This document shows, in pieces, positions 1-64,000 of a DNA stretch of 64,000 nt. Each line of letters starts with the position of its first letter. The stretch's first letter is position 1. The translations under genes and the position numbers were made by a program. The stretch covers positions 2,976,001 to 3,040,000 of the forward strand of contig CBDCTH010000012.1 in assembly GCA_965222155.1 (NCBI GenBank), read 5' to 3'. Below the pieces are notes generated by a model that did not search any database, had not been told where the DNA came from, and saw nothing but the letters and a program-made list of their open reading frames with translations. The DNA is from Gammaproteobacteria bacterium (GTDB taxonomy: Bacteria > Pseudomonadota > Gammaproteobacteria > Eutrophobiales > Eutrophobiaceae).

Positions 1-379
1 TTTTCGGCAAGTCAAACAAATGAAGTCCGGACGCGGCACTCCATTCCGTCCCCACGCTTAACGGATAGCCGATAACCCGCTCGGCGCTGTCATCAGCGGG
101 GGCCTTACGGCTGATTCCATCCGTTGACCTGATGAAAAAATACGTCTTCCCGTTTGCGTATACCTGCGGGTAGTAAGTGATCCCGTCAACCGTCCTGGCC
201 GGGAGATTACGTACGATGGATTTCTGTGTGACGGGTCCGGCAATTTCCGGAAACGTCCTGCTTATGTCATACGTCCATTCATAGCCGGGCGTCGTTGGAA
301 AGTAGTCCGTATCAGGAGAAGAGCAAGATGGTACAAATAATAATACGACTATATACAGGGAACCTCTAATAATAGACAT
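1..379 (-). CDS. Putative exported protein/lipoprotein, runs off the window start; present start codon lies inside a MITE
   Basis: Not in the ORF track because it has no stop in the window. Manual translation from ATG 379 is stop-free to base 2: MSIIRGSLYIVVLLFVPSCSSPDTDYFPTTPGYEWTY...GYPLSVGTEW. Hydrophobic stretch followed by Cys (atypical lipobox VPSC). Confidence 0.7.
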   Translation of the reverse strand, partial: MSIIRGSLYIVVLLFVPSCSSPDTDYFPTTPGYEWTYDISRTFPEIAGPVTQKSIVRNLPARTVDGITYYPQVYANGKTYFFIRSTDGISRKAPADDSAERVIGYPLSVGTEWSAASGLHLFDLPK

Positions 380-457
380 TTTTCGATACACAGGGTCGCT
401 AACTTATTGAAATCATTGACCTCTAATATATCAATTTGTGAATAAATAGAGGTTCCC
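358..457. mobile_element. 100-bp MITE
   Basis: 11-bp terminal inverted repeats GGGAACCTCTA (358-368) / TAGAGGTTCCC (447-457), flanked by direct repeat TACA (354-357, 458-461); AT-rich interior. Confidence 0.8.
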
Positions 458-472
458 TACAGAATATGAGGG

Positions 473-496
473 GGGGACGGAATTAATTCCGTCCCC
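473..496. repeat. REP-like 24-bp palindrome GGGGACGGAATTAATTCCGTCCCC
   Basis: Perfect palindrome; same design as GGGGACAGATTTAAATCTGTCCCC at 61857 and 63593. Confidence 0.75.
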
Positions 497-544
497 TGAC
501 TGCCGCCCCGGCTGCCTAATTCCATCCCCATTTCTTAACCGGTT

Positions 545-2008
545 TCATTTTCTTAACTTCATGTCCCGTTCCAGTTCCAGCTCCTGTTCCAGGAATGCCA
601 TACGGGCCTTGATACGCTCTGTCTGATAATAATCCGGGCGGGGTTCCGGCTGGCGTAACAGGTGTTTGAGTTGTTCAATGGCCACCTGGGTTTCTCCGGT
701 AAGAAAATAATATTCAGCGTTGGCAATACTGGATTCAATCGGGTTGTCCGCTTCGGCCTCGGCCCGGGTCAGGTAATCGAAATACGTGATATCCGGGGCC
801 TGGAACTTGCCGTATTCGCGCAGCTTGTCGCGGGCCAGATAAGGTTGTCCGGCTTTCAACAAGGCATTGGTATAGTTCAGCACCAGCGGGCGGTAGTCCG
901 GGTACAACTGTTCGGCTTTTGAGAAAATCCGGAATGCCGCGTCATAATTTCCCTGGTTAACCTCAATGTCAGCCGAGGCCAGCAGATATGTGATGTTTTC
1001 CGGGTCGTCGTACAGCAACAGGCGCGCCTGTTCCCGCGCCAGTGCATACTGGCCGTCCGCCGTCAATGCAATGATATAGCCATAGCGATCGGCATCCCTG
1101 TCATTCCCCTGTTCTGCGCCGGCCAGCCGGCGGGAAAAAAATTCGATGGCGCGGCGGGGAGTCTTCTGGGACATGGCAATCAATTTTGCCCTGACCAGGG
1201 GAAAACTTTGGCTTTCATCATGACCATGCGTGCCGGAATAGGCCGCTGCCCGCGCGCCGGCATCGGCAATCCGGCGCGTCGTTAACGGATGGGTACGAAG
1301 AAACTCCGGGGCCTGGGCGGAAAAACGTGAACTTTGTTGCAGTTTTCTGAAGAAACCCGCCATCCCCCGAGGATTGAATCCCGAGCGCGCCAGCAATTGG
1401 ATCCCTATGCGGTCCGCTTCCTGCTCGTTGGTGCGGGTGAAATTGATCCGTGCCTGTGCAGAGGCGCCCTGCACCGCCATCAGCGCGGCTTGACCGGCAT
1501 CGGGGTTCTGGGTGGCAATCAGGATGGCCCCCAGCATGGCAGCCAGCGTCGGGATACTCATTTTTTTTGACATTTCCACGGACCTTGCCATGTGTTTCTG
1601 GGTCACGTGGGCGATTTCATGGGCCATGACTCCGGCGAGCTCGCTCTCTGAGTCGGAATTCAGTATCACGCCGCTGTTAATCCCGACAATGCCGCCGGGT
1701 GCGGCAAACGCGTTTATCAGCGAATCGTTAATAACAAAGAAGGTAAACTGCTGCTCGTTGTTATCGCTTTGGGAAACCAGCTGGTAACCGATCGACTCGA
1801 TATAGGTATTGATTTCAGGATCGGATATGATATCCGCCTGTTTCCTTACCTGGCTGAGAAATGCCTGTCCCAGTCGTCTTTCAAACTCCGGGCTCAGCAG
1901 TCCCCCGGTCGAATCACCGATATCCGGCAAGTCCAGAGTCGTCACCTCGGCTGTGGCTGCTGCGCACAGGCAAAAAGCCAGCAGGAGGCAGATTCCCATT
2001 TGTTTCAT
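545..2008 (-). CDS. bepA: M48 family periplasmic metalloprotease/chaperone BepA (YfgC)
   Basis: Signal peptide, LPDIG N-terminus, INAFA.PGG, HEIAH zinc motif, EQEADRIG, THP motif, C-terminal TPR-like region. Confidence 0.9.
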   Translation of the reverse strand: MKQMGICLLLAFCLCAAATAEVTTLDLPDIGDSTGGLLSPEFERRLGQAFLSQVRKQADIISDPEINTYIESIGYQLVSQSDNNEQQFTFFVINDSLINAFAAPGGIVGINSGVILNSDSESELAGVMAHEIAHVTQKHMARSVEMSKKMSIPTLAAMLGAILIATQNPDAGQAALMAVQGASAQARINFTRTNEQEADRIGIQLLARSGFNPRGMAGFFRKLQQSSRFSAQAPEFLRTHPLTTRRIADAGARAAAYSGTHGHDESQSFPLVRAKLIAMSQKTPRRAIEFFSRRLAGAEQGNDRDADRYGYIIALTADGQYALAREQARLLLYDDPENITYLLASADIEVNQGNYDAAFRIFSKAEQLYPDYRPLVLNYTNALLKAGQPYLARDKLREYGKFQAPDITYFDYLTRAEAEADNPIESSIANAEYYFLTGETQVAIEQLKHLLRQPEPRPDYYQTERIKARMAFLEQELELERDMKLRK

Positions 2009-2156
2009 TGGGCTGTATTATCTGTGATCATACTGTATAGAGTTAACCAGGTTAACGGAGTTCCCGTCCCTCTGCATACCCTGATGAGAAACCCAAGGTA
2101 AACATGTAACATATCGCATTTTGAACGTCATTTCATGACAAAGAGGAAATTTTTCA

Positions 2157-3428
2157 ATGGCTGAGGCAAAAAACGCTTTTTACGCTCAATCTGGAGGGGT
2201 GACGGCCGTCATTAATGCCAGCGCCTGTGCCGTGATAGAAACCGCGCGCCGGCATCCGGACAAAATTGCCAACGTCTACGCCGGCCGTAACGGTATCATC
2301 GGCGCGTTGACCGAGGACCTGATCGACACGGGACAGGAGCCCGCGGCTGCCATCGCCGCGTTACGCCATACACCCTCGGGCGCTTTCGGTTCGTGCCGCT
2401 ACAAGCTGAAGGGGCAGGAAGAGAGCCGGGCTGAATATGAACGTTTGATCGAGGTCTTCAAGGCCCATAACATCGGTTACTTTTTCTATAACGGCGGCGG
2501 GGACTCTGCCGACACCTGTCACAAGGTCTCTCAACTGTCGGCACAGTGGGGTTTCCCGATACAGGCGATACATATTCCCAAGACGATAGACAATGACCTC
2601 CCCGTCACTGACAACTGCCCCGGGTTTGGTTCGGTAGCCAAGTATGTCGCGGTGTCGGTACGCGAGGCGTCCTACGATGTCCGGTCAATGGCGAAAACGT
2701 CCACCAAGGTATTCATTATGGAAGTCATGGGGCGCCATGCCGGCTGGATTGCCGCCGCGGGCGGACTGGCTGCAGACCGGGATAATGATATCCCGGTGGT
2801 GATCCTGTTTCCCGAAATCCCGTTCGACCAGGAGGGCTTTCTTGCCAGGGTACGGGATTGCGTCACACGCCATGACTATTGTTCCGTTGTCGTCTCGGAA
2901 GGCGCGCGCTGGCCTGACGGCCGCTTCCTCGCGGAACAAGGCACGACGGACGCCTTTGGTCATGCCCAGCTGGGCGGCGCAGCTCCCCTGGTGGCAAACC
3001 TGGTCAAGCAGCAACTGGGATACAAATATCACTGGGCTGTCGCCGATTACCTGCAACGCGCGGCGCGCCACATCGCCTCGAAGACCGATGTTGAACAGGC
3101 TTATTCCCTGGGCAGGGCTGCCGTGGAGTTCGCCCTGGCCGGGCACAACGCGATTATGCCCGTGATTGTCCGTACCTCTGATAACCCGTATCGCTGGGAG
3201 ATAGGTCAGGCGGACCTGGCGGACGTGGCCAACGCAGAAAAATTCATGCCCAGGGAATTCATCAGCGCAGACGGTTTCGGTATCACGCCAGCGTGCCGCA
3301 GCTACCTGGAACCCTTAATCCAGGGAGAAGACTATCCTCCCTACCGCAACGGCATGCCGGAATACGTGCGCCTGTTGAACGCGCCGGTTGCAAAAAAAAT
3401 ACACGCCGGGTTTGAACTTCGTCGCTAA
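2157..3428 (+). CDS. pfp: 6-phosphofructokinase, probably PPi-dependent
   Basis: QSGG, GGGDS (Asp at the PPi/ATP-discriminating position), PKTIDND and EVMGR motifs; adjacent to hppA. Confidence 0.85.
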   Translation: MAEAKNAFYAQSGGVTAVINASACAVIETARRHPDKIANVYAGRNGIIGALTEDLIDTGQEPAAAIAALRHTPSGAFGSCRYKLKGQEESRAEYERLIEVFKAHNIGYFFYNGGGDSADTCHKVSQLSAQWGFPIQAIHIPKTIDNDLPVTDNCPGFGSVAKYVAVSVREASYDVRSMAKTSTKVFIMEVMGRHAGWIAAAGGLAADRDNDIPVVILFPEIPFDQEGFLARVRDCVTRHDYCSVVVSEGARWPDGRFLAEQGTTDAFGHAQLGGAAPLVANLVKQQLGYKYHWAVADYLQRAARHIASKTDVEQAYSLGRAAVEFALAGHNAIMPVIVRTSDNPYRWEIGQADLADVANAEKFMPREFISADGFGITPACRSYLEPLIQGEDYPPYRNGMPEYVRLLNAPVAKKIHAGFELRR

Positions 3429-3525
3429 ATCTATAAACTGTCAGCTTTTCATAGAATAAATAATCCGTGTTGCGCGAGCCTGAACGCGCCTCAATCACAA
3501 ACCTTATCACTTAAAGGAGCACACA

Positions 3526-5538
3526 ATGTCGCCATTGGACCTCGCCTTGATATGCAGTGTTATCGCCATCCTGTATGGTATCTTTTCCGTGCGCTGGATA
3601 CTCGCACAGCCCGAAGGGAATGAACGTATGCGGGAGATCGCCGCGGCCATACAGCAGGGCGCATCCGCCTACCTTAACCGGCAGTACGCCACCATCGGCG
3701 GGGTCGGCGTTATCCTGTTTATTGTGCTGGGATTCGTGCTCGACTGGTACACGGGATTCGGATTTTTAATCGGCGCCCTGTTCTCCGCCGCCGCAGGGTA
3801 TATCGGCATGAACATTTCCGTGCGGGCCAACCTGCGTACTGCCGAGGCCGCCAACAGTGGCATGAATGCCGCATTGACGGTTGCCTTCCGGGGCGGCGCG
3901 ATTACCGGATTGCTGGTCGTCGGACTGGGCCTGCTGGGCGTGGCCGGTTACTACGCCGTGCTGCAGAAACTCGGCGTCGACATCGACACCATCCTCCATG
4001 CCCTGATCGGACTCGGCTTCGGCGGTTCCCTGATTTCTATTTTTGCCCGGCTGGGCGGTGGAATTTTCACCAAGGGCGCCGACGTCGGCGCTGATCTGGT
4101 GGGTAAGGTTGAAGCCGGTATCCCGGAAGACGATCCGCGCAACCCCGCTGTGATCGCGGACAACGTCGGCGACAACGTCGGCGATTGTGCCGGCATGGCG
4201 GCAGACCTGTTTGAAACCTATGCCGTTACCGTGATAGCCACCATGTTGCTGGGCAGCCTGGTGGTCCCCGGGAATGAAAATATCGTGCTCTATCCGCTGG
4301 CGCTGGGCGGTGTTTCCATTATTGCCTCCATTATCGGCTGTCTCTTTGTCAAGGCCGGGGAGAACGGCACTATCATGGGCGCTTTGTACAAAGGACTGAT
4401 CGTTGCCGGCGTGCTGGCCGCCATCCTGTTTTATCCCATCACGAACTGGATGATGGCAGACATTGCCGGCATGTCGGCGGGGTCATTATATGCCTGCGCG
4501 CTGATCGGTCTGGCGCTGACGGCGGCCATGGTCTGGATTACGGAATATTACACCGGCACCGACTACGGGCCAGTAAAACACATTGCTGCCGCATCGGAAA
4601 CCGGTCATGCCACCAATATCATCGCCGGTATCGGCGTGTCCATGAAGTCGACCGCGTTGCCGGTGCTGGCAGTGTGCGCCAGTATCTGGGGCGCCTACGA
4701 ACTGGCCGAACTGTACGGCATTGCCATTGCCGCGACGGCGATGCTGTCAATGACCGGCATAATCGTCGCCCTGGACGCCTTCGGACCCATCACCGATAAC
4801 GCCGGTGGTATCGCCGAGATGGCGGACCTGGACGAAAAGATCCGCAACATCACCGACCCACTGGACGCAGTGGGAAATACCACCAAGGCGGTTACCAAGG
4901 GTTATGCCATCGGTTCAGCAGGCCTGGCTGCCCTGGTATTGTTCGGTGACTATACCCACGCCCTCGGGCAGGCCGGCATACACGTGGAATTTTCCCTGTC
5001 TGATCCGATGGTCATCATCGGCCTGTTTATCGGCGGCCTGGTGCCATACCTGTTCGGCGCCATGGCCATGGAAGCGGTCGGCCGTGCGGCCGGTTCGGTG
5101 GTGCTGGAAGTCCGGCGCCAGTTCAGGGAGATCCCGGGAATCATGGATGGCACAGGCAAGCCGGATTATACACGCGCCGTGGACCTGCTGACCAAATCGG
5201 CCATCAAGGAAATGATTATCCCCTCCCTGTTGCCGGTGCTGGTTCCGGTCATCGTCGGCATGGTAATGGGACCCGTGGCACTGGGCGGCCTGTTGCTGGG
5301 AACGATTGTGACCGGCCTGTTTGTCGCCATATCCATGACCACGGGAGGCGGCGCCTGGGATAACGCCAAGAAATATATTGAAGACGGCAATCTCGGCGGC
5401 AAGGGTTCTGAGGCGCACAAGGCAGCAGTAACCGGTGATACCGTCGGCGATCCCTACAAGGACACCGCCGGCCCGGCAGTCAATCCGCTGATTAAGATCA
5501 TCAATATCGTTGCCTTGCTGATCGTGCCGTTGATTTAG
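3526..5538 (+). CDS. hppA: Membrane-bound H+-translocating pyrophosphatase, K+-independent type
   Basis: [11 protein letters not shown] and DNVGDNVGD motifs; GNTTKA carries the Lys signature of K+-independent enzymes; many TM helices. Confidence 0.92.
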
Positions 5539-5562
5539 GAACAGGGCGCAGGAAACAGCATC

Positions 5563-6036
5563 ATGTTTGTCGCCGCGTTTCTGTTATTTGTCGTCCTGAA
5601 TGAACCGCACCAGTTTTCCATGCTCGATCTCTGGGAGAAAAAATGCAGGGACGGTGATGTCGAGGCCTGTCAGCGGTTTGAGGATGCCCAGGCTGGCGTC
5701 AGGAAGCTGGAGCGACTGGATGGACTGGCCTTGCGCTATGGAGAGAACGCGAACCGGGACGAACTGGAAACAGACGGCAGACCCCTGCTGAATTTGGCCT
5801 ACAAACAGGTGATGGAAGACTTTATCGAAGCCGAACATAATCTGGGCAACAAGGAACTGAACTATGACGATGCCGCCGTCAGTTACTGCGCCGACCATTT
5901 TCATGATTACTGGATAAACAGAAAATTATGGTGGCCTACCGACGACAACGGGGATCCAAGCTGGACGGATATTTATTATTACATCGTCGACCACTACTAC
6001 GGCATCTGTCTGCGGCGCTATTTCAACCAGCTTTAA
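5563..6036 (+). CDS. Hypothetical membrane-anchored protein
   Basis: 157-aa ORF directly after hppA, hydrophobic N-terminus, 4 Cys, no recognised motif. Confidence 0.6.
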   Translation: MFVAAFLLFVVLNEPHQFSMLDLWEKKCRDGDVEACQRFEDAQAGVRKLERLDGLALRYGENANRDELETDGRPLLNLAYKQVMEDFIEAEHNLGNKELNYDDAAVSYCADHFHDYWINRKLWWPTDDNGDPSWTDIYYYIVDHYYGICLRRYFNQL

Positions 6037-6140
6037 TCCACTTATTCCACGCGCTGCGGTTAACAACATGTACACGTGCCATAAACCGCTCTGCGGCGTC
6101 AAGTCGATCTAACCCGGATTTTTCATATATGGTTCGCCCC

Positions 6141-6430
6141 GGTATTGCAAGCACAATGTTCGCATTGACAAAGTGGGCATTGCAGCCCTATATCCGACCT
6201 CTTGATTGCGGGTCATTACGCCCGCGGGCCCCGATGGACTACGCGCCGTTGTGTCCTTATCACCAGGCCGGCTGTCACAGTGTGCGCCAGTGAGACATTC
6301 AGGGTCCCACAACGGCAGGGTTGCCTTGTTTGCCATCACGTTCATGTCGCTGCGCAATGCTTGGACGGTGTGTCCACTATCTGTTTATCCCGTTCAGTCT
6401 GTGAGTCATTCAATGTTAACCGGCAGGCGC
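6141..6430 (-). ncRNA. Predicted bridge RNA / seekRNA region of the IS1111 element
   Basis: A 9-bp stem (6245-6253 / 6308-6316) encloses an internal loop. Its strands (6290-6297 and 6260-6270) match opposite strands of the insertion target. A second stem-loop lies at about 6180-6244. Transcript ends unknown. Confidence 0.75.
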
Positions 6431-7507
6431 TCAGGCGGCCGCTTCCACGTGGTCGGCCTGGTACCTCTCCTGCTTCACCAACAAGGCATACGCCGTGCGC
6501 GCCATGCGATTAGCCAGGGCGACCGCCGCCACATTCTTATGTCGGCGTCTTAACACATCTTGCACCCAGCGACTGCGCTTATCGGTTTTCTTGTCCGACA
6601 CCCGCAACACCGCACGGGCACCGTGTATCAGTAAACTGCGCACGTAACTGTCACCCCGTTTACTGATCCCCAACAACTGCTCACGCCCCCCGGTCGACTG
6701 CTGCCGCGGCACCAACCCCAACCAGGCCGCCAACTCCCGACCATGACGGAATGTCCGCACATCCCCCACCGCTGCCAATAACGCGGTCGCCGTGATCGGC
6801 CCGATGCCCGGCATGCTCATCAATCGCTGCGCCTGCTCATCGGTCTTGGCCCAGTGCGCAATCTGTGCCTCCAACGCCTCAATACGCGCATCCAATTGCA
6901 CCAGCGCCTCATACAAACCCTGTAGCAACGCCCGGAACGGGATACTCAACCCATTCTCGCCATCGTCCAGTATCTCAGGCAGCTTTGCCCGCACCCGGGT
7001 ACGACCCTGGCCTATCTCCACCCCCTGCTCCGCCAACAACCCGCGTACCTGATTCACCAACGCCGTGCGCTGACCCACCGCCAACGAGCGCACCCGATGG
7101 ATGCTCTGCTGGTCCTGTTGCACCGTCGTCTTCACCCCCACAAACCGCATCGTCGGCCGTTGCACCGCCTCACACACCGCCTCCGCATCCGCCCGGTCAC
7201 GCTTGTTCGACTTCACATACGCCTTCACAAACTGCGGCGCCATCAACTTCACCTCGTGACCCTACCCGCGCAACACCCGCGCCCAGTGATGCGCCCGACC
7301 GCACGCCTCCAGCCCCACCCGACACGGCGGCAACTGCGCCAGCACCGCATTGAACTTCTCAGGTTTGTACTTCCCCGTCAAACGCACCTTCCCACTGGCG
7401 TCCTGTCCACAAACCTCTATCCAGGTCTTGCCCAGGTCAACACCCACGACCGTTATCGTTGTCTCTTGCTCTGCTGTATTCATCCGTTTGTTGCTATACT
7501 GACTCAT
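6431..7507 (-). pseudogene. IS110-family DEDD recombinase/transposase with one in-frame TAG at 7262-7264
   Basis: ORFs 7262..7507 and 6431..7252 are in the same frame (RVLRG*GHEVKLMAPQFVK). GVDLGK, GLEAC, KRDRAD, PGIGPITA, QQSTGG and ISKRGD are all present. Confidence 0.88.
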
Positions 7508-7823
7508 GGTTCGCTCCTCCTACTGTTAATGAAAAAACTTCATTATGGCTCATTAAAGCCGAATGTATAAGTGAGGGGCGAACCATTCCATTACCAGGCC
7601 GCTAGTAGCTATCGGATACATGTTTGCTGTCAATGAGTCATGGTAATCTATTGACAATGTCATCATTACATACTGCGCTTGATGCGCCCTCGCTTGTCTT
7701 TTTGCCGCCAACGGGCACGTGCTCCCTCAACCAGAGCTACGGCTATGCTTTCGGTCGCAGGCACCCGCTGGCGGCAAAAATCCTGCGCGATCATCGCATC
7801 AACTGGTGAGATATGCGGGCTAA

Positions 7824-9071
7824 GTGAACTTTTGGAAATCCTTTGGGCCAGGTATCCTCTTCGCCGGCGCGGCGATTGGAACCTCGCATCTCGTTCAGTC
7901 CACCCGAGCCGGCGCGATGTTTGGTCTGGGTCTGTTAACAGTCGTTATCGTCGCCAATCTTATTAAATACCCGGCGTACCGCTTCGGTCCGCTGTATGCC
8001 GTGATCACCGGCCGGTCGTTGATTGAAGGCTACCACGGCCTTGGCCGGTGGGTGTTGATTTTGTATATCGCAAGCGAGTTCGCTGTCATCGCTATCGTCA
8101 TTGCCGCAACGGCAATAGTGACTGCCGCAATCTTACTGGCTGTAAGCAGTGCTGCGGTTGATGCAAGATATGTCGGCGTCGCATTGATTATTGCGGGCAC
8201 TTCCGTGCTCGTAATCGGCGGCTATAACCTGTTGGATAAATTGACCAAAGTCTTCGTGCTGATTTTCACGTTGGCGACGTTCGTCGCAACGCTTTTATCG
8301 TTGCCTCGTATCGACTGGTCGTTGTCTCAATTCGCGTTACCGGGCATGGATATCCAAACTTTCGCATTTGTCATCGCATTGATGGGCTTCATGCCGTCGG
8401 GTATGGAACTGTCGGTTGTACAGTCACTCTGGTGCGTGGCGAAAAGCCGGGCCAGCGGCAGGCGACTACCGTTGTCGCATGTGCTGACGGACTTCAATAT
8501 CGGCTATGTCGGATCTGCGCTTCTCGCCGTGTGTTTTCTGCTGATGGGCGCAGGCGTGATGTATGCAGACGGTATCGTTCCGGAAACCCGGGCGGCGGGA
8601 TTCGCGAACCAGGTTATCGCTTTGTACACGGCAACCCTGGGAGGCTGGGCCGGTACCGTGGTAGGCGTCTCGGCATTGTTAGTTATGTTCACAACTTTGA
8701 TCACCGTTCTCGATGGAATGCCGCGTCTCGTTGCTGCCGGGATCGTTGCGCTTCGAAGCCGCGCTCAAACCGGCGCTGAAAACCTGGACCGCTCGCCCAT
8801 ACTTTTCGGCAGCATGGCCGTACTTGCCATTGCAGGCATGATCGTCCTGCTGTTTTTCATGAACAGTTTTCAGACATTCATCGACTTTGTAACGATTTCT
8901 GCGTTCATCGTCGCTCCAATAACCGCATTGCTGAATCATCTCGTGATTATTTCGGATGATGTGCCTGCTGAGCAGCGGCCGCATAAAGCGATGCTGAGCT
9001 GGAGTCTGCTTGGTATTCTCGCACTGTCCGGTCTGGCAATTGCTTTTCTCTATTGGAGATTTCTCGGATGA
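7824..9071 (+). CDS. NRAMP-like / APC-superfamily permease (putative divalent metal transporter)
   Basis: GPGILFAGAAIGTSHLVQSTRAGA N-terminal motif; about 11 TM segments. Confidence 0.75.
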   Translation: MNFWKSFGPGILFAGAAIGTSHLVQSTRAGAMFGLGLLTVVIVANLIKYPAYRFGPLYAVITGRSLIEGYHGLGRWVLILYIASEFAVIAIVIAATAIVTAAILLAVSSAAVDARYVGVALIIAGTSVLVIGGYNLLDKLTKVFVLIFTLATFVATLLSLPRIDWSLSQFALPGMDIQTFAFVIALMGFMPSGMELSVVQSLWCVAKSRASGRRLPLSHVLTDFNIGYVGSALLAVCFLLMGAGVMYADGIVPETRAAGFANQVIALYTATLGGWAGTVVGVSALLVMFTTLITVLDGMPRLVAAGIVALRSRAQTGAENLDRSPILFGSMAVLAIAGMIVLLFFMNSFQTFIDFVTISAFIVAPITALLNHLVIISDDVPAEQRPHKAMLSWSLLGILALSGLAIAFLYWRFLG

Positions 9072-9190
9072 GTAGACATCAAACGGTATCGATAAGTGGG
9101 GGCGAAGCGCTTGTGCAGGCCGTGGCCGCGAACGGCGTGGATACCGTGTTTGGTATTACAGGCGCGCAGATTTATCCGATGTTCGGCATG
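9068..9190 (+). pseudogene. N-terminal remnant of a thiamine-pyrophosphate-binding enzyme (acetolactate synthase-like)
   Basis: [30 protein letters not shown] matches the TPP-enzyme N-terminus; similarity stops after about 40 aa, where it meets the maf 3' end. Confidence 0.75.
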
Positions 9191-9693
9191 CAGGACAATC
9201 GGCCGGCGACATTACACCGGAATTTGACAACAACTGCGCCGTTTCATACAGGGGCAGTCCCATGATCCCGGAATAGCTGCCCTCTATTCTTGATATAAAT
9301 ATCGCTGCCTTGTCCTGAATACCGTACCCACCCGCTTTGTCATAGGGCGCTTCACTGTCACAATAGGTTTCACATTCCCGGACAGCAAGCGATTTGAACC
9401 AGACCCTGCTCTCGCTCACCCTGTATTCAAGCCGGTGATGCAGGAGGAGGACGGCTGTGAGTACCTGGTGTACCCTGCCGGACAGTGACATAAGCATCTC
9501 GACCGCCGCGGCCCGGTCCTGCGGCTTTTGCCGCGGCTACGCGTGTGACGTAGCCCTCGACAGGCTCATCATCTCCCCTGAGTTCTTCCACATCTACGCG
9601 AATCACTTCATAAGCAATACCGATCTGATCGAGAAGCTGCTGCCTCCTCGGCGACCTGGAAGCCAGGTAGATTTGACTGTCGGGATTGATCAC
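9156..9693 (-). pseudogene. maf: Maf/YhdE nucleoside triphosphate pyrophosphatase with internal deletion and frameshift
   Basis: IYLASRSPRR N-half (9427..9693) and [31 protein letters not shown]-half (9156..9497) are in different frames; the GADT...GKP segment is missing near 9520. Confidence 0.85.
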
Positions 9694-10028
9694 GAGTGAC
9701 CGCTGGCCCGATCAGTCACGGACCAGAGTTTTTCCAGTTGGTAATATTCCCGGGTGGTCGGATGCATGATATGGGCAATCACGTCGCCGAAATCGATTAA
9801 GATCCATTCCGCCTGTTGCTGCCCTTCCACTCCCAGCGGCCTGATTTGTCTTGTTTTTGCCGCTTCGATTACCTTATCCGCAATGGCTTTCACCTGGCGG
9901 TTCGAGCGGCCGCTGGCAATGATCATGAAATCCGTCATGGTCGTCAATGCGCGCACATCAATTGTTTGCATGTCCTCAGCTTTCAAGTCCTTCATCGTAT
10001 CGGTAATCAGTTGGGCGATGTTGTTCAT
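9690..10028 (-). CDS. rsfS: Ribosome silencing factor RsfS
   Basis: DLKAED, DFMIIASGRSNRQV, EWILIDFGDVIAHIM, YYQLEKLW. Confidence 0.93.
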   Translation of the reverse strand: MNNIAQLITDTMKDLKAEDMQTIDVRALTTMTDFMIIASGRSNRQVKAIADKVIEAAKTRQIRPLGVEGQQQAEWILIDFGDVIAHIMHPTTREYYQLEKLWSVTDRASGHS

Positions 10029-10669
10029 AGGTATAACTTGTTCTCCTTGATATAATTGTGGACACCGGACGGCAGGAAATTTCCTGTGTCGTCATGGTTT
10101 CTCAACTGCGCGCGTATTTGTGAGGAGGAGACATCCGGGATGGAGACAGCCACTTTATGGATAAAGCCGCCGGACTTTGCGTGCAGGGCTGCCGGAGAGG
10201 AACAGGCCCGGCCGGCATAAAATGCCTGCATACGTTCATCCCTGTGCCTGTCGCTCCGCTGCTTTCTGTCGATGACTACCAGATGCGAATAATCCGTCAA
10301 TTCCTGCCAGCGGCGCCATGCAGGCAGCGTTTCGAATGCGTCCATGCCCATAATGAAACACAGGGGTTGCTGCGGATATCTACCGCGCAGGTGAATCAGG
10401 GTATCGATTGTATAGGATATTCCGCCCCGTTTGAGCTCCATATCGTTCACGACCAGTTGCGGGTAGGGTTGTAACGCGTGCTCCAGCATTGCCAGCCGGT
10501 GATGCCGTGCGGCGGCGGCTGCCGATTTATGCGGGGGGATATTCGCGGGAATGAAATTGACTTCCTGCAGGTCCAGGGCTTCCATACACTCAAGCGCCAT
10601 GAGGACATGGCCGCTGTGAACCGGATCAAATGCGCCGCCGAGCAAGCCGATGGATTTTCCCTTACTCAC
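10025..10669 (-). CDS. nadD: Nicotinate-nucleotide adenylyltransferase
   Basis: GGAFDPVHSGH, PPHK, SYTIDTL, VSSSQIR. Confidence 0.93.
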   Translation of the reverse strand: MSKGKSIGLLGGAFDPVHSGHVLMALECMEALDLQEVNFIPANIPPHKSAAAAARHHRLAMLEHALQPYPQLVVNDMELKRGGISYTIDTLIHLRGRYPQQPLCFIMGMDAFETLPAWRRWQELTDYSHLVVIDRKQRSDRHRDERMQAFYAGRACSSPAALHAKSGGFIHKVAVSIPDVSSSQIRAQLRNHDDTGNFLPSGVHNYIKENKLYL

Positions 10670-10696
10670 TCGTTCCCGTCATACACGGACCCGATG

Positions 10697-11953
10697 TCAC
10701 TTTCTGATATGACCATCACCGATGACAATAAACTTCTGTGAGGTCAGGCCCTCAAGCCCGACCGGCCCGCGTGCATGAAATTTATCAGTGCTGATCCCGA
10801 TTTCAGCCCCCAGTCCATATTCATAGCCGTCTGCAAACCGGGTCGAGGCATTTACCATGACCGAACTGGAATCCACCTCTGCCAGAAACCGCCTGGCGTG
10901 ACTCACGTTTTCCGTCACAATGGCATCGGTATGCATGGAACCGTAATGTTCGATGTGCTCCAGCGCATCATCCAGGCCGCTGACTATCTTCAGTGACAGG
11001 ACGGGTGCCAGGTACTCGGTAAAATAATCTGCATCCGTCGCGGATTTTATCCCCGGCAGGATTTGTCGCGCGTGTTCGTCACCCCGGATTTCCACGCCGG
11101 CCTCTTCATACATGGGTCCAAGACGCGCAAGTACCGTCTTCGCGACAGGTTCTGCCACCAGCAGGCATTCCATTGTACAGCAGGTGCCGTAGCGCTGGGT
11201 TTTGGCGTTATAGGCGATGGTTACCGCCTTCTCCACGTCCGCATCGACGTCCACGTAGACGTGGCAGACCCCATCCAGGTGCTTGATGACCGGCATCCTG
11301 GCCTCATTACTGATCCGTTCAATCAGTCCCTTGCCGCCGCGCGGGATGATCACGTCAATATAGTCCTTGAGACCCAGCAACTCTCCCACGGCAGCCCGAT
11401 CAGTAGTTTCAACCACCTGTACTGCGCTGCCGGGCAAGCCGGCGGCTTGCAGGCCGTCACCAATGCACCCAGCAATAGCCATGTTGGAATTGATTGCCTC
11501 CGACCCGCCTCTCAGGATTACCGCGTTGCCTGATTTTATGCACAGCCCTGCGGCATCTGCCGTGACATTGGGTCTGGACTCGTAAATGATCCCCACTACG
11601 CCCAACGGTACCCGCATGCGACCCACCTGGATCCCGGTCGGGCGATAATTCATTGCCGATATCTCTCCGATGGGATCGGCCAGACCGGCAACCTGCAACA
11701 AGCCGTCGGCCATGGCTTCCAGACGCTCTCGGGTCAATTCGAGGCGGTCAAGTAACGCCGCCGCCAAGCGATTCTTGCTCGCTGCGGCAAGGTCAGTTCT
11801 GTTTGCCTCGAATAATTGCTCACGCCGTTCAGAAATACGTTCGGCAATGGCAGTGAGCGCCGCGTTTTTTGCGCCCGCGTCTGCCCTGGCCATGGAACGC
11901 GCCGCAGCCCGCGCAGTCTGACCCAGGGAGTGTATGTATTCACGGATATTCAT
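10697..11953 (-). CDS. proA: Gamma-glutamyl phosphate reductase
   Basis: [49 protein letters not shown]. Confidence 0.95.
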
Positions 11954-13047
11954 TGCGCACCTCCTGTGCGCAACCCTGCGGGCGGCTGGCGCCGTGCAAA
12001 TCGTCTATCCTGACGATTTGTCATTTTTGCTTTTTCCAGCCTGTGACCGGACAGGGTAAACATAAAATTCTCCAGCAGTTGCCAGCTGTCTGCCGCTACG
12101 GCGCCTTTCAGGGCTTTGTCAATTTCCAGGGCTTCGACCAACAGGGTAGACAGCCGGCTGGTGCTGAAGCGGTTTATCAACACAATGATCCCTTTCCTGT
12201 GCCGGCCCAGGATCCTGTAGCTATTGAACACCTGCTCCCTTGGCTTCCCCTGAGCTATTTCATGGGAAACGGAACTGGCCCGGCGAAATCCCCACATCAA
12301 CGCGCCGTATACATTGAGCGGCTCGGCGCCTTCGTTCTTCAGACCCCGCAGCATTCTTGAGATGCGTTCCGGATTACCGAGAAATACGTTCTCAATCAAG
12401 TCGAACACCTCATAGCGGGCGCTGTCCACCACCATATTAAGTACCGCGTCGCTGTCAATATCCGCCTGATCAACCAGCAACGCCAATTTATCAATTTCCT
12501 GTCTTGCCGCAAGCAGGTTTCCTTCGACCCGTTGGGCTATCAGCGCAGCCGCCTCCCTGGAAATTCGTTTATTCTGCTGTCGGCAACGCGCCATGATCCA
12601 GCCCGGCAACTGCGCCGACGCAACCGGCCAGACCTGTATCCAGCAGCCGCATTTATCCAGCGCCTTGAACCATTTTGCCTGCTGGGCCTTCCTGTCGATG
12701 CGATCCGATGTCAGCAACAACAGGTTGTCCGGGGAGCTCCCGGCCGCGTATTCGGTCAGGGCCGCGCCGCCTTCCCTGCCGGGTTTCTGACTGCCCAGCC
12801 TCAGTTCGATAATACGCTTGCTGGAAAACAGGGACAGGTTGGCGCCGGCTTCATATAACCGACCCCAGTCAAACCCGGTATCCGCCTCCAGGACAATACG
12901 TTCCTCGTAGCCAAGGATGCGTGCCCGGTTGCGGATCAAATCACTCGCCTCATGCAGCTGCAAGGGCTCATCACCGCTGACGTAATAAACCGGTAAAAGT
13001 TCGGGTTTATTCAGGTGCTCCGGAAGTTTCTCTGCTGTTAAATGCAT
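11950..13047 (-). CDS. holA: DNA polymerase III delta subunit
   Basis: [36 protein letters not shown]; position after leuS-lptE. Confidence 0.92.
11965..12021. repeat. Palindromic repeat module B inside the holA 3' end
   Basis: CAACCCTGCGGGCGG...GTGCAAATCGTC-TATCCT-GACGATTTGT; related copies at 16343-16399 and 33969-34021. Confidence 0.7.
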
Positions 13048-13054
13048 GGGCTGA

Positions 13055-13618
13055 CTATTCCGTCAGCGTGTTCAGGCGCCGTATGATCTGAGCTGCCACC
13101 TGTTCGATCAGCTCTTCTTTGATTATCTCCTCTTCGGCGAATTTCCCCAGTGCGGCATCTTCATCGAAGGCGTAGTCGCCACTGACCCGGATGATCTGAT
13201 TCGCAACAAGCAGTTCCCCGCCGACCTTGCTGATGCTGATGCGACAGGAGAAAACAACCTGGTACTCTTCAACCTTGCCGGTCTCGGGAGAGACGCTCAA
13301 CACCTGGCGCACAAACTCCTCACCATTCAAGGTCAGTGCATAATCGGCCCCCTCCATACCGTCCCTGACAATAACTCCGGAAACCGCCAACTGTGATTTC
13401 ACCGCGGCGGCAAGCTCACTGGCCGCGGCGGCCAGGACAAGGATGTTATACCCGCTATCTGCCTTGACTTGCGGGCTCTGGCCGCGCAAATGGTAACCAC
13501 AACCCTGCGCCAGGATCGCGACGAACAGGACAACATGCAAAAGCGGGATTCTCATGCGCGCAAAGGATACGGCTTTCCGCCGCATGATACAAGGAAAACC
13601 CGGATCTGACCGGCACAC
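13055..13618 (-). CDS. lptE: LPS assembly lipoprotein LptE (true start probably downstream, MRIPLL)
   Basis: Lipobox AQGC-GYHLRG; located between leuS and holA. Confidence 0.88.
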   Translation of the reverse strand: MCRSDPGFPCIMRRKAVSFARMRIPLLHVVLFVAILAQGCGYHLRGQSPQVKADSGYNILVLAAAASELAAAVKSQLAVSGVIVRDGMEGADYALTLNGEEFVRQVLSVSPETGKVEEYQVVFSCRISISKVGGELLVANQIIRVSGDYAFDEDAALGKFAEEEIIKEELIEQVAAQIIRRLNTLTE

Positions 13619-13638
13619 GTTGTTACCGGCAACTCGCG

Positions 13639-16218
13639 CTATCCCACTACAATGTTTACCAGGCGTTTCGGCACGACGATGACCTTTTTTACTTCCTTCC
13701 CGGTGATATGCCGTTGTACGTTCTCATTGTTCAATGCGGCAGCTTTTATTCTGTCTTCGGTCGCATCCGGCAGAGTAACAATCTGCGCCCGCTTTTTTCC
13801 GTTTACCTGCACTACCAACTGACACTCTTCTTCAATCAGGGCCGCGTCATCCACGCGCGGCCAAGCGGCGTCGATGAGCGCCGCCTGCTTGCCCATGGCG
13901 CGCCAGATTGCGTCGGTGATATGCGGAATTATAGGCGATAATAACAAGACGATGACTTCCAGTCCTTCCCTCCGAACTGCCCTGGCGTTGTCGGACTGCT
14001 CGCTCATTTGGGTCAATACGTTCAACAGCTCCATTACCGCCGCAATGGCGGTATTGAAGGTATAACGCCGACCGATGTCATCATTGACCTTGACGATGGT
14101 CTGGTGGATCTTGCGCCGCACGTCGCGCTGCTCCCTGGTATATAGTGTCGCCTCTGCGCGGGGGTTGATATGATAATTGTTCCGGGCGAATTTCCAGAGT
14201 CGTTTGAGAAACCGGTGCGCGCCCTCAATCCCCGATTCCGACCACTCCAGGCTCTGTTCCGGCGGGGCGGTAAACATGGCGAACAGGCGCACGGTGTCCG
14301 CGCCGTATTTATCGATCATGTCCTGTGGATCGACGCCGTTATTCTTTGACTTGGACATCTTTTCCATTTTACCGATGATCACCGGCTGTCCGTCTTCCTT
14401 GAGGCGCGCCGAATTGATCCTGCCCCTGGCGTCACGCTCAAATTCCAGATCCTTTCGGTTGTAATACGTCCTGCGTCCCCGTTCTTCCCGGTAAAAGGTC
14501 TCGGCGACGACCATGCCCTGGGTCAACAGGTTCTTGAATGGTTCGCCGCATTGGGTCAGCCCCTGGTCACGCATGAGTTTTTGAAAAAACCGGGAATACA
14601 ACAAGTGCAGCACGGCGTGTTCTATGCCGCCCACATACTGGTCCACAGGCAGCCAGTAATCGGCGCGCTTATCCAGCATAGCGTCAGTGTTATCGGCACA
14701 ACAGAAGCGCGCAAAGTACCAGGACGATTCGAAAAACGTATCGAAGGTATCGGTTTCCCGGCGGCCCGGCCGGCCGGTTTCAGGATGACGCGTGTGTAAA
14801 AATTCATCCATGTCATTCAGCGGTGAACGCACCCCCGAGAACTCAATCCGTTCCGGTAACACTACGGGTAGTTCAGCAGCAGTAACGGGGGCCGAATTGC
14901 CGCCCTCATCGGTTATCATGGGAATGGGGCAGCCCCAGTAACGTTGCCGCGCAATCCCCCAATCCCGCAGCCGGTAGTTGACCTTGCGCGCGCCGCGCCC
15001 ACATTCTTCCAGTCTCGCGGCAATGGCGGAAAATGCCTGTTCGGAAGTCAAACCATCAAAGTCACCGGAGTTTTTCAACAGCCCTTTGTGCATGTGGGCG
15101 CAGTCATCCAGATTCAAGCCACTGCCATCCGTCGGAAATATTACCGGTCTGATGGCAAGATCATATTTTTTCGCGAATTCCCAGTCGCGTTGATCGTGGC
15201 CCGGCACACCCATAACCGCACCGGTGCCATAACCCATCAGGATAAAATTGGCTGCCCATACGGGCAATGCCTCTCCGGTAAGCGGGTGCTGCGCGTCTAT
15301 TCCCAGCGGCACGCCTTCTTTTTCCATGGTTTCCAGTTCGGCTTCGGTAACGCCGGCATGACGGTGCTTGTGTAGAAATGCGGCGACGCCGGCGCTTTCC
15401 CCGGCAGCGGCAACGGCCAGAGGATGCTCTACGGCAACCGCAATGTAACTGGCGCCGAACAAGGTATCGGGGCGAGTGGTGAATACTTCCAGTTTATCGG
15501 CGCCGCTGGACAGAGGGAAATCGATCTCCACCCCTTCCGAGCGGCCAATCCAGTTCTTTTGCATGGTGCGCACCGAATCGGGCCAGCCGGGCAGGTTGTC
15601 CAGTTCCCTCAACAGCTCCTCACTGTATTCGGTGATTTTCAAAAACCACTGGGGTATTTCTTTCCTTTCCACAACCGCGCCGGAGCGCCAGCCCCTGCCG
15701 TCAATCACCTGTTCATTGGCCAGTACAGTCTGGTCAACGGGATCCCAGTTAACGGGAGCGGTCTTTTTGTAAACCAGCCCTTTTTTATATAACTCGGTAA
15801 AAAACCATTGTTCCCAGCGGTAATAGTCAGGTTTGCAGGTCGCGATTTCCCGATCCCAGTCGTAGGCGAAGCCGAGCCGTTTTAACTGGGCGCGCATGTA
15901 ATCGATGTTCCGATAAGTCCATTGCGCCGGCGCCGCCCGGTTTTCTATTGCCGCGTTCTCGGCGGGCAGGCCAAAGGCATCCCAGCCCATGGGTTGGAGC
16001 ACGTTCTTGCCCTGCAAACGCTGGTAACGGGCTATCACGTCGCCGATGGTGTAATTGCGCACGTGACCGATGTGCAGTTTGCCGCTTGGGTATGGAAACA
16101 TGGACAGACAGTAAAATTTTTCCCTGTCGGGATCTTCCGTTACCTTGAAGGCGCTGTTTTTCTCCCACGCTGCCTGGACCTCGAGTTCTATATTCCGGGG
16201 TTGGTACGCTGCATCCAT
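13639..16218 (-). CDS. leuS: Leucine--tRNA ligase
   Basis: [13 protein letters not shown] (HIGH motif), KMSKS, FTTRPDT; start placed at MDAAY. Confidence 0.96.
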
Positions 16219-16305
16219 CTCGTATGGTTTTGTATGCATCAAACAGCAAAGCATACAGCAGAGAGTTTGTTGTGAACAAGCACAAAAAATATTTTATGTC
16301 TTGCA

Positions 16306-16399
16306 CCCATCCCCCTGCTCAACTCCATACAGGGGCAGGCTCTGGGCACAACCCAGTGGGCGGCCTTCGCCGTGCAAATCGTCAGGATTGACGATTTGT
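16306..16399. repeat. Composite repeat: CCCCTG...CAGGGGCAGGCTC hairpin followed by module B
   Basis: GGGGCAGGCTC-type hairpin also at about 34038-34064, 41860-41876 and 63759-63793; module B as at 11965. Confidence 0.6.
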
Positions 16400-16671
16400 T
16401 ATTCGGCCGGCTGGCCGGCTGTCAGGATATCTTTATTTTTTTCAATCAGGGACTGGCCGATCCCGCTGATTTGGGTCAACTCCTGTACGGTCTCGAACGC
16501 GCCATTCCGTTCCCGGTAGTTGATAATCTTTTCAGCGAAACTTTCGCCAACGCCGCTCAGGGTCATCAACGCTTCCTTATCCGCCGTATTGATATCAACA
16601 TCTTCAGCGGCGAAAAGCATCACTGGCAGGCTGAGTAAAATGAGGACAGCAAGTTTCCTTAAAATTTGCAT
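16399..16671 (-). CDS. comEA: ComEA-family helix-hairpin-helix DNA-binding protein
   Basis: Signal peptide, VDINTADKEAL, LSGVGESFAEKII, ISGIG. Confidence 0.88.
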   Translation of the reverse strand: MQILRKLAVLILLSLPVMLFAAEDVDINTADKEALMTLSGVGESFAEKIINYRERNGAFETVQELTQISGIGQSLIEKNKDILTAGQPAE

Positions 16672-16842
16672 AATGGTCTCCTTTAGTTTGTGAAGTTATA
16701 GTCCATGTTCCTGAACCACACTGAAAAGTTTAGCTGCTCCGGACAGACTGGCAAGAAAAAGATTGCCTGAATTGTGGGAAAAGTCACAAACCCGGTTAAT
16801 TCATAGCCGGGACCTGCGCCCTGATGCGCGGCCAGTGATGCT

Positions 16843-17485
16843 TCAGAACTGCTTGCGCAGCGGCACGTCGAACACCGCGCCGTAGCAATCCTCATCCATT
16901 GCGCGCCCAAAGGGAGACATCAAGGTCACGGGCCTGCAATACCAGGCCGGCGGTCGGCGCCCAGGCGATCTCCAGTTCTCCGGCGTTACGCAGGTTATGA
17001 CGCGGAAACGCCAGCTTCGCGCCAACCTCAAATACGTCTGTCTTTTCTGCGCCGAACACCTGGCTGAACATTGCGGGGATGCGATCGGCATTGGTGCCGC
17101 CTGGCTTGAAGCCGGTTGCATATCCGGCATACAACAATATGTCATTGTTCGGGGCCCAGCTTAATTTGACATTCCAGGTAACCTGGTCGTCCTCCAGGGT
17201 TTCATCCACGTCCTGGCGCGGCGCAAATATCGGTTGCAGGTAAAACCCCCAGCCCGGATAGGCTAGCAGCGCCAGTCCAGCGTTATCTTGGTTAAATGTG
17301 CCAGTTAGATCTTTTTTCTCGTCGGTATCCGGAATATCCTGTATGTTCTGCTGTCGCTTCTACGCAGTAACTATGATTTCTTCAAGATAGCCCTGTTCCT
17401 GAGCAAGCAGCGCAACCGATCCTATGAGGGGTAAAACAGTAAATATTATCGGCAGCTATATTCCCGGCTTGTCACCGTTAGGCAT
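16843..17485 (-). pseudogene. TonB-dependent receptor remnant, collapsed by internal deletions
   Basis: Manual translation from 17485: signal peptide, TonB box LEEIIVTA*KRQQNIQDIP, then barrel fragments (LLYAGYATGFKPGG, AEKTDVFEVGAK, DVSLWARN) and C-terminal ...RKQF. Contains stops and a frameshift; only about 640 bp. Confidence 0.8.
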
Positions 17486-17489
17486 GGTT

Positions 17490-17864
17490 CTCTCCCCCGA
17501 TTACGGACAATTGTTCTCATGTTATAGTACCGTGGATGATGCGTTTATGCATTCTACTATGTTGTTTCGGTAAGTTCTTGCGTTTCAAGCAGGCAGGGCG
17601 GTATACCATAATTGTGGTTCTGGTTTATACTATACTCATAAATCAAAGCAGCGCAGGCTACAACAATGTTATTAAATGGTAAAATAACCTGTGAACAACC
17701 ATTTGAAAAGGAAGTATGTTCTGATCCGGAAACATTTATCCACAGGGAATTAAACGGGGATCAGCACTAACAAACGCCAAAAAAAACATATAACTATTTG
17801 AAAATAAAGGAGAAAAAAATCTTTTCCCGTTTCCGGGGATGACAATAATAACAATATTTTTAAA
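17490..17864. other. Candidate replication origin (oriC)
   Basis: AT-rich intergenic region with a perfect DnaA box TTATCCACA (17736-17744), a near box TGTGAACAA (17690-17698) and trio-like ACAATAATAACAATA just before dnaN. parS sites are within 2.5 kb and gene orientation diverges here. Confidence 0.6.
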
Positions 17865-18965
17865 ATGAATCTTATTATTAATAGGAACCTGCTTCTTCCG
17901 GCTCTAAACAACGTTTGCGGCGTCGTTGACACAAGACCTTCGCTTGCCGTCCTAGCGAACCTTCTCGTCGCTGTTTCTCCGCAACAAATACGACTCACAG
18001 CAACGGATATGGAAGTTGAACTCTCAGCATCAATAGCCGGTGATTTCGGGCAGACAGGCGATATCACTGTTCCTGCGCGAAAACTTTGGGATATTTGCCG
18101 GGCATTGCCAGAAGGAGCGGAAATGAACATTTCGATTGAGAATGAAAGAGTAACCGTCACGTCAGGAAGAAGCCGGTTTTCCTTATTATCTTTGCCGGCC
18201 CAGAATTTTCCTCTGGTTGAACCGGGGGAAACTGACATACGGTTTGCTATTTCTCAACAGCTGTTCAAATCCTTACTAGAAAGAACTGCTTTTTCCATGG
18301 CCAAACAGGATGTTCGCTACTACCTCAATGGTGTTTTACTTGAAGCCCAGCAGGACAATTTGCGTGCTGTTGCAACTGACGGACATAGGCTTGCGCTGTG
18401 TGACGTCGATGTTGCAATTGCAACGGAAGAAAAAAAACAACTTATCGTCCCGAGAAAAGGGGTGCAGGAACTGATGCGGTTACTGGATGAAACAGATACC
18501 GAAATGGAAATCGTCATGAGTAAAAACCATATCCGAATCGCTTTGGATAATCTGGTTTTTACCAGTAAATTGATAGATGGCAAATACCCTGACTATAACC
18601 GGGTGATCCCTGAACCGTCAGATCATTTGGTGCTGGCACAGCGAGCGTTGCTCAGACAGAGTCTCAGTCGAGCCTCAATCCTTTCCAGCGATAAATATCG
18701 AGGCGTGAAGATCACGCTGGAGCGGGATAAACTGCGGGCACTTGTCCATAACCCGGAGCAGGAACAGGCAGAAGATGAGATTGACGTGGAATATACGGGA
18801 GAAAATCAGGAAGTCGGTTTTAACGTAACCTACCTGCATGATGCCGTCAGCATCATTCAAACCGACAAGGTCAGGCTTTCAGTATCGTCCCCGAAAAGCG
18901 GTTGTCTTGTGTTGCCTGAGGAAGGGGGAGGGTGTAAATATATTGTCATGCCGTTGCTGCTGTAG
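17865..18965 (+). CDS. dnaN: DNA polymerase III beta sliding clamp
   Basis: ATDMEVE, QDVRYYLNG, VATDGHRLA, SKLIDGKYPDY, YIVMP. Confidence 0.96.
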   Translation: MNLIINRNLLLPALNNVCGVVDTRPSLAVLANLLVAVSPQQIRLTATDMEVELSASIAGDFGQTGDITVPARKLWDICRALPEGAEMNISIENERVTVTSGRSRFSLLSLPAQNFPLVEPGETDIRFAISQQLFKSLLERTAFSMAKQDVRYYLNGVLLEAQQDNLRAVATDGHRLALCDVDVAIATEEKKQLIVPRKGVQELMRLLDETDTEMEIVMSKNHIRIALDNLVFTSKLIDGKYPDYNRVIPEPSDHLVLAQRALLRQSLSRASILSSDKYRGVKITLERDKLRALVHNPEQEQAEDEIDVEYTGENQEVGFNVTYLHDAVSIIQTDKVRLSVSSPKSGCLVLPEEGGGCKYIVMPLLL

Positions 18966-19006
18966 ATAATAGATCAACCCATGCAATGCCTGCAACTGTG
19001 CGGCCT

Positions 19007-20068
19007 ATGCATATAGAATGGCTGCAGGTCAGAAATGTTCGTAATTTGTCCAACCTGAGGATTGAGCCGAACCCTGAGCTCAATATCATTTGCGGCCCCA
19101 ACGGCAGTGGAAAGACAGCGCTGCTGGAAGCCATACATTTTCTAGGTCGATGCCGTTCTTTCCGCACTACCGGGATAAACCGCGTTATTCGCCATCACCA
19201 AAAAGAATTACGGGTCAGCGCCGGCATGCGCATGCCGGATCAGTCTCTTATAGTAACCGGGGTTGAGCGCAGCAGAGTAGCAATAAACATTCGTTATAAT
19301 AACCGGACTGTCCGCAAGGTATCTGAACAGGCCGCACAAATTCCGGTTATCACAATAACCCCAGATAGCCACAGGTTGGTTTCCGGAAGCCCCGTGTACC
19401 GCAGGCGATGGCTGGATTGGGCAATGTTCCACGTGAAACCAAACTATATTGAGACCTGGCGGGATTACTATAAGGCATTGAAAAACCGAAACAGTTTGTT
19501 AAGGCGCAACAAAACCGAACAGCTTGAAACCTGGGAACAGGCAATGAGTCAGGCAGCCGAGAAAATAAATGCGCAAAGAAACACGTTCATTACTGAGTTA
19601 TCTAACGAAATGATACGAACCGCACAGCAACTGGAGATACCGGCGGCGACACTTGAGTATGACCGCGGCTGGCAACCCGAAGAAGATCTGGCACAAGTCC
19701 TGGCAACGCAGCGAAAGGCGGATTTGGAAAGAAGGGTTACCCGGTATGGCGCCCACAGGAGCGATTTGATGATCCGTCAGGACGGGAGAGATATAGGTCA
19801 CTTTTATTCTCGCGGACAGATCAAGCTATGTATTATTGCATTATCACTGGCCCAGGAGAGTGTGTACAGAGACAGGACGGGCCGGCCTCCCATCATCCTG
19901 CTCGACGATTTTGCGGCAGAGTTGGATGTGGGTGGCCAGCAATGTGTCATTGACGTGCTGTCGAGCCTGGGAGGACAGGTTTTCATCACTACAACAGGAA
20001 AGATTCCGGTGCGCGCAAAAAAAAAGCAGAAAATGTTTCACGTGGAACAAGGAGAAATCGTAGTGTGA
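19007..20068 (+). CDS. recF: DNA replication/repair protein RecF
   Basis: Walker A GPNGSGKT, RRRWLDW, SRGQIK, LLDD..AELD; start placed at MHIEWL. Confidence 0.94.
   Translation: MHIEWLQVRNVRNLSNLRIEPNPELNIICGPNGSGKTALLEAIHFLGRCRSFRTTGINRVIRHHQKELRVSAGMRMPDQSLIVTGVERSRVAINIRYNNRTVRKVSEQAAQIPVITITPDSHRLVSGSPVYRRRWLDWAMFHVKPNYIETWRDYYKALKNRNSLLRRNKTEQLETWEQAMSQAAEKINAQRNTFITELSNEMIRTAQQLEIPAATLEYDRGWQPEEDLAQVLATQRKADLERRVTRYGAHRSDLMIRQDGRDIGHFYSRGQIKLCIIALSLAQESVYRDRTGRPPIILLDDFAAELDVGGQQCVIDVLSSLGGQVFITTTGKIPVRAKKKQKMFHVEQGEIVV
19425..19440. other. parS site
   Basis: TGTTCCACGTGAAACC, close to the parS palindrome consensus TGTTNCACGTGNAACA. Confidence 0.8.
20034..20049. other. parS site
   Basis: TGTTTCACGTGGAACA, a consensus parS. 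Confidence 0.88.
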
Positions 20069-20142
20069 CGAGACGTTCCTTTGACGCCATTGATTATGTT
20101 GCGGCGAACAACGGCAATATGATAAAATGCGTCTTTTGTTAA

Positions 20143-22557
<2,415 letters not shown>

Positions 22558-23238
22558 TCAAGAACTGTACGGCGCGGCGCGGGCCAGGCACCAAAGTTGC
22601 ACCTGTTCGCTGCCGTGGCGTTTCAGCAACCGAGCCAGTTCATTCGCGGTGGCGCCGGTTGTCAGAACGTCGTCCACGATGGCGACACTTCTGTAGTTGT
22701 TTGATTTTATTAAAGAAAAAGCAGACTTAACGTTTCTTTCCCGGTGTTCGGGGCGCAAGTCATACTGCTGCGCCGTGGCCTTGTGTCTTCGCACCAGACG
22801 ATCATCAACGGGCAGGAATAAATTTTGCGCGAGGACGCGGGCGATTTCCCTGGCCTGGTTGAATCCCCGGCTGCGCTGACGAGAACTGTGCAACGGCGTC
22901 GGTACAAGACAATCAGGCAGCTCAAAACATTCAAGCCTTATCCGCTCAATCAGAGGCCGGGACAGCGAACGGACCATATCCAGCCGCGCCTGGTATTTCA
23001 GTCTTTTTATCATCAGGTCTACAGGGTAGCGATACATGCTGCCGGCAATACAGCAATCAAACGCCGGGGGGCGAGCGAAGCAGCGGATACAGATGCCGGT
23101 ATCAGACGCCGGCACACCGCAACAAAGACATACTCCTGCAGGTCGGGACGGCAGATCTGTGTAACAATCCTGACAGAATTGGCCCGTTGCCGCGCCATCA
23201 AGGGCGCCGCAGAGAATGCATGGGCTACGGATCAACAT
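22558..23238 (-). CDS. comF: ComF family protein (double zinc ribbon plus PRTase domain)
   Basis: Four CxxC pairs, RGFNQA, IVDDVLTTGAT; divergent from bioB. Confidence 0.88.
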   Translation of the reverse strand: MLIRSPCILCGALDGAATGQFCQDCYTDLPSRPAGVCLCCGVPASDTGICIRCFARPPAFDCCIAGSMYRYPVDLMIKRLKYQARLDMVRSLSRPLIERIRLECFELPDCLVPTPLHSSRQRSRGFNQAREIARVLAQNLFLPVDDRLVRRHKATAQQYDLRPEHRERNVKSAFSLIKSNNYRSVAIVDDVLTTGATANELARLLKRHGSEQVQLWCLARAAPYSS

Positions 23239-23259
23239 GCCGGGTTATATTTGAAACTG

Positions 23260-23292
23260 TTGTCAGCCTGCATGGGAGGGAACAGTTGACAA
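23260..23292. promoter_or_regulatory. Putative BirA operator overlapping a TTGACA -35 of the bio operon
   Basis: TTGTCAGCC-N15-AGTTGACAA resembles the proteobacterial BirA box TTGTaAACC-N14/16-GGTTtACAA. Confidence 0.65.
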
Positions 23293-23321
23293 CTCTCGAT
23301 TCAACGATAACATATTGATCC

Positions 23322-24344
23322 ATGGTTACTGACGAAACAGTTTTAGGAATTGATCCGTTCCCTGCTCCAAGACACGACTGGAGCCTGGCAGAAATCTTAA
23401 CACTTTACCGGCAGCCGATGAATGATTTATTGCACCGGGCGCAGTCAGTCCACCGCAGTTGCTTCGACCCCAATGAAATTCAGTTAAGCACCTTGCTCAA
23501 TATCAAAAGCGGCGGTTGTCCGGAAGACTGTGCCTATTGCCCGCAGAGCGTGCGTTATAAAACCGGCGTGGAGAGTGAAACCCTGATGTCCTGCGAACAG
23601 GTGCTGGAAGCAGCCCGGCGCGCCAAAGCATCGGGCGCAGGCCGGTTTTGTATGGGCGCAGCCTGGCGCAGTCCGAAAGACAGGGATATCGACAAGGTCG
23701 CTGAGATGATCGCAGGGGTCAAGCAACTCGGGCTTGAAACATGTGTTACTCTCGGGATGTTGAAGCCCGGGCAGCCGGAACGCCTGAAACACGCCGGCCT
23801 GGATTACTACAACCATAATCTCGACACGTCCGAGAGCTTCTACGAAACGATAATCAGCACCCGGACCTACCAGGATCGGCTGGACACGCTGCAAGCAGTT
23901 CGTGATGCCGGGATCAATGTTTGCTGTGGCGGTATTATCGGGATGGGTGAGTCCGTTGACGACAGGGCCGCCCTGTTGCAAACGCTGGCATGCCTGCCCC
24001 AACACCCGGAGAGTGTGCCCATCAATACCCTGGTCCGGGTAACAGGCACGCCGCTGGCGGGAGAGGAAGAAACGGACCCCATGGAACTGGTAAGAACAGT
24101 CGCTACGGCGCGCATCCTCATGCCCCGCGCGTATGTACGCTTATCCGCGGGGCGTACTGAGATGAGCGATGCGACCCAGGCGCTGTGCTTTTATGCCGGG
24201 GCGAATTCCATTTTTTACGGAGACAAGCTGCTGACTACCGACAACCCGCAATTTTCCAGAGATCAATCCCTGTTTGAACGATTGGGGTTGACTGCCAGCA
24301 CGGATATTGCATCTGGAGAAGCGCCAGCCGCGCAGAATTTTTGA
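23322..24344 (+). CDS. bioB: Biotin synthase
   Basis: [11 protein letters not shown] radical-SAM motif, YNHNLDT, PESVPIN, RLSAGR. Confidence 0.96.
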
Positions 24345-25525
24345 TGTCTGCTTCCACGCCGGCCGATCCTTTTTCACTGGCAAAAAGATTGGACGTAATC
24401 AAGTCCGCCGGCCTGTTCCGCACAAGACAAGTCATTGCTTCCGCGCAGGGCGCGCTTATCCATGCCGACGGCCGCCGGTACGTCAATTTTTCCAGCAACG
24501 ACTACCTTGGTCTGGCCAATGACGCCAGGCTGGTGGAAGCTGTTCAGTCCGCGGTCGCGGTCTACGGGGTGGGCAGTGGCGCTTCACAGCTGATCTGTGG
24601 CCGAAGCCGCGCCCACGAACAACTGGAACAGGCGCTGGCAGCACAACTGGGTCGCTCCCGGGCCGTGATTTTTTCAAGTGGCTACCTGGCCAACCTGGCC
24701 GTGATTACCGCCTTTGCCGCGCGCCGGGAGGATATCGTTGTAATGGACAGGGAAAGCCATGCTTCGCTGGTTGACGGCGCATTGCTGGCCCGGGCAAGCT
24801 TGCGCCGCTATGTGCATAATGACGTGACGGATCTGGAAAACCTGTGTTCGGAAAGCCGTACCCTGGTGGCAACGGAAGGCGTGTTCAGTATGAGCGGCAA
24901 TATCGCCGCGCTGCCTGACATTGTATCGGTTTGTGCAAAACGCCGCGCCTTGCTTGCTGTAGATGACGCGCACGGTTTCGGCATCCTGGGGAAAACCGGC
25001 GGCGGCGCGCTGGAGCATTTTTCTCTGGATCAGGACCAGGTTCCCATATTGATGGCGACGTTCGCCAAAGCCTGTGGCGTAATGGGGGCCTTCGTGGCCG
25101 GCCCGGAGGATGTGATAGAAACCATTATCCAGACAGGCCGGTCCTATATTTACACAACTGCCATGCCGCCGGCCCTTGCGGCAGCGGCAGCCAAAGCGTT
25201 GGCCATTGTGGCCCGGGAATCCTGGCGCCGCGACAAACTGCGGGGACTGGTGGACAGGTTTATCCGGGGAGCGAAGCAACTGGAACTGCCGCTATTGGCA
25301 TCGTCTACGCCCATACAGGGGTTTCTCGTCGGCAGTGCTGCGGCAGCTGTAACAGGTAGAGACTACGCCCGGGCCAGGGGGCTCTGGGTAAGCGCAATTC
25401 GCCCCCCCACCGTAGCGAAAAACACCGAGCGGCTCAGGATAACACTGACAGCCGGTCATAACGACGATCAGGTAGACCGGTTGCTCGACACGCTGGCGCA
25501 ACTGAAAAAGAAGTTATGGCCATGA
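24341..25525 (+). CDS. bioF: 8-amino-7-oxononanoate synthase
   Basis: [36 protein letters not shown]. Confidence 0.93.
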
Positions 25526-26391
25526 TCGACGCCCCATTCCAGAGGGAAAAAGCCACAATACGGCGCAACTTCGACGGCGCAGCAGACAGCTATGACCAGG
25601 TTGCCGTACTGCAACAGATTGTTGGAGAGCACCTGTTGCAAAAGCTGGAGGCGATCAAACTGAAGCCGGCGCGCATTGTTGACCTGGGGTCGGGAACCGG
25701 CAGTTTATCCGTGCTGTTGGCCGGATGTTATGAGGCGGCCCATGTCCTGCAATTGGATCTTGCTTTTAACATGTTGTTAAAGTCCAGGCTCAAGAACAGG
25801 CCCGAAAGCCGGCAAAGCCTGCTTTGTGGTGACGCGGAACACCTGCCTTTGGCCGACAACAGCGTGGACTTTGCCTTCTCCAACCTGACGCTACAATGGG
25901 TCTCCCTGCTGGACCAGGCGTTTGCTGAGATTTATCGGTCATTGCGTCCCGGCGGGCTACTGCTGTTTTCCACGTTCGGTCCGGACACCTTGATGGAATT
26001 GCGCAACAGCTGGGCCAGGGTGGATGATTATGTCCATGTAAACGCGTTCACGGATATGCACGATGCAGGTGATGCGCTGGTACGGGCAGGGTTCGTCGAT
26101 CCGGTCATGGAAACTGAGACGTTTACCCTGGTTTATGACAGCGGCCGCGCGCTGATGCGGGAGTTGAAGACCCTCGGGGCGGGCAACGTGAACGCAGGCC
26201 GGAGCCGGTCACTGACCGGCAAACATAAACTTCAGGCTATGCTGGAGGAATATGTAAACAGATACGGAAATGATGGTCTGCCGGCAACGTTCGAAGCGGT
26301 TTACGGTCATGCCTGGGTGCCGGAAACCAAGCATATTCAACGGGAAGGGCAGGAGTTTCCCCTCACCTTCCGCAGGCATAGGGCGCCGTAG
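25516..26391 (+). CDS. bioC: Malonyl-ACP O-methyltransferase
   Basis: DLGSGTG SAM motif, FSTFGPDTL, HVNAFTDMHD.GD.L. Confidence 0.92.
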   Translation: MAMIDAPFQREKATIRRNFDGAADSYDQVAVLQQIVGEHLLQKLEAIKLKPARIVDLGSGTGSLSVLLAGCYEAAHVLQLDLAFNMLLKSRLKNRPESRQSLLCGDAEHLPLADNSVDFAFSNLTLQWVSLLDQAFAEIYRSLRPGGLLLFSTFGPDTLMELRNSWARVDDYVHVNAFTDMHDAGDALVRAGFVDPVMETETFTLVYDSGRALMRELKTLGAGNVNAGRSRSLTGKHKLQAMLEEYVNRYGNDGLPATFEAVYGHAWVPETKHIQREGQEFPLTFRRHRAP

Positions 26392-26395
26392 CAGC

Positions 26396-27088
26396 ATGCG
26401 CAACCTGTTTGTAACCGGTACCGATACCGGTGTCGGGAAAACCTGGGTGACACTTGCATTAATGGTGCAGTTTCAGGCACGAGGTCTGATAGTGAACGGC
26501 ATGAAACCAGTCGCCAGCGGCAGCCTGTTGCAGGAAGGGCAACTGAGAAACCCGGATGCCGTGCTGATCCGGAATCAATGCAGTCGGACAGTCCCCTATC
26601 AACAGGTAAATCCTTACGCATTCACGGAACCGGTTGCGCCCCACATTGCCGCACAGAAACAGCAGGTTGAGGTGAATATGCAACGTCTGGCAGCATCATT
26701 TTACGACTTGGCCGACGCGGCCGACAACATTATTGTGGAGGGGGTCGGCGGCTGGCGGGTAGCGTTGTCAGAGGGGATACAAACGGAAGACCTGGTACGG
26801 CGGTTGAATTTAGCCGTTGTCCTGGTGGTAGGGTTGCGTCTCGGTTGCATCAACCACGCGTTGCTTACGGCTGAATCCATACTCGCGGCAGGGCTGCCCT
26901 TCGCCGGCTGGCTGGGGAACGGCATTTGCCGTGATTATGCGGAAAAGCAGGCAACCCTGGATTACCTGTCCCGACAAATTCCGGCCCCGTACCTGGGAAA
27001 TATTCCCTGGTTGGATTATTATAATCCGGAGAAGATTGGCGCCGCGATCGAGATCGATAGACTGTTCCCCGGAGCCGTACAGGAATAA
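26396..27088 (+). CDS. bioD: Dethiobiotin synthase
   Basis: FVTGTDTGVGKT, MKPVASG, VEGVGG, LGCINHALLT; start placed at MRNLF. Confidence 0.94.
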   Translation: MRNLFVTGTDTGVGKTWVTLALMVQFQARGLIVNGMKPVASGSLLQEGQLRNPDAVLIRNQCSRTVPYQQVNPYAFTEPVAPHIAAQKQQVEVNMQRLAASFYDLADAADNIIVEGVGGWRVALSEGIQTEDLVRRLNLAVVLVVGLRLGCINHALLTAESILAAGLPFAGWLGNGICRDYAEKQATLDYLSRQIPAPYLGNIPWLDYYNPEKIGAAIEIDRLFPGAVQE

Positions 27089-27268
27089 CAGCGAAATCGG
27101 CAGGCAGAGACAGCTGAATCGCCAGAAGAAGCGGGAACAAGCTGGATTATATAACGACACACTTGAATAATCGCGGGACTCTTATTATCCTTTTGCAACA
27201 TTTGCAATGTCAGGATGTAAAAAGTGTTGCGGTTGGGCTAACGGGTTGACATTGACGGATATAAGTGC

Positions 27269-27751
27269 ATGATCCATGAACTGAAAGCCTCGCAGGATCA
27301 GCGGCGCACCTTTGTGATTGCGCCGAACCAGTCGATGTCGTGGAAGGAATTGCTGTGGGCATACTGCAGTATAGCGGGGGTCTCCCTGGCTATTGCAATT
27401 TACTTCTGGGTACGGGGACTGACCCTGGTATTGCCGTTTTCGGGGTTGGAGTTACTGGCACTGGGCGCGGCACTCTATATAACCGCCTGGCGTGGTGGCG
27501 CGCGGGAGGTTATCACGATTACCGTTGACTCCGTACATGTGGAAACGGGCCGCACCGGGCCGCAGTTGCGCCATGACTTCCAGAGATACTGGACCAGGGT
27601 CGTGTTGCGGCGCCCCTGGGTCGCCTGGCATCCGAGTAAACTGTTGCTGTGTTCCCGCGGCAGGGAAATCGAGGTTGGCCGGTTTCTCAATGAAGAGGAA
27701 CGCAGGGGGCTGGCAGAAGTTTTACGATCTGCAATAAACCGACACGCCTGA
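27269..27751 (+). CDS. DUF2244-type membrane protein
   Basis: PNQSMS, VLPFSGLE, EVGRFLNEEER; usual position upstream of coxB. Confidence 0.8.
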   Translation: MIHELKASQDQRRTFVIAPNQSMSWKELLWAYCSIAGVSLAIAIYFWVRGLTLVLPFSGLELLALGAALYITAWRGGAREVITITVDSVHVETGRTGPQLRHDFQRYWTRVVLRRPWVAWHPSKLLLCSRGREIEVGRFLNEEERRGLAEVLRSAINRHA

Positions 27752-27796
27752 TGGTGTGGAGCATAAGATGATAACAATGACGCTGAGGAAAACAGC

Positions 27797-28936
27797 ATGT
27801 CTGGTAGAAACATGAAACTTTTTTTGGGAGCGATTATTTCCCTGCTGTTATTGATAATGCAGCCGGCATGGGCGGAATACGGTCTGAACCTGCCGGAGGG
27901 CGTGACCCCACTGAGTCGTAATATATACGACCTGCACATGACGATATTTTATATTTGTTGCGTCATTGCCGCGCTGGTTTTCGGGATTATGTTCTGGTCC
28001 ATTTTCCGCCACAGGAAAGCCCGCGGCGCACAAGCCGCCCAGTTTCACCACAACACCACAGTGGAAATCATCTGGACCGCGATCCCGATGCTTATCCTGA
28101 TCCTCATGGCCATTCCCGCCACCAAATCCCTGATAATGATCGAATCCACCGGTGATTCCGACCTGACCATCAAGGTAACCGGTTATCAATGGCGCTGGCA
28201 TTATGAGTATATCGATGAGGAATTCGGCTTTTTCAGCAGCCTGGCGCCGGAAAGCAATGAGGCCAGACAACTCAAGTCAGGCATTGATCCCAACGAGATA
28301 GAAAACTATCTGCTTGAAGTGGATAATCCCGTCGTCGTGCCGGTTGGACAGAAAATCCGCTTTATGACCACGGCCGCGGATGTCATCCACTCCTGGTGGG
28401 TACCGGCCCTGGGCTGGAAGCGTGATTCCATTCCCGGGTTCATCAACGAATCCTGGGCTATTATTGAAGAGGAAGGCACTTATCGGGGGCAATGTTCGGA
28501 GTTATGCGGACGCGACCACGCGTTCATGCCGATTGTCCTGAAGGCCGTCAGCGAAGACGAGTATTATGAGTGGGCGGGGAATATGATGGTGACGGCTATG
28601 GATGCTGACGCCGGGGCCGACCGCGATTGGGCTATGGCTGAGTTAATGGAGCGCGGCGAGCAGGTATACAGTACGTTTTGTGTTGCCTGTCACCAGGTCA
28701 ACGGGCAGGGCATCCCCGGCGCATTCAAACCCCTGGTCGGCAGTCCCGTCACCACGGGGCCGGTGGAAGGCCATATTGATACCGTAATGAACGGGGTGGC
28801 CGGCACTGCCATGGCGCCGTTCGGCATGCAACTGGGTGACGTGGACATTGCTGCGGTGATCACCTACGAACGCAATTCCTGGGGCAATGACTCCGGGGAA
28901 GCGGTTCAGCCGTCAACAATCGCCGCCAGCCGCTGA
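27797..28936 (+). CDS. coxB: Cytochrome c oxidase subunit II with C-terminal cytochrome c domain
   Basis: DVIHSW, CuA motif CSELCGRDHAFM, haem motif CVACH. Confidence 0.95.
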   Translation: MSGRNMKLFLGAIISLLLLIMQPAWAEYGLNLPEGVTPLSRNIYDLHMTIFYICCVIAALVFGIMFWSIFRHRKARGAQAAQFHHNTTVEIIWTAIPMLILILMAIPATKSLIMIESTGDSDLTIKVTGYQWRWHYEYIDEEFGFFSSLAPESNEARQLKSGIDPNEIENYLLEVDNPVVVPVGQKIRFMTTAADVIHSWWVPALGWKRDSIPGFINESWAIIEEEGTYRGQCSELCGRDHAFMPIVLKAVSEDEYYEWAGNMMVTAMDADAGADRDWAMAELMERGEQVYSTFCVACHQVNGQGIPGAFKPLVGSPVTTGPVEGHIDTVMNGVAGTAMAPFGMQLGDVDIAAVITYERNSWGNDSGEAVQPSTIAASR

Positions 28937-28977
28937 CGCATTGCGGAACCGAGAACAGAGTACACGAGGGTAACAGC

Positions 28978-30579
28978 ATGAGCTACGCTGCAACGCATGA
29001 ACATCACCACGATGATCACGATCACAAGCCTGCCGGCCTGGGCCGTTGGCTGTTTTCAACCAACCACAAGGATATCGGCACCATGTACCTGGTGTTTGCC
29101 CTGATCATGTTCTTTATCGGCGGCGCCATGGCCATGGTGGTACGCGCGGAGTTGTTCCAGCCGGGCCTGCAGTACGTGGACCCGCAGTTCTTTAATGCCA
29201 TGACGACCATGCACGCGCTGGTCATGATATTCGGCGTGATCATGCCCGCCGGTGTAGGGCTGGCCAACTGGATGGTACCCATGATGATCGGCGCGCCAGA
29301 CATGGCGCTGCCGCGCATGAACAATATGAGTTTCTGGATCCTGCCGTTTGCCTTTACCATGCTGCTGTCAACGTTCTTCATGGAGGGCGGCGCGCCGGCA
29401 GGTGGCTGGACCATGTATCCGCCCCTCATAACCCAACTTGGCGACGGCTTCCCGTTCCTGATTTTTACCGTGCATTTTCTTGGTATTTCTTCCATCATGG
29501 GCGCTATTAACATCATCGCTACCGTGTTCAACATGCGCGCCCCGGGTATGGGCTTTATGCAATTGCCGCTGTTCGTATGGACCTGGATCATTACCGCGTT
29601 CCTGCTCATCGCGGCGATGCCGGTACTGGCCGGCGCGGTGACCATGCTGTTGACGGACAAGTATTTCGGCACCAGCTTCTTCGCTGCGGCCGGCGGCGGC
29701 GACCCGATCATGTTCCAGCACATTTTCTGGTTCTTCGGCCATCCGGAAGTGTATATCCTGATCCTGCCGGCGTTCGGCATCGTCTCGCAGATTATTCCGA
29801 CATTTTCCCGCAAACCCCTGTTCGGTTACGTGTCCATGGTGTATGCCACCGCGGCCATTGCCTTTCTGTCGTTTTTTGTCTGGGCGCATCACATGTTTAC
29901 CGTGGGCATGCCCCTGGCCGGCGAGTTGTTCTTCATGTATGCGACCATGTCCATCGCCGTGCCTACCGGGGTCAAGGTCTTCAACTGGATTGCCACCATG
30001 TGGCGCGGCGCCATGACGTTTGAGACCCCCATGCTGTTCGCCCTCGCCTTTGTGTTCCTGTTCTCCATCGGCGGGTTTTCCGGGTTGATGCTGGGGATCA
30101 CCCCTGCGGACTTCCAGTACCACGACACCTATTTTGTCGTTGCCCATTTTCACTATGTGCTGGTTACCGGCGCCCTGTTTGCCCTTATGGGAGGCGCGTA
30201 TTTCTGGCTGCCCAAGTGGACCGGCCACATGTATGACGAGACGCTCGGGAAAATCCATTTCTGGATTTCGGTCATCTCGGTCAACGTACTGTTTTTCCCA
30301 CAGCACTTCCTGGGACTGGCAGGCATGCCACGGCGTATCCCGGATTACGCCGTGCAATTTTCCGAGTGGAACATGATTTCCAGCATCGGCGGTTTTGTTT
30401 TCGGGATCAGCCAGTTGCTGTTCGTCTGGATTATCATCAAGTGCGTGCGCGCGGGCAAAAAGGCGGACGAGCGGGTATGGGAAGGAGCGCGGGGCCTGGA
30501 GTGGACGTTGCCGTCGCCGCCGCCGTTCCATACGTTTACCGTTCCGCCCAAAGTGGATGCGACTGCTACACATTCATGA
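28978..30579 (+). CDS. coxA: Cytochrome c oxidase subunit I (A1 type)
   Basis: TNHKDIG, WFFGHPEVY, WAHHMF, VAHFHYV. Confidence 0.97.
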   Translation: MSYAATHEHHHDDHDHKPAGLGRWLFSTNHKDIGTMYLVFALIMFFIGGAMAMVVRAELFQPGLQYVDPQFFNAMTTMHALVMIFGVIMPAGVGLANWMVPMMIGAPDMALPRMNNMSFWILPFAFTMLLSTFFMEGGAPAGGWTMYPPLITQLGDGFPFLIFTVHFLGISSIMGAINIIATVFNMRAPGMGFMQLPLFVWTWIITAFLLIAAMPVLAGAVTMLLTDKYFGTSFFAAAGGGDPIMFQHIFWFFGHPEVYILILPAFGIVSQIIPTFSRKPLFGYVSMVYATAAIAFLSFFVWAHHMFTVGMPLAGELFFMYATMSIAVPTGVKVFNWIATMWRGAMTFETPMLFALAFVFLFSIGGFSGLMLGITPADFQYHDTYFVVAHFHYVLVTGALFALMGGAYFWLPKWTGHMYDETLGKIHFWISVISVNVLFFPQHFLGLAGMPRRIPDYAVQFSEWNMISSIGGFVFGISQLLFVWIIIKCVRAGKKADERVWEGARGLEWTLPSPPPFHTFTVPPKVDATATHS

Positions 30580-30588
30580 CAGGTGCGC

Positions 30589-30720
30589 GTGGACAGGGAA
30601 CCCGACAACAATGAAAGTGAACTCGTTGCCCGCCGCCGCAAGGCAAATGTGCGCCTTGCCCTGTTGCTGGCCCTGGTCGCGGCTGTGATATATTTCGGGT
30701 TTATACTGAGCCATTTATAG
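30589..30720 (+). CDS. Small single-TM cytochrome oxidase-associated protein (43 aa)
   Basis: Below the ORF-track cut-off; manual translation (M)DREPDNNESELVARRRKANVRLALLLALVAAVIYFGFILSHL; fills the coxA-ctaG gap. Confidence 0.7.
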   Translation: MDREPDNNESELVARRRKANVRLALLLALVAAVIYFGFILSHL

Positions 30721-30727
30721 TCTCATC

Positions 30728-31279
30728 ATGTCCGATAAAAACGTCAACAGGACCGTACGCAAGCTGCTTCTCGCAGCAGTCGGCATGTTCGCCTTCGGCT
30801 ATGCGCTGGTGCCGCTCTACCGGGTTTATTGCGACCTTACCGGGCGCGGCAGCAACAACGCCGTCGACGAAACTGTAGCCGCGCTGAGCGAGATCGATGC
30901 CGAGCGCCTGGTGACGGTGGTCCTGGATACCAATACCAGGGATATTCCCTGGACGTTCAAGGCTGAGCGGCACAAGAAAAAGGTCCGCCCGGGAGAATTG
31001 TCCGAAGCTGTGTTCGTGGTTGAAAACCTCTCCGGACGGACGGTAACGGGACGTGCGATACCCAGTGTCTCGCCGGTACAGGCGGGCATGTATCTCAGCA
31101 AGTTGGACTGTTTTTGCTTTTCCGAACAGGTCCTGGCACCGGGGGAAACCAGGGTGATGCAGGTAAGGTTTATTGTCGATACCGATTTACCGGAACGGTT
31201 TTCATCGCTGACGCTGTCGTATACCTTCTTTGACGTGGGGGACAGGGCGGCAGACGGCACACGAGAAGCCAATTCCTGA
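30728..31279 (+). CDS. ctaG: Cytochrome c oxidase copper chaperone CtaG/Cox11
   Basis: MFAFGYALVPLY, CFCF motif, LTLSYTFF. Confidence 0.93.
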   Translation: MSDKNVNRTVRKLLLAAVGMFAFGYALVPLYRVYCDLTGRGSNNAVDETVAALSEIDAERLVTVVLDTNTRDIPWTFKAERHKKKVRPGELSEAVFVVENLSGRTVTGRAIPSVSPVQAGMYLSKLDCFCFSEQVLAPGETRVMQVRFIVDTDLPERFSSLTLSYTFFDVGDRAADGTREANS

Positions 31280-31313
31280 TAACGAAAGACGCTGATAAAT
31301 TCGAGGAACACAC

Positions 31314-32228
31314 ATGTCAAATCCGCAAGACACCTATTTTATCCCTGAACCCAGCAAATGGCCGGTGATATTTTCCCTGGCCCTGTTTCTGGCCTTCTGC
31401 GGCACGGCGTTCATGTTTAATCAATACCTGGCTACAGGCCAGATGCCGGGCTTCGGTTCGCACTTGTTATTGCTGGGATTTATCGCCGTTTTCTACATGT
31501 TTTTCGTCTGGTTCAGGGATGTGATCGGTGAAAGCCTGAGCGGCGTTTACAACAAACAGGTGGATATCAGTTTCCGCTGGGGCATGGTGTGGTTCATTTT
31601 TTCGGAAGTGATGTTCTTTGCGGCGTTTTTCGGCGCCCTGTTCTATGCCCGGGTTTACTCCGTGCCCTGGTTGGGGGGAGAAGGGGCCGGGGCTGCAACC
31701 AACGAATTTCTCTGGCCGTCCTTTGACAATGTCTGGCCGTTAATGACGACCCCGGATATGACGGTAGAGGGCCTGAGCAGTAAATTTACTGAAATCAAGG
31801 AGGTCATCCCGGCGTTCGGCATCCCCGCGATCAATACCATCATTCTGCTTTCCAGCGGCGCAACCGTGACAGTTGCCCACTGGGCGCTGAAAAAGAACCA
31901 GCGCACCGGGTTATGCTGGTGGTTGTTTGCTACCGTATTTCTGGGGTTCCTGTTTGTATTTTTACAGGCTGGCGAGTACATCCACGCCTACCATGAGCTG
32001 GGTCTGACCCTGAACTCCGGCATATACGGCTCCACTTTCTTCCTGCTGACCGGCTTCCACGGGTTCCACGTGACCATGGGCGCCACCATGTTGACCGTCA
32101 TCCTGCTGCGCGCCATCAGGGGACATTTCACCAAGGAAAATCACTTTGCGTTTGAGGCGGTAGCCTGGTATTGGCATTTTGTTGATGTTGTCTGGCTGGG
32201 CCTGTTCATTTTTGTTTACTGGTTGTAA
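31314..32228 (+). CDS. coxC: Cytochrome c oxidase subunit III
   Basis: WFIFSEVMFF, TGFHGFHV, WYWHFVDVVW. Confidence 0.95.
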   Translation: MSNPQDTYFIPEPSKWPVIFSLALFLAFCGTAFMFNQYLATGQMPGFGSHLLLLGFIAVFYMFFVWFRDVIGESLSGVYNKQVDISFRWGMVWFIFSEVMFFAAFFGALFYARVYSVPWLGGEGAGAATNEFLWPSFDNVWPLMTTPDMTVEGLSSKFTEIKEVIPAFGIPAINTIILLSSGATVTVAHWALKKNQRTGLCWWLFATVFLGFLFVFLQAGEYIHAYHELGLTLNSGIYGSTFFLLTGFHGFHVTMGATMLTVILLRAIRGHFTKENHFAFEAVAWYWHFVDVVWLGLFIFVYWL

Positions 32229-32298
32229 TCGCACTATCTCCCTGCGGGATCGGCCGCTTTCGGACAGGGCGCGGCAGCAGACAGGAAATACGGGCTAG

Positions 32299-33901
32299 CA
32301 GTCTGTCGGACTTAGGGCCTGGATTGGGGTATAATACATAGTCTGTTTTTGTGATTACATCCTACGTTCTATAGAGGCTACGCCGATGCAAAACTTTGTT
32401 CAAGGTGACCGCAATCAACCCTATCTGTTACCGCCGGATTTACGCGAGTGGTTGCCTGAGGATGATTTGGCGCATTTTGTGGTGGCGGCGGTGGAGCGGG
32501 TGCCGTTGAGTCGTTTTCAGGTGAACACTCGGGGCACGGGGTCGGCGCAATACCACCCGCGCATGATGCTGGCGTTGCTGATTTACTGTTATGCGAACGG
32601 TATTTTTTCCTCGCGCCGGATTGAACGTGCGACGTACCGGGATATCGGGGTGCGCTATGTGACGGCGAACACGCACCCGGACCACGATACGGTCTGCAAG
32701 TTTCGGCGGGAGAATCTTGAGGCGGTACATGAGAGTTTTGTGCAGGTATTGCTGTTGGCGAAGGAATTGAAGCTGTTGACGGTGGGTCGGGTGAGTGTGG
32801 ACGGAACGAAGCTGAAGGCGAATGCGAGCCGTCGGCGGAGCATTCGTTACGACCGGGCGGTGCAGTTGCGCGGTGAGGTGCAGGACTTGTTGTCTCGTGC
32901 CGAGCGGGCGGATGTGAAGGCCGAGGCGGACCCGCAGCAATTGCCTGAGGGGTTGGCCCGGCGGCAGCGGTTGGAGTCACAGTTGGATGCGGCGTGTGCC
33001 CGCCTGAAGCGTCAGGCGAAGGCGCAAGCGCAAGCGGCGCAGGCCGAGTATGAACGCAAGGTGGCGGCGCGAGAGAAGCGCCGGGGGCGTGCGAAGGGGC
33101 GTCATATTAAACCCCCGGCCAAGACGCCGGAGGAGGCCACTCAAGTCAACCTGACGGATGCTGACAGTGGTCTGATGCGCAAGAACAAGCGCAGTGAATA
33201 CCAGCAGGCGTACAATGCGCAGGCGGTGGTGGATGCGGACGGCAGCCAGTTGGTGTTGGGGGCGCGGGTCAGTCAATGTGCCAGTGACCGGCGGGAGTTG
33301 GTGGCGGACGTGGCGGCGGTGTCCGAGACGGTGGGTGTGCCGACTGAGGTATTGGCGGACAACGGCTATGCGACTGAGCAGGAGGTCGACACGTTGACCG
33401 GGCGCGGGATGGAGGTGCTGGTGGCGGTCGGTGGCGGCGACCGGCGTCGGCAACATGACTTCCGCCCGCTGAGTGAGACGGCGCCACCCACCGAGTCTAA
33501 GATACCGAAGGCGCCCTGGCTGGTGGCGATGCAGGCGAAGCTGGCGCAGGCGGAACACCGGGCCAGCTATCGAGTGCGTCAGCATACGGTGGAACCGGTG
33601 TTTGGTATCATGAAACACGCCATGGGGTTTCGGCAATTTCTGTTACGCGGTCATGCCAAGGTGACGGGCGAGTGGCAATTACTGGCCCTGGCGTACAATT
33701 GCAAGCGGTTACATAACATGCAGTTGGCCTGACAGGGGGCAGACCGTGCCTGCTTGGTCATTACAGGCGCTTGGTGAGGTCTGAATACGCCAATAGCATA
33801 CATTTATATATTTATATTACGCGCAAGCAACCCTTGTCGCGATGAAAAGGCATGAATAATGGCCTGCAAACACAACCGTAGCACCCAAGTCCGACAGACT
33901 G
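32299..33901 (+). mobile_element. IS1182-family insertion sequence
   Basis: Perfect terminal inverted repeats CAGTCTGTCGGACTT / AAGTCCGACAGACTG, flanked by CTAG at 32295-32298 and 33902-33905. Confidence 0.9.
32386..33732 (+). CDS. IS1182-family DDE transposase
   Basis: YHPRMML, SSRRIE, PDHDT, VDGTK, NLTDADS, LADNGY, VEPVFG. Confidence 0.9.
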   Translation: MQNFVQGDRNQPYLLPPDLREWLPEDDLAHFVVAAVERVPLSRFQVNTRGTGSAQYHPRMMLALLIYCYANGIFSSRRIERATYRDIGVRYVTANTHPDHDTVCKFRRENLEAVHESFVQVLLLAKELKLLTVGRVSVDGTKLKANASRRRSIRYDRAVQLRGEVQDLLSRAERADVKAEADPQQLPEGLARRQRLESQLDAACARLKRQAKAQAQAAQAEYERKVAAREKRRGRAKGRHIKPPAKTPEEATQVNLTDADSGLMRKNKRSEYQQAYNAQAVVDADGSQLVLGARVSQCASDRRELVADVAAVSETVGVPTEVLADNGYATEQEVDTLTGRGMEVLVAVGGGDRRRQHDFRPLSETAPPTESKIPKAPWLVAMQAKLAQAEHRASYRVRQHTVEPVFGIMKHAMGFRQFLLRGHAKVTGEWQLLALAYNCKRLHNMQLA

Positions 33902-33905
33902 CTAG

Positions 33906-34239
33906 CCCGGATTTCTCACCAGGTGATGCGATGATCGCGCCGGATTTTTGATGTGCGCCTTCCATGGCGCACACCCTGCGGGCATCCTGCGGATGTCCAA
34001 ATCTGCTCCTGGCAGATTTGTGCCGCCAGCGGGTGCCGGAGCCTGCCCCGTACTTGATACGGGGACCGAAAGCATAGCCGTAGTTCTGGTTGAGGGAGCA
34101 CGTGCCCGCTGGCGGCAAAAAGACAAGCGAGGGCGCATCCAGCGCAGTGGGTGATGGCAACAGAATGCTATAATCCTGATAACTCATTGACAGCAAGGTA
34201 CTTTCCGCTAATGACAAGCGAATTGGTGAGATATGCGGG
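33906..34239. mobile_element. MITE family A, copy 2 (334 bp, with nested palindromic modules)
   Basis: Ends CCCGGATTTCTCACCA / TGGTGAGATATGCGGG; CTAG duplication (33902-33905, 34240-34243); homologous to 7594-7819. Confidence 0.85.
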
Positions 34240-34485
34240 CTAGGGAAGCGACCCGGACGGGGCCGACGGATTGATGCCGTGGGGTTTGATCAAGCCGGTG
34301 GCGAAACCGATGAACAAGAGGATAAACAGGGCGATGGACAGGACGATCCTGAGCGTGAGTGACTTTACTGTCCGGTCACTTTTGCCCTTGTCCCGGACCA
34401 GGAAAATCAGGCCTGACGCCAGGGAGATCAGGATGATTGCCAATAGTAAAATGATGGCTATTTTGAATATTGCCGCACCGCTCAT
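34240..34485 (-). CDS. Twin transmembrane helix small protein (DUF2909-like)
   Basis: SLASGLIFLVRD, SLTLRIVLS, GLIKPH; usual antisense position between coxC and surf1. Confidence 0.85.
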   Translation of the reverse strand: MSGAAIFKIAIILLLAIILISLASGLIFLVRDKGKSDRTVKSLTLRIVLSIALFILLFIGFATGLIKPHGINPSAPSGSLP

Positions 34486-34497
34486 GTCTATTCACAC

Positions 34498-35307
34498 GTG
34501 GTTGATCAACGCCAGTATATCCTGTTTCCCCGGGTTTCGGTCGTTGTTTTGCCGGCCAGGTTAATGTGCCGGCATTTCAACCCGGGTCTGTGGCCCAGTC
34601 TTGCCGGTCTTGTATTATTTCTGTTGCTCATCAGGTTGGGATTCTGGCAACTGGATCGCGCAGAGGAAAAACAGGCCCTGCAGACCCGCTACCAGGATCA
34701 GATCAGCGCTGAGCCCGTTAACCTTGGTCAGGCTGCCCGGCACAGCGGGCCGGCGCAACAAATGTATTGGCGAAAATGCTTATTGACCGGAAGCTATGAC
34801 CCGCAGGTGCTATACCTGCTGGATAACCAGGTATGGCGCGGCGTGGTGGGGTATCAGGTTTTCTCCCGATTTGTATTACCGAACGGTACTTCCGTGCTGG
34901 TTGATCGCGGTTGGGTGGCGGCCCCCGGTACCAGGAGCGAAGCCCCTGAAATTCATACCACGACTGAACCGGTGACCCTGACGGGCGTTGCCAAACCTGC
35001 GCCGGTCAGCGGCATAAGGCTGATGTCGGATGTGACTGAAAAACTGGGCGGCAACCTGGTGCGCGTTCAACGCATCGACCTGGCGCAGATCGGCGCGCAT
35101 AACAACTGGATGCTCTTGCCCTATGTGGTGCGCTTGGACCCACCCGCAACGGACGGCTTGTCCTGGAACGGGACCGCGCCCGGCTTCGGCAGGGAGAGAC
35201 ACCTGGGTTATGCCTTTCAGTGGTTTGCCCTGGCAACCACCTTGTTGGTGATCTACATTGTTGTGAATATGAAAAAACGAACAGGACCAGGGGCCGATAA
35301 CCCATGA
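34498..35307 (+). CDS. SURF1 family protein (start may be about 34564)
   Basis: LGFWQLDRAEEK, LLDNQ, VLVDRGWV, HLGYAFQWF. Confidence 0.9.
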   Translation: MVDQRQYILFPRVSVVVLPARLMCRHFNPGLWPSLAGLVLFLLLIRLGFWQLDRAEEKQALQTRYQDQISAEPVNLGQAARHSGPAQQMYWRKCLLTGSYDPQVLYLLDNQVWRGVVGYQVFSRFVLPNGTSVLVDRGWVAAPGTRSEAPEIHTTTEPVTLTGVAKPAPVSGIRLMSDVTEKLGGNLVRVQRIDLAQIGAHNNWMLLPYVVRLDPPATDGLSWNGTAPGFGRERHLGYAFQWFALATTLLVIYIVVNMKKRTGPGADNP

Positions 35308-35906
35308 TAGCCAGGCCACGGGCAGTATTGATTTTGCTGTTTGCGGTGTTTGCGCTGCCGCCGCTGTTGTCCTGGTTCCTGTTCAATTACACGGAACTGG
35401 GCAGAGAAACGGACACCGGCGAGCACAGAACGCTGGTCGTCCCGCCCAGGCCCGTGCCTGACTGGACCGTGCTCGACATGACCGGTAAAACCCGGGTGGA
35501 AAGACGCATGCACGGCAAGTGGACCCTGGTTTACCCGTTGCGCGGGCAGTGCCGGGAAACCTGTCTCGGCAACCTGTACAAGATGCGCCAATTGCGGCTC
35601 GCTACGGGTAAATACGCCCAGCGCATACAACGGGTCGTGCTGGTGGTCGACAATGACCGGCGCGCCCTGACGACAGATCAGTTGCTGCACTATCCCGGTC
35701 AACTGGTACTGTTCCCGGAGAACATGGGCACCGGCAGTCTGGAGTCCCTGTTCAAGATCGGGGCTGACGACCGCCCGTTTACACATGGGCGGCTGTACCT
35801 CATTGATCCATTGGGCAACCTGATGATGAGTTATGCCGCAGAGACCGCGCCGAAAGGGATTATCAAGGATTTAACCCGGTTACTGAAGTACTCCCGGATT
35901 GGATGA
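35304..35906 (+). CDS. Cox-cluster membrane-anchored thioredoxin-like/SCO-like protein
   Basis: N-terminal TM, GKWTL, Cxxx[23 protein letters not shown]. Confidence 0.78.
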   Translation: MIARPRAVLILLFAVFALPPLLSWFLFNYTELGRETDTGEHRTLVVPPRPVPDWTVLDMTGKTRVERRMHGKWTLVYPLRGQCRETCLGNLYKMRQLRLATGKYAQRIQRVVLVVDNDRRALTTDQLLHYPGQLVLFPENMGTGSLESLFKIGADDRPFTHGRLYLIDPLGNLMMSYAAETAPKGIIKDLTRLLKYSRIG

Positions 35907-36892
35907 ACAGCCCGCATTTCCTGACGCTCACGATAGTCTCCTTCCTGCTGGCATTTTGCGTGGTTGTCCTGGGCGCGTATGTGCGCCTGTCTGACGCCGG
36001 CCTGGGATGTCCCGACTGGCCCGGTTGTTACGGGGAGCTGTTTGTTACGGCAGATATGCAAGTTACTGCTGCGGAGCCGACGCACCAGGTCCGGCCGTTA
36101 AATATGGATAAAGCAGTAAAGGAAATGGTTCACCGTTATGCCGCAGGGATATTGGGCATCCTGATCTTACTGTTAATGCTACTCTCCTGGCGCCTGGGGC
36201 ACAGGGAAAAGATCACCTGCAGCATTCTGCTCGGCCTGGTTGCAGCGCAGGCATTACTGGGGATGTGGACGGTAACCGAGCTGCTCAAACCCCTTATCGT
36301 TGCCGCCCATTTGCTGGGGGGAATGCTGATCCTGGGTCTGCTCTACTGGCTCATACTCAGGCAATTGCCGCGCGCCGGAACGCGCTCGGGACAACGCTCA
36401 CGACTGGACAGACTGGTGCTTGCAGGACTGGCCGTTGTCGCCCTGCAGATATTCTCAGGTGGCTGGACCAGCGCCAATTATGCCGCGCTGGCGTGCCCTG
36501 AATTTCCTTCCTGCCGTGACGGGCTGTGGTGGCCCGAGACGGATTTCAAGGAGGCATTTACCATCTGGCGTGAAGGCCGGCTGGATTATGAAGGCGGGAT
36601 ACTGGACGCGCCGGCGAGAACGGCGATACACCTGACTCACAGGCTGGGAGCAGCGCTGACTTTTCTCGTCATATTTTACCTGGCGCTGTGCAGCCTTGGC
36701 AGGACCGAACGGACAGTGCGTCTGACCGCGTCCATCCTGTTATGTGTCCTGTGCCTGCAGGTGTCCCTGGGAATAGCCAACGTGCTGCTGCGCTTGCCCC
36801 TGCCCGTTGCCGTGGCACATAATTCCGTCGCCGCGTTGTTGGTGTTATCATTATTGACCTTATACTGGTACACGCAGGACAGCCGGGATTAA
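35903..36892 (+). CDS. ctaA: Haem A synthase COX15/CtaA
   Basis: [33 protein letters not shown]. Confidence 0.92.
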
Positions 36893-37785
36893 TGACAGCG
36901 ATGATTTCTACATGGCGAGATTACATCGCATTATGCAAGCCGAAAATAGTCTGTCTGATCGTGTTCACCGCGCTGGTGGGCATGTTGCTGGCGACGCCCG
37001 GCACGGTGGCTGCGCCCCTGCTGATTTCCGCATTACTGGGCATTGGTCTGGCCGCGGCGTCCGCCGCGGCGATAAATCATATTGTTGACCGGAAAGTAGA
37101 CGCGCTCATGGCCCGAACGCTGAAGCGCCCGCTACCGAGGGGCAATCTTTCTGCGCGCCAGGCGATAATTTTCGCCGCTGTTCTCTGTGTCGTTTCCATG
37201 CTGATTCTCAGTCTTTATGTGAACGCATTGACAGCGCTGCTGACTTTTGTCTCACTGATAGGTTACGGTGTGATCTATTCCATGTTTTTAAAGCGCGCCA
37301 CACCGCAAAATATCGTAATCGGTGGTGCTGCGGGCGCCGCCCCGCCGGTGCTTGGCTGGACTGCCGTAAGCAACAGCCTGGACCCCCATGCACTGCTGTT
37401 GTTCCTGATCATTTTTGCCTGGACGCCGCCACATTTCTGGGCCCTGGCCATAGCCAGGCGCAAGGACTACGAGAACGCAGATATCCCCATGTTGCCGGTA
37501 ACCCATGGGCTTGATTTCACGCGCCTGCACATATTGTTATATACGCTGCTCCTGTTTATTGTCACCTTGTTGCCGTATCTCACCGGAATGAGCGGCATCA
37601 CCTATCTGCTGGGCGCGCTGACGCTGGGCAGCGGATTTCTCTATTTTACCGTAAAACTGCTGAGAACGGCGGAAGAAGCCACGGCCATGCGCACCTTCAG
37701 CTATTCAATCTGGTATTTAATGGGGCTCTTTGCAGTCTTGCTGGCGGACCATTATATTCCCGTGCTGACGCGCCTGATCCCGTAG
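36892..37785 (+). CDS. cyoE: Protohaem IX farnesyltransferase (haem O synthase)
   Basis: [27 protein letters not shown]. Confidence 0.94.
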
Positions 37786-37811
37786 GCTGCCCGCGGGAAA
37801 CACCTACCAGG

Positions 37812-38663
37812 TCAATCAGCGAAAGCGAGGCGCATTTTTTTCATTGCATTCACCTCAAGCTGGCGGATACGTTCCGCGGAGACGCCGTATTCCGCTGCCA
37901 GGCTATGCAATGTGGCCTTATCCTCATTTAACCAGCGCTGCCGGATAATTTCCTGGCTGCGATCATCCAATGACAGTAAGGCTGAGCTCAGTTTTTTCCG
38001 GTTCACCTGGTCGACCTGGGCCATTGCCAGTTGTTCTTCAGGGGACGCGCGCCCATCTTCAAGATATCCGGCCGGACTGAAGCTCTCGTTCTCCGGGTTA
38101 CCTTCAACGGGGCCGTCAAAAGATGCGTCGAAGACATTTAGCCGCTTTTCCATTTCCATCACGTCATTGGCGCTTACACCCAAATCCCGGGCAACGGCAT
38201 TTACCTCTTCCTGATTCATCCAGCCCAGCCGTTTTTTGCTTGACCGCAGGTTAAAGAAAAGTTTGCGCTGCGCCTTGGTCGTCGCGACTTTGACAATGCG
38301 CCAGTTGCGCAGGATGAATTCGTGCATTTCCGCGCGGATCCAGTGAACCGCAAAGGAAACCAGGCGCACACCCAGTTCCGGGTTAAAGCGTTTCACCGCT
38401 TTCATCAAACCGATATTTCCTTCCTGGATCAGGTCTGCCAGAGGCAGGCCATAGCCGCGGTAGCCGCGCGCGACCCGGACGACAAAACGCAGGTGAGACA
38501 TAACCAGTTGCCGTGCCGCATCGAGATCATGGTTGTCATGTAAGCAGTGGGCCAGGGTCTGTTCTTCTTCTGCGCTGAGCATGGGAATCTCGTTCACCGC
38601 ATGTATATACGCTTCGATAGAACCGGTTGGCAGTGCCGGTTGCAGGGCGACGATGTTATTCAT
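37812..38663 (-). CDS. rpoH: RNA polymerase sigma-32 factor
   Basis: [14 protein letters not shown], RpoH box [25 protein letters not shown]. Confidence 0.96.
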
Positions 38664-38696
38664 AAAAATACCTCCACAAGCAGATTTAACACTATT

Positions 38697-38723
38697 TTAG
38701 CACTCTTATTATTAGAGTGCTAA
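38697..38723. promoter_or_regulatory. CIRCE element (HrcA operator) upstream of rpoH
   Basis: Perfect TTAGCACTC-N9-GAGTGCTAA. Confidence 0.93.
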
Positions 38724-38811
38724 AAATATATTATGTTCCGGGCGCAGTGTCGTGCAGGAACTGTGTTATTCGATAGGTGTGGCGGGACTTCAGATCGGGC
38801 CAAAAGTGCCG

Positions 38812-39834
38812 TTATATGGGATCGATCGCGCGCAGGTGGCGTTTTACTGACAACCATGAACCGATAAGCCCCAATCCGGCGCCGATCAGTATCAGGGTGA
38901 AAACCTCTCTGGCGCTCAGGGAAACCAGAATAAAACGACTGCCGTATAATTCTGCCAGCCTGGCGACCGGATCATGTAATACAAGCATGGAAACCTCAAG
39001 CATAAGCCATGCGAGCAGGCTGCCGGCAGTACCGTGGAGCATGCCTGAGTAAAGAAAAGGCCGGGTAATGAATGCATCGGTGGCGCCGAATAATTTCTGG
39101 ATTTCAATTTCCTGGCGGCGGTTATGTACGGCCATCCGTATTGTGTTGCCTACTACCAGGATCACGGCGCCGGCGAACAGGACGGCGACTATCATTACCG
39201 TGCGTTGGAAAACCTCGATGATCTGGTGTAACCGCTGTGCCCATTGCCAGTCGAACTGGCCGGAATCCACCTCCGGCAGGGATTGTAATGTTGCAAGCAG
39301 GTCTTTGTTGTGTGAAGCCGTGATGGCCAGTGCCTGCGGTCGAATAATGAGCACGAAAGGCAAGGGGTTTTGGCCGAGGGCTTCCAATGCCGCGGCAAAA
39401 CCGGAGTTCTGTTTATACTCATCCAGGGCGCTCTCAGGACTGATTACGTCCACTTCGTAGATATCTGTTCGTTCTCTCAGCCGAAGCGCCAGGGCGCGGG
39501 CATGCGTTTCATCGATATCGGGGGACAGGAACAGGGATATGTGAGAGGCGGCGTCCAGGTGGGAGGTGACCCGCTGGACATTTTCCAGGAGAGCATAAAA
39601 GCCGGCCGGTAGTGCCAGGGAGATACCAATGACGCAGGCGCTTAACAGCGTACCCGCCGGGTTTTTATACAGCTGTCCCAGACTGAAAAAAAAAGCTCGG
39701 ACGTGTTGCAGCAACCAGTGACTGAGGCGACCACCGGCCGCCGCCGGTATGTTTCTGCCGGTCTGCTTTTTCATTCCCGTTGGACCCTGCGTCCGGGATT
39801 GCCGGTCGGGTCGTGTGTGCTGTGGTTTAGTCAT
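38812..39834 (-). CDS. ftsX: Cell division permease FtsX
   Basis: VIGISLALP, NPLP, GNTIR, LFGATDAFITRPFLY. Confidence 0.92.
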   Translation of the reverse strand: MTKPQHTRPDRQSRTQGPTGMKKQTGRNIPAAAGGRLSHWLLQHVRAFFFSLGQLYKNPAGTLLSACVIGISLALPAGFYALLENVQRVTSHLDAASHISLFLSPDIDETHARALALRLRERTDIYEVDVISPESALDEYKQNSGFAAALEALGQNPLPFVLIIRPQALAITASHNKDLLATLQSLPEVDSGQFDWQWAQRLHQIIEVFQRTVMIVAVLFAGAVILVVGNTIRMAVHNRRQEIEIQKLFGATDAFITRPFLYSGMLHGTAGSLLAWLMLEVSMLVLHDPVARLAELYGSRFILVSLSAREVFTLILIGAGLGLIGSWLSVKRHLRAIDPI

Positions 39835-39942
39835 GCCGGGGTACAGATCGCGCCACAGCCGGTCACGAGCAGGATGAAAGCAGCACGTGATCCTGCGGAC
39901 GCACAGGGGGTGTTGTTACGGCAGCCGGTGCTTTCTGACATT

Positions 39943-40632
39943 TTATAGAGGGGGCTCATTCCGTTCCGGCTGTATCCCGTCAGGGAGCAGGCAGCCGTCT
40001 TGCAGGACAATGGTTTTTTTATTCATTTTTTCAATCGTGGCGAGGTCATGGCTGGCAATCAGTACGGTGACGCCAACCTGGTTGAACAATTCGAATAACT
40101 TCATCGTTTCCCAGGACAGGGCCGGGTCCAGGTTCCCGGTGGGTTCATCGCCGAGCAGCAGTGCGGGCCGATGGACTACAGCCCGGGCAATACCCACACG
40201 CTGTTGCTCTCCCGTGGACAGTGCAGTTGGTAAAATCCGTTCCTTCGCCAACAGGCCGACCTTTTCCAGGACGGCATGTGTACGTTTTTTAATGTCCTGG
40301 TAGCGATAGCCGGCGATGGTCAAAGGCAGGGCGACATTATCAAAAACACTGCGTTCATTCAATAACCGGTGTTCCTGGAACATGAAGCCGATATTGCGTC
40401 GGTAAAGCGGAATTCGCCTGCCGGAGAGGCGCGCCAGATTTTGTCCGTTGACGATTACCTGGCCGCGGGAATGCCGCTCCGCGAGCGCAATCAGGCGTAA
40501 CAGGGTTGTTTTTCCGGCGCCGGAATGGCCGGTCAGATAGACCATTTCGCCCTTCTCTACATGCAGGTTGATATTCTTCAGGGCGTCTTTGCCGCCGGAG
40601 TAACGCATGTAAACATCGGTAAACTGGATCAT
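39943..40632 (-). CDS. ftsE: Cell division ATP-binding protein FtsE
   Basis: GHSGAGKT, LSTGEQQRVGIARA, DEPTGNLD. Confidence 0.94.
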   Translation of the reverse strand: MIQFTDVYMRYSGGKDALKNINLHVEKGEMVYLTGHSGAGKTTLLRLIALAERHSRGQVIVNGQNLARLSGRRIPLYRRNIGFMFQEHRLLNERSVFDNVALPLTIAGYRYQDIKKRTHAVLEKVGLLAKERILPTALSTGEQQRVGIARAVVHRPALLLGDEPTGNLDPALSWETMKLFELFNQVGVTVLIASHDLATIEKMNKKTIVLQDGCLLPDGIQPERNEPPL

Positions 40633-41576
40633 GAACGTAAACCCAGTAAGGCGCGCACGAAGTGATCAGCATTGAAGGGTTGAAGATCATCAATGGTTTC
40701 ACCGACGCCGATATAGCGGATGGGTAACGCAAGTTGTTGCGCCAGCGCAAAGGCCATCCCTCCTTTTGCCGTGCCATCGAGTTTGGTCAGAACCACACCG
40801 GTTACCTGAACGGCCTGTTGAAACCGTTGTGCCTGCACAATGGCGTTCATTCCGGTGCCGGCGTCCACCACCAGTAACGATTCCACCACAATCCGCGCAT
40901 CAAATTTATGCACGGCGCGATAGATTTTTTTCAATTCCTCCATCAGGTTATTCTTGTTATGTAAACGTCCGGCAGTGTCGGCAATGACGATGTCCGTTCC
41001 CCGGGCAACAGCTGCCTGCAGTGCGTCGTACAAGACTGCGGCGGCGTCTGCGCCCGGCTGTTGCGCTATCACCGGGGCGTCGACGCGGGTTCCCCAATGT
41101 TGAATCTGTTCAATGGCGGCAGCCCTGAAGGTATCCCCGGCCGCAAGCATTACCGAGTATCCGTCCTGTTGCAGAAGATGAGCCAGTTTTCCAATAGTTG
41201 TCGTTTTGCCGACGCCATTGACGCCGACAACCAGAATCACGAAAGGCTTTTTTTCGGGAACTGTCAAGGGCTGCTCGGCTCGGTTGAGGGCGGACACCAT
41301 GCTGTCGTGCAGGACAGATAACACATCGGGTTGCTCGGCCGCGCGCTGCTTCAAGGTTTTCTCAAGGTCGGACAGGATCCCGGCAGAGGTTTCGACACCG
41401 ATATCTGCACTTATCAACTGCCTTTCAAGCTCCTCGAGCAGTGTCTTGTCAAGAGTCGATTTCCCTTTGAACAGCCCGGCCCTTCCGCCCAGTAAACGGT
41501 CACGGGTTTTCTCCAGCCCTTTAGCCAGGCGCTGAAAAAATTTTCCTCCTGAAGAATGTCCTGTTGTCGCGCTCAT
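40629..41576 (-). CDS. ftsY: SRP receptor FtsY (short form without acidic domain)
   Basis: GVNGVGKTTT, DTFRAAA, DTAGR, TKLDGTAKGG; start placed at MSATT. Confidence 0.93.
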   Translation of the reverse strand: MSATTGHSSGGKFFQRLAKGLEKTRDRLLGGRAGLFKGKSTLDKTLLEELERQLISADIGVETSAGILSDLEKTLKQRAAEQPDVLSVLHDSMVSALNRAEQPLTVPEKKPFVILVVGVNGVGKTTTIGKLAHLLQQDGYSVMLAAGDTFRAAAIEQIQHWGTRVDAPVIAQQPGADAAAVLYDALQAAVARGTDIVIADTAGRLHNKNNLMEELKKIYRAVHKFDARIVVESLLVVDAGTGMNAIVQAQRFQQAVQVTGVVLTKLDGTAKGGMAFALAQQLALPIRYIGVGETIDDLQPFNADHFVRALLGLRS

Positions 41577-41740
41577 AACCGTTGAGTTGTTGCAGGGTAT
41601 AGTCGTAAACCTGTCATGGGAACGACTCAGGTAACAGGGCCCGGCAGTCCTTTGCCGATTAACCGTGATGCCTTTAGCTGGCGTACTGTGTCCCTGACAC
41701 AGATAAGGTAACATGGTAGCGTGACAGAAATCCATCCCAG

Positions 41741-41822
41741 CTCGCATTTCCATTACTAGTAGATGCGATGATCGCGCAGGATTTTAGATGTGCGCCTTCC
41801 TTGGCGCGTCAACGGGTGCGGG
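41741..41822. mobile_element. MITE family A, degenerate internally deleted copy 3
   Basis: GATGCGATGATCGCGC.GGATTTT.GATGTGCGCCTTCC.TGGCGC is shared with 33925-33970; ends in TGCGGG-CTAG. Confidence 0.7.
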
Positions 41823-41949
41823 CTAGTCTATTCCGGATGTTGTTGTCATTCACCACATCGCCCCGGGGCAGGCTCCGACCGTTACATGCAGGGGGGCGCA
41901 ACTGCTGCTATCCGTACCGGCAACAAAGTGGTATAATTATCATAACTTA

Positions 41950-43401
41950 TTGAAAGAAAAACAGTTTCCGATGATAGCAAGTGAATTTCCGAGCACTATG
42001 GGCGGCATCATGAGATGTGCTAAAACTTTTTTATACTGGTCCGGATTGATTGTCGCGCTGGTGATCGCGCCGTCAATCCATGCCGAGGTATTTGAATATA
42101 ACCTTGAAAATGGCCTGAAACTGTTGGTAAAAGAGGACCGGCGGGCGCCGGTTGCGGTGTCCCAGATCTGGTATCGGGTCGGTTCAAGCTATGAACATGA
42201 CGGCATCACCGGAATCTCCCACGTGCTGGAACACATGATGTTTCAGGGAACGGAAAAATATCCAGACGGGGAGTTCTCAAGGATCATTGCAGAAAACGGC
42301 GGCAACGAAAACGCATTTACCGGCAAGGATTACACAGCGTACTTTCAGATGCTGGAAAAGTCCCGACTGGAAGTCAGCCTCAGACTGGAAGCGGACCGGA
42401 TGCGAAATCTGGTGTTGTCGGAGGAAGAATTCAAAAAAGAAATCGAGGTGGTAAAGGAGGAGAGGCGACTGCGTACCGAAGACAATCCGGTCGCATACCT
42501 GTATGAAACCGCGCTTGCCACGGCGTTTCAAACCGCGCCCTATCGCCATCCGGTGATAGGCTGGATGGCCGACCTGGACGCGCTGCGGACTGATGATCTG
42601 AATGTGTGGTATGAGCGCTGGTATGCCCCGAACAATGCCACCCTGGTCGTGGCGGGTGACGTCGAACACGATGTGGTTCACAAGCTTGCGCAGAAACATT
42701 TTGGCCCGCTTGAGGCAGGCACACTTGCTACGGCAGGGGGGCCGCCGGAAGTAGCCCAGCAAGGTCTGAAACGCGTTACGGTAAAGCGTCCTGCAGAATT
42801 GCCGCACCTGCTCATGGCGTATAAAACCCCGGTTTTGAGAACAGCAGCCGTAGCCCCCGCGTCCTGGGAACCGTATGCGCTGGAAGTCCTGGCCGGCGTT
42901 TTGGACGGCGGTAACAGCGCAAGGCTGGAAACCCGCCTGATCCGCGCTCAGGAAGTGGCTGCCAGCGTCGGCGTTTCCTATGACATGGCCGGCCGACTCG
43001 ACGGTCTGTTCATCATCCAGGCGGTACCTGCCCGGGGTCGGACTGCCGATGAGGTGGAGCAGGCTGTAAGGGAACAACTGGAAGATTTAAAAAAGGGAGA
43101 AATCAGTGAGTCGGAACTGGCGCGGGTGAAGGCGCAGGTCGTATCGAGCGACGTCTACGAGCGCGACTCAATGTTTTATCAAGCCATGACCCTGGGCGCG
43201 TTTGAGACGGTGGGGTTGCCTTGGCGTCTGGTAGATGAGTACGTGGCGCAAATTCAGGCGATCAGCGTCGAACAGGTGAAACACGTAGCCGATAAATATT
43301 TCCGGGATGATGGCTTGACGATAGCGGTACTCGAGCCACAACCCATAGAAGCGATACAGGGTCCGCAACCGCAGGCAAGTGATGATCAGCGTGCGGGTTG
43401 A
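41950..43401 (+). CDS. M16 family zinc peptidase, catalytic subunit (start probably further downstream)
   Basis: HVLEH inverted zinc motif, ENAFT, EERR, WYAPNNA. Confidence 0.9.
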   Translation: MKEKQFPMIASEFPSTMGGIMRCAKTFLYWSGLIVALVIAPSIHAEVFEYNLENGLKLLVKEDRRAPVAVSQIWYRVGSSYEHDGITGISHVLEHMMFQGTEKYPDGEFSRIIAENGGNENAFTGKDYTAYFQMLEKSRLEVSLRLEADRMRNLVLSEEEFKKEIEVVKEERRLRTEDNPVAYLYETALATAFQTAPYRHPVIGWMADLDALRTDDLNVWYERWYAPNNATLVVAGDVEHDVVHKLAQKHFGPLEAGTLATAGGPPEVAQQGLKRVTVKRPAELPHLLMAYKTPVLRTAAVAPASWEPYALEVLAGVLDGGNSARLETRLIRAQEVAASVGVSYDMAGRLDGLFIIQAVPARGRTADEVEQAVREQLEDLKKGEISESELARVKAQVVSSDVYERDSMFYQAMTLGAFETVGLPWRLVDEYVAQIQAISVEQVKHVADKYFRDDGLTIAVLEPQPIEAIQGPQPQASDDQRAG

Positions 43402-43483
43402 TGCATATATGACGATGGTGGATGTGATGAGAACAGCGTGCTCGTTTCGTCGGCAGAGCGTCAAATACCAATGTAAAGAGACA

Positions 43484-44809
43484 ATGCAGTATCTGTTGAA
43501 CGGCCTGTCGGCACTGTTGCTGTTTGGCGCGCAAAGCGCCTGGTCAACCCCGATTGTAATGGACTGGCAGACCGAAGCGGGTAGCCGGGTCTTCTTTGTT
43601 GAATCCCATGAGTTACCCATGGTCGATATCCGCCTGCTGTTCGATGCGGGCACGGTGCGGGAACCTGCCGGCAAGAACGGTCTGGCAGTACTGGTAAACA
43701 GTTTGCTTGATGAAGGCGCCGGCGAGCTGGATGCCACCGCTGTCAGCTTCGAATTCGAGCGGTTGGGAGCGCTGTACAGCGCCACTTCGGGCTATGATTA
43801 TGCATCCGTAAGCTTGCGCTCATTGTCAGACCCGACATTACTGGAAGTTGCCCTGGTTAATTTACGCCGGGTAATCACTGGCCCGACATTTCCCGGGAAG
43901 GCGGTCGAAAGACAGAAACAACGATTGCAACTCGGTATCCAGCGCAAACAGCAAGTACCGGGAGAGATTGCCCAGGATGCATACCTGGCTGCAATATACC
44001 AGGATCATCCTTATGCGCTTCCCGGTGACGGGACGCTGGAGAGCGTTGCGTCACTGAGCCGACAGGATATTGTGGACTTCCATCGAGAGTTTTACGGCGC
44101 GCGCAATGCCCGGCTGGTGATTGTTGGGGACGTGAACAAACAACAGGCAGCGGCACTGGCTGAGGATTTGACCAGTGAATTGTCGGAAGGACGGGTACTG
44201 GAACCGCTGCCGCCTGTGGCGCAATTGAAGCAGGATCGGGAGATACGTATCGAGCATCCATCATCACAGGTACATATTCTGCTCGGCCAACCGGGCCTCA
44301 AGCGCGGCGATCCTGATTATTTCCCGCTATACGTGGGCAACCATATACTGGGTGGCGGCGGCTTTGTTTCGCGACTGTATGAAGAAGTCCGGGAAAAGCG
44401 CGGCCTGTCATACAGCGCGTACAGTTATTTTTCCCCACGACGCGAGTTGGGGCCGTTCACCGCGAGTTTGCAAACCCGGGGCGACCAGCAGCAACAGGCG
44501 CAACAGGTGATGCGGGAAACCATCCGCGCATTTATCGACCGGGGACCCACGCCTGAAGAGCTGGACGCGGCGCAAAAAAACATCAGCGGCGGGTTTCCCC
44601 TGCGGCTGGACAGCAACAGTAAAATACTCGGTTATATTGCCATGATTGGTTTTTATGATCTGCCCCTGAATTACCTGGATACGTTTATCGATAAAGTGAA
44701 CGCGGTGACTATTGAACAAATCAGGGACGCGTTCAAACGCCGCCTGCACCCGGAGCGATTCGTTACCGTCCTGGTCGGGCCGACCGGATCCGCGGCCGAA
44801 GAAAACTGA
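43484..44809 (+). CDS. M16 family peptidase, non-catalytic partner subunit
   Basis: Signal peptide, ELPMVD, ILGGGGFVSRL, VREKRGLSY; no HxxEH motif. Confidence 0.88.
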   Translation: MQYLLNGLSALLLFGAQSAWSTPIVMDWQTEAGSRVFFVESHELPMVDIRLLFDAGTVREPAGKNGLAVLVNSLLDEGAGELDATAVSFEFERLGALYSATSGYDYASVSLRSLSDPTLLEVALVNLRRVITGPTFPGKAVERQKQRLQLGIQRKQQVPGEIAQDAYLAAIYQDHPYALPGDGTLESVASLSRQDIVDFHREFYGARNARLVIVGDVNKQQAAALAEDLTSELSEGRVLEPLPPVAQLKQDREIRIEHPSSQVHILLGQPGLKRGDPDYFPLYVGNHILGGGGFVSRLYEEVREKRGLSYSAYSYFSPRRELGPFTASLQTRGDQQQQAQQVMRETIRAFIDRGPTPEELDAAQKNISGGFPLRLDSNSKILGYIAMIGFYDLPLNYLDTFIDKVNAVTIEQIRDAFKRRLHPERFVTVLVGPTGSAAEEN

Positions 44810-44864
44810 AACCCAAACTGCTCATCCCGCGCCGGAGGCAATAAAACAGACGAGTTGATGAGTT

Positions 44865-45428
44865 ATGCGGGCCGGAGGAAAAATCAGGATTATAGGCGGG
44901 GAGTGGCGCGGCCGCAGGTTGACGGTAGCGGACCAGCCTGGTCTGCGTCCGACCCCTGACCGGATCAGGGAAACCTTATTCAACTGGCTGGCGCCGGTTG
45001 TTCCCGCGGCGCGCTGCCTTGACCTGTTTGCCGGAACCGGGGCGCTGGGGTTTGAAGCCCTGTCCCGCGGCGCCCGTTGCGCGGTCATGGTGGAACAAAA
45101 TAAGCAACTGGCGCAACAACTGGAACAAACCAAAGCTGTCCTGGCTCCCGAGCGTGCGGAAATCATCCATTCGGAAGCCATCACCTGGCTGGCAAACAGG
45201 CATGAGCCGTTTGACATCGTCTTTCTTGATCCGCCGTTCCACCAGGAGTATGTGAAAAAAGCTTGTACCCTGCTGATAAACAAGGGACACTTGGCGCCTG
45301 CCGCGTACGTCTATACGGAATCCGAGCAGGACTTCCTATCCCCGGCTCTGGGTTTGATAGCCTTAAGGCAGGCGCGTGCAGGACAGGTTGAATACAGACT
45401 GTATCAATACAATGTTGGAGAGATCTAA
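44865..45428 (+). CDS. rsmD: 16S rRNA m2G966 methyltransferase
   Basis: IRIIGGEWRGR, LRPT.DRIRETLFNWL, DLFAGTG, DPPF. Confidence 0.94.
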   Translation: MRAGGKIRIIGGEWRGRRLTVADQPGLRPTPDRIRETLFNWLAPVVPAARCLDLFAGTGALGFEALSRGARCAVMVEQNKQLAQQLEQTKAVLAPERAEIIHSEAITWLANRHEPFDIVFLDPPFHQEYVKKACTLLINKGHLAPAAYVYTESEQDFLSPALGLIALRQARAGQVEYRLYQYNVGEI

Positions 45429-45911
45429 ATGAAATCAACGGCAATATATCCGGGCACGTTTGATCCGATCACCAATGGTCATACGGACATCGCTGAACGG
45501 GCCGCCCGAATGTTTGATCTGGTTATCGTTGCAATCGCCGGGAGTACCGGCAAATCCCCCACGTTTTCAACCGCGCAACGTGTTGTCCTGGCCCGGGAAG
45601 CGCTGGCGGGTATCAGTAATGTGGAGGTGGCAAGTTTTACCGGCCTCATGACGGATTATGCCAAACAGCGCGGGGCGCGGGTTATCGTGCGCGGGTTGCG
45701 GGCCGTGTCGGATTTTGAGTACGAGTTTCAAATGGCGAGTATGAACCGGCAGTTATATGGTGAGGCAGAAACCGTATTCTTAACGCCGGCTGAACACCTG
45801 AGCTATATCTCATCCAGCCTGGTGCGGGAAATCGCCACACTGGGTGGTGACGTCACCCGGTTTGTTCACAGCGCGGTCAACGCCGCATTACACGAAAAAA
45901 TGTCAGGCTGA
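45429..45911 (+). CDS. coaD: Phosphopantetheine adenylyltransferase
   Basis: [34 protein letters not shown]. Confidence 0.96.
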
Positions 45912-45926
45912 TAAACGGGAGCAACC

Positions 45927-47654
45927 ATGACGCGCAAGATAACAGCCTTGACTTACCCGGACAAGCGGCGCCGGAAAACTGCGCCCGGACCAATATTCGT
46001 ACTGGTCGCAGGCCTGATTTTCAACACGGCGGCTTGTCAGGCAGATTTCGCGCCGGCCCATGCCGTCGCCAGCGCCCATCCGCTGGCGACCGCGGCCGGT
46101 GTTGAAATTTTGCGGGAAGGGGGGAATGCATTTGACGCCGCTATTGCGGTCAGTGCCGCTTTGGGTGTGGTTGAGCCATACAGTTCCGGTTTCGGTGGCG
46201 GTGGCTTCTGGTTGATACACCGCGCCAGCGACGGCAAACAGGTGATGATCGACGGCCGGGAAACCGCGCCGGCCCTGGCGCACGAGCGCATGTACCGTGA
46301 CCGGCAGGATAAGGTGATCAAGGGTGCCTCGTTGAACGGGCCCCTGGCCGCAGGGATTCCGGGTACGCCGGCGGCGTTGGTTCATATTGCCGAACATTAC
46401 GGCAAGCTGCCGTTAAGCAAATCACTGGCGCCGGCAAAACGCTATGCCGAACAGGGCTTCAAGGTGACCTCGCGTTACCATCGGCTGATTGCTTACCGCG
46501 CTGAGACGTTGCGGCAATATCCTGCCGCTGCCGAAATATTTCTGCAGGATGGCAAGCCGCCGCGCATCGGTTACCTGATCCGGCAAGCGACGCTGGCCGG
46601 AACCATTGACGCCATCGCTGAAAACGGCCTGGACGGTTTCTACCGCGGCCCCATTGCAGAACAGATGGTGCTGGAAGCGCGTAAACACGGGGGCATCTGG
46701 AGCCTTAAGGATCTGGCAGCGTATCGTGTGATAGAACGAGAACCGATAGTCACCCACTACCATAACGCGCGCATCGTTTCCGCTCCGCCACCTTCTTCGG
46801 GAGGTATTGTCATGGCCCAGGCCCTGCAGATTCTTGCGTCATTTGATTTGGACAACATGAGCATCGTGCAGCGCAAGCATCATGTTATCGAAGCAATGCG
46901 GCGCGCGTTCCGCGACCGGGCCGTGTTCCTGGGCGATCCGGACTTTGTTGATGTCCAGGTAGAACGCCTGCTGGACAAGTCTTACCTGGAGGGGTTGGCG
47001 CTGACGATAGATGAGTCAAAAGCCACCCCCAGCGCCATCATCGGTGACGGACCCGCCCTACTGCAAACAGGAACCCAGACCACGCATTTTTCCGTCATGG
47101 ACAAGGAAGGAAATCGCGTTGCGGGAACGTTGAGCGTTAATACATTATTCGGCTCGTGCTTTGTGGCAGCGGGTACCGGCATACTTTTCAATAATGAGAT
47201 GGATGATTTTTCCATCAAGCCCGATACCCCGAATGCCTACGGACTGATTGGTGATGAAGCCAATGCAGTTGCGCCGGGTAAACGTCCACTGTCAAGCATG
47301 ACCCCCACTTTCCTGGAAACACCGGATCGGGTGGGTATTATAGGCACGCCAGGCGGGAGCCGCATCATCAGCATGGTATTGTTGGCAGCACTGGACTTTG
47401 TAGACGGTCAGTTGCCTCAATCCTGGGTCGGGCTGCGACGCTACCACCACCAGTACCAGCCGGACCAGGTCCAGTTCGAACTGCATGGTCTGACTGAATT
47501 TGAACAGCAACGGCTCATCGGGCTGGGCCATGAATTGAAGGAGATCTCGCGCCGCTACGGCAATATGCAAGCCGTTTTATGGGATAAAAAGGAAAACAGG
47601 CTACACGTCGCCAGTGACCCCAGAGGCGAGGGCCTGGCCGTGATTGTCGAATAA
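45927..47654 (+). CDS. ggt: Gamma-glutamyltransferase
   Basis: GGNAFDAA, PPPSSGG, TTHFS nucleophile, NNEMDDF, RPLSSMTP, GTPGG. Confidence 0.94.
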   Translation: MTRKITALTYPDKRRRKTAPGPIFVLVAGLIFNTAACQADFAPAHAVASAHPLATAAGVEILREGGNAFDAAIAVSAALGVVEPYSSGFGGGGFWLIHRASDGKQVMIDGRETAPALAHERMYRDRQDKVIKGASLNGPLAAGIPGTPAALVHIAEHYGKLPLSKSLAPAKRYAEQGFKVTSRYHRLIAYRAETLRQYPAAAEIFLQDGKPPRIGYLIRQATLAGTIDAIAENGLDGFYRGPIAEQMVLEARKHGGIWSLKDLAAYRVIEREPIVTHYHNARIVSAPPPSSGGIVMAQALQILASFDLDNMSIVQRKHHVIEAMRRAFRDRAVFLGDPDFVDVQVERLLDKSYLEGLALTIDESKATPSAIIGDGPALLQTGTQTTHFSVMDKEGNRVAGTLSVNTLFGSCFVAAGTGILFNNEMDDFSIKPDTPNAYGLIGDEANAVAPGKRPLSSMTPTFLETPDRVGIIGTPGGSRIISMVLLAALDFVDGQLPQSWVGLRRYHHQYQPDQVQFELHGLTEFEQQRLIGLGHELKEISRRYGNMQAVLWDKKENRLHVASDPRGEGLAVIVE

Positions 47655-47716
47655 CGAATCCGGCAACTCCCTGTAGCTGCCGAAATAAGGGGAATCCTGT
47701 TGCCGCCTCGTACCGT

Positions 47717-48532
47717 TCAACGCTGACAACGCCGGCAGTAATAGGTCGAACGCTGGCTCTGGCGGATCTGCCTGATACTCGACTGGCAGGTTTTGCAGGG
47801 TTCCCCGGCGCGATCATAGACGTCAAGGTCCAACTTGAAGTAGCCGGGCGCGCCATCTCCGCCGACAAAATCCCGTAACGTGGTCCCCCCTTTTGCCAGC
47901 GCCGCGTTCAGTACGTTCCTGATGGACCCGGTCAGTTCAGCGTAGCGCGCCAGGGAAATATTTCCTGCCTTGCGCAATGGATGGATGCCGCTTTTGAACA
48001 ATGCCTCATTGGCATAGATATTACCCATGCCGACGACGCTGCGGCTGTCCATGATGAACGTCTTGATGGATTGCGTCCTGTGTCGGGAAAGCGTATACAA
48101 ATACGCGGCAGTGAATGCCGGCCCCAGAGGTTCCGGACCCAGATGGCGCAACAAGTGGTGTTCCAGCGGGTCCCGGCCGGTCCAGTGGATGGAACCGAAA
48201 CGCCGGGGGTCGCGGAAGCGCAGGCAGGTATCATCGCGGAACAAAACATCAACGTGGTCATGCTTGTCTGCCGGGATTGCCGGATGCAGGATACGGAGGC
48301 TGCCGGACATGCCCAGGTGCAGGATGACGCAACCGTGTTCCAGATAAAAAATCAGGTACTTCGCCCGCCGCCCTACCTGTGTGATGCGTCGCCCGCTCAG
48401 TTCGCTTCCCAGTGATGCCGGAACCGGCCAACGCAGCTGATGTTGCCGAATTACAACATCCCGAATCGGTTTGTTGATGATGTGTGGGGAGATTCCGCGC
48501 CGCGTCGTCTCAACCTCGGGCAATTCCGGCAT
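47717..48532 (-). CDS. mutM: Formamidopyrimidine-DNA glycosylase
   Basis: MPELPEVE, HLGMSG, GNIYANE, C-terminal zinc finger. Confidence 0.96.
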   Translation of the reverse strand: MPELPEVETTRRGISPHIINKPIRDVVIRQHQLRWPVPASLGSELSGRRITQVGRRAKYLIFYLEHGCVILHLGMSGSLRILHPAIPADKHDHVDVLFRDDTCLRFRDPRRFGSIHWTGRDPLEHHLLRHLGPEPLGPAFTAAYLYTLSRHRTQSIKTFIMDSRSVVGMGNIYANEALFKSGIHPLRKAGNISLARYAELTGSIRNVLNAALAKGGTTLRDFVGGDGAPGYFKLDLDVYDRAGEPCKTCQSSIRQIRQSQRSTYYCRRCQR

Positions 48533-48639
48533 AATTATAAAAAATCTTCATAGGTTTGACAGACAAAATCATGTTCGGGCAGTAGCGAATCCCTGGAAAA
48601 TCTGGTATAACAGGCAACTCTTTCTGCTGTCCTCACGAT

Positions 48640-51309
<2,670 letters not shown>

Positions 51310-51408
51310 GATATTTGGGGTGATATTTGGGGTCAGAGTAAAAATACTCAACAACAAGTCACTACCACTTGCCAAACTGACTGTATTTTTACTCTGACCC
51401 CAAATATC
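51310..51408. repeat. REP/REPIN-like inverted repeat between convergent genes; possible bidirectional terminator
   Basis: 26-bp perfect arms GATATTTGGGGTCAGAGTAAAAATAC (51322-51347 / 51383-51408), 35-bp spacer, tandem extra GATATTTGGGGT at 51310. Confidence 0.85.
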
Positions 51409-51422
51409 CTAAAAGTCCTGCT

Positions 51423-52199
51423 TCATGATCTGCTGCGACGGGTAAAAACCGGCCTGTCGGTGCCTGACAGGGCCTCGTTATAGCGGTAATCCTCCAGGTC
51501 AAAGCCCTTGATATCCTCCGGATCAACCAGCCGCTTGCGGATGATATAGCGGCTCATCAATCCACGCGCCTTTTTGGCAAAAAACGTGATCATCTTGAAC
51601 GCTCCATTCCTTTCCTCCTTGAATACCGGAGTAATGATACGGGCTTGCAGTTTGTCCGCCTTGACGGATTTGAAGTATTCGTTTGACGCCAGGTTTACGA
51701 GCACAGGGCTTTCCTGGTTGCCCAACTCCATGTTGATGGCCGCATTAATCCGGTCATGCCAGAAGGCATACAGGTCCTTTCCACGGCGGTTCTCCAGTTT
51801 TGTCCCCATTTCCAGTCGGTAGGGCTGCATGAGGTCGAGCGGTTTCAGTACGCCGTAGAGACCGGAGAGGATACGCAGGTGTTCCTGGGCATACTGCAAA
51901 TCATCCGGGCTCAGGTTATCCGCGTCGAGCCCGGTGTATACGTCACCCTTGAACGCCAGGACCGATTGTTTGGCATTGCTGTTGGTAAACGACAGGGACC
52001 AGGCGTGGTAGCGATTCGAGTTCAGTTGCGCCAGCTTCGGGCTGATGCCCATCAACTCACCCAGTTTATAGGGTTCAAATTCACGCAGGTTATCAATCAG
52101 TTCTGCCGAATCATCCAGAAAATCCGGGATGGTGAAGGACGCAACCTTGGGCGGCGTCTCAAAATCCAGCGTCTTCGCAGGGGAGATGACAATCAGCAT
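51423..52199 (-). CDS. yaaA: Peroxide stress protein YaaA
   Basis: ISPAKTLD, FKGDVY, ILSGLYG, PYRLEMGT, NLASNEY, AKKARG. Confidence 0.94.
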   Translation of the reverse strand: MLIVISPAKTLDFETPPKVASFTIPDFLDDSAELIDNLREFEPYKLGELMGISPKLAQLNSNRYHAWSLSFTNSNAKQSVLAFKGDVYTGLDADNLSPDDLQYAQEHLRILSGLYGVLKPLDLMQPYRLEMGTKLENRRGKDLYAFWHDRINAAINMELGNQESPVLVNLASNEYFKSVKADKLQARIITPVFKEERNGAFKMITFFAKKARGLMSRYIIRKRLVDPEDIKGFDLEDYRYNEALSGTDRPVFTRRSRS

Positions 52200-52222
52200 G
52201 ATGCCAGGTTCGTACCCGGAAA

Positions 52223-52390
52223 TTACTTGATCTTGCCTTCCTTGTAGATCACGTGCTTGCGTACGACGGGGTCGAATTTCATGATTTCCATTTTATCCGG
52301 GGTGTTCCGTTTGTTTTTTGTGGTGGTGTAAAAATGTCCGGTGCCGGCAGATGAAACCAGACGAATTTTATCGCGTGCGCTGTTAGCCAT
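52223..52390 (-). CDS. rpmG: 50S ribosomal protein L33
   Basis: Manual translation [55 protein letters not shown]. Confidence 0.96.
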
Positions 52391-52399
52391 GGTTTTCTC

Positions 52400-52636
52400 C
52401 TATACCCTGATGCCGCGGGCACGTACGTCAGTCAGCACCTGGTCTATACCCAGTTTGTCAATAGTGCGCAGCCCCTTGGTGCTGACCCGCAGCTTTACCC
52501 AGCGGTTTTCACTTTCCACCCAGAACTTGCGCTCATGCAGGTTGGGCAGGAAGCGCCGCTTGGATTTATTATTGGCGTGGGAAACGTTGTTCCCCGACAT
52601 GGGTTTTTTTCCGGTTACCTGACAGACCCGTGACAT
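52400..52636 (-). CDS. rpmB: 50S ribosomal protein L28
   Basis: [24 protein letters not shown]. Confidence 0.97.
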
Positions 52637-52702
52637 TGTAACGCGCTCTTAACTGAACAAAGGAAGGCGGATTATATACTGATCCGGTATTAGTAGCAAC
52701 AC

Positions 52703-52745
52703 TCTTCAATTTACTCTGTTGTCTTCAATTTACTCTTCAATTTAC
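52703..52745. repeat. Three copies of TCTTCAATTTAC at the islet boundary
   Basis: Copies at 52703-52714, 52722-52733 and 52734-52745. Confidence 0.8.
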
Positions 52746-52750
52746 GCAAC

Positions 52751-52936
52751 GTGCCGCTGCCAGAAGTTGGAAAACGTTGTCACGAGTTGAGGATTAATGA
52801 CAAAAATCTAAGCTGGAGAATCATCTATCGAATTGATTCAGATGCAATTGTGCTACTTGAAGTCTTTGAAAAGAAAACAGGTAAAACGCCAATACATATT
52901 ATTGATGTATGTAGAAAACGAATAAACAGTATATGA
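52751..52936 (+). pseudogene. 5'-truncated RelE/ParE-superfamily (HigB/Gp49-like) toxin
   Basis: CHELRIND, WRIIYRIDSDAIVLLEVFEKKTGKTP is the C-terminal half only; overlaps the start of the antitoxin. Confidence 0.75.
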
Positions 52937-53256
52937 CGATGAAACCAGATAAACAGAAAAAACTCGAAAAGGTGGGATGGAAGATGGGTTCGGCTGACGA
53001 ATTTTTGGCCCTTTCACCGGAAGAATCAACTTTTATTGAAATGGAACTGGCATTATGTGACTCGGTCAAATCAAGGCGGCTCAAAAAACGCCTCAGCCAA
53101 ACTGAATTTGCACGGCTAATTTCGTCCAGTCAATCACGCGTGACCAAAATTGAAGCTGGTGCTCCATCCGTGTCCTTCGATCTGGTGATGAAATCTCTAC
53201 TGCGGCTTGGCGCTACAAAAAGAGAGGTGGCAAAGCTTATTGCCGCAGACAAATAA
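52933..53256 (+). CDS. XRE-family HTH antitoxin (HigA-like)
   Basis: GWKMGSADEFL, LSQTEFARLISSSQSRVTKIEAG helix-turn-helix. Confidence 0.82.
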   Translation: MTMKPDKQKKLEKVGWKMGSADEFLALSPEESTFIEMELALCDSVKSRRLKKRLSQTEFARLISSSQSRVTKIEAGAPSVSFDLVMKSLLRLGATKREVAKLIAADK

Positions 53257-53474
53257 AACCGCTTGTGTGCGTATTTCACGGCGAAGCTGTCACCCCTGAC
53301 GGGGTAAAAATCCGGACTGTCTGACGCGGATAACCAACGGTATCCTGTGCCCTTCTTTCCGCTGAGAGAAGAAGACTCAAACACCTCCTTGGAATGCGGC
53401 GCTCGCGATTGGTCTCATATCCATCTGGAGTTGAAACGAAAAGTTGTCACCTTGACGGAAGGCGCTGTTGGCAT

Positions 53475-53592
53475 TTAATACGCCTGCTCGTGGTTGCCTA
53501 CGTTGATAAGAATGATCCTGTTGTCTTGCATCTCCAGTTCCAGTGTTATCCGGTAACTCAGATTTATTGATACCGAAGATAAACCCTTCAAA
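53475..53592 (-). pseudogene. C-terminal remnant of a second RelE/YafQ-like toxin
   Basis: Manual translation LKGLSSVSINLSYRITLELEMQDNRIILINVGNHEQAY*; no cognate N-terminus. Confidence 0.65.
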
Positions 53593-53689
53593 GGATTGAA
53601 TAGCGGGATATCATCTCTGTCTTCGCCCCCCCACTTTATGCTCATCAGCTAATGACCAAACCCTATAATAACAGTGCCTAATGGAAGAG

Positions 53690-54241
53690 TTACGTTCCAT
53701 ATACCCTTCTTTCCCCCATCCTTTCCGCCGCGGCCTCAAATGCAAGCACACCATATCTCATGAACTTCAGCAGTATTCCAGTCATAAACAAAAAGGCAAA
53801 GATAAAAATCAATGCCAGTGCCACAGGCGAAGTTTTTGTCAGGTAAGCAATAACGCAATCGTTCACCTCATCCCGAATATTGTCGATTTCTGAGGTGATG
53901 TCATGGGGCAAATCTTTATACGAACGCTCAAGCTCCCGTTTGTATGCCCGTATATTGTTTTGTTCATTGACCATGTCTTCTACCGTTACAGCCACGACAA
54001 ACCGGAGAAAACTGAAGTTATCCAGATAACGGATCATCCCATTGATCACAGAACGATTTATAGCGTAGGCCCGTTTGTCAAATATCTGATGTGCTTCTCC
54101 GATGCAAAACAATTGCCGTCTCAGGCCATAAAGCCTCTCACGGGCTTGTTCCAGTTGGAAGGCGGGATACTCAATCATGATTATCCACAATAGCAACCCT
54201 AATCCGGTCAGACTGTAAAATACGGTAATTATTTCATTCAT
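53690..54241 (-). CDS. Hypothetical membrane protein
   Basis: 183 aa, N- and C-terminal hydrophobic helices, AT-rich, ATGA overlap with the upstream ORF. Confidence 0.7.
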   Translation of the reverse strand: MNEIITVFYSLTGLGLLLWIIMIEYPAFQLEQARERLYGLRRQLFCIGEAHQIFDKRAYAINRSVINGMIRYLDNFSFLRFVVAVTVEDMVNEQNNIRAYKRELERSYKDLPHDITSEIDNIRDEVNDCVIAYLTKTSPVALALIFIFAFLFMTGILLKFMRYGVLAFEAAAERMGERRVYGT

Positions 54242-54639
54242 TGGTCTTCCTCCAGTCGGTTCTCACCTCGTGCATCCATCCGGCTAGACAATCTATTTTG
54301 GTCTGCAGTTCCTGCTTCATTTTTCATATATTTATGGTATCTCTCAACTACATCTTTTCTCAATTTCGATTGGTTACGACCATAAAGAATACCGCAAATA
54401 GCAGCTAATATACATATAACGTTTGCAAAGTATTTATCGGAAAACAGCCCCACAATGAAGTTGGTGTCTGTTATTTCTCCAGCAAGAGAGTCAATTGACA
54501 TATAGCCGAAATAAGCGATAATTGCAACAGTCAAAAACCTGAAAAAATGCGAAGAAATACTGATCAGCAAGTCAGCTTTGGTCTCAATACGCTTGATTTC
54601 AAGTTCAGTATCAGCATGTTTTTTTGGAGTTATACTCAT
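54238..54639 (-). CDS. Hypothetical two-TM membrane protein
   Basis: 133 aa, two hydrophobic segments, AT-rich. Confidence 0.7.
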   Translation of the reverse strand: MSITPKKHADTELEIKRIETKADLLISISSHFFRFLTVAIIAYFGYMSIDSLAGEITDTNFIVGLFSDKYFANVICILAAICGILYGRNQSKLRKDVVERYHKYMKNEAGTADQNRLSSRMDARGENRLEEDQ

Positions 54640-54662
54640 TTCTGGTGTATGGGATGCATAGT

Positions 54663-54778
54663 GAGGTGATGCACCCGGTGTTGTGTTTATGTGTTTTTTT
54701 CAGAAGACAACAAGCAACGTAAGAGGCGTACACCACCATGAAGAAAGATACAGTAGTTTCCCTGAAAAAGCCAGTAGC
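54663..54778 (+). mobile_element. Possible left-end remnant of an IS256-family element
   Basis: GAGGTGATGCACCCG end-like sequence, SD AAGAGG, then MKKDTVVSLKKP (ATG 54738), which resembles IS256 transposase N-termini; cut by the IS481-like end. Family assigned from recall only. Confidence 0.4.
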
Positions 54779-55205
54779 TGTCCGGGTTCAGTACCTATGA
54801 GACAAGCCTGTGCTGGCGCAGGCCAGTATCAGGCGGTCTGTGTGAGGTGCTGATACTACGCCATCGGGGTGAGTAAGCCAATGCCGTCATGGGGTCGACA
54901 GGTATTGTAGTGGGTCTGATACGCCGCCAGTTTTTGATTGATGGCGGCGACCGTCAAGGGACCCTCGTAAAACGGGTAGAACGCATAACGGCTGGTGCCA
55001 TTGGCACGCGCCACACAGCCATTATAGTCGGGTTTTTTCGGGGGCAGCCCATACAGGGGGATGCCCAAGTTCTGGCAGGCCTGTTCGAACGCATCCCGGA
55101 ATTCCGAGCCGCCCTCCACCTGCAGGGAACGGATAGGAAACGGCGCCTGCGCCTGCGCCTGCAGGGTTGCCAGGAAGCGCCTGGCATTGCCACGGGTGGC
55201 CCGAC
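54779..55205 (-). pseudogene. IS481-like integrase-core transposase 3' remnant with right end
   Basis: PFPIRSLQVEGGSEF, NGCVARAN and YNTCRPH motifs with the catalytic D and E altered; in-frame stop at 54856; end ...GTACTGAACCCGGACA (TGT at 54779). Confidence 0.75.
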
Positions 55206-55221
55206 ATTTTTGTTTTCCGTA

Positions 55222-55260
55222 CTCTGACAAGTCCTGGATGGACTTGTTCAGAGTTTCCTT
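55222..55260. repeat. Hairpin / MITE-end remnant abutting the radC stop
   Basis: CTCTGACAAGTCC-TGGAT-GGACTTGTTCAGAG; the AGAGTTTCC end resembles the MITE end at 447-457. Confidence 0.5.
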
Positions 55261-55262
55261 AA

Positions 55263-55937
55263 TTACATCAAGCCCCGTTCGGCCATGGACGTTACTACCT
55301 TGTCGCCGACTACCAGGTGGTCCAGCACGCGCACGTCCAGCAGGGCCAGGGCCTGGGTCAGCTTGACGGTGATCTGCCGATCCGCCTGGCTGGGCTCGGC
55401 AATACCCGAGGGGTGGTTGTGAGCGAAGATGATGGCCGCTGCGTTCAGTTCCAGACAGCGTTTTACCACCTCGCGCGGGTAGACGCTGGCGCCGTCAATG
55501 GTACCGGTAAACAGGATTTCATTGTTGATGATACGGTGGCGATTATCCAGGAACAGGCAGGCAAATACCTCATGGGGGAAACGGCATAACCAGGCTTTAA
55601 CGTAGGTCTTGGTCTTATCCGGGTTGCATAATACGGGCTTGGCGCGCACCTCTGCCTCCAGGTAACGACGCCCCAGTTCCAGGGCGGCCTGTAACAGCAC
55701 CCACTTGGCTTCACCCAGACCCTTGGTCGTGAGCAGTGTTTTCCGGTTCTGCTCAAGTAACGGCCGCAGCCCCTGAGCCTTGACCAACATATCCCTGGCC
55801 ATGTCCACGGCGCTGTGGCCGCTGTAACCGGAGCCCAGGAAGATGGCGATCAGTTCCGCGTCGGACAGACTGTGCGGTCCGTTGTTCAGCAGCTTGAAGC
55901 GGGGTTGTTCGGTTTGCGGCCAGTGGCGAATCGCCAT
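55263..55937 (-). CDS. radC: RadC/YicR family JAB-domain protein
   Basis: LSDAELIAIFL, GTIDGASVYPREVV, AHNHPSG, VLDHLVVG. Confidence 0.94.
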   Translation of the reverse strand: MAIRHWPQTEQPRFKLLNNGPHSLSDAELIAIFLGSGYSGHSAVDMARDMLVKAQGLRPLLEQNRKTLLTTKGLGEAKWVLLQAALELGRRYLEAEVRAKPVLCNPDKTKTYVKAWLCRFPHEVFACLFLDNRHRIINNEILFTGTIDGASVYPREVVKRCLELNAAAIIFAHNHPSGIAEPSQADRQITVKLTQALALLDVRVLDHLVVGDKVVTSMAERGLM

Positions 55938-56160
55938 GATGAACCTCCTTGTTCGGCATATAAGGGTAAGATGTCAATCAAGCATACAGGAGAATGATAA
56001 GAACGACAACATCAAAAGAGTTCATCAAAAGAGTTCAGAGAAACCCTGTCCACGCCGAGGTCGCAGGGAAGGTTGATCGCCGGGCAGGAAATTCAGCCTG
56101 GGCATGCATGTGCCCGGATGCAAACATGCATTCATCCCGGATATGGGCTAAACTGACGCC

Positions 56161-57402
56161 ATGCAAGCGCTTGCCGATAAACGTGTCCTGCTTGGTATAT
56201 CCGGGGGTATCGCCGCGTACAAAAGTGCTGAGTTAACCCGGCGCTTGTGCGACCAAGGCGCTACTGTGCGAGTGGTTATGACCCCGGCGGCCACTGAATT
56301 CATTACGCCCCTGACCCTGCAGGCCCTGTCGGGCAATCCCGTACACACTGATTTGCTGGACCATGGAGCCGAAGCCGCCATGGGGCACATTGAATTGGCG
56401 CGCTGGGCCGACATGATCGTCATCGCGCCGGCTACGGCGAACTTTATTGCCCGCCTGAGTAACGGGTTGGCTGACGACCTGTTGTCAACCCTGTGCCTGG
56501 CGACAACCGCACCGTTACTGGTTGCGCCGGCAATGAACCAGCAGATGTGGCAGAACCCCGCCACGCAGGAGAACATCGCCCGCTTGCAGGACCGGGGGAT
56601 TACCCTGCTTGGCCCTGCCAGCGGCGCCCAGGCCTGTGGAGAGACAGGCCCCGGCCGCCTGCTTGAACCGGATGAGATCGTGCCGGCGATCATCGCAGCA
56701 GGCAGGACAAATACGCTTGCCGGCGTCAGCGTGATGGTCAGCGCCGGGCCGACCCGGGAGTTTATCGACCCGGTTCGCTATCTCAGCAACCGCAGTTCGG
56801 GGAAAATGGGCTATGCCGTTGCCCGGGCCGCCGAGGAGGCCGGCGCCTCGGTCACCCTGGTATCAGGGCCCGTTGCCCTAACGCCGCCTGCGCGTGTCCG
56901 GGTTATCGAAGTGGTTTCCGCCAGCCAGATGCATGACTCAATTCTGAAAGAGGCAGCGTCCTGCGACATATTTATTTCAGCCGCGGCCGTAGCGGATTAT
57001 CGAAGTCGCGAGACAATGTTGCAGAAGATGAAAAAACAGGACGCCGGAATACTTCTGCGCCTGGAGAAAACGCCGGACATCCTGTCTGAAGTCGCTGCGC
57101 TTGCCAATCCGCCCTTTACCGTCGGATTTGCCGCGGAAACGGAATATCTCGCGGGCAATGCAAAACAGAAACTGGTGAATAAAAAGCTGGATATGATAGC
57201 GGCAAATCAGGTAGGAGACGGACTTGGGTTTGACAGTGACGAAAATGCCCTGGATGTCTACTGGCCGGGCGGATCACAGTCACTGGGGACGGCATCGAAG
57301 GAGAAACTGGCCGGACAGTTTATGGAAATAATCGTTGCGCGCTATCGGGATAAATCTCAGGAACAACCACAGAAGCCTGTCCTGAAAGACGTTTCGGGCT
57401 GA
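56161..57402 (+). CDS. coaBC: Bifunctional phosphopantothenoylcysteine decarboxylase/ligase
   Basis: GGIAAYK, HIELA, PAMN, ACGE.GPGR, SNRSSGKMG, GFAAET. Confidence 0.96.
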   Translation: MQALADKRVLLGISGGIAAYKSAELTRRLCDQGATVRVVMTPAATEFITPLTLQALSGNPVHTDLLDHGAEAAMGHIELARWADMIVIAPATANFIARLSNGLADDLLSTLCLATTAPLLVAPAMNQQMWQNPATQENIARLQDRGITLLGPASGAQACGETGPGRLLEPDEIVPAIIAAGRTNTLAGVSVMVSAGPTREFIDPVRYLSNRSSGKMGYAVARAAEEAGASVTLVSGPVALTPPARVRVIEVVSASQMHDSILKEAASCDIFISAAAVADYRSRETMLQKMKKQDAGILLRLEKTPDILSEVAALANPPFTVGFAAETEYLAGNAKQKLVNKKLDMIAANQVGDGLGFDSDENALDVYWPGGSQSLGTASKEKLAGQFMEIIVARYRDKSQEQPQKPVLKDVSG

Positions 57403-57407
57403 TCAAC

Positions 57408-58802
57408 ATGACCCGCTCCGCTGTTCCCCCTTCCATTTTCCGCGCCTATGACATACGGGGAGTGGTGGGCCGGACGTTGACCGCGGACATTGCCCACCGT
57501 ATCGGGCTTGGCATCGGTACGGAAGCCAGGGACAGGGGAGAACAGGCGCTGATCATCGGGCGCGACGGCAGGCACTCGAGCCCGGAACTGGCCGGCGCCC
57601 TGGTTACGGGCCTGCGCGAGAGTGGGCGAGATGTCGTGGATATCGGCATGGTTCCTACGCCGCTATTGTATTTTGCCACCCACTGGCTGCACGCGAACAG
57701 TGGAGTGATGGTGACGGGCAGCCATAATGGTCCCGAATATAACGGTGTGAAACTGATCATCGGCGGGCAGACCCTGTTCGGGGACGCGCTACAGGCGATT
57801 TATCGGCGCATTGTTGCGGGTGATTTTTCCTGTGGCAATGGCGGGTTGTCGTCTGCAGATGTCCGGGTCGATTACATCGCGAGAATAACCGACGACATCT
57901 CACCTGTGGCGAACGGCGCGGGGTTGAAGATCGTCATCGATTGCGGCAACGGTGTGGCGGGCGATGTCGCCCCACAGTTGTTTCGCGCCCTGGGCCATCG
58001 TGTAGTGGAAATGTATTGCGACGTCGATGGAGCATTTCCCAACCATCATCCCGACCCCAGTCAGCCGGAAAACATGGAGGCGCTTGTCGCCCGGGTAAAA
58101 GAGCAGCAGGCCGATATCGGGCTTGCCTTTGACGGTGATGGAGACCGGCTTGGCGTTGTCGACAGCGCCGGGCATATTATCTGGCCTGACCGGCAATTGA
58201 TGGTGCTGGCAAAGGATGTGCTGACCCGTAACCAGGGCGCCAGCATCATCTATGACGTGAAGTGTTCGCGCCACTTGAAAACCGTGATTGAAGCCAACGG
58301 CGGTGTGCCGCTGATGTGGAAGACCGGCCATTCCCTGATCAAGAGCAAAATGGAGGAGATGCAGGCCCCGCTCGCCGGTGAGTTGAGCGGTCACATCTTC
58401 TTCAAGGAGCGCTGGTACGGTTTCGACGATGCGCTTTATGCTGGCGCCCGCCTGCTGGAAATCATACTGCGTAGCCGGACCCGATCAGAGGACCTGTTTG
58501 CGGAAATGCCGGAAGGCGTTTCGACACCTGAATTGCGGGTGAAGTTGCCTGAGGATGCGCATCAAACCTACATGCAGGAACTCAAAGACAATGTCGATTT
58601 TCCCGGCACACAGATCATCAGTACGGATGGGGTGAGGGTTGAATTTCAGGACGGCTGGGGCCTGGTGCGCGCGTCGAATACCTCACCCGTGCTTACCCTT
58701 CGCTTTGAAGCTGACGACCAGGCTGCCCTGGAACGTATACAAGGCCGGTTCCGCAGTTTGTTGCAGGCGACGGCGGACACCAGCCTGCAGTTGCCTTTTT
58801 AA
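57408..58802 (+). CDS. algC: Phosphomannomutase/phosphoglucomutase
   Basis: FRAYDIRG, TGSHN, DGDGDR, GELSGH, RASNT. Confidence 0.92.
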   Translation: MTRSAVPPSIFRAYDIRGVVGRTLTADIAHRIGLGIGTEARDRGEQALIIGRDGRHSSPELAGALVTGLRESGRDVVDIGMVPTPLLYFATHWLHANSGVMVTGSHNGPEYNGVKLIIGGQTLFGDALQAIYRRIVAGDFSCGNGGLSSADVRVDYIARITDDISPVANGAGLKIVIDCGNGVAGDVAPQLFRALGHRVVEMYCDVDGAFPNHHPDPSQPENMEALVARVKEQQADIGLAFDGDGDRLGVVDSAGHIIWPDRQLMVLAKDVLTRNQGASIIYDVKCSRHLKTVIEANGGVPLMWKTGHSLIKSKMEEMQAPLAGELSGHIFFKERWYGFDDALYAGARLLEIILRSRTRSEDLFAEMPEGVSTPELRVKLPEDAHQTYMQELKDNVDFPGTQIISTDGVRVEFQDGWGLVRASNTSPVLTLRFEADDQAALERIQGRFRSLLQATADTSLQLPF

Positions 58803-58869
58803 GGATAATCATGTCTTCAACGGGCATATAACCCGGGTGCGTAATCTGTCGGAACCCGAGGCTCCCCGA

Positions 58870-59529
58870 TCATTCCCCGTCATGTTGTTGGATTCCGTAT
58901 TCCGCTCTGTAGCTCAGTATATCTTTGAGTGGCGTTGAATGCGCCGGGTCTTTGCGCAGGAATTCGATCAGGTTGTCCAGGGTAATGATGGGGACAACCG
59001 GAATGCCGTAACGGCGCTGAATCTCAGCAATGGCCGATGAACCGTCCTGGCCGCGTTCCTGGCGATCCAGGGCGATGATCACCGCTGTTATCCGGGCGCC
59101 ATGACGCTGTATCAAATCGACAGAGAAATTGATCGAGGTACCGGCCGTGATGACATCGTCGATAATCAGGATTTCGCCGTGCAGGGGCGCGCCGGCAAGC
59201 ATGCCGCCTTCGCCGTGATCCTTTTCCTCCTTGCGATTAAAACAATAAGGCAGGGAACAATGATTATCATTGGCGTATGCTATGGCGACCGCGGTCACCA
59301 GCGGGATACCTTTATAAGCCGGTCCGAACAACATATCGAATTGAAGACCCGCGTCTTCGATGGCAAGCATATAAAACTGTCCCAAGAGGGCGATGCTGTT
59401 GCCGTTGTTGAACAGCCCGCTATTAAAAAAATACGGACTGCTGCGGCCTGATTTCAGGGTGAACCGGCCAAATTGCAATACCTTGTTGCGGATGGCGAAA
59501 TCTATAAACCTGGCTTGGTATTCTTTCAC
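58870..59529 (-). CDS. pyrE: Orotate phosphoribosyltransferase
   Basis: FTLKSGR.SPYFFN, GPAYKGIP, RKEEKDHGEGG, IIDDVITAGT. Confidence 0.96.
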   Translation of the reverse strand: MKEYQARFIDFAIRNKVLQFGRFTLKSGRSSPYFFNSGLFNNGNSIALLGQFYMLAIEDAGLQFDMLFGPAYKGIPLVTAVAIAYANDNHCSLPYCFNRKEEKDHGEGGMLAGAPLHGEILIIDDVITAGTSINFSVDLIQRHGARITAVIIALDRQERGQDGSSAIAEIQRRYGIPVVPIITLDNLIEFLRKDPAHSTPLKDILSYRAEYGIQQHDGE

Positions 59530-59594
59530 GGTTTTGCCAACGCGCGCAGACCAGGAGACGTAGTCTGATAATACTTAGCCCGCATGCACGATTT

Positions 59595-60431
59595 TCATGC
59601 GGCCAGGCGCGGCTGCGCGGGCGCAGGCCCGCCGCGCTGCAGGCGCGACTTGATTTGTAGCATCAGGCAGACAAACGGGGCATACCAGGGCTGTATTCGC
59701 GCAACGCCGCGTTTGAATGAGGGTCGTTGCATGATACGCGCAGCCCAGTTACGGATATTCGGGTAATTTCGGAAGTCGACCGCCCCGGTGCGATGATTCA
59801 GGTAATACGTGACGAACCAGGCTATGTCGGCGTAACTGAACTGATCGCCCACCAGCCATTGATGCTGGCCAAGCTCTTTTTCGATACTGTCGTAGAAAGC
59901 GAACAGTTGCCGTTCGGCGCTAAGAACCGTGGATTCTGCAAAGCCGGACAGAGTCTGCTGGTGAAAAGCAATCAAGTCGGGGTCTTCCTGCTTCTCAATA
60001 TAGTGTTCCATCATCTCCGGTTTCTTGGATGCGCCCAGTATCTGTGAGTACATGTAGGTCTTGACCACGCCCATGTGGTTGTCAGTGGCGCTGTCCATCC
60101 AGTTGTCAGCCTGTTGGCGTTGTTCCGGATCGGACGGATAGAGAGCGGGTTCCGGGAATTGCTTTTCGATGTAACGCAGGATATCTATCGACTCGGTGAC
60201 CACTACGCCGTCATGCACCAGCGCGGGCACCAGTCCCGTGGGGTTGATCCTGAAGTATTCGTCCCTGGTATTTTCCTGGGTAAACAGATTGACGGCGTGG
60301 GGCGTCCAGTCCTGGCCTTTTTCTTCGAGTGCAATAGATACGCGCTGGGCACAGTTCGACAAAAAGTAGTGGTACACATGCAAGCCTTTCATGGACTTTA
60401 TGCCGGGGTCGGCGTTCTCGTAGACAGGCAC
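59595..60431 (-). CDS. Glutathione S-transferase family protein
   Basis: SNCAQRV, INPTGLVPAL, ESIDI, GDQFSYADI. Confidence 0.88.
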   Translation of the reverse strand: MPVYENADPGIKSMKGLHVYHYFLSNCAQRVSIALEEKGQDWTPHAVNLFTQENTRDEYFRINPTGLVPALVHDGVVVTESIDILRYIEKQFPEPALYPSDPEQRQQADNWMDSATDNHMGVVKTYMYSQILGASKKPEMMEHYIEKQEDPDLIAFHQQTLSGFAESTVLSAERQLFAFYDSIEKELGQHQWLVGDQFSYADIAWFVTYYLNHRTGAVDFRNYPNIRNWAARIMQRPSFKRGVARIQPWYAPFVCLMLQIKSRLQRGGPAPAQPRLAA

Positions 60432-60493
60432 GGTCTGTTCTCCTCGGAAGATGCAATTGATTTTTTAAATTATCAAGTCAGTATACATCAGCT

Positions 60494-61261
60494 ATGAAGA
60501 TTATCACATTAAATGCCAACGGGATTCGCGCTGCTGACAGAAAGGGTTTTTTTGACTGGATGCTGAAACAAAATGCCGACGTTGTCTGCTTACAGGAAAT
60601 AAAGGCGCAGACCGAACAATTGGACACGCGGATATTGCAACCGCCCGGGTATTGCGGATTCTTCAACAGCGCGGAAAAAAAAGGCTACAGCGGTGTTGCC
60701 CTGTATTCCCGCCGGGAACCGGACAAGGTGGCTGATCGACTGGGCTGGGATACGGCCGACCGGGAGGGGCGCTTCCTCCAGGCTGATTATAACGGGGTCA
60801 GTGTCGTGTCCCTGTACCTGCCGTCCGGTACCTCGGGTGACGAACGGCAGGCGGTCAAGTATGATTTCATGGCGCGCTTTGAGGCGGTGCTGACGGCAAT
60901 GCGGCGCCGGGGCCGGGAAGTTATCATCTGTGGTGATTGGAATATCGCCCATAAGGAAATTGATTTGAAAAACTGGCGCAGCAACCGGAAAAATTCCGGG
61001 TTTCTGCCGGAGGAGCGGGCATGGATGGACAAGGTGTTTGGTGAGTTTGGTATGGTCGACGCATTCCGCGTGGTGAACCAGGAGACCGAGCAATATACCT
61101 GGTGGTCAAACCGAGGTCAATCCTGGGCGAAAAACGTGGGCTGGCGTATCGATTATCAGGTAGTGACACCGGGGCTGACGGACCACGTCAAGTCAGTATC
61201 AATTTACAAACAACAGCGTTTCTCGGACCATGCCCCTCTGACCATTGAATACGACATATAA
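60494..61261 (+). CDS. xth: Exodeoxyribonuclease III / Crc-like protein
   Basis: NANGIRA, CLQEIK, GYSGV, GDWNIAH, GWRIDY, SDHAP. Confidence 0.9.
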   Translation: MKIITLNANGIRAADRKGFFDWMLKQNADVVCLQEIKAQTEQLDTRILQPPGYCGFFNSAEKKGYSGVALYSRREPDKVADRLGWDTADREGRFLQADYNGVSVVSLYLPSGTSGDERQAVKYDFMARFEAVLTAMRRRGREVIICGDWNIAHKEIDLKNWRSNRKNSGFLPEERAWMDKVFGEFGMVDAFRVVNQETEQYTWWSNRGQSWAKNVGWRIDYQVVTPGLTDHVKSVSIYKQQRFSDHAPLTIEYDI

Positions 61262-61295
61262 AAGCTTGTCTGCAGCGCCTGTCGTAACCGACTCG

Positions 61296-61739
61296 CTATT
61301 CCGTAAAAAACTGCTGCTGAAAAGAAAAGCTCAAGGCAACGGACTCGCCTTCGGGGGTAATGCTCAGGTCAAAGTTTAGGGTTTCTTCATTATTTACGGC
61401 TGTCTCGGCGATGTAGTAAATTGCCCCGTTTCCCCTTAACTCCCGGGTATTCAGGTTTTTTAACTGCCGTGTCAGGTTGGTCGCAGTGGCTTCCACCTGC
61501 GCCTTGACCGGTTGACCTGTCGTTCCCATGACCTTCTTGAGCACGGAAATATTGAGAATGGCCCGGTTTTTACTGCGGCGGATTTTGTAGAGCCGGGCGA
61601 CCTCGGGCGATAGCAGATCCGTGGTAAAGGCCACGTAATGGATGGTGTACTCACTGAACGTCTTTGACTGCTCGGCGCTGACAGTGAATCCGGCAGTTGT
61701 TAACAATAATGTGATCAGGGCGATTGCGATTCGGGGCAT
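61296..61739 (-). CDS. DUF4426 family exported protein
   Basis: Signal peptide, IHY.AF, Y.I.RSKNRAILNISV, AIYYIA, FQQQF. Confidence 0.8.
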   Translation of the reverse strand: MPRIAIALITLLLTTAGFTVSAEQSKTFSEYTIHYVAFTTDLLSPEVARLYKIRRSKNRAILNISVLKKVMGTTGQPVKAQVEATATNLTRQLKNLNTRELRGNGAIYYIAETAVNNEETLNFDLSITPEGESVALSFSFQQQFFTE

Positions 61740-61821
61740 CGGTTACTCCTTTCTGCTTGGACGTTAAGAATATACTATACCAGGGGCAAAACTGGCAACA
61801 GGCTTGTCTCTGCTACAGCCA

Positions 61822-61988
61822 TTCCCGCTAAATCGAGGTCAATACAGAAGACAGGGGGGGACAGATTTAAATCTGTCCCCCAGGAGTCCCGGGCATACTC
61901 TGACCATGAAGGGGCAGTTTCCCTGGGAGGGAGGGCGTCTCGCCCTCCACGAGGGCAGGATGCCCTCGATCCCGGGAGTTAGCGGGAA
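61822..61988. mobile_element. MITE family C, copy 1 (about 167 bp)
   Basis: TIR TTCCCGCTAA / TTAGCGGGAA; internal palindrome GGGGACAGATTTAAATCTGTCCCC and paired GAGGGC hairpins; near-identical to 63558-63725. Confidence 0.85.
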
Positions 61989-62089
61989 CTGCTGTCTCTG
62001 CCAGGTATTCGAACTGACCGGAGTGAGAAGGACCGGCAGGCGCCCGGTACGCCGGTAAGATGCAGCCTTCCAGGGCGGCACGATACGGT

Positions 62090-62671
62090 TCAGGCGGCTA
62101 AAGCCCGTCCCAGTTCAGTCAAGGGTCTGACCAGCAGTATCAATGACAGTTGCAGGAAGATAAATACCAGTATGGGGGAAAAGTCGATGCCGTGGGCCGA
62201 AGGCAATAGTCTGCGGGCCGGCCGCAGCAAGGGCTCGGATAATTGATACAGGAGAACCGTAATCGGGTTATGGGAGCCGGGGCTGATCCAGCTGAGGATG
62301 ATCTGTACAAAGATTACGAACATGAAGATATGGATGATCAGTTTCAGTAACTCTGCGGCACTGAGCAGGAGCAGGCCGATAAAGGCAAAAGAAGAACCGT
62401 AGGTGATCAGGCTGGTCAGGGAAAATTCAATAGCCTGGAGCATGACCATCAGCATGATGCAAGACCAATCGATCCCGCCATGCCCCGGGATGAAACGACG
62501 CAACAAGCGCAGGGGCGGGCTGGTCACCTGCAACAGGAATTGTGAGATGGGGTTGCGGGAATCGGCCCGAACCGCCTGCAACAGGAAGCGCAGCACCACA
62601 AACAGGATGTAAATGGAAAAAATCGTATTGACCAAGTACAGCAAAGCATCGGTCAGGTAGGAACCGCCCAT
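62090..62671 (-). CDS. yggT: YggT family membrane protein
   Basis: Two YGGT repeats (NPISQF...P.RR.IP; ILSWI...DFSPI). Confidence 0.9.
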   Translation of the reverse strand: MGGSYLTDALLYLVNTIFSIYILFVVLRFLLQAVRADSRNPISQFLLQVTSPPLRLLRRFIPGHGGIDWSCIMLMVMLQAIEFSLTSLITYGSSFAFIGLLLLSAAELLKLIIHIFMFVIFVQIILSWISPGSHNPITVLLYQLSEPLLRPARRLLPSAHGIDFSPILVFIFLQLSLILLVRPLTELGRALAA

Positions 62672-62674
62672 CTG

Positions 62675-63496
62675 TTAATCCCCCTGTTGCGCCAGTTCTA
62701 TCGAACGCTCCCGGCAGGCAGTCAGCGCCCGGCGCAGCAACTGCTCCAGCCCCCCCTCCTCGAATGCCTGCAGCGCTTTCTCAGTGGTGCCGCCCGGGGA
62801 GGTAACACGCAGCCTCAGGGTGGCCGCATCCTCACCGGTTTCCTTCAGCATCCTGGCCGCCCCTAATGCGGTTTCAACGCTGAGCAGGCGGGCCTGTTCC
62901 CTGGACAGACCCATGTCAACAGCGATTTTTTCCAGCAGTTCAACGACCAGGAAGAAATAAGCGGGGCCACTGCCTGAGACGGCGGTCACGGTATCCAGCA
63001 GAGACTCATCATCCAGCCAGACCGCAACACCGACTGCCTGCATGATATGTGTTGCCGCCTCGCGCCGGGATGCGCTAACGTCAGCAGCGGCATACAGGCC
63101 GGTTGCGCCGGTGCGCAACAGTGCCGGTGTGTTGGGCATGGCGCGTACCACCGGGCAGGCACCGCCAAGCGCGTTATTGATGGCTCCGGTGCGAATGCCG
63201 GCCGCGATGGACAGGATCAGGGGGCTTTTGGTTTGCAGGGCCTCCCTGATATTGGTCAGGGCAGCCATGACTGTTTGCGGTTTGACCGCCAGAACAATGA
63301 CGTCAGCTACGGGAACAGCTTCTGTTACCCCGGCCGCGGTGCGGATATCGTAGCGAGTTTCCACCCTGTGGCGTTGATTTTCATCCGGGTCAACGCCGAA
63401 CAGCGATGATGCGGGGTGACCATTGGCGATAAGCCCACTGATGAGACTCGTCCCCATGTTGCCGCAACCGAGAAAGGTGATGTTCTGGTCCTGCAC
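62675..63496 (-). CDS. proC: Pyrroline-5-carboxylate reductase
   Basis: GCGNMG, LAVKPQ, RAMPNTP, SGSGPAY, VTSPGGTT. Confidence 0.96.
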   Translation of the reverse strand: MQDQNITFLGCGNMGTSLISGLIANGHPASSLFGVDPDENQRHRVETRYDIRTAAGVTEAVPVADVIVLAVKPQTVMAALTNIREALQTKSPLILSIAAGIRTGAINNALGGACPVVRAMPNTPALLRTGATGLYAAADVSASRREAATHIMQAVGVAVWLDDESLLDTVTAVSGSGPAYFFLVVELLEKIAVDMGLSREQARLLSVETALGAARMLKETGEDAATLRLRVTSPGGTTEKALQAFEEGGLEQLLRRALTACRERSIELAQQGD

Positions 63497-63557
63497 AATA
63501 TGCGCATCATATCAGTGTTTGCCACAGAGGGCACAGAGATCACAGAGTTTCCAGGTG

Positions 63558-63725
63558 CTCCCGTTAAATCGAGGTGAATACAGAAGACAGGGGGGGACAG
63601 ATTTAAATCTGTCCCCCAGGAGTCCCGGGCATACTCTGACCATAAAGGGGCCTATTTCCCTGGGAGGGAGGGCGTCTCGCCCTCCACGAGGGCAGGATGT
63701 CCTCGATCCCGGGAGTTAGCGGGAA
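63558..63725. mobile_element. MITE family C, copy 2, inside a cluster of other repeats (63520-63855)
   Basis: Direct repeat of 61822-61988 with few substitutions. Confidence 0.85.
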
Positions 63726-63877
63726 CTACTGCAGAGTTTCAGAAGGAGTGCTTTTTTCACATCCCCCTGCTTACTGCATGCGGGGGCAGGCTCTGTAACT
63801 GGATACCGGACAATCCCTGTCCGGCATGACGGGTTCTCTACTTCTCTGTGTCCTTATTTTCAGGAACTATCGCATGG

Positions 63878-64000
63878 CTACCGGGTTCTCGGGCCGAATA
63901 ATGCCGTCCCGATCCTGACCAAGGTCGCCCCTTCCGCTATGGCGGCCTGCATGTCATTGGTGGTGCCCATGGACAGCGTGTCGAGTTGGTAGCCGGTACC
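63878..64000 (-). CDS. yggS: PLP homeostasis protein YggS, 3' end (partial)
   Basis: Manual translation [35 protein letters not shown]. Confidence 0.92.

Follow-up and report, generated by a model that had tools for sequence, protein, structure and literature searches.

RNA-guided recombination by DEDD transposases is a kind of system already published in 2024 (PMC11187229; PMC11208160). According to the description of Siddiquee et al. 2024 (PMC11187229), the IS1111 seekRNA elements ISEc11, ISPa11, ISKpn4, and ISPst6 encode a DEDD transposase, possess subterminal inverted repeats and a 7-nt left extension, and are inserted without target duplication; a non-coding region lies downstream of their gene, the long form of their RNA measures 145-172 nt, the segment matching the target top strand is located 5' of the one matching the bottom strand with an overlap at the insertion point, and a promoter arises at the joined ends. 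According to Durrant et al. 2024 (PMC11208160), the bridge RNA of IS621, an element of the IS110 group, reads the target with one set of guides, while the two sides of a second, donor-binding loop pair with the joined ends of the element, the core being included on each side. As far as IS1111 elements are concerned, the experiments reported in the main texts of these 2024 papers deal with target guides only, and their supplements may show donor-end matches and long-RNA folds (PMC11187229; PMC11208160). Finally, ISPpu9 from Pseudomonas putida is described with an RNA gene, Ssr9, downstream of its transposase, and with solo copies of this RNA gene elsewhere in the genome (PMC12288879).

The locus presented here lies in a 64,000-nt stretch of gammaproteobacterial DNA, the whole of which is called the window below. 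It very probably consists of an IS1111-family insertion sequence inserted in the end of a MITE-like repeat and encoding an RNA of the seekRNA/bridge-RNA kind, in a copy that is most likely inactive. This reading is carried by the anatomy of the element, a family-wide RNA structure, covariation of the guides with targets and with element ends, and the abundance of matching sites in the genome. The traits of the ISEc11 group listed above recur at this locus, the RNA being modelled at about 165 nt and the joined-end promoter being predicted, while the target (a MITE-like repeat end) is new and the copy is broken; the RNAs were compared by the published description (PMC11187229). Two sets of guides, of which the donor set is putative here, recall IS621, and the position of the RNA downstream of the transposase is shared with ISPpu9 (PMC12288879). 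Unlike in IS621, the subterminal repeats are long, the RNA is located at the other end of the element, and the guide order in each loop is reversed, the right guide being 5' and the left guide 3' (PMC11208160). The initial annotation had proposed an IS1111 element with a bridge/seek RNA reading the two strands of its own site, a proposal with which the protein domains, the ends, the non-coding region, the RNA model, and the guide order all agree.

Extent and ends of the element

The boundaries of the element (Table 1) were placed with the help of relatives, of intact copies of the target repeat, which read ...ATTTCTCA|CCAGG..., of loose ends of sequencing-run contigs at 7593 (...ATTTCTC), and of a joint from 6124 to 7593. 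This joint, found in one contig of sequencing run X1, skips 1468 nt with 1 nt ambiguous and, with a shorter side of 30 nt and a likeness threshold of 85%, is used for the boundary only and leaves an empty allele unproven. Of the extent first annotated, 6126-7601, the start at 6126 is thus retained, but the true end is 7593, the segment 7594-7601 (CCAGGCCG) belonging to the flank. The rejoined flanks correspond to an intact repeat end, again with 1 nt ambiguous, and there is no target-site duplication.

The 12-bp subterminal repeats, whose length falls within the 7-17 bp of the IS1111 family, are inset by 7 nt on the left and 3 nt on the right, a layout common to 23 relatives, and the right end reads CCAT plus 3 nt in the window and in these relatives (TCAT in one). 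An additional, imperfect copy of the repeat overlaps the ribosome-binding site and the start codon of the transposase gene. Non-coding DNA amounts to 305 nt downstream of this gene (6126-6430) versus 86 nt upstream (7508-7593). Unlike in IS621 as described (PMC11208160), the left end and the right flank share both of their first 2 nt in only 11 of 24 elements, and the first base alone in 11 more.

Table 1. Position of the features in the window (strand. where none applies).
Feature	Position	Strand	Basis or remark
Whole IS1111-family insertion sequence, 1468 bp	6126..7593	-	relatives, intact target repeats, 6124->7593 joint, loose ends
Left end (transposase 5' side); right end	7593; 6126		
Right-end extension, 3 nt, ATA in IS orientation	6126..6128	-	23 relatives and window
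Right subterminal inverted repeat, 12 bp	6129..6140	.	100% complementary to 7575-7586
Left subterminal inverted repeat	7575..7586	.	inverted-repeat search
Left-end extension, 7 nt, TAATGGA	7587..7593	-	first 2 nt = left copy of core
Third, imperfect subterminal repeat copy	7506..7519	.	13/14 complementary to left repeat
Host MITE-like repeat, left terminal inverted repeat as far as the insertion point	6111..6125	+	
Rest of MITE-like repeat	7594..7822	+	right terminal repeat ends near 7822
Transposase gene, 358 codons	6431..7507	-	in-frame TAG at codon 82
In-frame TAG (CTA on + strand)	7262..7264	-	
Predicted structured RNA, long seekRNA/bridge-RNA-like	6176..6340	-	covariance model R1, full-length match
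Basal stem, 5' arm, GAUGG	6333..6337	-	helix 1
Outer stem of target-binding loop, 5' arm	6308..6316	-	helix 3
Outer stem of target-binding loop, 3' arm	6245..6253	-	helix 3
Inner hairpin of target-binding loop	6268..6290	-	helix 5, 4/4 pairs compensatory
Top-strand target guide AUGUCUCAC	6290..6298	-	pairs with target -1..+8
Bottom-strand target guide CGGCCUGGUGA	6260..6270	-	left flank + core, target -8..+3 (IS orientation)
Right-donor guide-like UCCAUCG	6232..6238	-	also 3' arm (6237-6233) of basal stem
Second-loop distal stem, 6230-6227 with 6199-6196, around hairpin 6225-6221 with 6212-6208	6196..6230	-	
Right-end (left-donor) guide-like AUAUAGG	6187..6193	-	right-end last 5 nt + core, one base off
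TTGCAA, -35-like half of putative joined-end promoter	6145..6150	-	read from sequence

Insertion into the end of a MITE-like repeat

The IS targets an abundant MITE-like repeat, in one of its terminal inverted repeats; on the + strand, positions 6111..6125 supply the left half of this target, and joints from 6110 to 7823 are present in sequencing runs X4 and X7. In the genome, 46 exact and 149 one-mismatch 13-nt target sites were counted, and none for the reversed pattern. Within the window, the rejoined-flank pattern was not found elsewhere with up to 3 mismatches, and looser 13-nt searches gave the sister sites to which the initial annotation had referred, at 33911 on the + strand (ATTTCTCACCAGG) and 7802 on the - strand (ATATCTCACCAGT). 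The end of one mobile element is here the landing pad of another one, and host genes are spared. An IS1111-family element reportedly enters the terminal inverted repeat of Tn3-family transposons in a similar way, at one fixed position and in one orientation; a fixed site and a fixed orientation in a mobile-element repeat are common to both cases, whereas the host of the present element is a chromosomal, non-autonomous repeat of about 244 bp.

One full copy of the IS is present in the genome, besides three other right ends, all of them relics that are truncated or rearranged and that match the RNA model R1 presented below weakly (30.4, 23, and 16.8 bits). Two of these three relics (L002 and L003) adjoin the repeat end exactly where the full copy does. 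They recall the solo RNA-gene copies described for ISPpu9/Ssr9 (PMC12288879), from which they differ by their truncation or rearrangement and their weak matches. For the relic L004, an insertion into the guide DNA of another copy was considered and rejected, the junction being 3 nt off the guide placement and the likeness stopping after 15 nt. The 15 nt adjoining the right end of L004 were found only there and at positions 6250-6264 of the window. The assembly itself comprises 12 contigs, totals 4.55 Mb at 53% G+C, and is accompanied by metagenome-like sequencing runs.

Transposase and activity of the copy

With the TAG read as X, the translated gene matches both PF01548, the DEDD, RuvC-like N-terminal domain (E 1.4e-14, 54.6 bits, cut-off 29), and PF02371 (E 2.6e-27, 95.5 bits, cut-off 21.3), and its segment GLVPRQQSTG corresponds to the GL-P----S/T-G motif of the C-terminal domain, as this motif is defined for the IS1111 family in PMC11187229. 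A 273-aa C-terminal query found 2 loci only in a collection of genome contigs (at most 62% identity), and the relatives were taken from a class-wide genome search; identity is below 60% to every plasmid-borne relative found and at most 64% to relatives in the genomes searched. The TAG that had been seen to interrupt the gene was indeed found, at codon 82, and the corresponding alignment column holds L in 12 of 23 relatives, M in 3, Y in 3, H in 2, and K, R, and F in 1 each.

Because of this nonsense codon at residue 82, and because one core base of the right-end guide is changed, the copy is most likely inactive. A live, autonomous bridge-recombinase element, in which the TAG would be read through or would stem from an error in sequencing or assembly, with the guide differences being tolerated, is by comparison quite improbable. 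Such an element would account for the intact state of both ends, all helices, both target guides, and everything else but one codon, and the summed depth in run X1 reaches 218-542 over the IS versus 143 over the left flank, so that other copies or variants may be present in the X1 sample. Nevertheless, the TAG is located inside the catalytic domain at a position occupied by a sense residue in 23 of 23 relatives, only one full copy exists in 4.55 Mb despite the 46 exact empty sites, the core of the right-end guide is unlike the flank and unlike 17 of 21 family members, and the three other right ends of the genome are relics. Among the matches listed for the run contigs, no difference was seen at 7262-7264, which leaves the question of the TAG undecided. 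The claim that this is a natural bridge recombinase whose specificity can be read directly therefore stands for the guides, which read their own site and covary across the family, but not for the copy as an active element. In terms of annotation, the locus is a probably inert IS inside a MITE and not a host gene feature.

A covarying RNA structure common to the family

The 3' non-coding region would encode a structured RNA of about 165 nt (6340-6176). A covariance model against IS1111 relatives had been put forward as a check, and the model R1, built from 20 relatives with the window left out, gives a match of 90.9 bits (E 3.9e-23) over this segment. Across 28 distinct family sequences, 96.8% of the cells are paired and compensatory changes occur in 25 of 32 pairs, in an alignment (A4) that was itself fitted to the model; the same pairing level was reached in 0 of 500 shuffles, and slid controls pair 26-52%. 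RNAalifold, applied to a plain MAFFT alignment of 21 elements, recovered the distal and inner stems as well as the outer and basal ones, with compensatory changes in 17 of 26 pairs. In single-sequence folding of 6126-6440(-) and 6170-6325(-), the family structure was absent from the minimum-energy folds and the z-scores (0.93 and 0.25) were no better than those of shuffles, the finding being therefore without support from thermodynamics alone. An Rfam scan of positions 5800-7900 gave no match at E up to 1.

The perfect 9-bp stem first noticed by eye corresponds to the outer stem of the target-binding loop, and is the most covarying helix of the family, with changes on both sides in 8 of 8 pairs. 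The inner hairpin, which had been placed at about 6270-6288, is recovered as well, since the family model pairs 6288-6286 with 6272-6270; two extra pairs, 6290/6268 and 6289/6269, are possible by eye. As regards the basal stem, 96.4% of its cells are paired and 3 pairs are compensatory, the sequence of its GAUGG arm being that of left-end positions 3-6 plus one. In the second loop, helices 6 and 7 are paired in 100% and 92.5% of the cells, with 2 and 5 compensatory pairs, respectively. By analogy with the described systems, we infer that the RNA 6340-6176(-) is made, is bound by the transposase, and directs recombination; the sequencing runs listed for this stretch of DNA include no RNA run. 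The resulting family-level data set comprises about 24 elements for which ends, targets, and RNA are defined.

[quoted passage not shown]

The 11/11 complementarity reported across the junction is exact: TCACCAGGCCG, that is TCA|CCAGGCCG, is present at 6260-6270 on the + strand. More precisely, the family-canonical part of this guide covers 7 of the 11 nt, 6267-6261 (target -5..+2), and position 6260 is a conserved A, while the 3 bases at 6270-6268 may partly be matched by coincidence since they are located in a conserved hairpin arm. The other loop strand, UGUCUCAC at 6297-6290, which had been said to read like the left half of the target, is also present and, together with A6298, pairs with 7 of 9 positions of the actual flank (2 mismatches) and with 8 of 9 of the consensus repeat end. 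This top-strand guide is located 173 nt from the right end, the family range being 152-190 nt. The two target guides overlap on target -1..+3 and together specify about 16 bp around the junction, and their position and order in the target-binding loop are common to the window and its relatives.

Among 21 elements, the guides score on average 13.14 of 17 on their own targets, compared to 10.02 on foreign ones (n=420), and the sum of the own-target scores was reached in 0 of 10000 permutations, a count that overstates independence because the relatives are kin. The guides of the window score 14 on their own target and at most 11 on 20 foreign targets. It is extremely unlikely that the likeness between non-coding region and site merely reflects captured DNA or chance, with a protein choosing the site by reading the repeat end: even though a junction-spanning match of at least 11 nt also arose in 13 of 5000 dinucleotide shuffles of the 305-nt region, the match partly overlaps the conserved hairpin arm, and an inverted-repeat end is in principle recognisable by a protein, a single covarying internal loop carries one strand of the site on each of its sides, 20 relatives match their own, different targets at the same loop positions, and the reprogramming of ISEc11, as reported in PMC11187229, shows causality for the family. 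An RNA reading both strands of its own site, as preferred here, extends the known set of RNA-guided DEDD recombinases by one natural guide/target pair.

Segments corresponding to the ends of the element

Two segments further downstream in the RNA appear complementary to the left end (top strand) and to the right end plus core (bottom strand), and would flank the second stem-loop as in a donor-binding loop. The initial annotation had described a stem-loop at 6180-6244 with weaker matches to the joined ends: UCCAU (6238-6234) and AUAUA (6193-6189) indeed covary with the IS ends, but a simple hairpin is not retained. No covarying helix was found to close the second loop, the only candidates being GCAA/UUGC near the right end and 3-bp stems, a difference from IS621 as described (PMC11208160). 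For the right-end guide, the match is 7/7 in 17 of the 21 elements, and the guide tracks both the end variants ATGTA, ATACA, and ATAGA and the core variants CG, AG, TT, and TA; the window shows 6/7, the first core base in its segment being G and that of the flank, of the relics L002 and L003, and of most relatives being T. The segment UCCAUCG resembles a right-donor guide, as its sequence complements ATGGA in the left-end extension (top strand); when G.U is allowed, this left-end guide shows 5/5 pairing with left-end positions 3-7 in 19 of the 21 elements. All four guide segments covary with their DNA partners in this set of IS1111-type elements.

UCCAUC is also the 3' arm of the covarying basal stem and, since GAUGG offers it a pairing partner within the RNA, a donor-guide role cannot be separated from this RNA-RNA stem. 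Besides, an 82-nt short seekRNA is reported to be sufficient for ISEc11 (PMC11187229), so that the downstream half of the RNA may be dispensable. A tentative and rather doubtful idea is that a switch would be built into the long RNA of this IS1111 branch, which would itself be a complete bridge RNA: UCCAUC, the reader of the left end, would be held in the basal stem by GAUGG, a copy of left-end sequence, thereby making donor-end reading and RNA folding mutually exclusive, and the RNA could alternate between a closed form that reads the target only and an open form engaged with the donor. Alternatively, the GAUGG arm might itself read the other strand of the left end. If true, the switch would provide the long seekRNA with a function, a point left open in the 2024 account (PMC11187229), and would explain why the short form suffices in over-expression assays.

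Joined ends and putative promoter

If the element behaves like ISEc11 and IS621, its DEDD transposase, bound to the RNA, would excise it as a circle, whose joined ends would create a promoter, and the complex would then insert the circle at guide-matching sites. Inside the integrated element, a promoter scan gave 1 weak site, at the left end, for a chance level of 0.8. When the ends are joined, TTGCAA is followed after 17 nt by TATAAT, to which the right end contributes its last 2 nt and the left end its first 4 nt. In the light of the joined-end promoter reported for ISEc11 (PMC11187229), this TTGCAA-17-TATAAT arrangement may function as a promoter. Finally, CTTGCAA is kept at this distance in the family.

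Element anatomy and relatives

What the initial annotation observed at this insertion sequence (IS) is confirmed, and its reading as an IS1111 element with a guide RNA is supported: the kind is already known, the target is new and the copy is probably dead. The transposase frame carries the Pfam domains of IS110/IS1111 transposases, PF01548 (54.6 bits) and PF02371 (95.5 bits), and it is followed by 305 nt of non-coding DNA on its 3' side versus 86 nt on its 5' side. The IS shows the IS1111 family hallmarks given in PMC11187229: its repeats are subterminal, its left extension has 7 nt and its longer non-coding region lies downstream of the gene.

Coordinates of the features in the window
Feature	Position (strand)	Details
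IS	6126-7593 (-)	1468 bp
Transposase frame	7507 to 6431 (-)	358 codons
In-frame TAG	7262-7264 (+ strand)	codon 82 of the transposase
Inverted repeat	6129-6140 / 7575-7586	perfect, 12 bp; 3 nt and 7 nt from the respective ends
Third subterminal-repeat copy	7506-7519	overlaps ribosome-binding site and ATG
Left repeat	7573-7586	partner of the third copy
Putative RNA, match of covariance model R1	6176-6340 (-)	full-length; 90.9 bits, E 3.9e-23
Target guide, 5' segment	6298-6290	AUGUCUCAC
Target guide, 3' segment	6270-6260	6267-6261 canonical guide; 6270-6268 overlap conserved hairpin arm; 6260 conserved A
Left-end segment	6238-6232	7 nt complementary to the left-end extension
Right-end segment	6193-6187	7 nt directly 3' of conserved CCGG
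MITE-like repeat	6111-6125 + 7594-7822	about 244 bp; left CTAACCCGGATTTTTCACCAGG..., right ...CTGGTGAGATATGCGGGCTAAG
Imperfect palindrome in the repeat	7699-7780	39 nt, 74% complementary, arms 4 nt apart

A class-wide search of 400 genomes with the 273-aa C-terminal part of the transposase (E <= 1e-40) gave matches in 61 of them, with at most 64% identity, and plasmid records hold at least 5000 transposase matches, all below 60% identity among the matches listed. When ends were placed from the subterminal repeat in 23 relatives and the window, all were found to share the 7/3-nt end layout and a right end reading ...CCAT(A/G)(T/C/G)A or a near variant. Left end and right flank agree in their first 2 nt in 11 of these 24 elements; in another 11, the window included, the first base alone is shared, mostly as TA versus TG, and in 2 neither is. 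Across the ends compared, the RNA bases reading the 2-nt core track the flank version of it. In X1, a public sequencing run compared at contig level, summed contig depth within 6104-7615 is about 218-1260 over the IS versus 143 on the unique left flank, and contigs with about 12% differences across 6987-7156 are present, so that related IS variants occur in the sample.

A predicted structured RNA downstream of the transposase gene

Single-sequence folding of the window RNA was uninformative and no Rfam family matched, and comparison between relatives argues strongly for a structured RNA. RNAalifold, applied to a MAFFT alignment (A2) covering the 3'-terminal 240 nt in 21 elements, recovered the 9-bp outer stem that had been proposed initially, together with a basal stem GAUGG/CCAUC, a short CC.U/A.GG helix, an inner hairpin and a GGCC/GGCC stem. 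Of the 26 pairs, 17 are maintained by two-sided changes. R1, built from an alignment (A3) of 20 relatives only with the window excluded, matches the window over its full length and finds the same RNA directly 3' of a transposase gene at eight more loci, two of them plasmid records. In an alignment of 28 distinct sequences, which is fitted to the model and hence biased towards it, RNAalifold on A2 being the independent control, 96.8% of cells are paired and 25/32 pairs show compensatory changes. None of 500 shuffles reaches these figures, and moving partners by 1-3 columns leaves only 26-52% paired.

Predicted target guides

All relatives have two candidate guide segments in the internal loop that separates the outer stem from the inner hairpin. 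On the 3' side of this loop, directly 5' of a conserved AUAAGGA, 7 nt are identical to the target across the junction, with 5 nt from the end of the left flank and 2 nt from the start of the right flank. With fixed windows of 10 + 7 nt in 21 elements, the mean guide/target score is 13.14 for own targets versus 10.02 for 420 foreign pairings and the observed sum is reached by 0/10000 permutations, statistics that overstate independence because the relatives are kin. The own target outscores every foreign one in 11/21 elements, and adding one more element gives similar figures. The window RNA itself reaches 14 with its own target and no more than 11 with any of 20 foreign targets. The loop strand noticed initially does match the junction at 11/11 positions; 13 of 5000 dinucleotide shuffles contain an equally long junction-spanning match. 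For the 5' segment, pairing is 7/9 against the real flank and 8/9 against the consensus end of the repeat. The top-strand match comes first, as in the IS1111 seekRNAs presented in PMC11187229; this order is the reverse of that of the IS621 bridge RNA (PMC11187229, PMC11208160).

Donor-end segments

What had been described as weaker matches to the IS ends turned out to be family features that track the ends across the 21 elements. In 17/21 elements, the right-end segment reads as the terminal 5 nt of the right end followed by the 2-nt core, and it follows the rare end variants ATGTA, ATACA and ATAGA and the core variants CG, AG, TT and TA (mean of 6.81 for own versus 5.67 for foreign ends; 0/10000 permutations reach the observed sum). 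The left-end segment pairs 5/5 with left-end positions 3-7, G.U allowed, in 19/21 elements, versus 38% of foreign pairings. With two target and two donor-end segments, the RNA has four that are guide-like, arranged as right-target, left-target, right-donor and left-donor, which, as read from sequence, would be bridge RNA logic with both loops reversed. This layout is an agreement, not a discovery. A helix closing the second loop was looked for and none was found. Further, UCCAUC also forms the 3' side of the basal stem, opposite GAUGG, a 5' arm that repeats left-end sequence; covariation cannot separate RNA-RNA from RNA-DNA pairing.

Insertion into a MITE-like repeat

The IS lies inside the left end of a repeat, between ...TTTTTCA and CCAGGCCG..., where intact copies read ...ATTTCTCA CCAGG... 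without extra bases. Its inverted ends and its presence genome-wide in hundreds of copies, whole or partial, mark this repeat as MITE-like. The own genome is strongly enriched in a 13-nt motif across the rejoined junction; nearly all occurrences are embedded in this repeat. The 13 nt under the canonical guides have 46 exact and 149 one-mismatch copies, the reversed pattern having 0. The "sister sites" of the initial annotation, 33911 and 7802, are among four sites in the window at <=2 mismatches. Among public run contigs, one joins 6124 to 7593 (1 nt ambiguous) and others have loose ends at 7593, reading ...ATTTCTC. Two runs whose flanks are diverged have contigs that connect 6110 directly to 7823 and lack the whole repeat with its IS, so there are relatives without the repeat at this locus.

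Relics and state of the copy

One full IS copy and three short right-end fragments are present in the 4.55 Mb (12 contigs) of the own genome. Copies in unrelated sequences would have spoken against guided insertion; two of the three relics, L002 and L003, are not so placed, because they adjoin the left end of the MITE-like repeat at the point used by the IS, L004 being the exception. The L002 relic (L002:1498-1665; 80% identity over 168 nt), in which the 5' arm of the outer stem is partly deleted and the guide segments, UGUGGUG and UUUCAUCAC, are unlike those of the window, represents a sister lineage that has decayed and whose guides differ slightly. The L003 relic (L003:1547-1645) has its second-loop region duplicated in inverted orientation (...CCATATATCCGACCTCT... 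/ ...AGAGGTCGGATATATGG...), and R1 matches it at 30.4 bits on one strand and 23 bits on the other. At L004:1487-1551 (own-genome contig C12, about 193165-193229), a 50-nt relic with 98% identity precedes 15 nt found elsewhere only in the IS guide region (6250-6264); the junction is 3 nt away from the guide-predicted insertion point and the likeness stops after these 15 nt.

The column with the TAG is occupied by a sense residue in 23/23 relatives (L 12, M 3, Y 3, H 2, K, R, F). The right-end guide of the window is AUAUAGG, whereas U is expected at its first core base from the flank, L002, L003 and most relatives. Given the TAG, this core-base change, one full copy versus 46 exact empty sites, and the truncation or rearrangement of all right ends but that of the full copy, it is quite likely that the copy belongs to a decayed lineage.

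Joining of the IS ends would create a putative promoter, TTGCAA, 17 nt, TATAAT, and CTTGCAA is conserved at the same distance in the family. The left-end TA completes TATAAT of this predicted promoter. For ISEc11, a junction promoter is reported in PMC11187229. Finally, the third repeat copy is complementary to the left repeat at 13/14 positions (8-13/14 in relatives) and covaries with the subterminal repeat across relatives; it may keep read-through transcripts from being translated, or serve as a third protein site.

Follow-up and report, generated by a model that had tools for sequence, protein, structure and literature searches.

An IS1111-type insertion sequence that appears programmed against the terminal repeat of a MITE family with IS1380-type ends

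Introduction

Insertion sequences of the IS1111 family, grouped within IS110 in ISfinder, carry terminal extensions of 7 (or 6) nt at the left end and of 3 nt at the right end, a long non-coding region downstream of the transposase gene, and a GL-P----S/TG motif as a family feature (PMC11187229). As described in the same source, a circular intermediate with abutted ends creates a junction promoter. In the seekRNAs of IS1111-type elements, the block that pairs with the top strand comes first, on the 5' side of the bottom-strand block, with an overlap between them at the cut site (PMC11187229). The same work shows that ISEc11 and ISXne4 were retargeted in nature through exchange of these blocks, and REP and attC are also among the known targets.

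The closest described parallels are IS4321 and IS5075, which target the terminal repeats of the Tn21 family (work cited in PMC11208160), and IS1111 in Coxiella burnetii RSA 493, where 20 of 21 copies lie inside QMITE2 (PMC5896051). Targeting of mobile DNA by the IS1111 family is established, and no new mechanism is claimed here. A literature search, judged by titles and abstract openings, returned no paper on an IS1111-type element in IS1380-type ends.

Here, we describe an IS1111-type element in a 64,000-nt stretch of DNA, called the window, from a Gammaproteobacteria bacterium (GCA_965222155.1, CBDCTH010000012.1:2976001-3040000; source genome G000). An original prediction, made from this DNA alone, held that the element is RNA-guided and programmed against the terminal repeat of a resident MITE family, in a pairing of one parasite with another. 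We consider it very probable that the element is programmed in this way, and that the MITE family in question derives from an IS1380-family element. The pairing itself is supported, but it is not unprecedented, as QMITE2 (PMC5896051) and the Tn21 ends (PMC11208160) attest.

Like IS4321 and IS5075, the element is of IS1111 type, has subterminal repeats, and is inserted in one orientation at a fixed position in the terminal repeat of another element. Unlike theirs, its host is not a Tn3-family transposon, but a high-copy, non-autonomous MITE derived from an IS1380-family IS, together with the ends of that IS itself, and the sequences of both IS and target are unrelated to theirs. With Coxiella IS1111, the founding member of the family, it shares the use of a MITE family as a landing site. 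However, the Coxiella target is a GTAG palindrome inside QMITE2 and not a terminal repeat, and no guide-target analysis is reported there (PMC5896051). ISEc11/ISXne4, ISKpn4, ISPst6, and ISPa11 resemble our element in a downstream region for a guide of ~80 nt, in block order, in the overlap at the cut, and in the 7/3-nt extensions (PMC11187229). Their RNAs were shown biochemically, whereas the RNA described here is predicted, and their targets are a linear site, attC, and REP (PMC11187229). ISPpu9 likewise uses an abundant intergenic repeat (REP) as a safe landing site and has short derivative modules beside full copies, but by architecture it belongs to another IS110 subgroup, and its Ssr9 RNA is reported as not required for transposition (PMC12288879). 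For the short right-end modules that we describe, we claim no mobility.

Results

A split MITE and its IS1380-family source

Two copies of the MITE lie in the window. In copy 1, the left terminal repeat is broken after nt 13 by 1468 bp. Copy 2 is uninterrupted, and its orientation is inverted relative to copy 1. The features are listed below.

6109-6112, no strand: CTAA, left copy of the 4-bp target duplication of the MITE (the same CTAA lies at 7820-7823)
6113-6125, plus strand: CCCGGATTTTTCA, the 13 outermost nt of the interrupted terminal repeat, aligned with the ends of six intact copies
7594-7819, plus strand: remainder of MITE copy 1, restarting with CCAGG at 7594 and including the unoccupied other end at 7803-7819
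7820-7823, no strand: CTAA, right copy of the target duplication
33906-34239, plus strand: MITE copy 2, 334 bp, flanked by CTAG at 33902-33905 and 34240-34243 and with no insertion at either end

We removed positions 6126-7593 in silico. The resulting element of 239 bp, with repeats CCCGGATTTTTCA/CCAGG.. on the left and CCCGCATATCTCACCAG (as reverse complement) on the right, is flanked by CTAA and matches six uninterrupted MITE copies without a gap at the junction. Therefore, the IS made no duplication of its own, although its cut position is ambiguous by 1 nt. This bears out the original prediction, which placed the IS 13 bp inside the left repeat and held that its removal restores the CTAA duplication. 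The guide-matching core that it assigned to the three unoccupied ends of the window was also found, as tttctcaccagg at 33912-33923, tatctcaccag at 7813-7803 (minus strand), and tatctcacca at 34233-34224 (minus strand). A public contig from another organism (X4) joins 6110 to 7823 with one letter between them and represents a related locus that has neither the MITE nor the IS.

A genome-wide search in G000 found 236 ends within 3 substitutions of the 17-nt MITE end, of which 162 are preceded by CTAG, TTAG, TTAA, or CTAA. Exact matches to CCCGSATWTCTCACCA number 120 in G000, against 0 for the pattern read backwards, and 21 of the 23 genomes in the genus have the motif. The MITE end family is therefore old and genus-wide. 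Paired ends define 81 elements in G000, with modal sizes of 220-259 and 300-339 bp. Identical 4-bp flanks were seen in 33 of these 81 pairs, including the non-palindromic TTAG/TTAG (6), CTAA/CTAA (1), and ATAG/ATAG (1), which points to a 4-bp YTAR duplication. IS1380 elements make target duplications of 4-5 bp.

The MITE family, which the original prediction did not recognize, proved identifiable, as its ends are shared with IS1380-family elements of the same genome. Longer elements with these ends, starting with CCCGCATATCTCAC or CCCGGATATCTCACCAAT, measure 1768 bp (C4:218571-220338 and C12:1242097-1243864) and 1641 bp (C12:3474028-3475668). Their ORF is that of an IS1380-family transposase (NF033539, E 6.5e-90; PF13701, E 2e-116); the ORFs of these elements appear broken. 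Judged by the shared ends, the MITE is derived from an IS1380-family element of the same genome.

Anatomy of the inserted element

The 1468 bp that split copy 1 are an IS1111-type insertion sequence on the minus strand, assigned by domain matches and by the MITE alignment. Its parts are given here.

6126-7593, minus strand: IS1111-type insertion sequence of 1468 bp, present in G000 as a single full copy
6126-6140, minus strand: right end, with the 3-nt extension ATA (6126-6128) and the 12-bp subterminal repeat GGGGCGAACCAT (6129-6140), read from the sequence
7575-7593, minus strand: left end, with the subterminal repeat ATGGTTCGCCCC (7575-7586) and the 7-nt extension TAATGGA (7587-7593), read from the sequence
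6431-7507, minus strand: DEDD transposase gene of 358 codons, interrupted in frame by TAG at 7262-7264, a Tyr codon in relatives
6143-6148, minus strand: TTGCAA, candidate -35, 17 nt from a TATAAT that spans the junction of the circularized IS, as found by joining the ends in silico

The subterminal repeats ATGGTTCGCCCC and GGGGCGAACCAT are inverted and perfect over 12 bp, within the 11-13 bp expected for IS1111. The extensions are asymmetric, 7 nt on the left (TAATGGA) and 3 nt on the right (ATA), with edges set by the alignment to intact MITEs and hence subject to the same 1-nt ambiguity. Non-coding DNA amounts to 305 nt downstream of the transposase gene (6126-6430) versus 86 nt upstream. 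The transposase matches PF01548 in its RuvC-like N-terminal domain (DEDD_Tnp_IS110, E 7.8e-15) and PF02371 in its C-terminal domain (Transposase_20, E 2.6e-27), as well as NF033542, the NCBIfam model "IS110 family RNA-guided transposase" (E 2e-104, 349 bits, cut-off 140). GLVPRQQSTG in its translation represents the GL-P----S/TG motif of the C-terminal domain.

If the IS ends were abutted in a circle, TTGCAA, the 17-nt spacer, and TATAAT would form a putative promoter across them. No circle-junction joint of the IS was among the matches listed in public contigs. Protein-pattern scans found no close sequence relative of the IS outside the genus. The best match in genome contigs was 56% identical, and the best segments in metagenome contigs were mostly 37-50% identical, with one short match of 55 residues at 58%.

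A predicted guide RNA and its match to the flanking DNA

Three further full copies of the IS occur in the genus, one in G002 and two in G008 (G008a and G008b), at 78-80% identity. We aligned the 3' regions of the four full copies and one relic. Two short blocks vary in this alignment, and their surroundings are conserved.

6244-6318, minus strand: predicted seekRNA/bridge-RNA core, in which a basal stem, CUGCCGUUGUG with CACAACGGCG, surrounds both guide blocks (alignment, consensus fold)
6290-6300, minus strand: T block GAAUGUCUCAC, whose complement is found on the top strand of the right flank (ideal G/TGAGACATTC, cut after G; alignment, flank matching)
6260-6268, minus strand: B block, GCCUG and the constant GUGA, in the sense of the left flank and cut site (GCCTGG/TGA, the slash marking the cut)

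In the window copy, the T block reads GAAUGUCU followed by the constant CAC and is the reverse complement of the right flank, and the B block, GCCUG before the constant GUGAUAAGGACAC, reads in the sense of the left flank. T is the more 5' of the two blocks, and they overlap on the target at G/TGA. In the consensus fold of the five sequences, both blocks are unpaired, with a conserved basal stem outside them and further stems inside; compensatory changes occur in 6 of 60 pairs. The single-sequence fold of the guide region was no more stable than shuffles (z 0.11), and an Rfam scan of 5900-8000 at E up to 1 returned no family. We make no claim for a donor-binding block. The candidate, GGAUAUAUGG, is kept in the relatives and is complementary to the right end CCATATAT; the window copy has GGAUAUAGGG.

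Each of the four full copies was compared with its own flanks and with those of the others.

B block against own flank (of 5): window copy 5, G002 3, G008a 4, G008b 4; non-cognate pairs 0-2
T block against own flank (of 5): window copy 3, G002 4, G008a 5, G008b 3; non-cognate pairs 0-4

With blocks that were defined after the alignment was inspected, cognate matches total 31 of 40 positions, compared with about 1.2 to 1.6 of 5 in non-cognate pairs. The two retargeted copies alone, G002 and G008b, give 14 cognate matches in 20 (binomial P 3e-5 at p=0.25). These two copies lie outside MITE ends and carry other guide blocks, which match their own flanks. The T block of the window copy has two mismatches to the site it occupies. 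The original prediction that the UCUCAC guide fits the unoccupied ends better than the occupied one was confirmed: this block (reverse complement of 6290-6297) pairs with GTGAGA of the unoccupied ends and has one mismatch to the occupied GTGAAA. At position 6 of the right flank, every end variant has A or T opposite a guide G, giving a mismatch or a wobble, respectively.

It is also conceivable that the recombinase protein, or DNA structure at the end repeat, picks the site, and that the matches in the 3' region are coincidental or serve another use. The guide RNA is, after all, a prediction, and G/TGA is constant in all four full copies and all of their targets, so it could equally be a core read by the protein. 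However, the blocks of G002 and G008b change with their flanks (the 14 of 20 above) while the transposases stay 75-76% identical, and block order and overlap fit those of ISEc11, which has been reprogrammed experimentally (PMC11187229). We therefore regard selection by protein or structure alone as highly improbable. By analogy with ISEc11, ISKpn4, and ISPa11, we infer that a seekRNA is made and guides the recombinase.

In the mechanism that we propose, the element would move as a circle, as IS1111 members do, and would be inserted by its DEDD recombinase. A short seekRNA or bridge RNA, made from the non-coding DNA that follows the gene, would steer the recombinase. In this RNA, two programmable blocks would spell CCTGG/TGAGA.AT, equal to nt 6 to nt 18 of the MITE terminal inverted repeat, so each insertion would fall between nt 13 and 14, always in one orientation and with no target duplication.

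Census of the element and of its target sites

Across the 23 genomes of the genus, we found 21 sequences of this IS clade, counting full copies, partial copies, and relics. They represent 16 distinct loci once the shared or tandem rows of G003 and G008 and three identical left-end relics of G015/G022 are merged. Thirteen of the 21, or 10 of the 16 loci, adjoin the outer 13 nt of a MITE end in the same orientation. The adjoining outer end is TGAGAWATNCGGG, followed by a YTAR-like tetramer. These rows span four genomes and comprise the window copy and two relics in G000, G008a and four further rows in G008, two in G006, and three in G003. In all 12 rows that adjoin a MITE end by the right junction, the right IS end is turned toward the outer 13 nt; the 13th, a left relic in G006, was assigned via its left flank. 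Most relics retain only the IS right end and the outer 13 nt. For most short relics the MITE is identified solely from these 13 nt and the YTAR-like tetramer, and the MITE body on the other side was recognized by BLAST in 3 rows only. The remaining 8 rows (6 of 16 loci) lie outside MITE ends: G002, G008b, a truncated copy in G004, the three relics in G015/G022, a relic in G016, and relic C in G000. Most copies are thus at MITE-type ends, at the same nucleotide, as expected if the IS is programmed against this repeat.

G000 itself yielded the one full copy plus three relics of the right end. Because much intergenic space is taken up by MITEs, and this genome has a single full copy, one could suppose a chance landing in one of them. 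The use of the same nucleotide and orientation in 13 of 21 copies or relics from four genomes argues against this, as does the concentration of guide near-matches in MITE ends. A scan of G000 for the 13-mer defined by the guide gave 55 sites within one mismatch, of which 46 were flagged by script as lying in MITE ends; one flag appeared false by eye, leaving 45. A chance landing is, in our judgment, barely credible. At up to two mismatches there are 261 sites, compared with 28-196 for 20 shuffled 13-mers. The scan at up to 3 mismatches gave 1407 hits in G000, with no perfect match among them.

The blocks of the two full copies in MITE ends match end variants present in their hosts. Those of the window copy fit CCCGGATTTCTCACCAGG / ..TTTCTCACCAGG, the commonest end form in G000. 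Those of G008a, AUUGG and UAUCUCAC, fit the end subtype CCCGAATATCTCACCAAT / ..TATCTCACCAAT, which has 26 matches at up to 1 mismatch in G008, where the G000-type motif has only 4. The other G008 copy, G008b, lies within a hairpin repeat for which G008 has 119 hits.

Repeated use of one point could also reflect common descent, in which one ancestral insertion in a MITE end was spread by duplication or by an IS1380 transposase moving the composite. A unit of the IS right end and the outer 13 nt, which is what most relics retain, could be moved in principle, and one locus is common to G003 and G008 and is tandemly duplicated. On the other hand, the outer 13-mers beside the IS vary by locus just as free MITE ends do (tgaaaaatccggg, tgagaaatgcggg, tgagatattcggg), and the window copy is only 80% identical to relic A of G000. 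Furthermore, the blocks of the window copy and G008a differ in step with the end subtype occupied, the two copies with other blocks sit in other sequences, and a split end would not be expected to suit the IS1380 transposase. We consider spread from a single insertion very unlikely, and repeated guided insertion into MITE ends remains our preferred reading.

The short right-end modules have clustered left boundaries. Relic C of G000 (C12:193165-193229) is a right end joined to the 15-mer of the guide-coding DNA of the IS itself. We rejected its 15-nt flank as the end of a second MITE family, because the only other place where this flank occurs is the IS. A self-targeted insertion into the guide-coding DNA also fits poorly, since the junction lies 3 nt from the expected cut. 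The clustered module boundaries and the relic C fusion may conceivably be footprints that RNA-guided recombination left through side reactions, be it alternative excision or non-autonomous mini-elements.

Alleles and activity

The TAG at 7262-7264 of the window copy is a Tyr codon in the three full-length relatives, which makes the assembled copy a recent pseudogene that is probably not autonomous. A Tyr allele, with A for C at 7262 (TAG to TAT), is present in contigs of the public runs X1 and X3 (depths 228.5/507 and 8.15/39, all depths here being contig word depths and not copy numbers) and was not found in the X2 contigs.

In X1 and X2, which belong to one study, one contig each joins 6124 to 7593 and omits exactly 1468 bp. 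The shorter side of this joint is 30 letters long, and its word depth is 47.9 and 75.9, versus about 140-280 at the flanks. The joint is carried by one short contig per run, at 90% likeness and in repeat-rich DNA, and these runs may be the source of the assembly itself. To the left of the joint, the most similar paralogue in G000 matches over just 17 nt, and we therefore read the joint as an IS-free form of MITE copy 1, which could have arisen by precise excision or could be an older allele. Together, these public contigs suggest that the sampled population holds both an intact transposase allele and an IS-free form of copy 1. No usable orthologous empty site was found in the genus, as a search via the downstream gene returned only fragments of 73% identity. 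With some 45 near-perfect empty ends, one full copy that bears a nonsense codon, and three relics, the element is not spreading in G000 now.

Discussion

For the IS, MITE ends would be many neutral landing sites. For the MITE, it is plausible that insertion disables or immobilizes the end that is split. One could go further and see in this IS1111 lineage a hyperparasite that tracks the IS1380/MITE end variants host by host, retires the MITEs it splits, co-evolves in its guide with their ends, and also jumps to other abundant repeats. We regard this broader picture as speculative and rather unlikely.

Few RNA-guided insertion sequences allow both guide and target to be read from sequence, and our analysis contributes a well-resolved natural example. 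Within one genus, four close copies carry guides with three different programmes, of which copies two are tuned to two subtypes of one transposon end, one to another abundant repeat, and one to a unique site. This natural retargeting series shows which guide positions can change, and the clade as a whole tends to land in repeats or other mobile DNA. Should MITE ends indeed be disabled by insertion, this IS and its target would offer a simple system for the conflict between two layers of selfish DNA.

Relics and variant copies of the IS

We compared the IS1111-type element (the IS; window 6126-7593, minus strand) with its copies and relics in the source genome (G000) and in other genomes of the genus. 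Six short right-end relics (L007, L008, L011, L022, L026 and L041) were found in genomes G006, G003, G016 and G008, and all six start within ~7 nt of TGGCTGCAATG, which lies at the foot of the final hairpin ahead of the IS right subterminal repeat. The short relic of G006 is a ~70-nt piece with its MITE flanks intact on both sides. Such clustering of the relic boundaries suggests one of three origins: the relics may be mini-elements, they may stem from alternative excision at GGATATA|TGG, an internal look-alike, or they may mark a deletion hot spot.

A further relic was observed in G000, outside the window:
C12:193165-193229, IS relic

Here, sequence with 98% identity to the final 50 nt of the IS runs into the 15-mer TGGTGATAAGGACAC, with TTAG behind it. 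The 15-mer exactly matches the constant segment directly after the B block in the predicted guide region of the IS (window 6251-6265, minus strand), and it occurs nowhere else in G000 apart from this relic and the IS guide region. Copies of an unrelated inverted repeat (GGGGACACGATACTTAATT..) cut into the relic on its left.

The copy in the window reads GGAUAUAGGG at 6182-6195 (minus strand), whereas all relatives and relics read GGAUAUAUGG, which is complementary to the IS right end, CCATATAT. The assembled copy may have a second lesion here, in a segment that could serve in donor recognition.

Genome G008 carries a second full copy:
G008:C2:482581-484051, full IS copy (L016)

Its insertion site is a hairpin, ATTCCCG|TGAAAACGGGAAT. 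The right half of this hairpin (16 nt, with at most one mismatch) has 119 matches in G008, 68 in G003 and 0 in G000; genome-wide in G008 and G003, many of these matches form tandem arrays that repeat every ~125 bp.

The MITE family and its surroundings

A 415-codon ORF for a membrane protein has its predicted start codon, GTG at 7824, directly beside the right CTAA of MITE copy 1 (window 7820-7830), and the immediate upstream region of this ORF has therefore been replaced by the composite insertion. MITE copy 2 differs from copy 1 by ~75 additional bases (..gatgtgcgccttccatggcgcacaccctgcggg..; window 33950-34030). These bases contain a palindrome, and they are also present on their own elsewhere in the genome (matches to copy 2 positions 44-117). 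A second small repeat may be nested in copy 2.

The MITE family is IS1380-derived, and G000 holds three IS1380-family elements of autonomous size:
C4:218571-220338
C12:1242097-1243864
C12:3474028-3475668

The longest ORF of these elements is 409 codons, with the rest in a different frame. All three elements appear to be broken, and the MITE family may therefore be without an active transposase source in G000.
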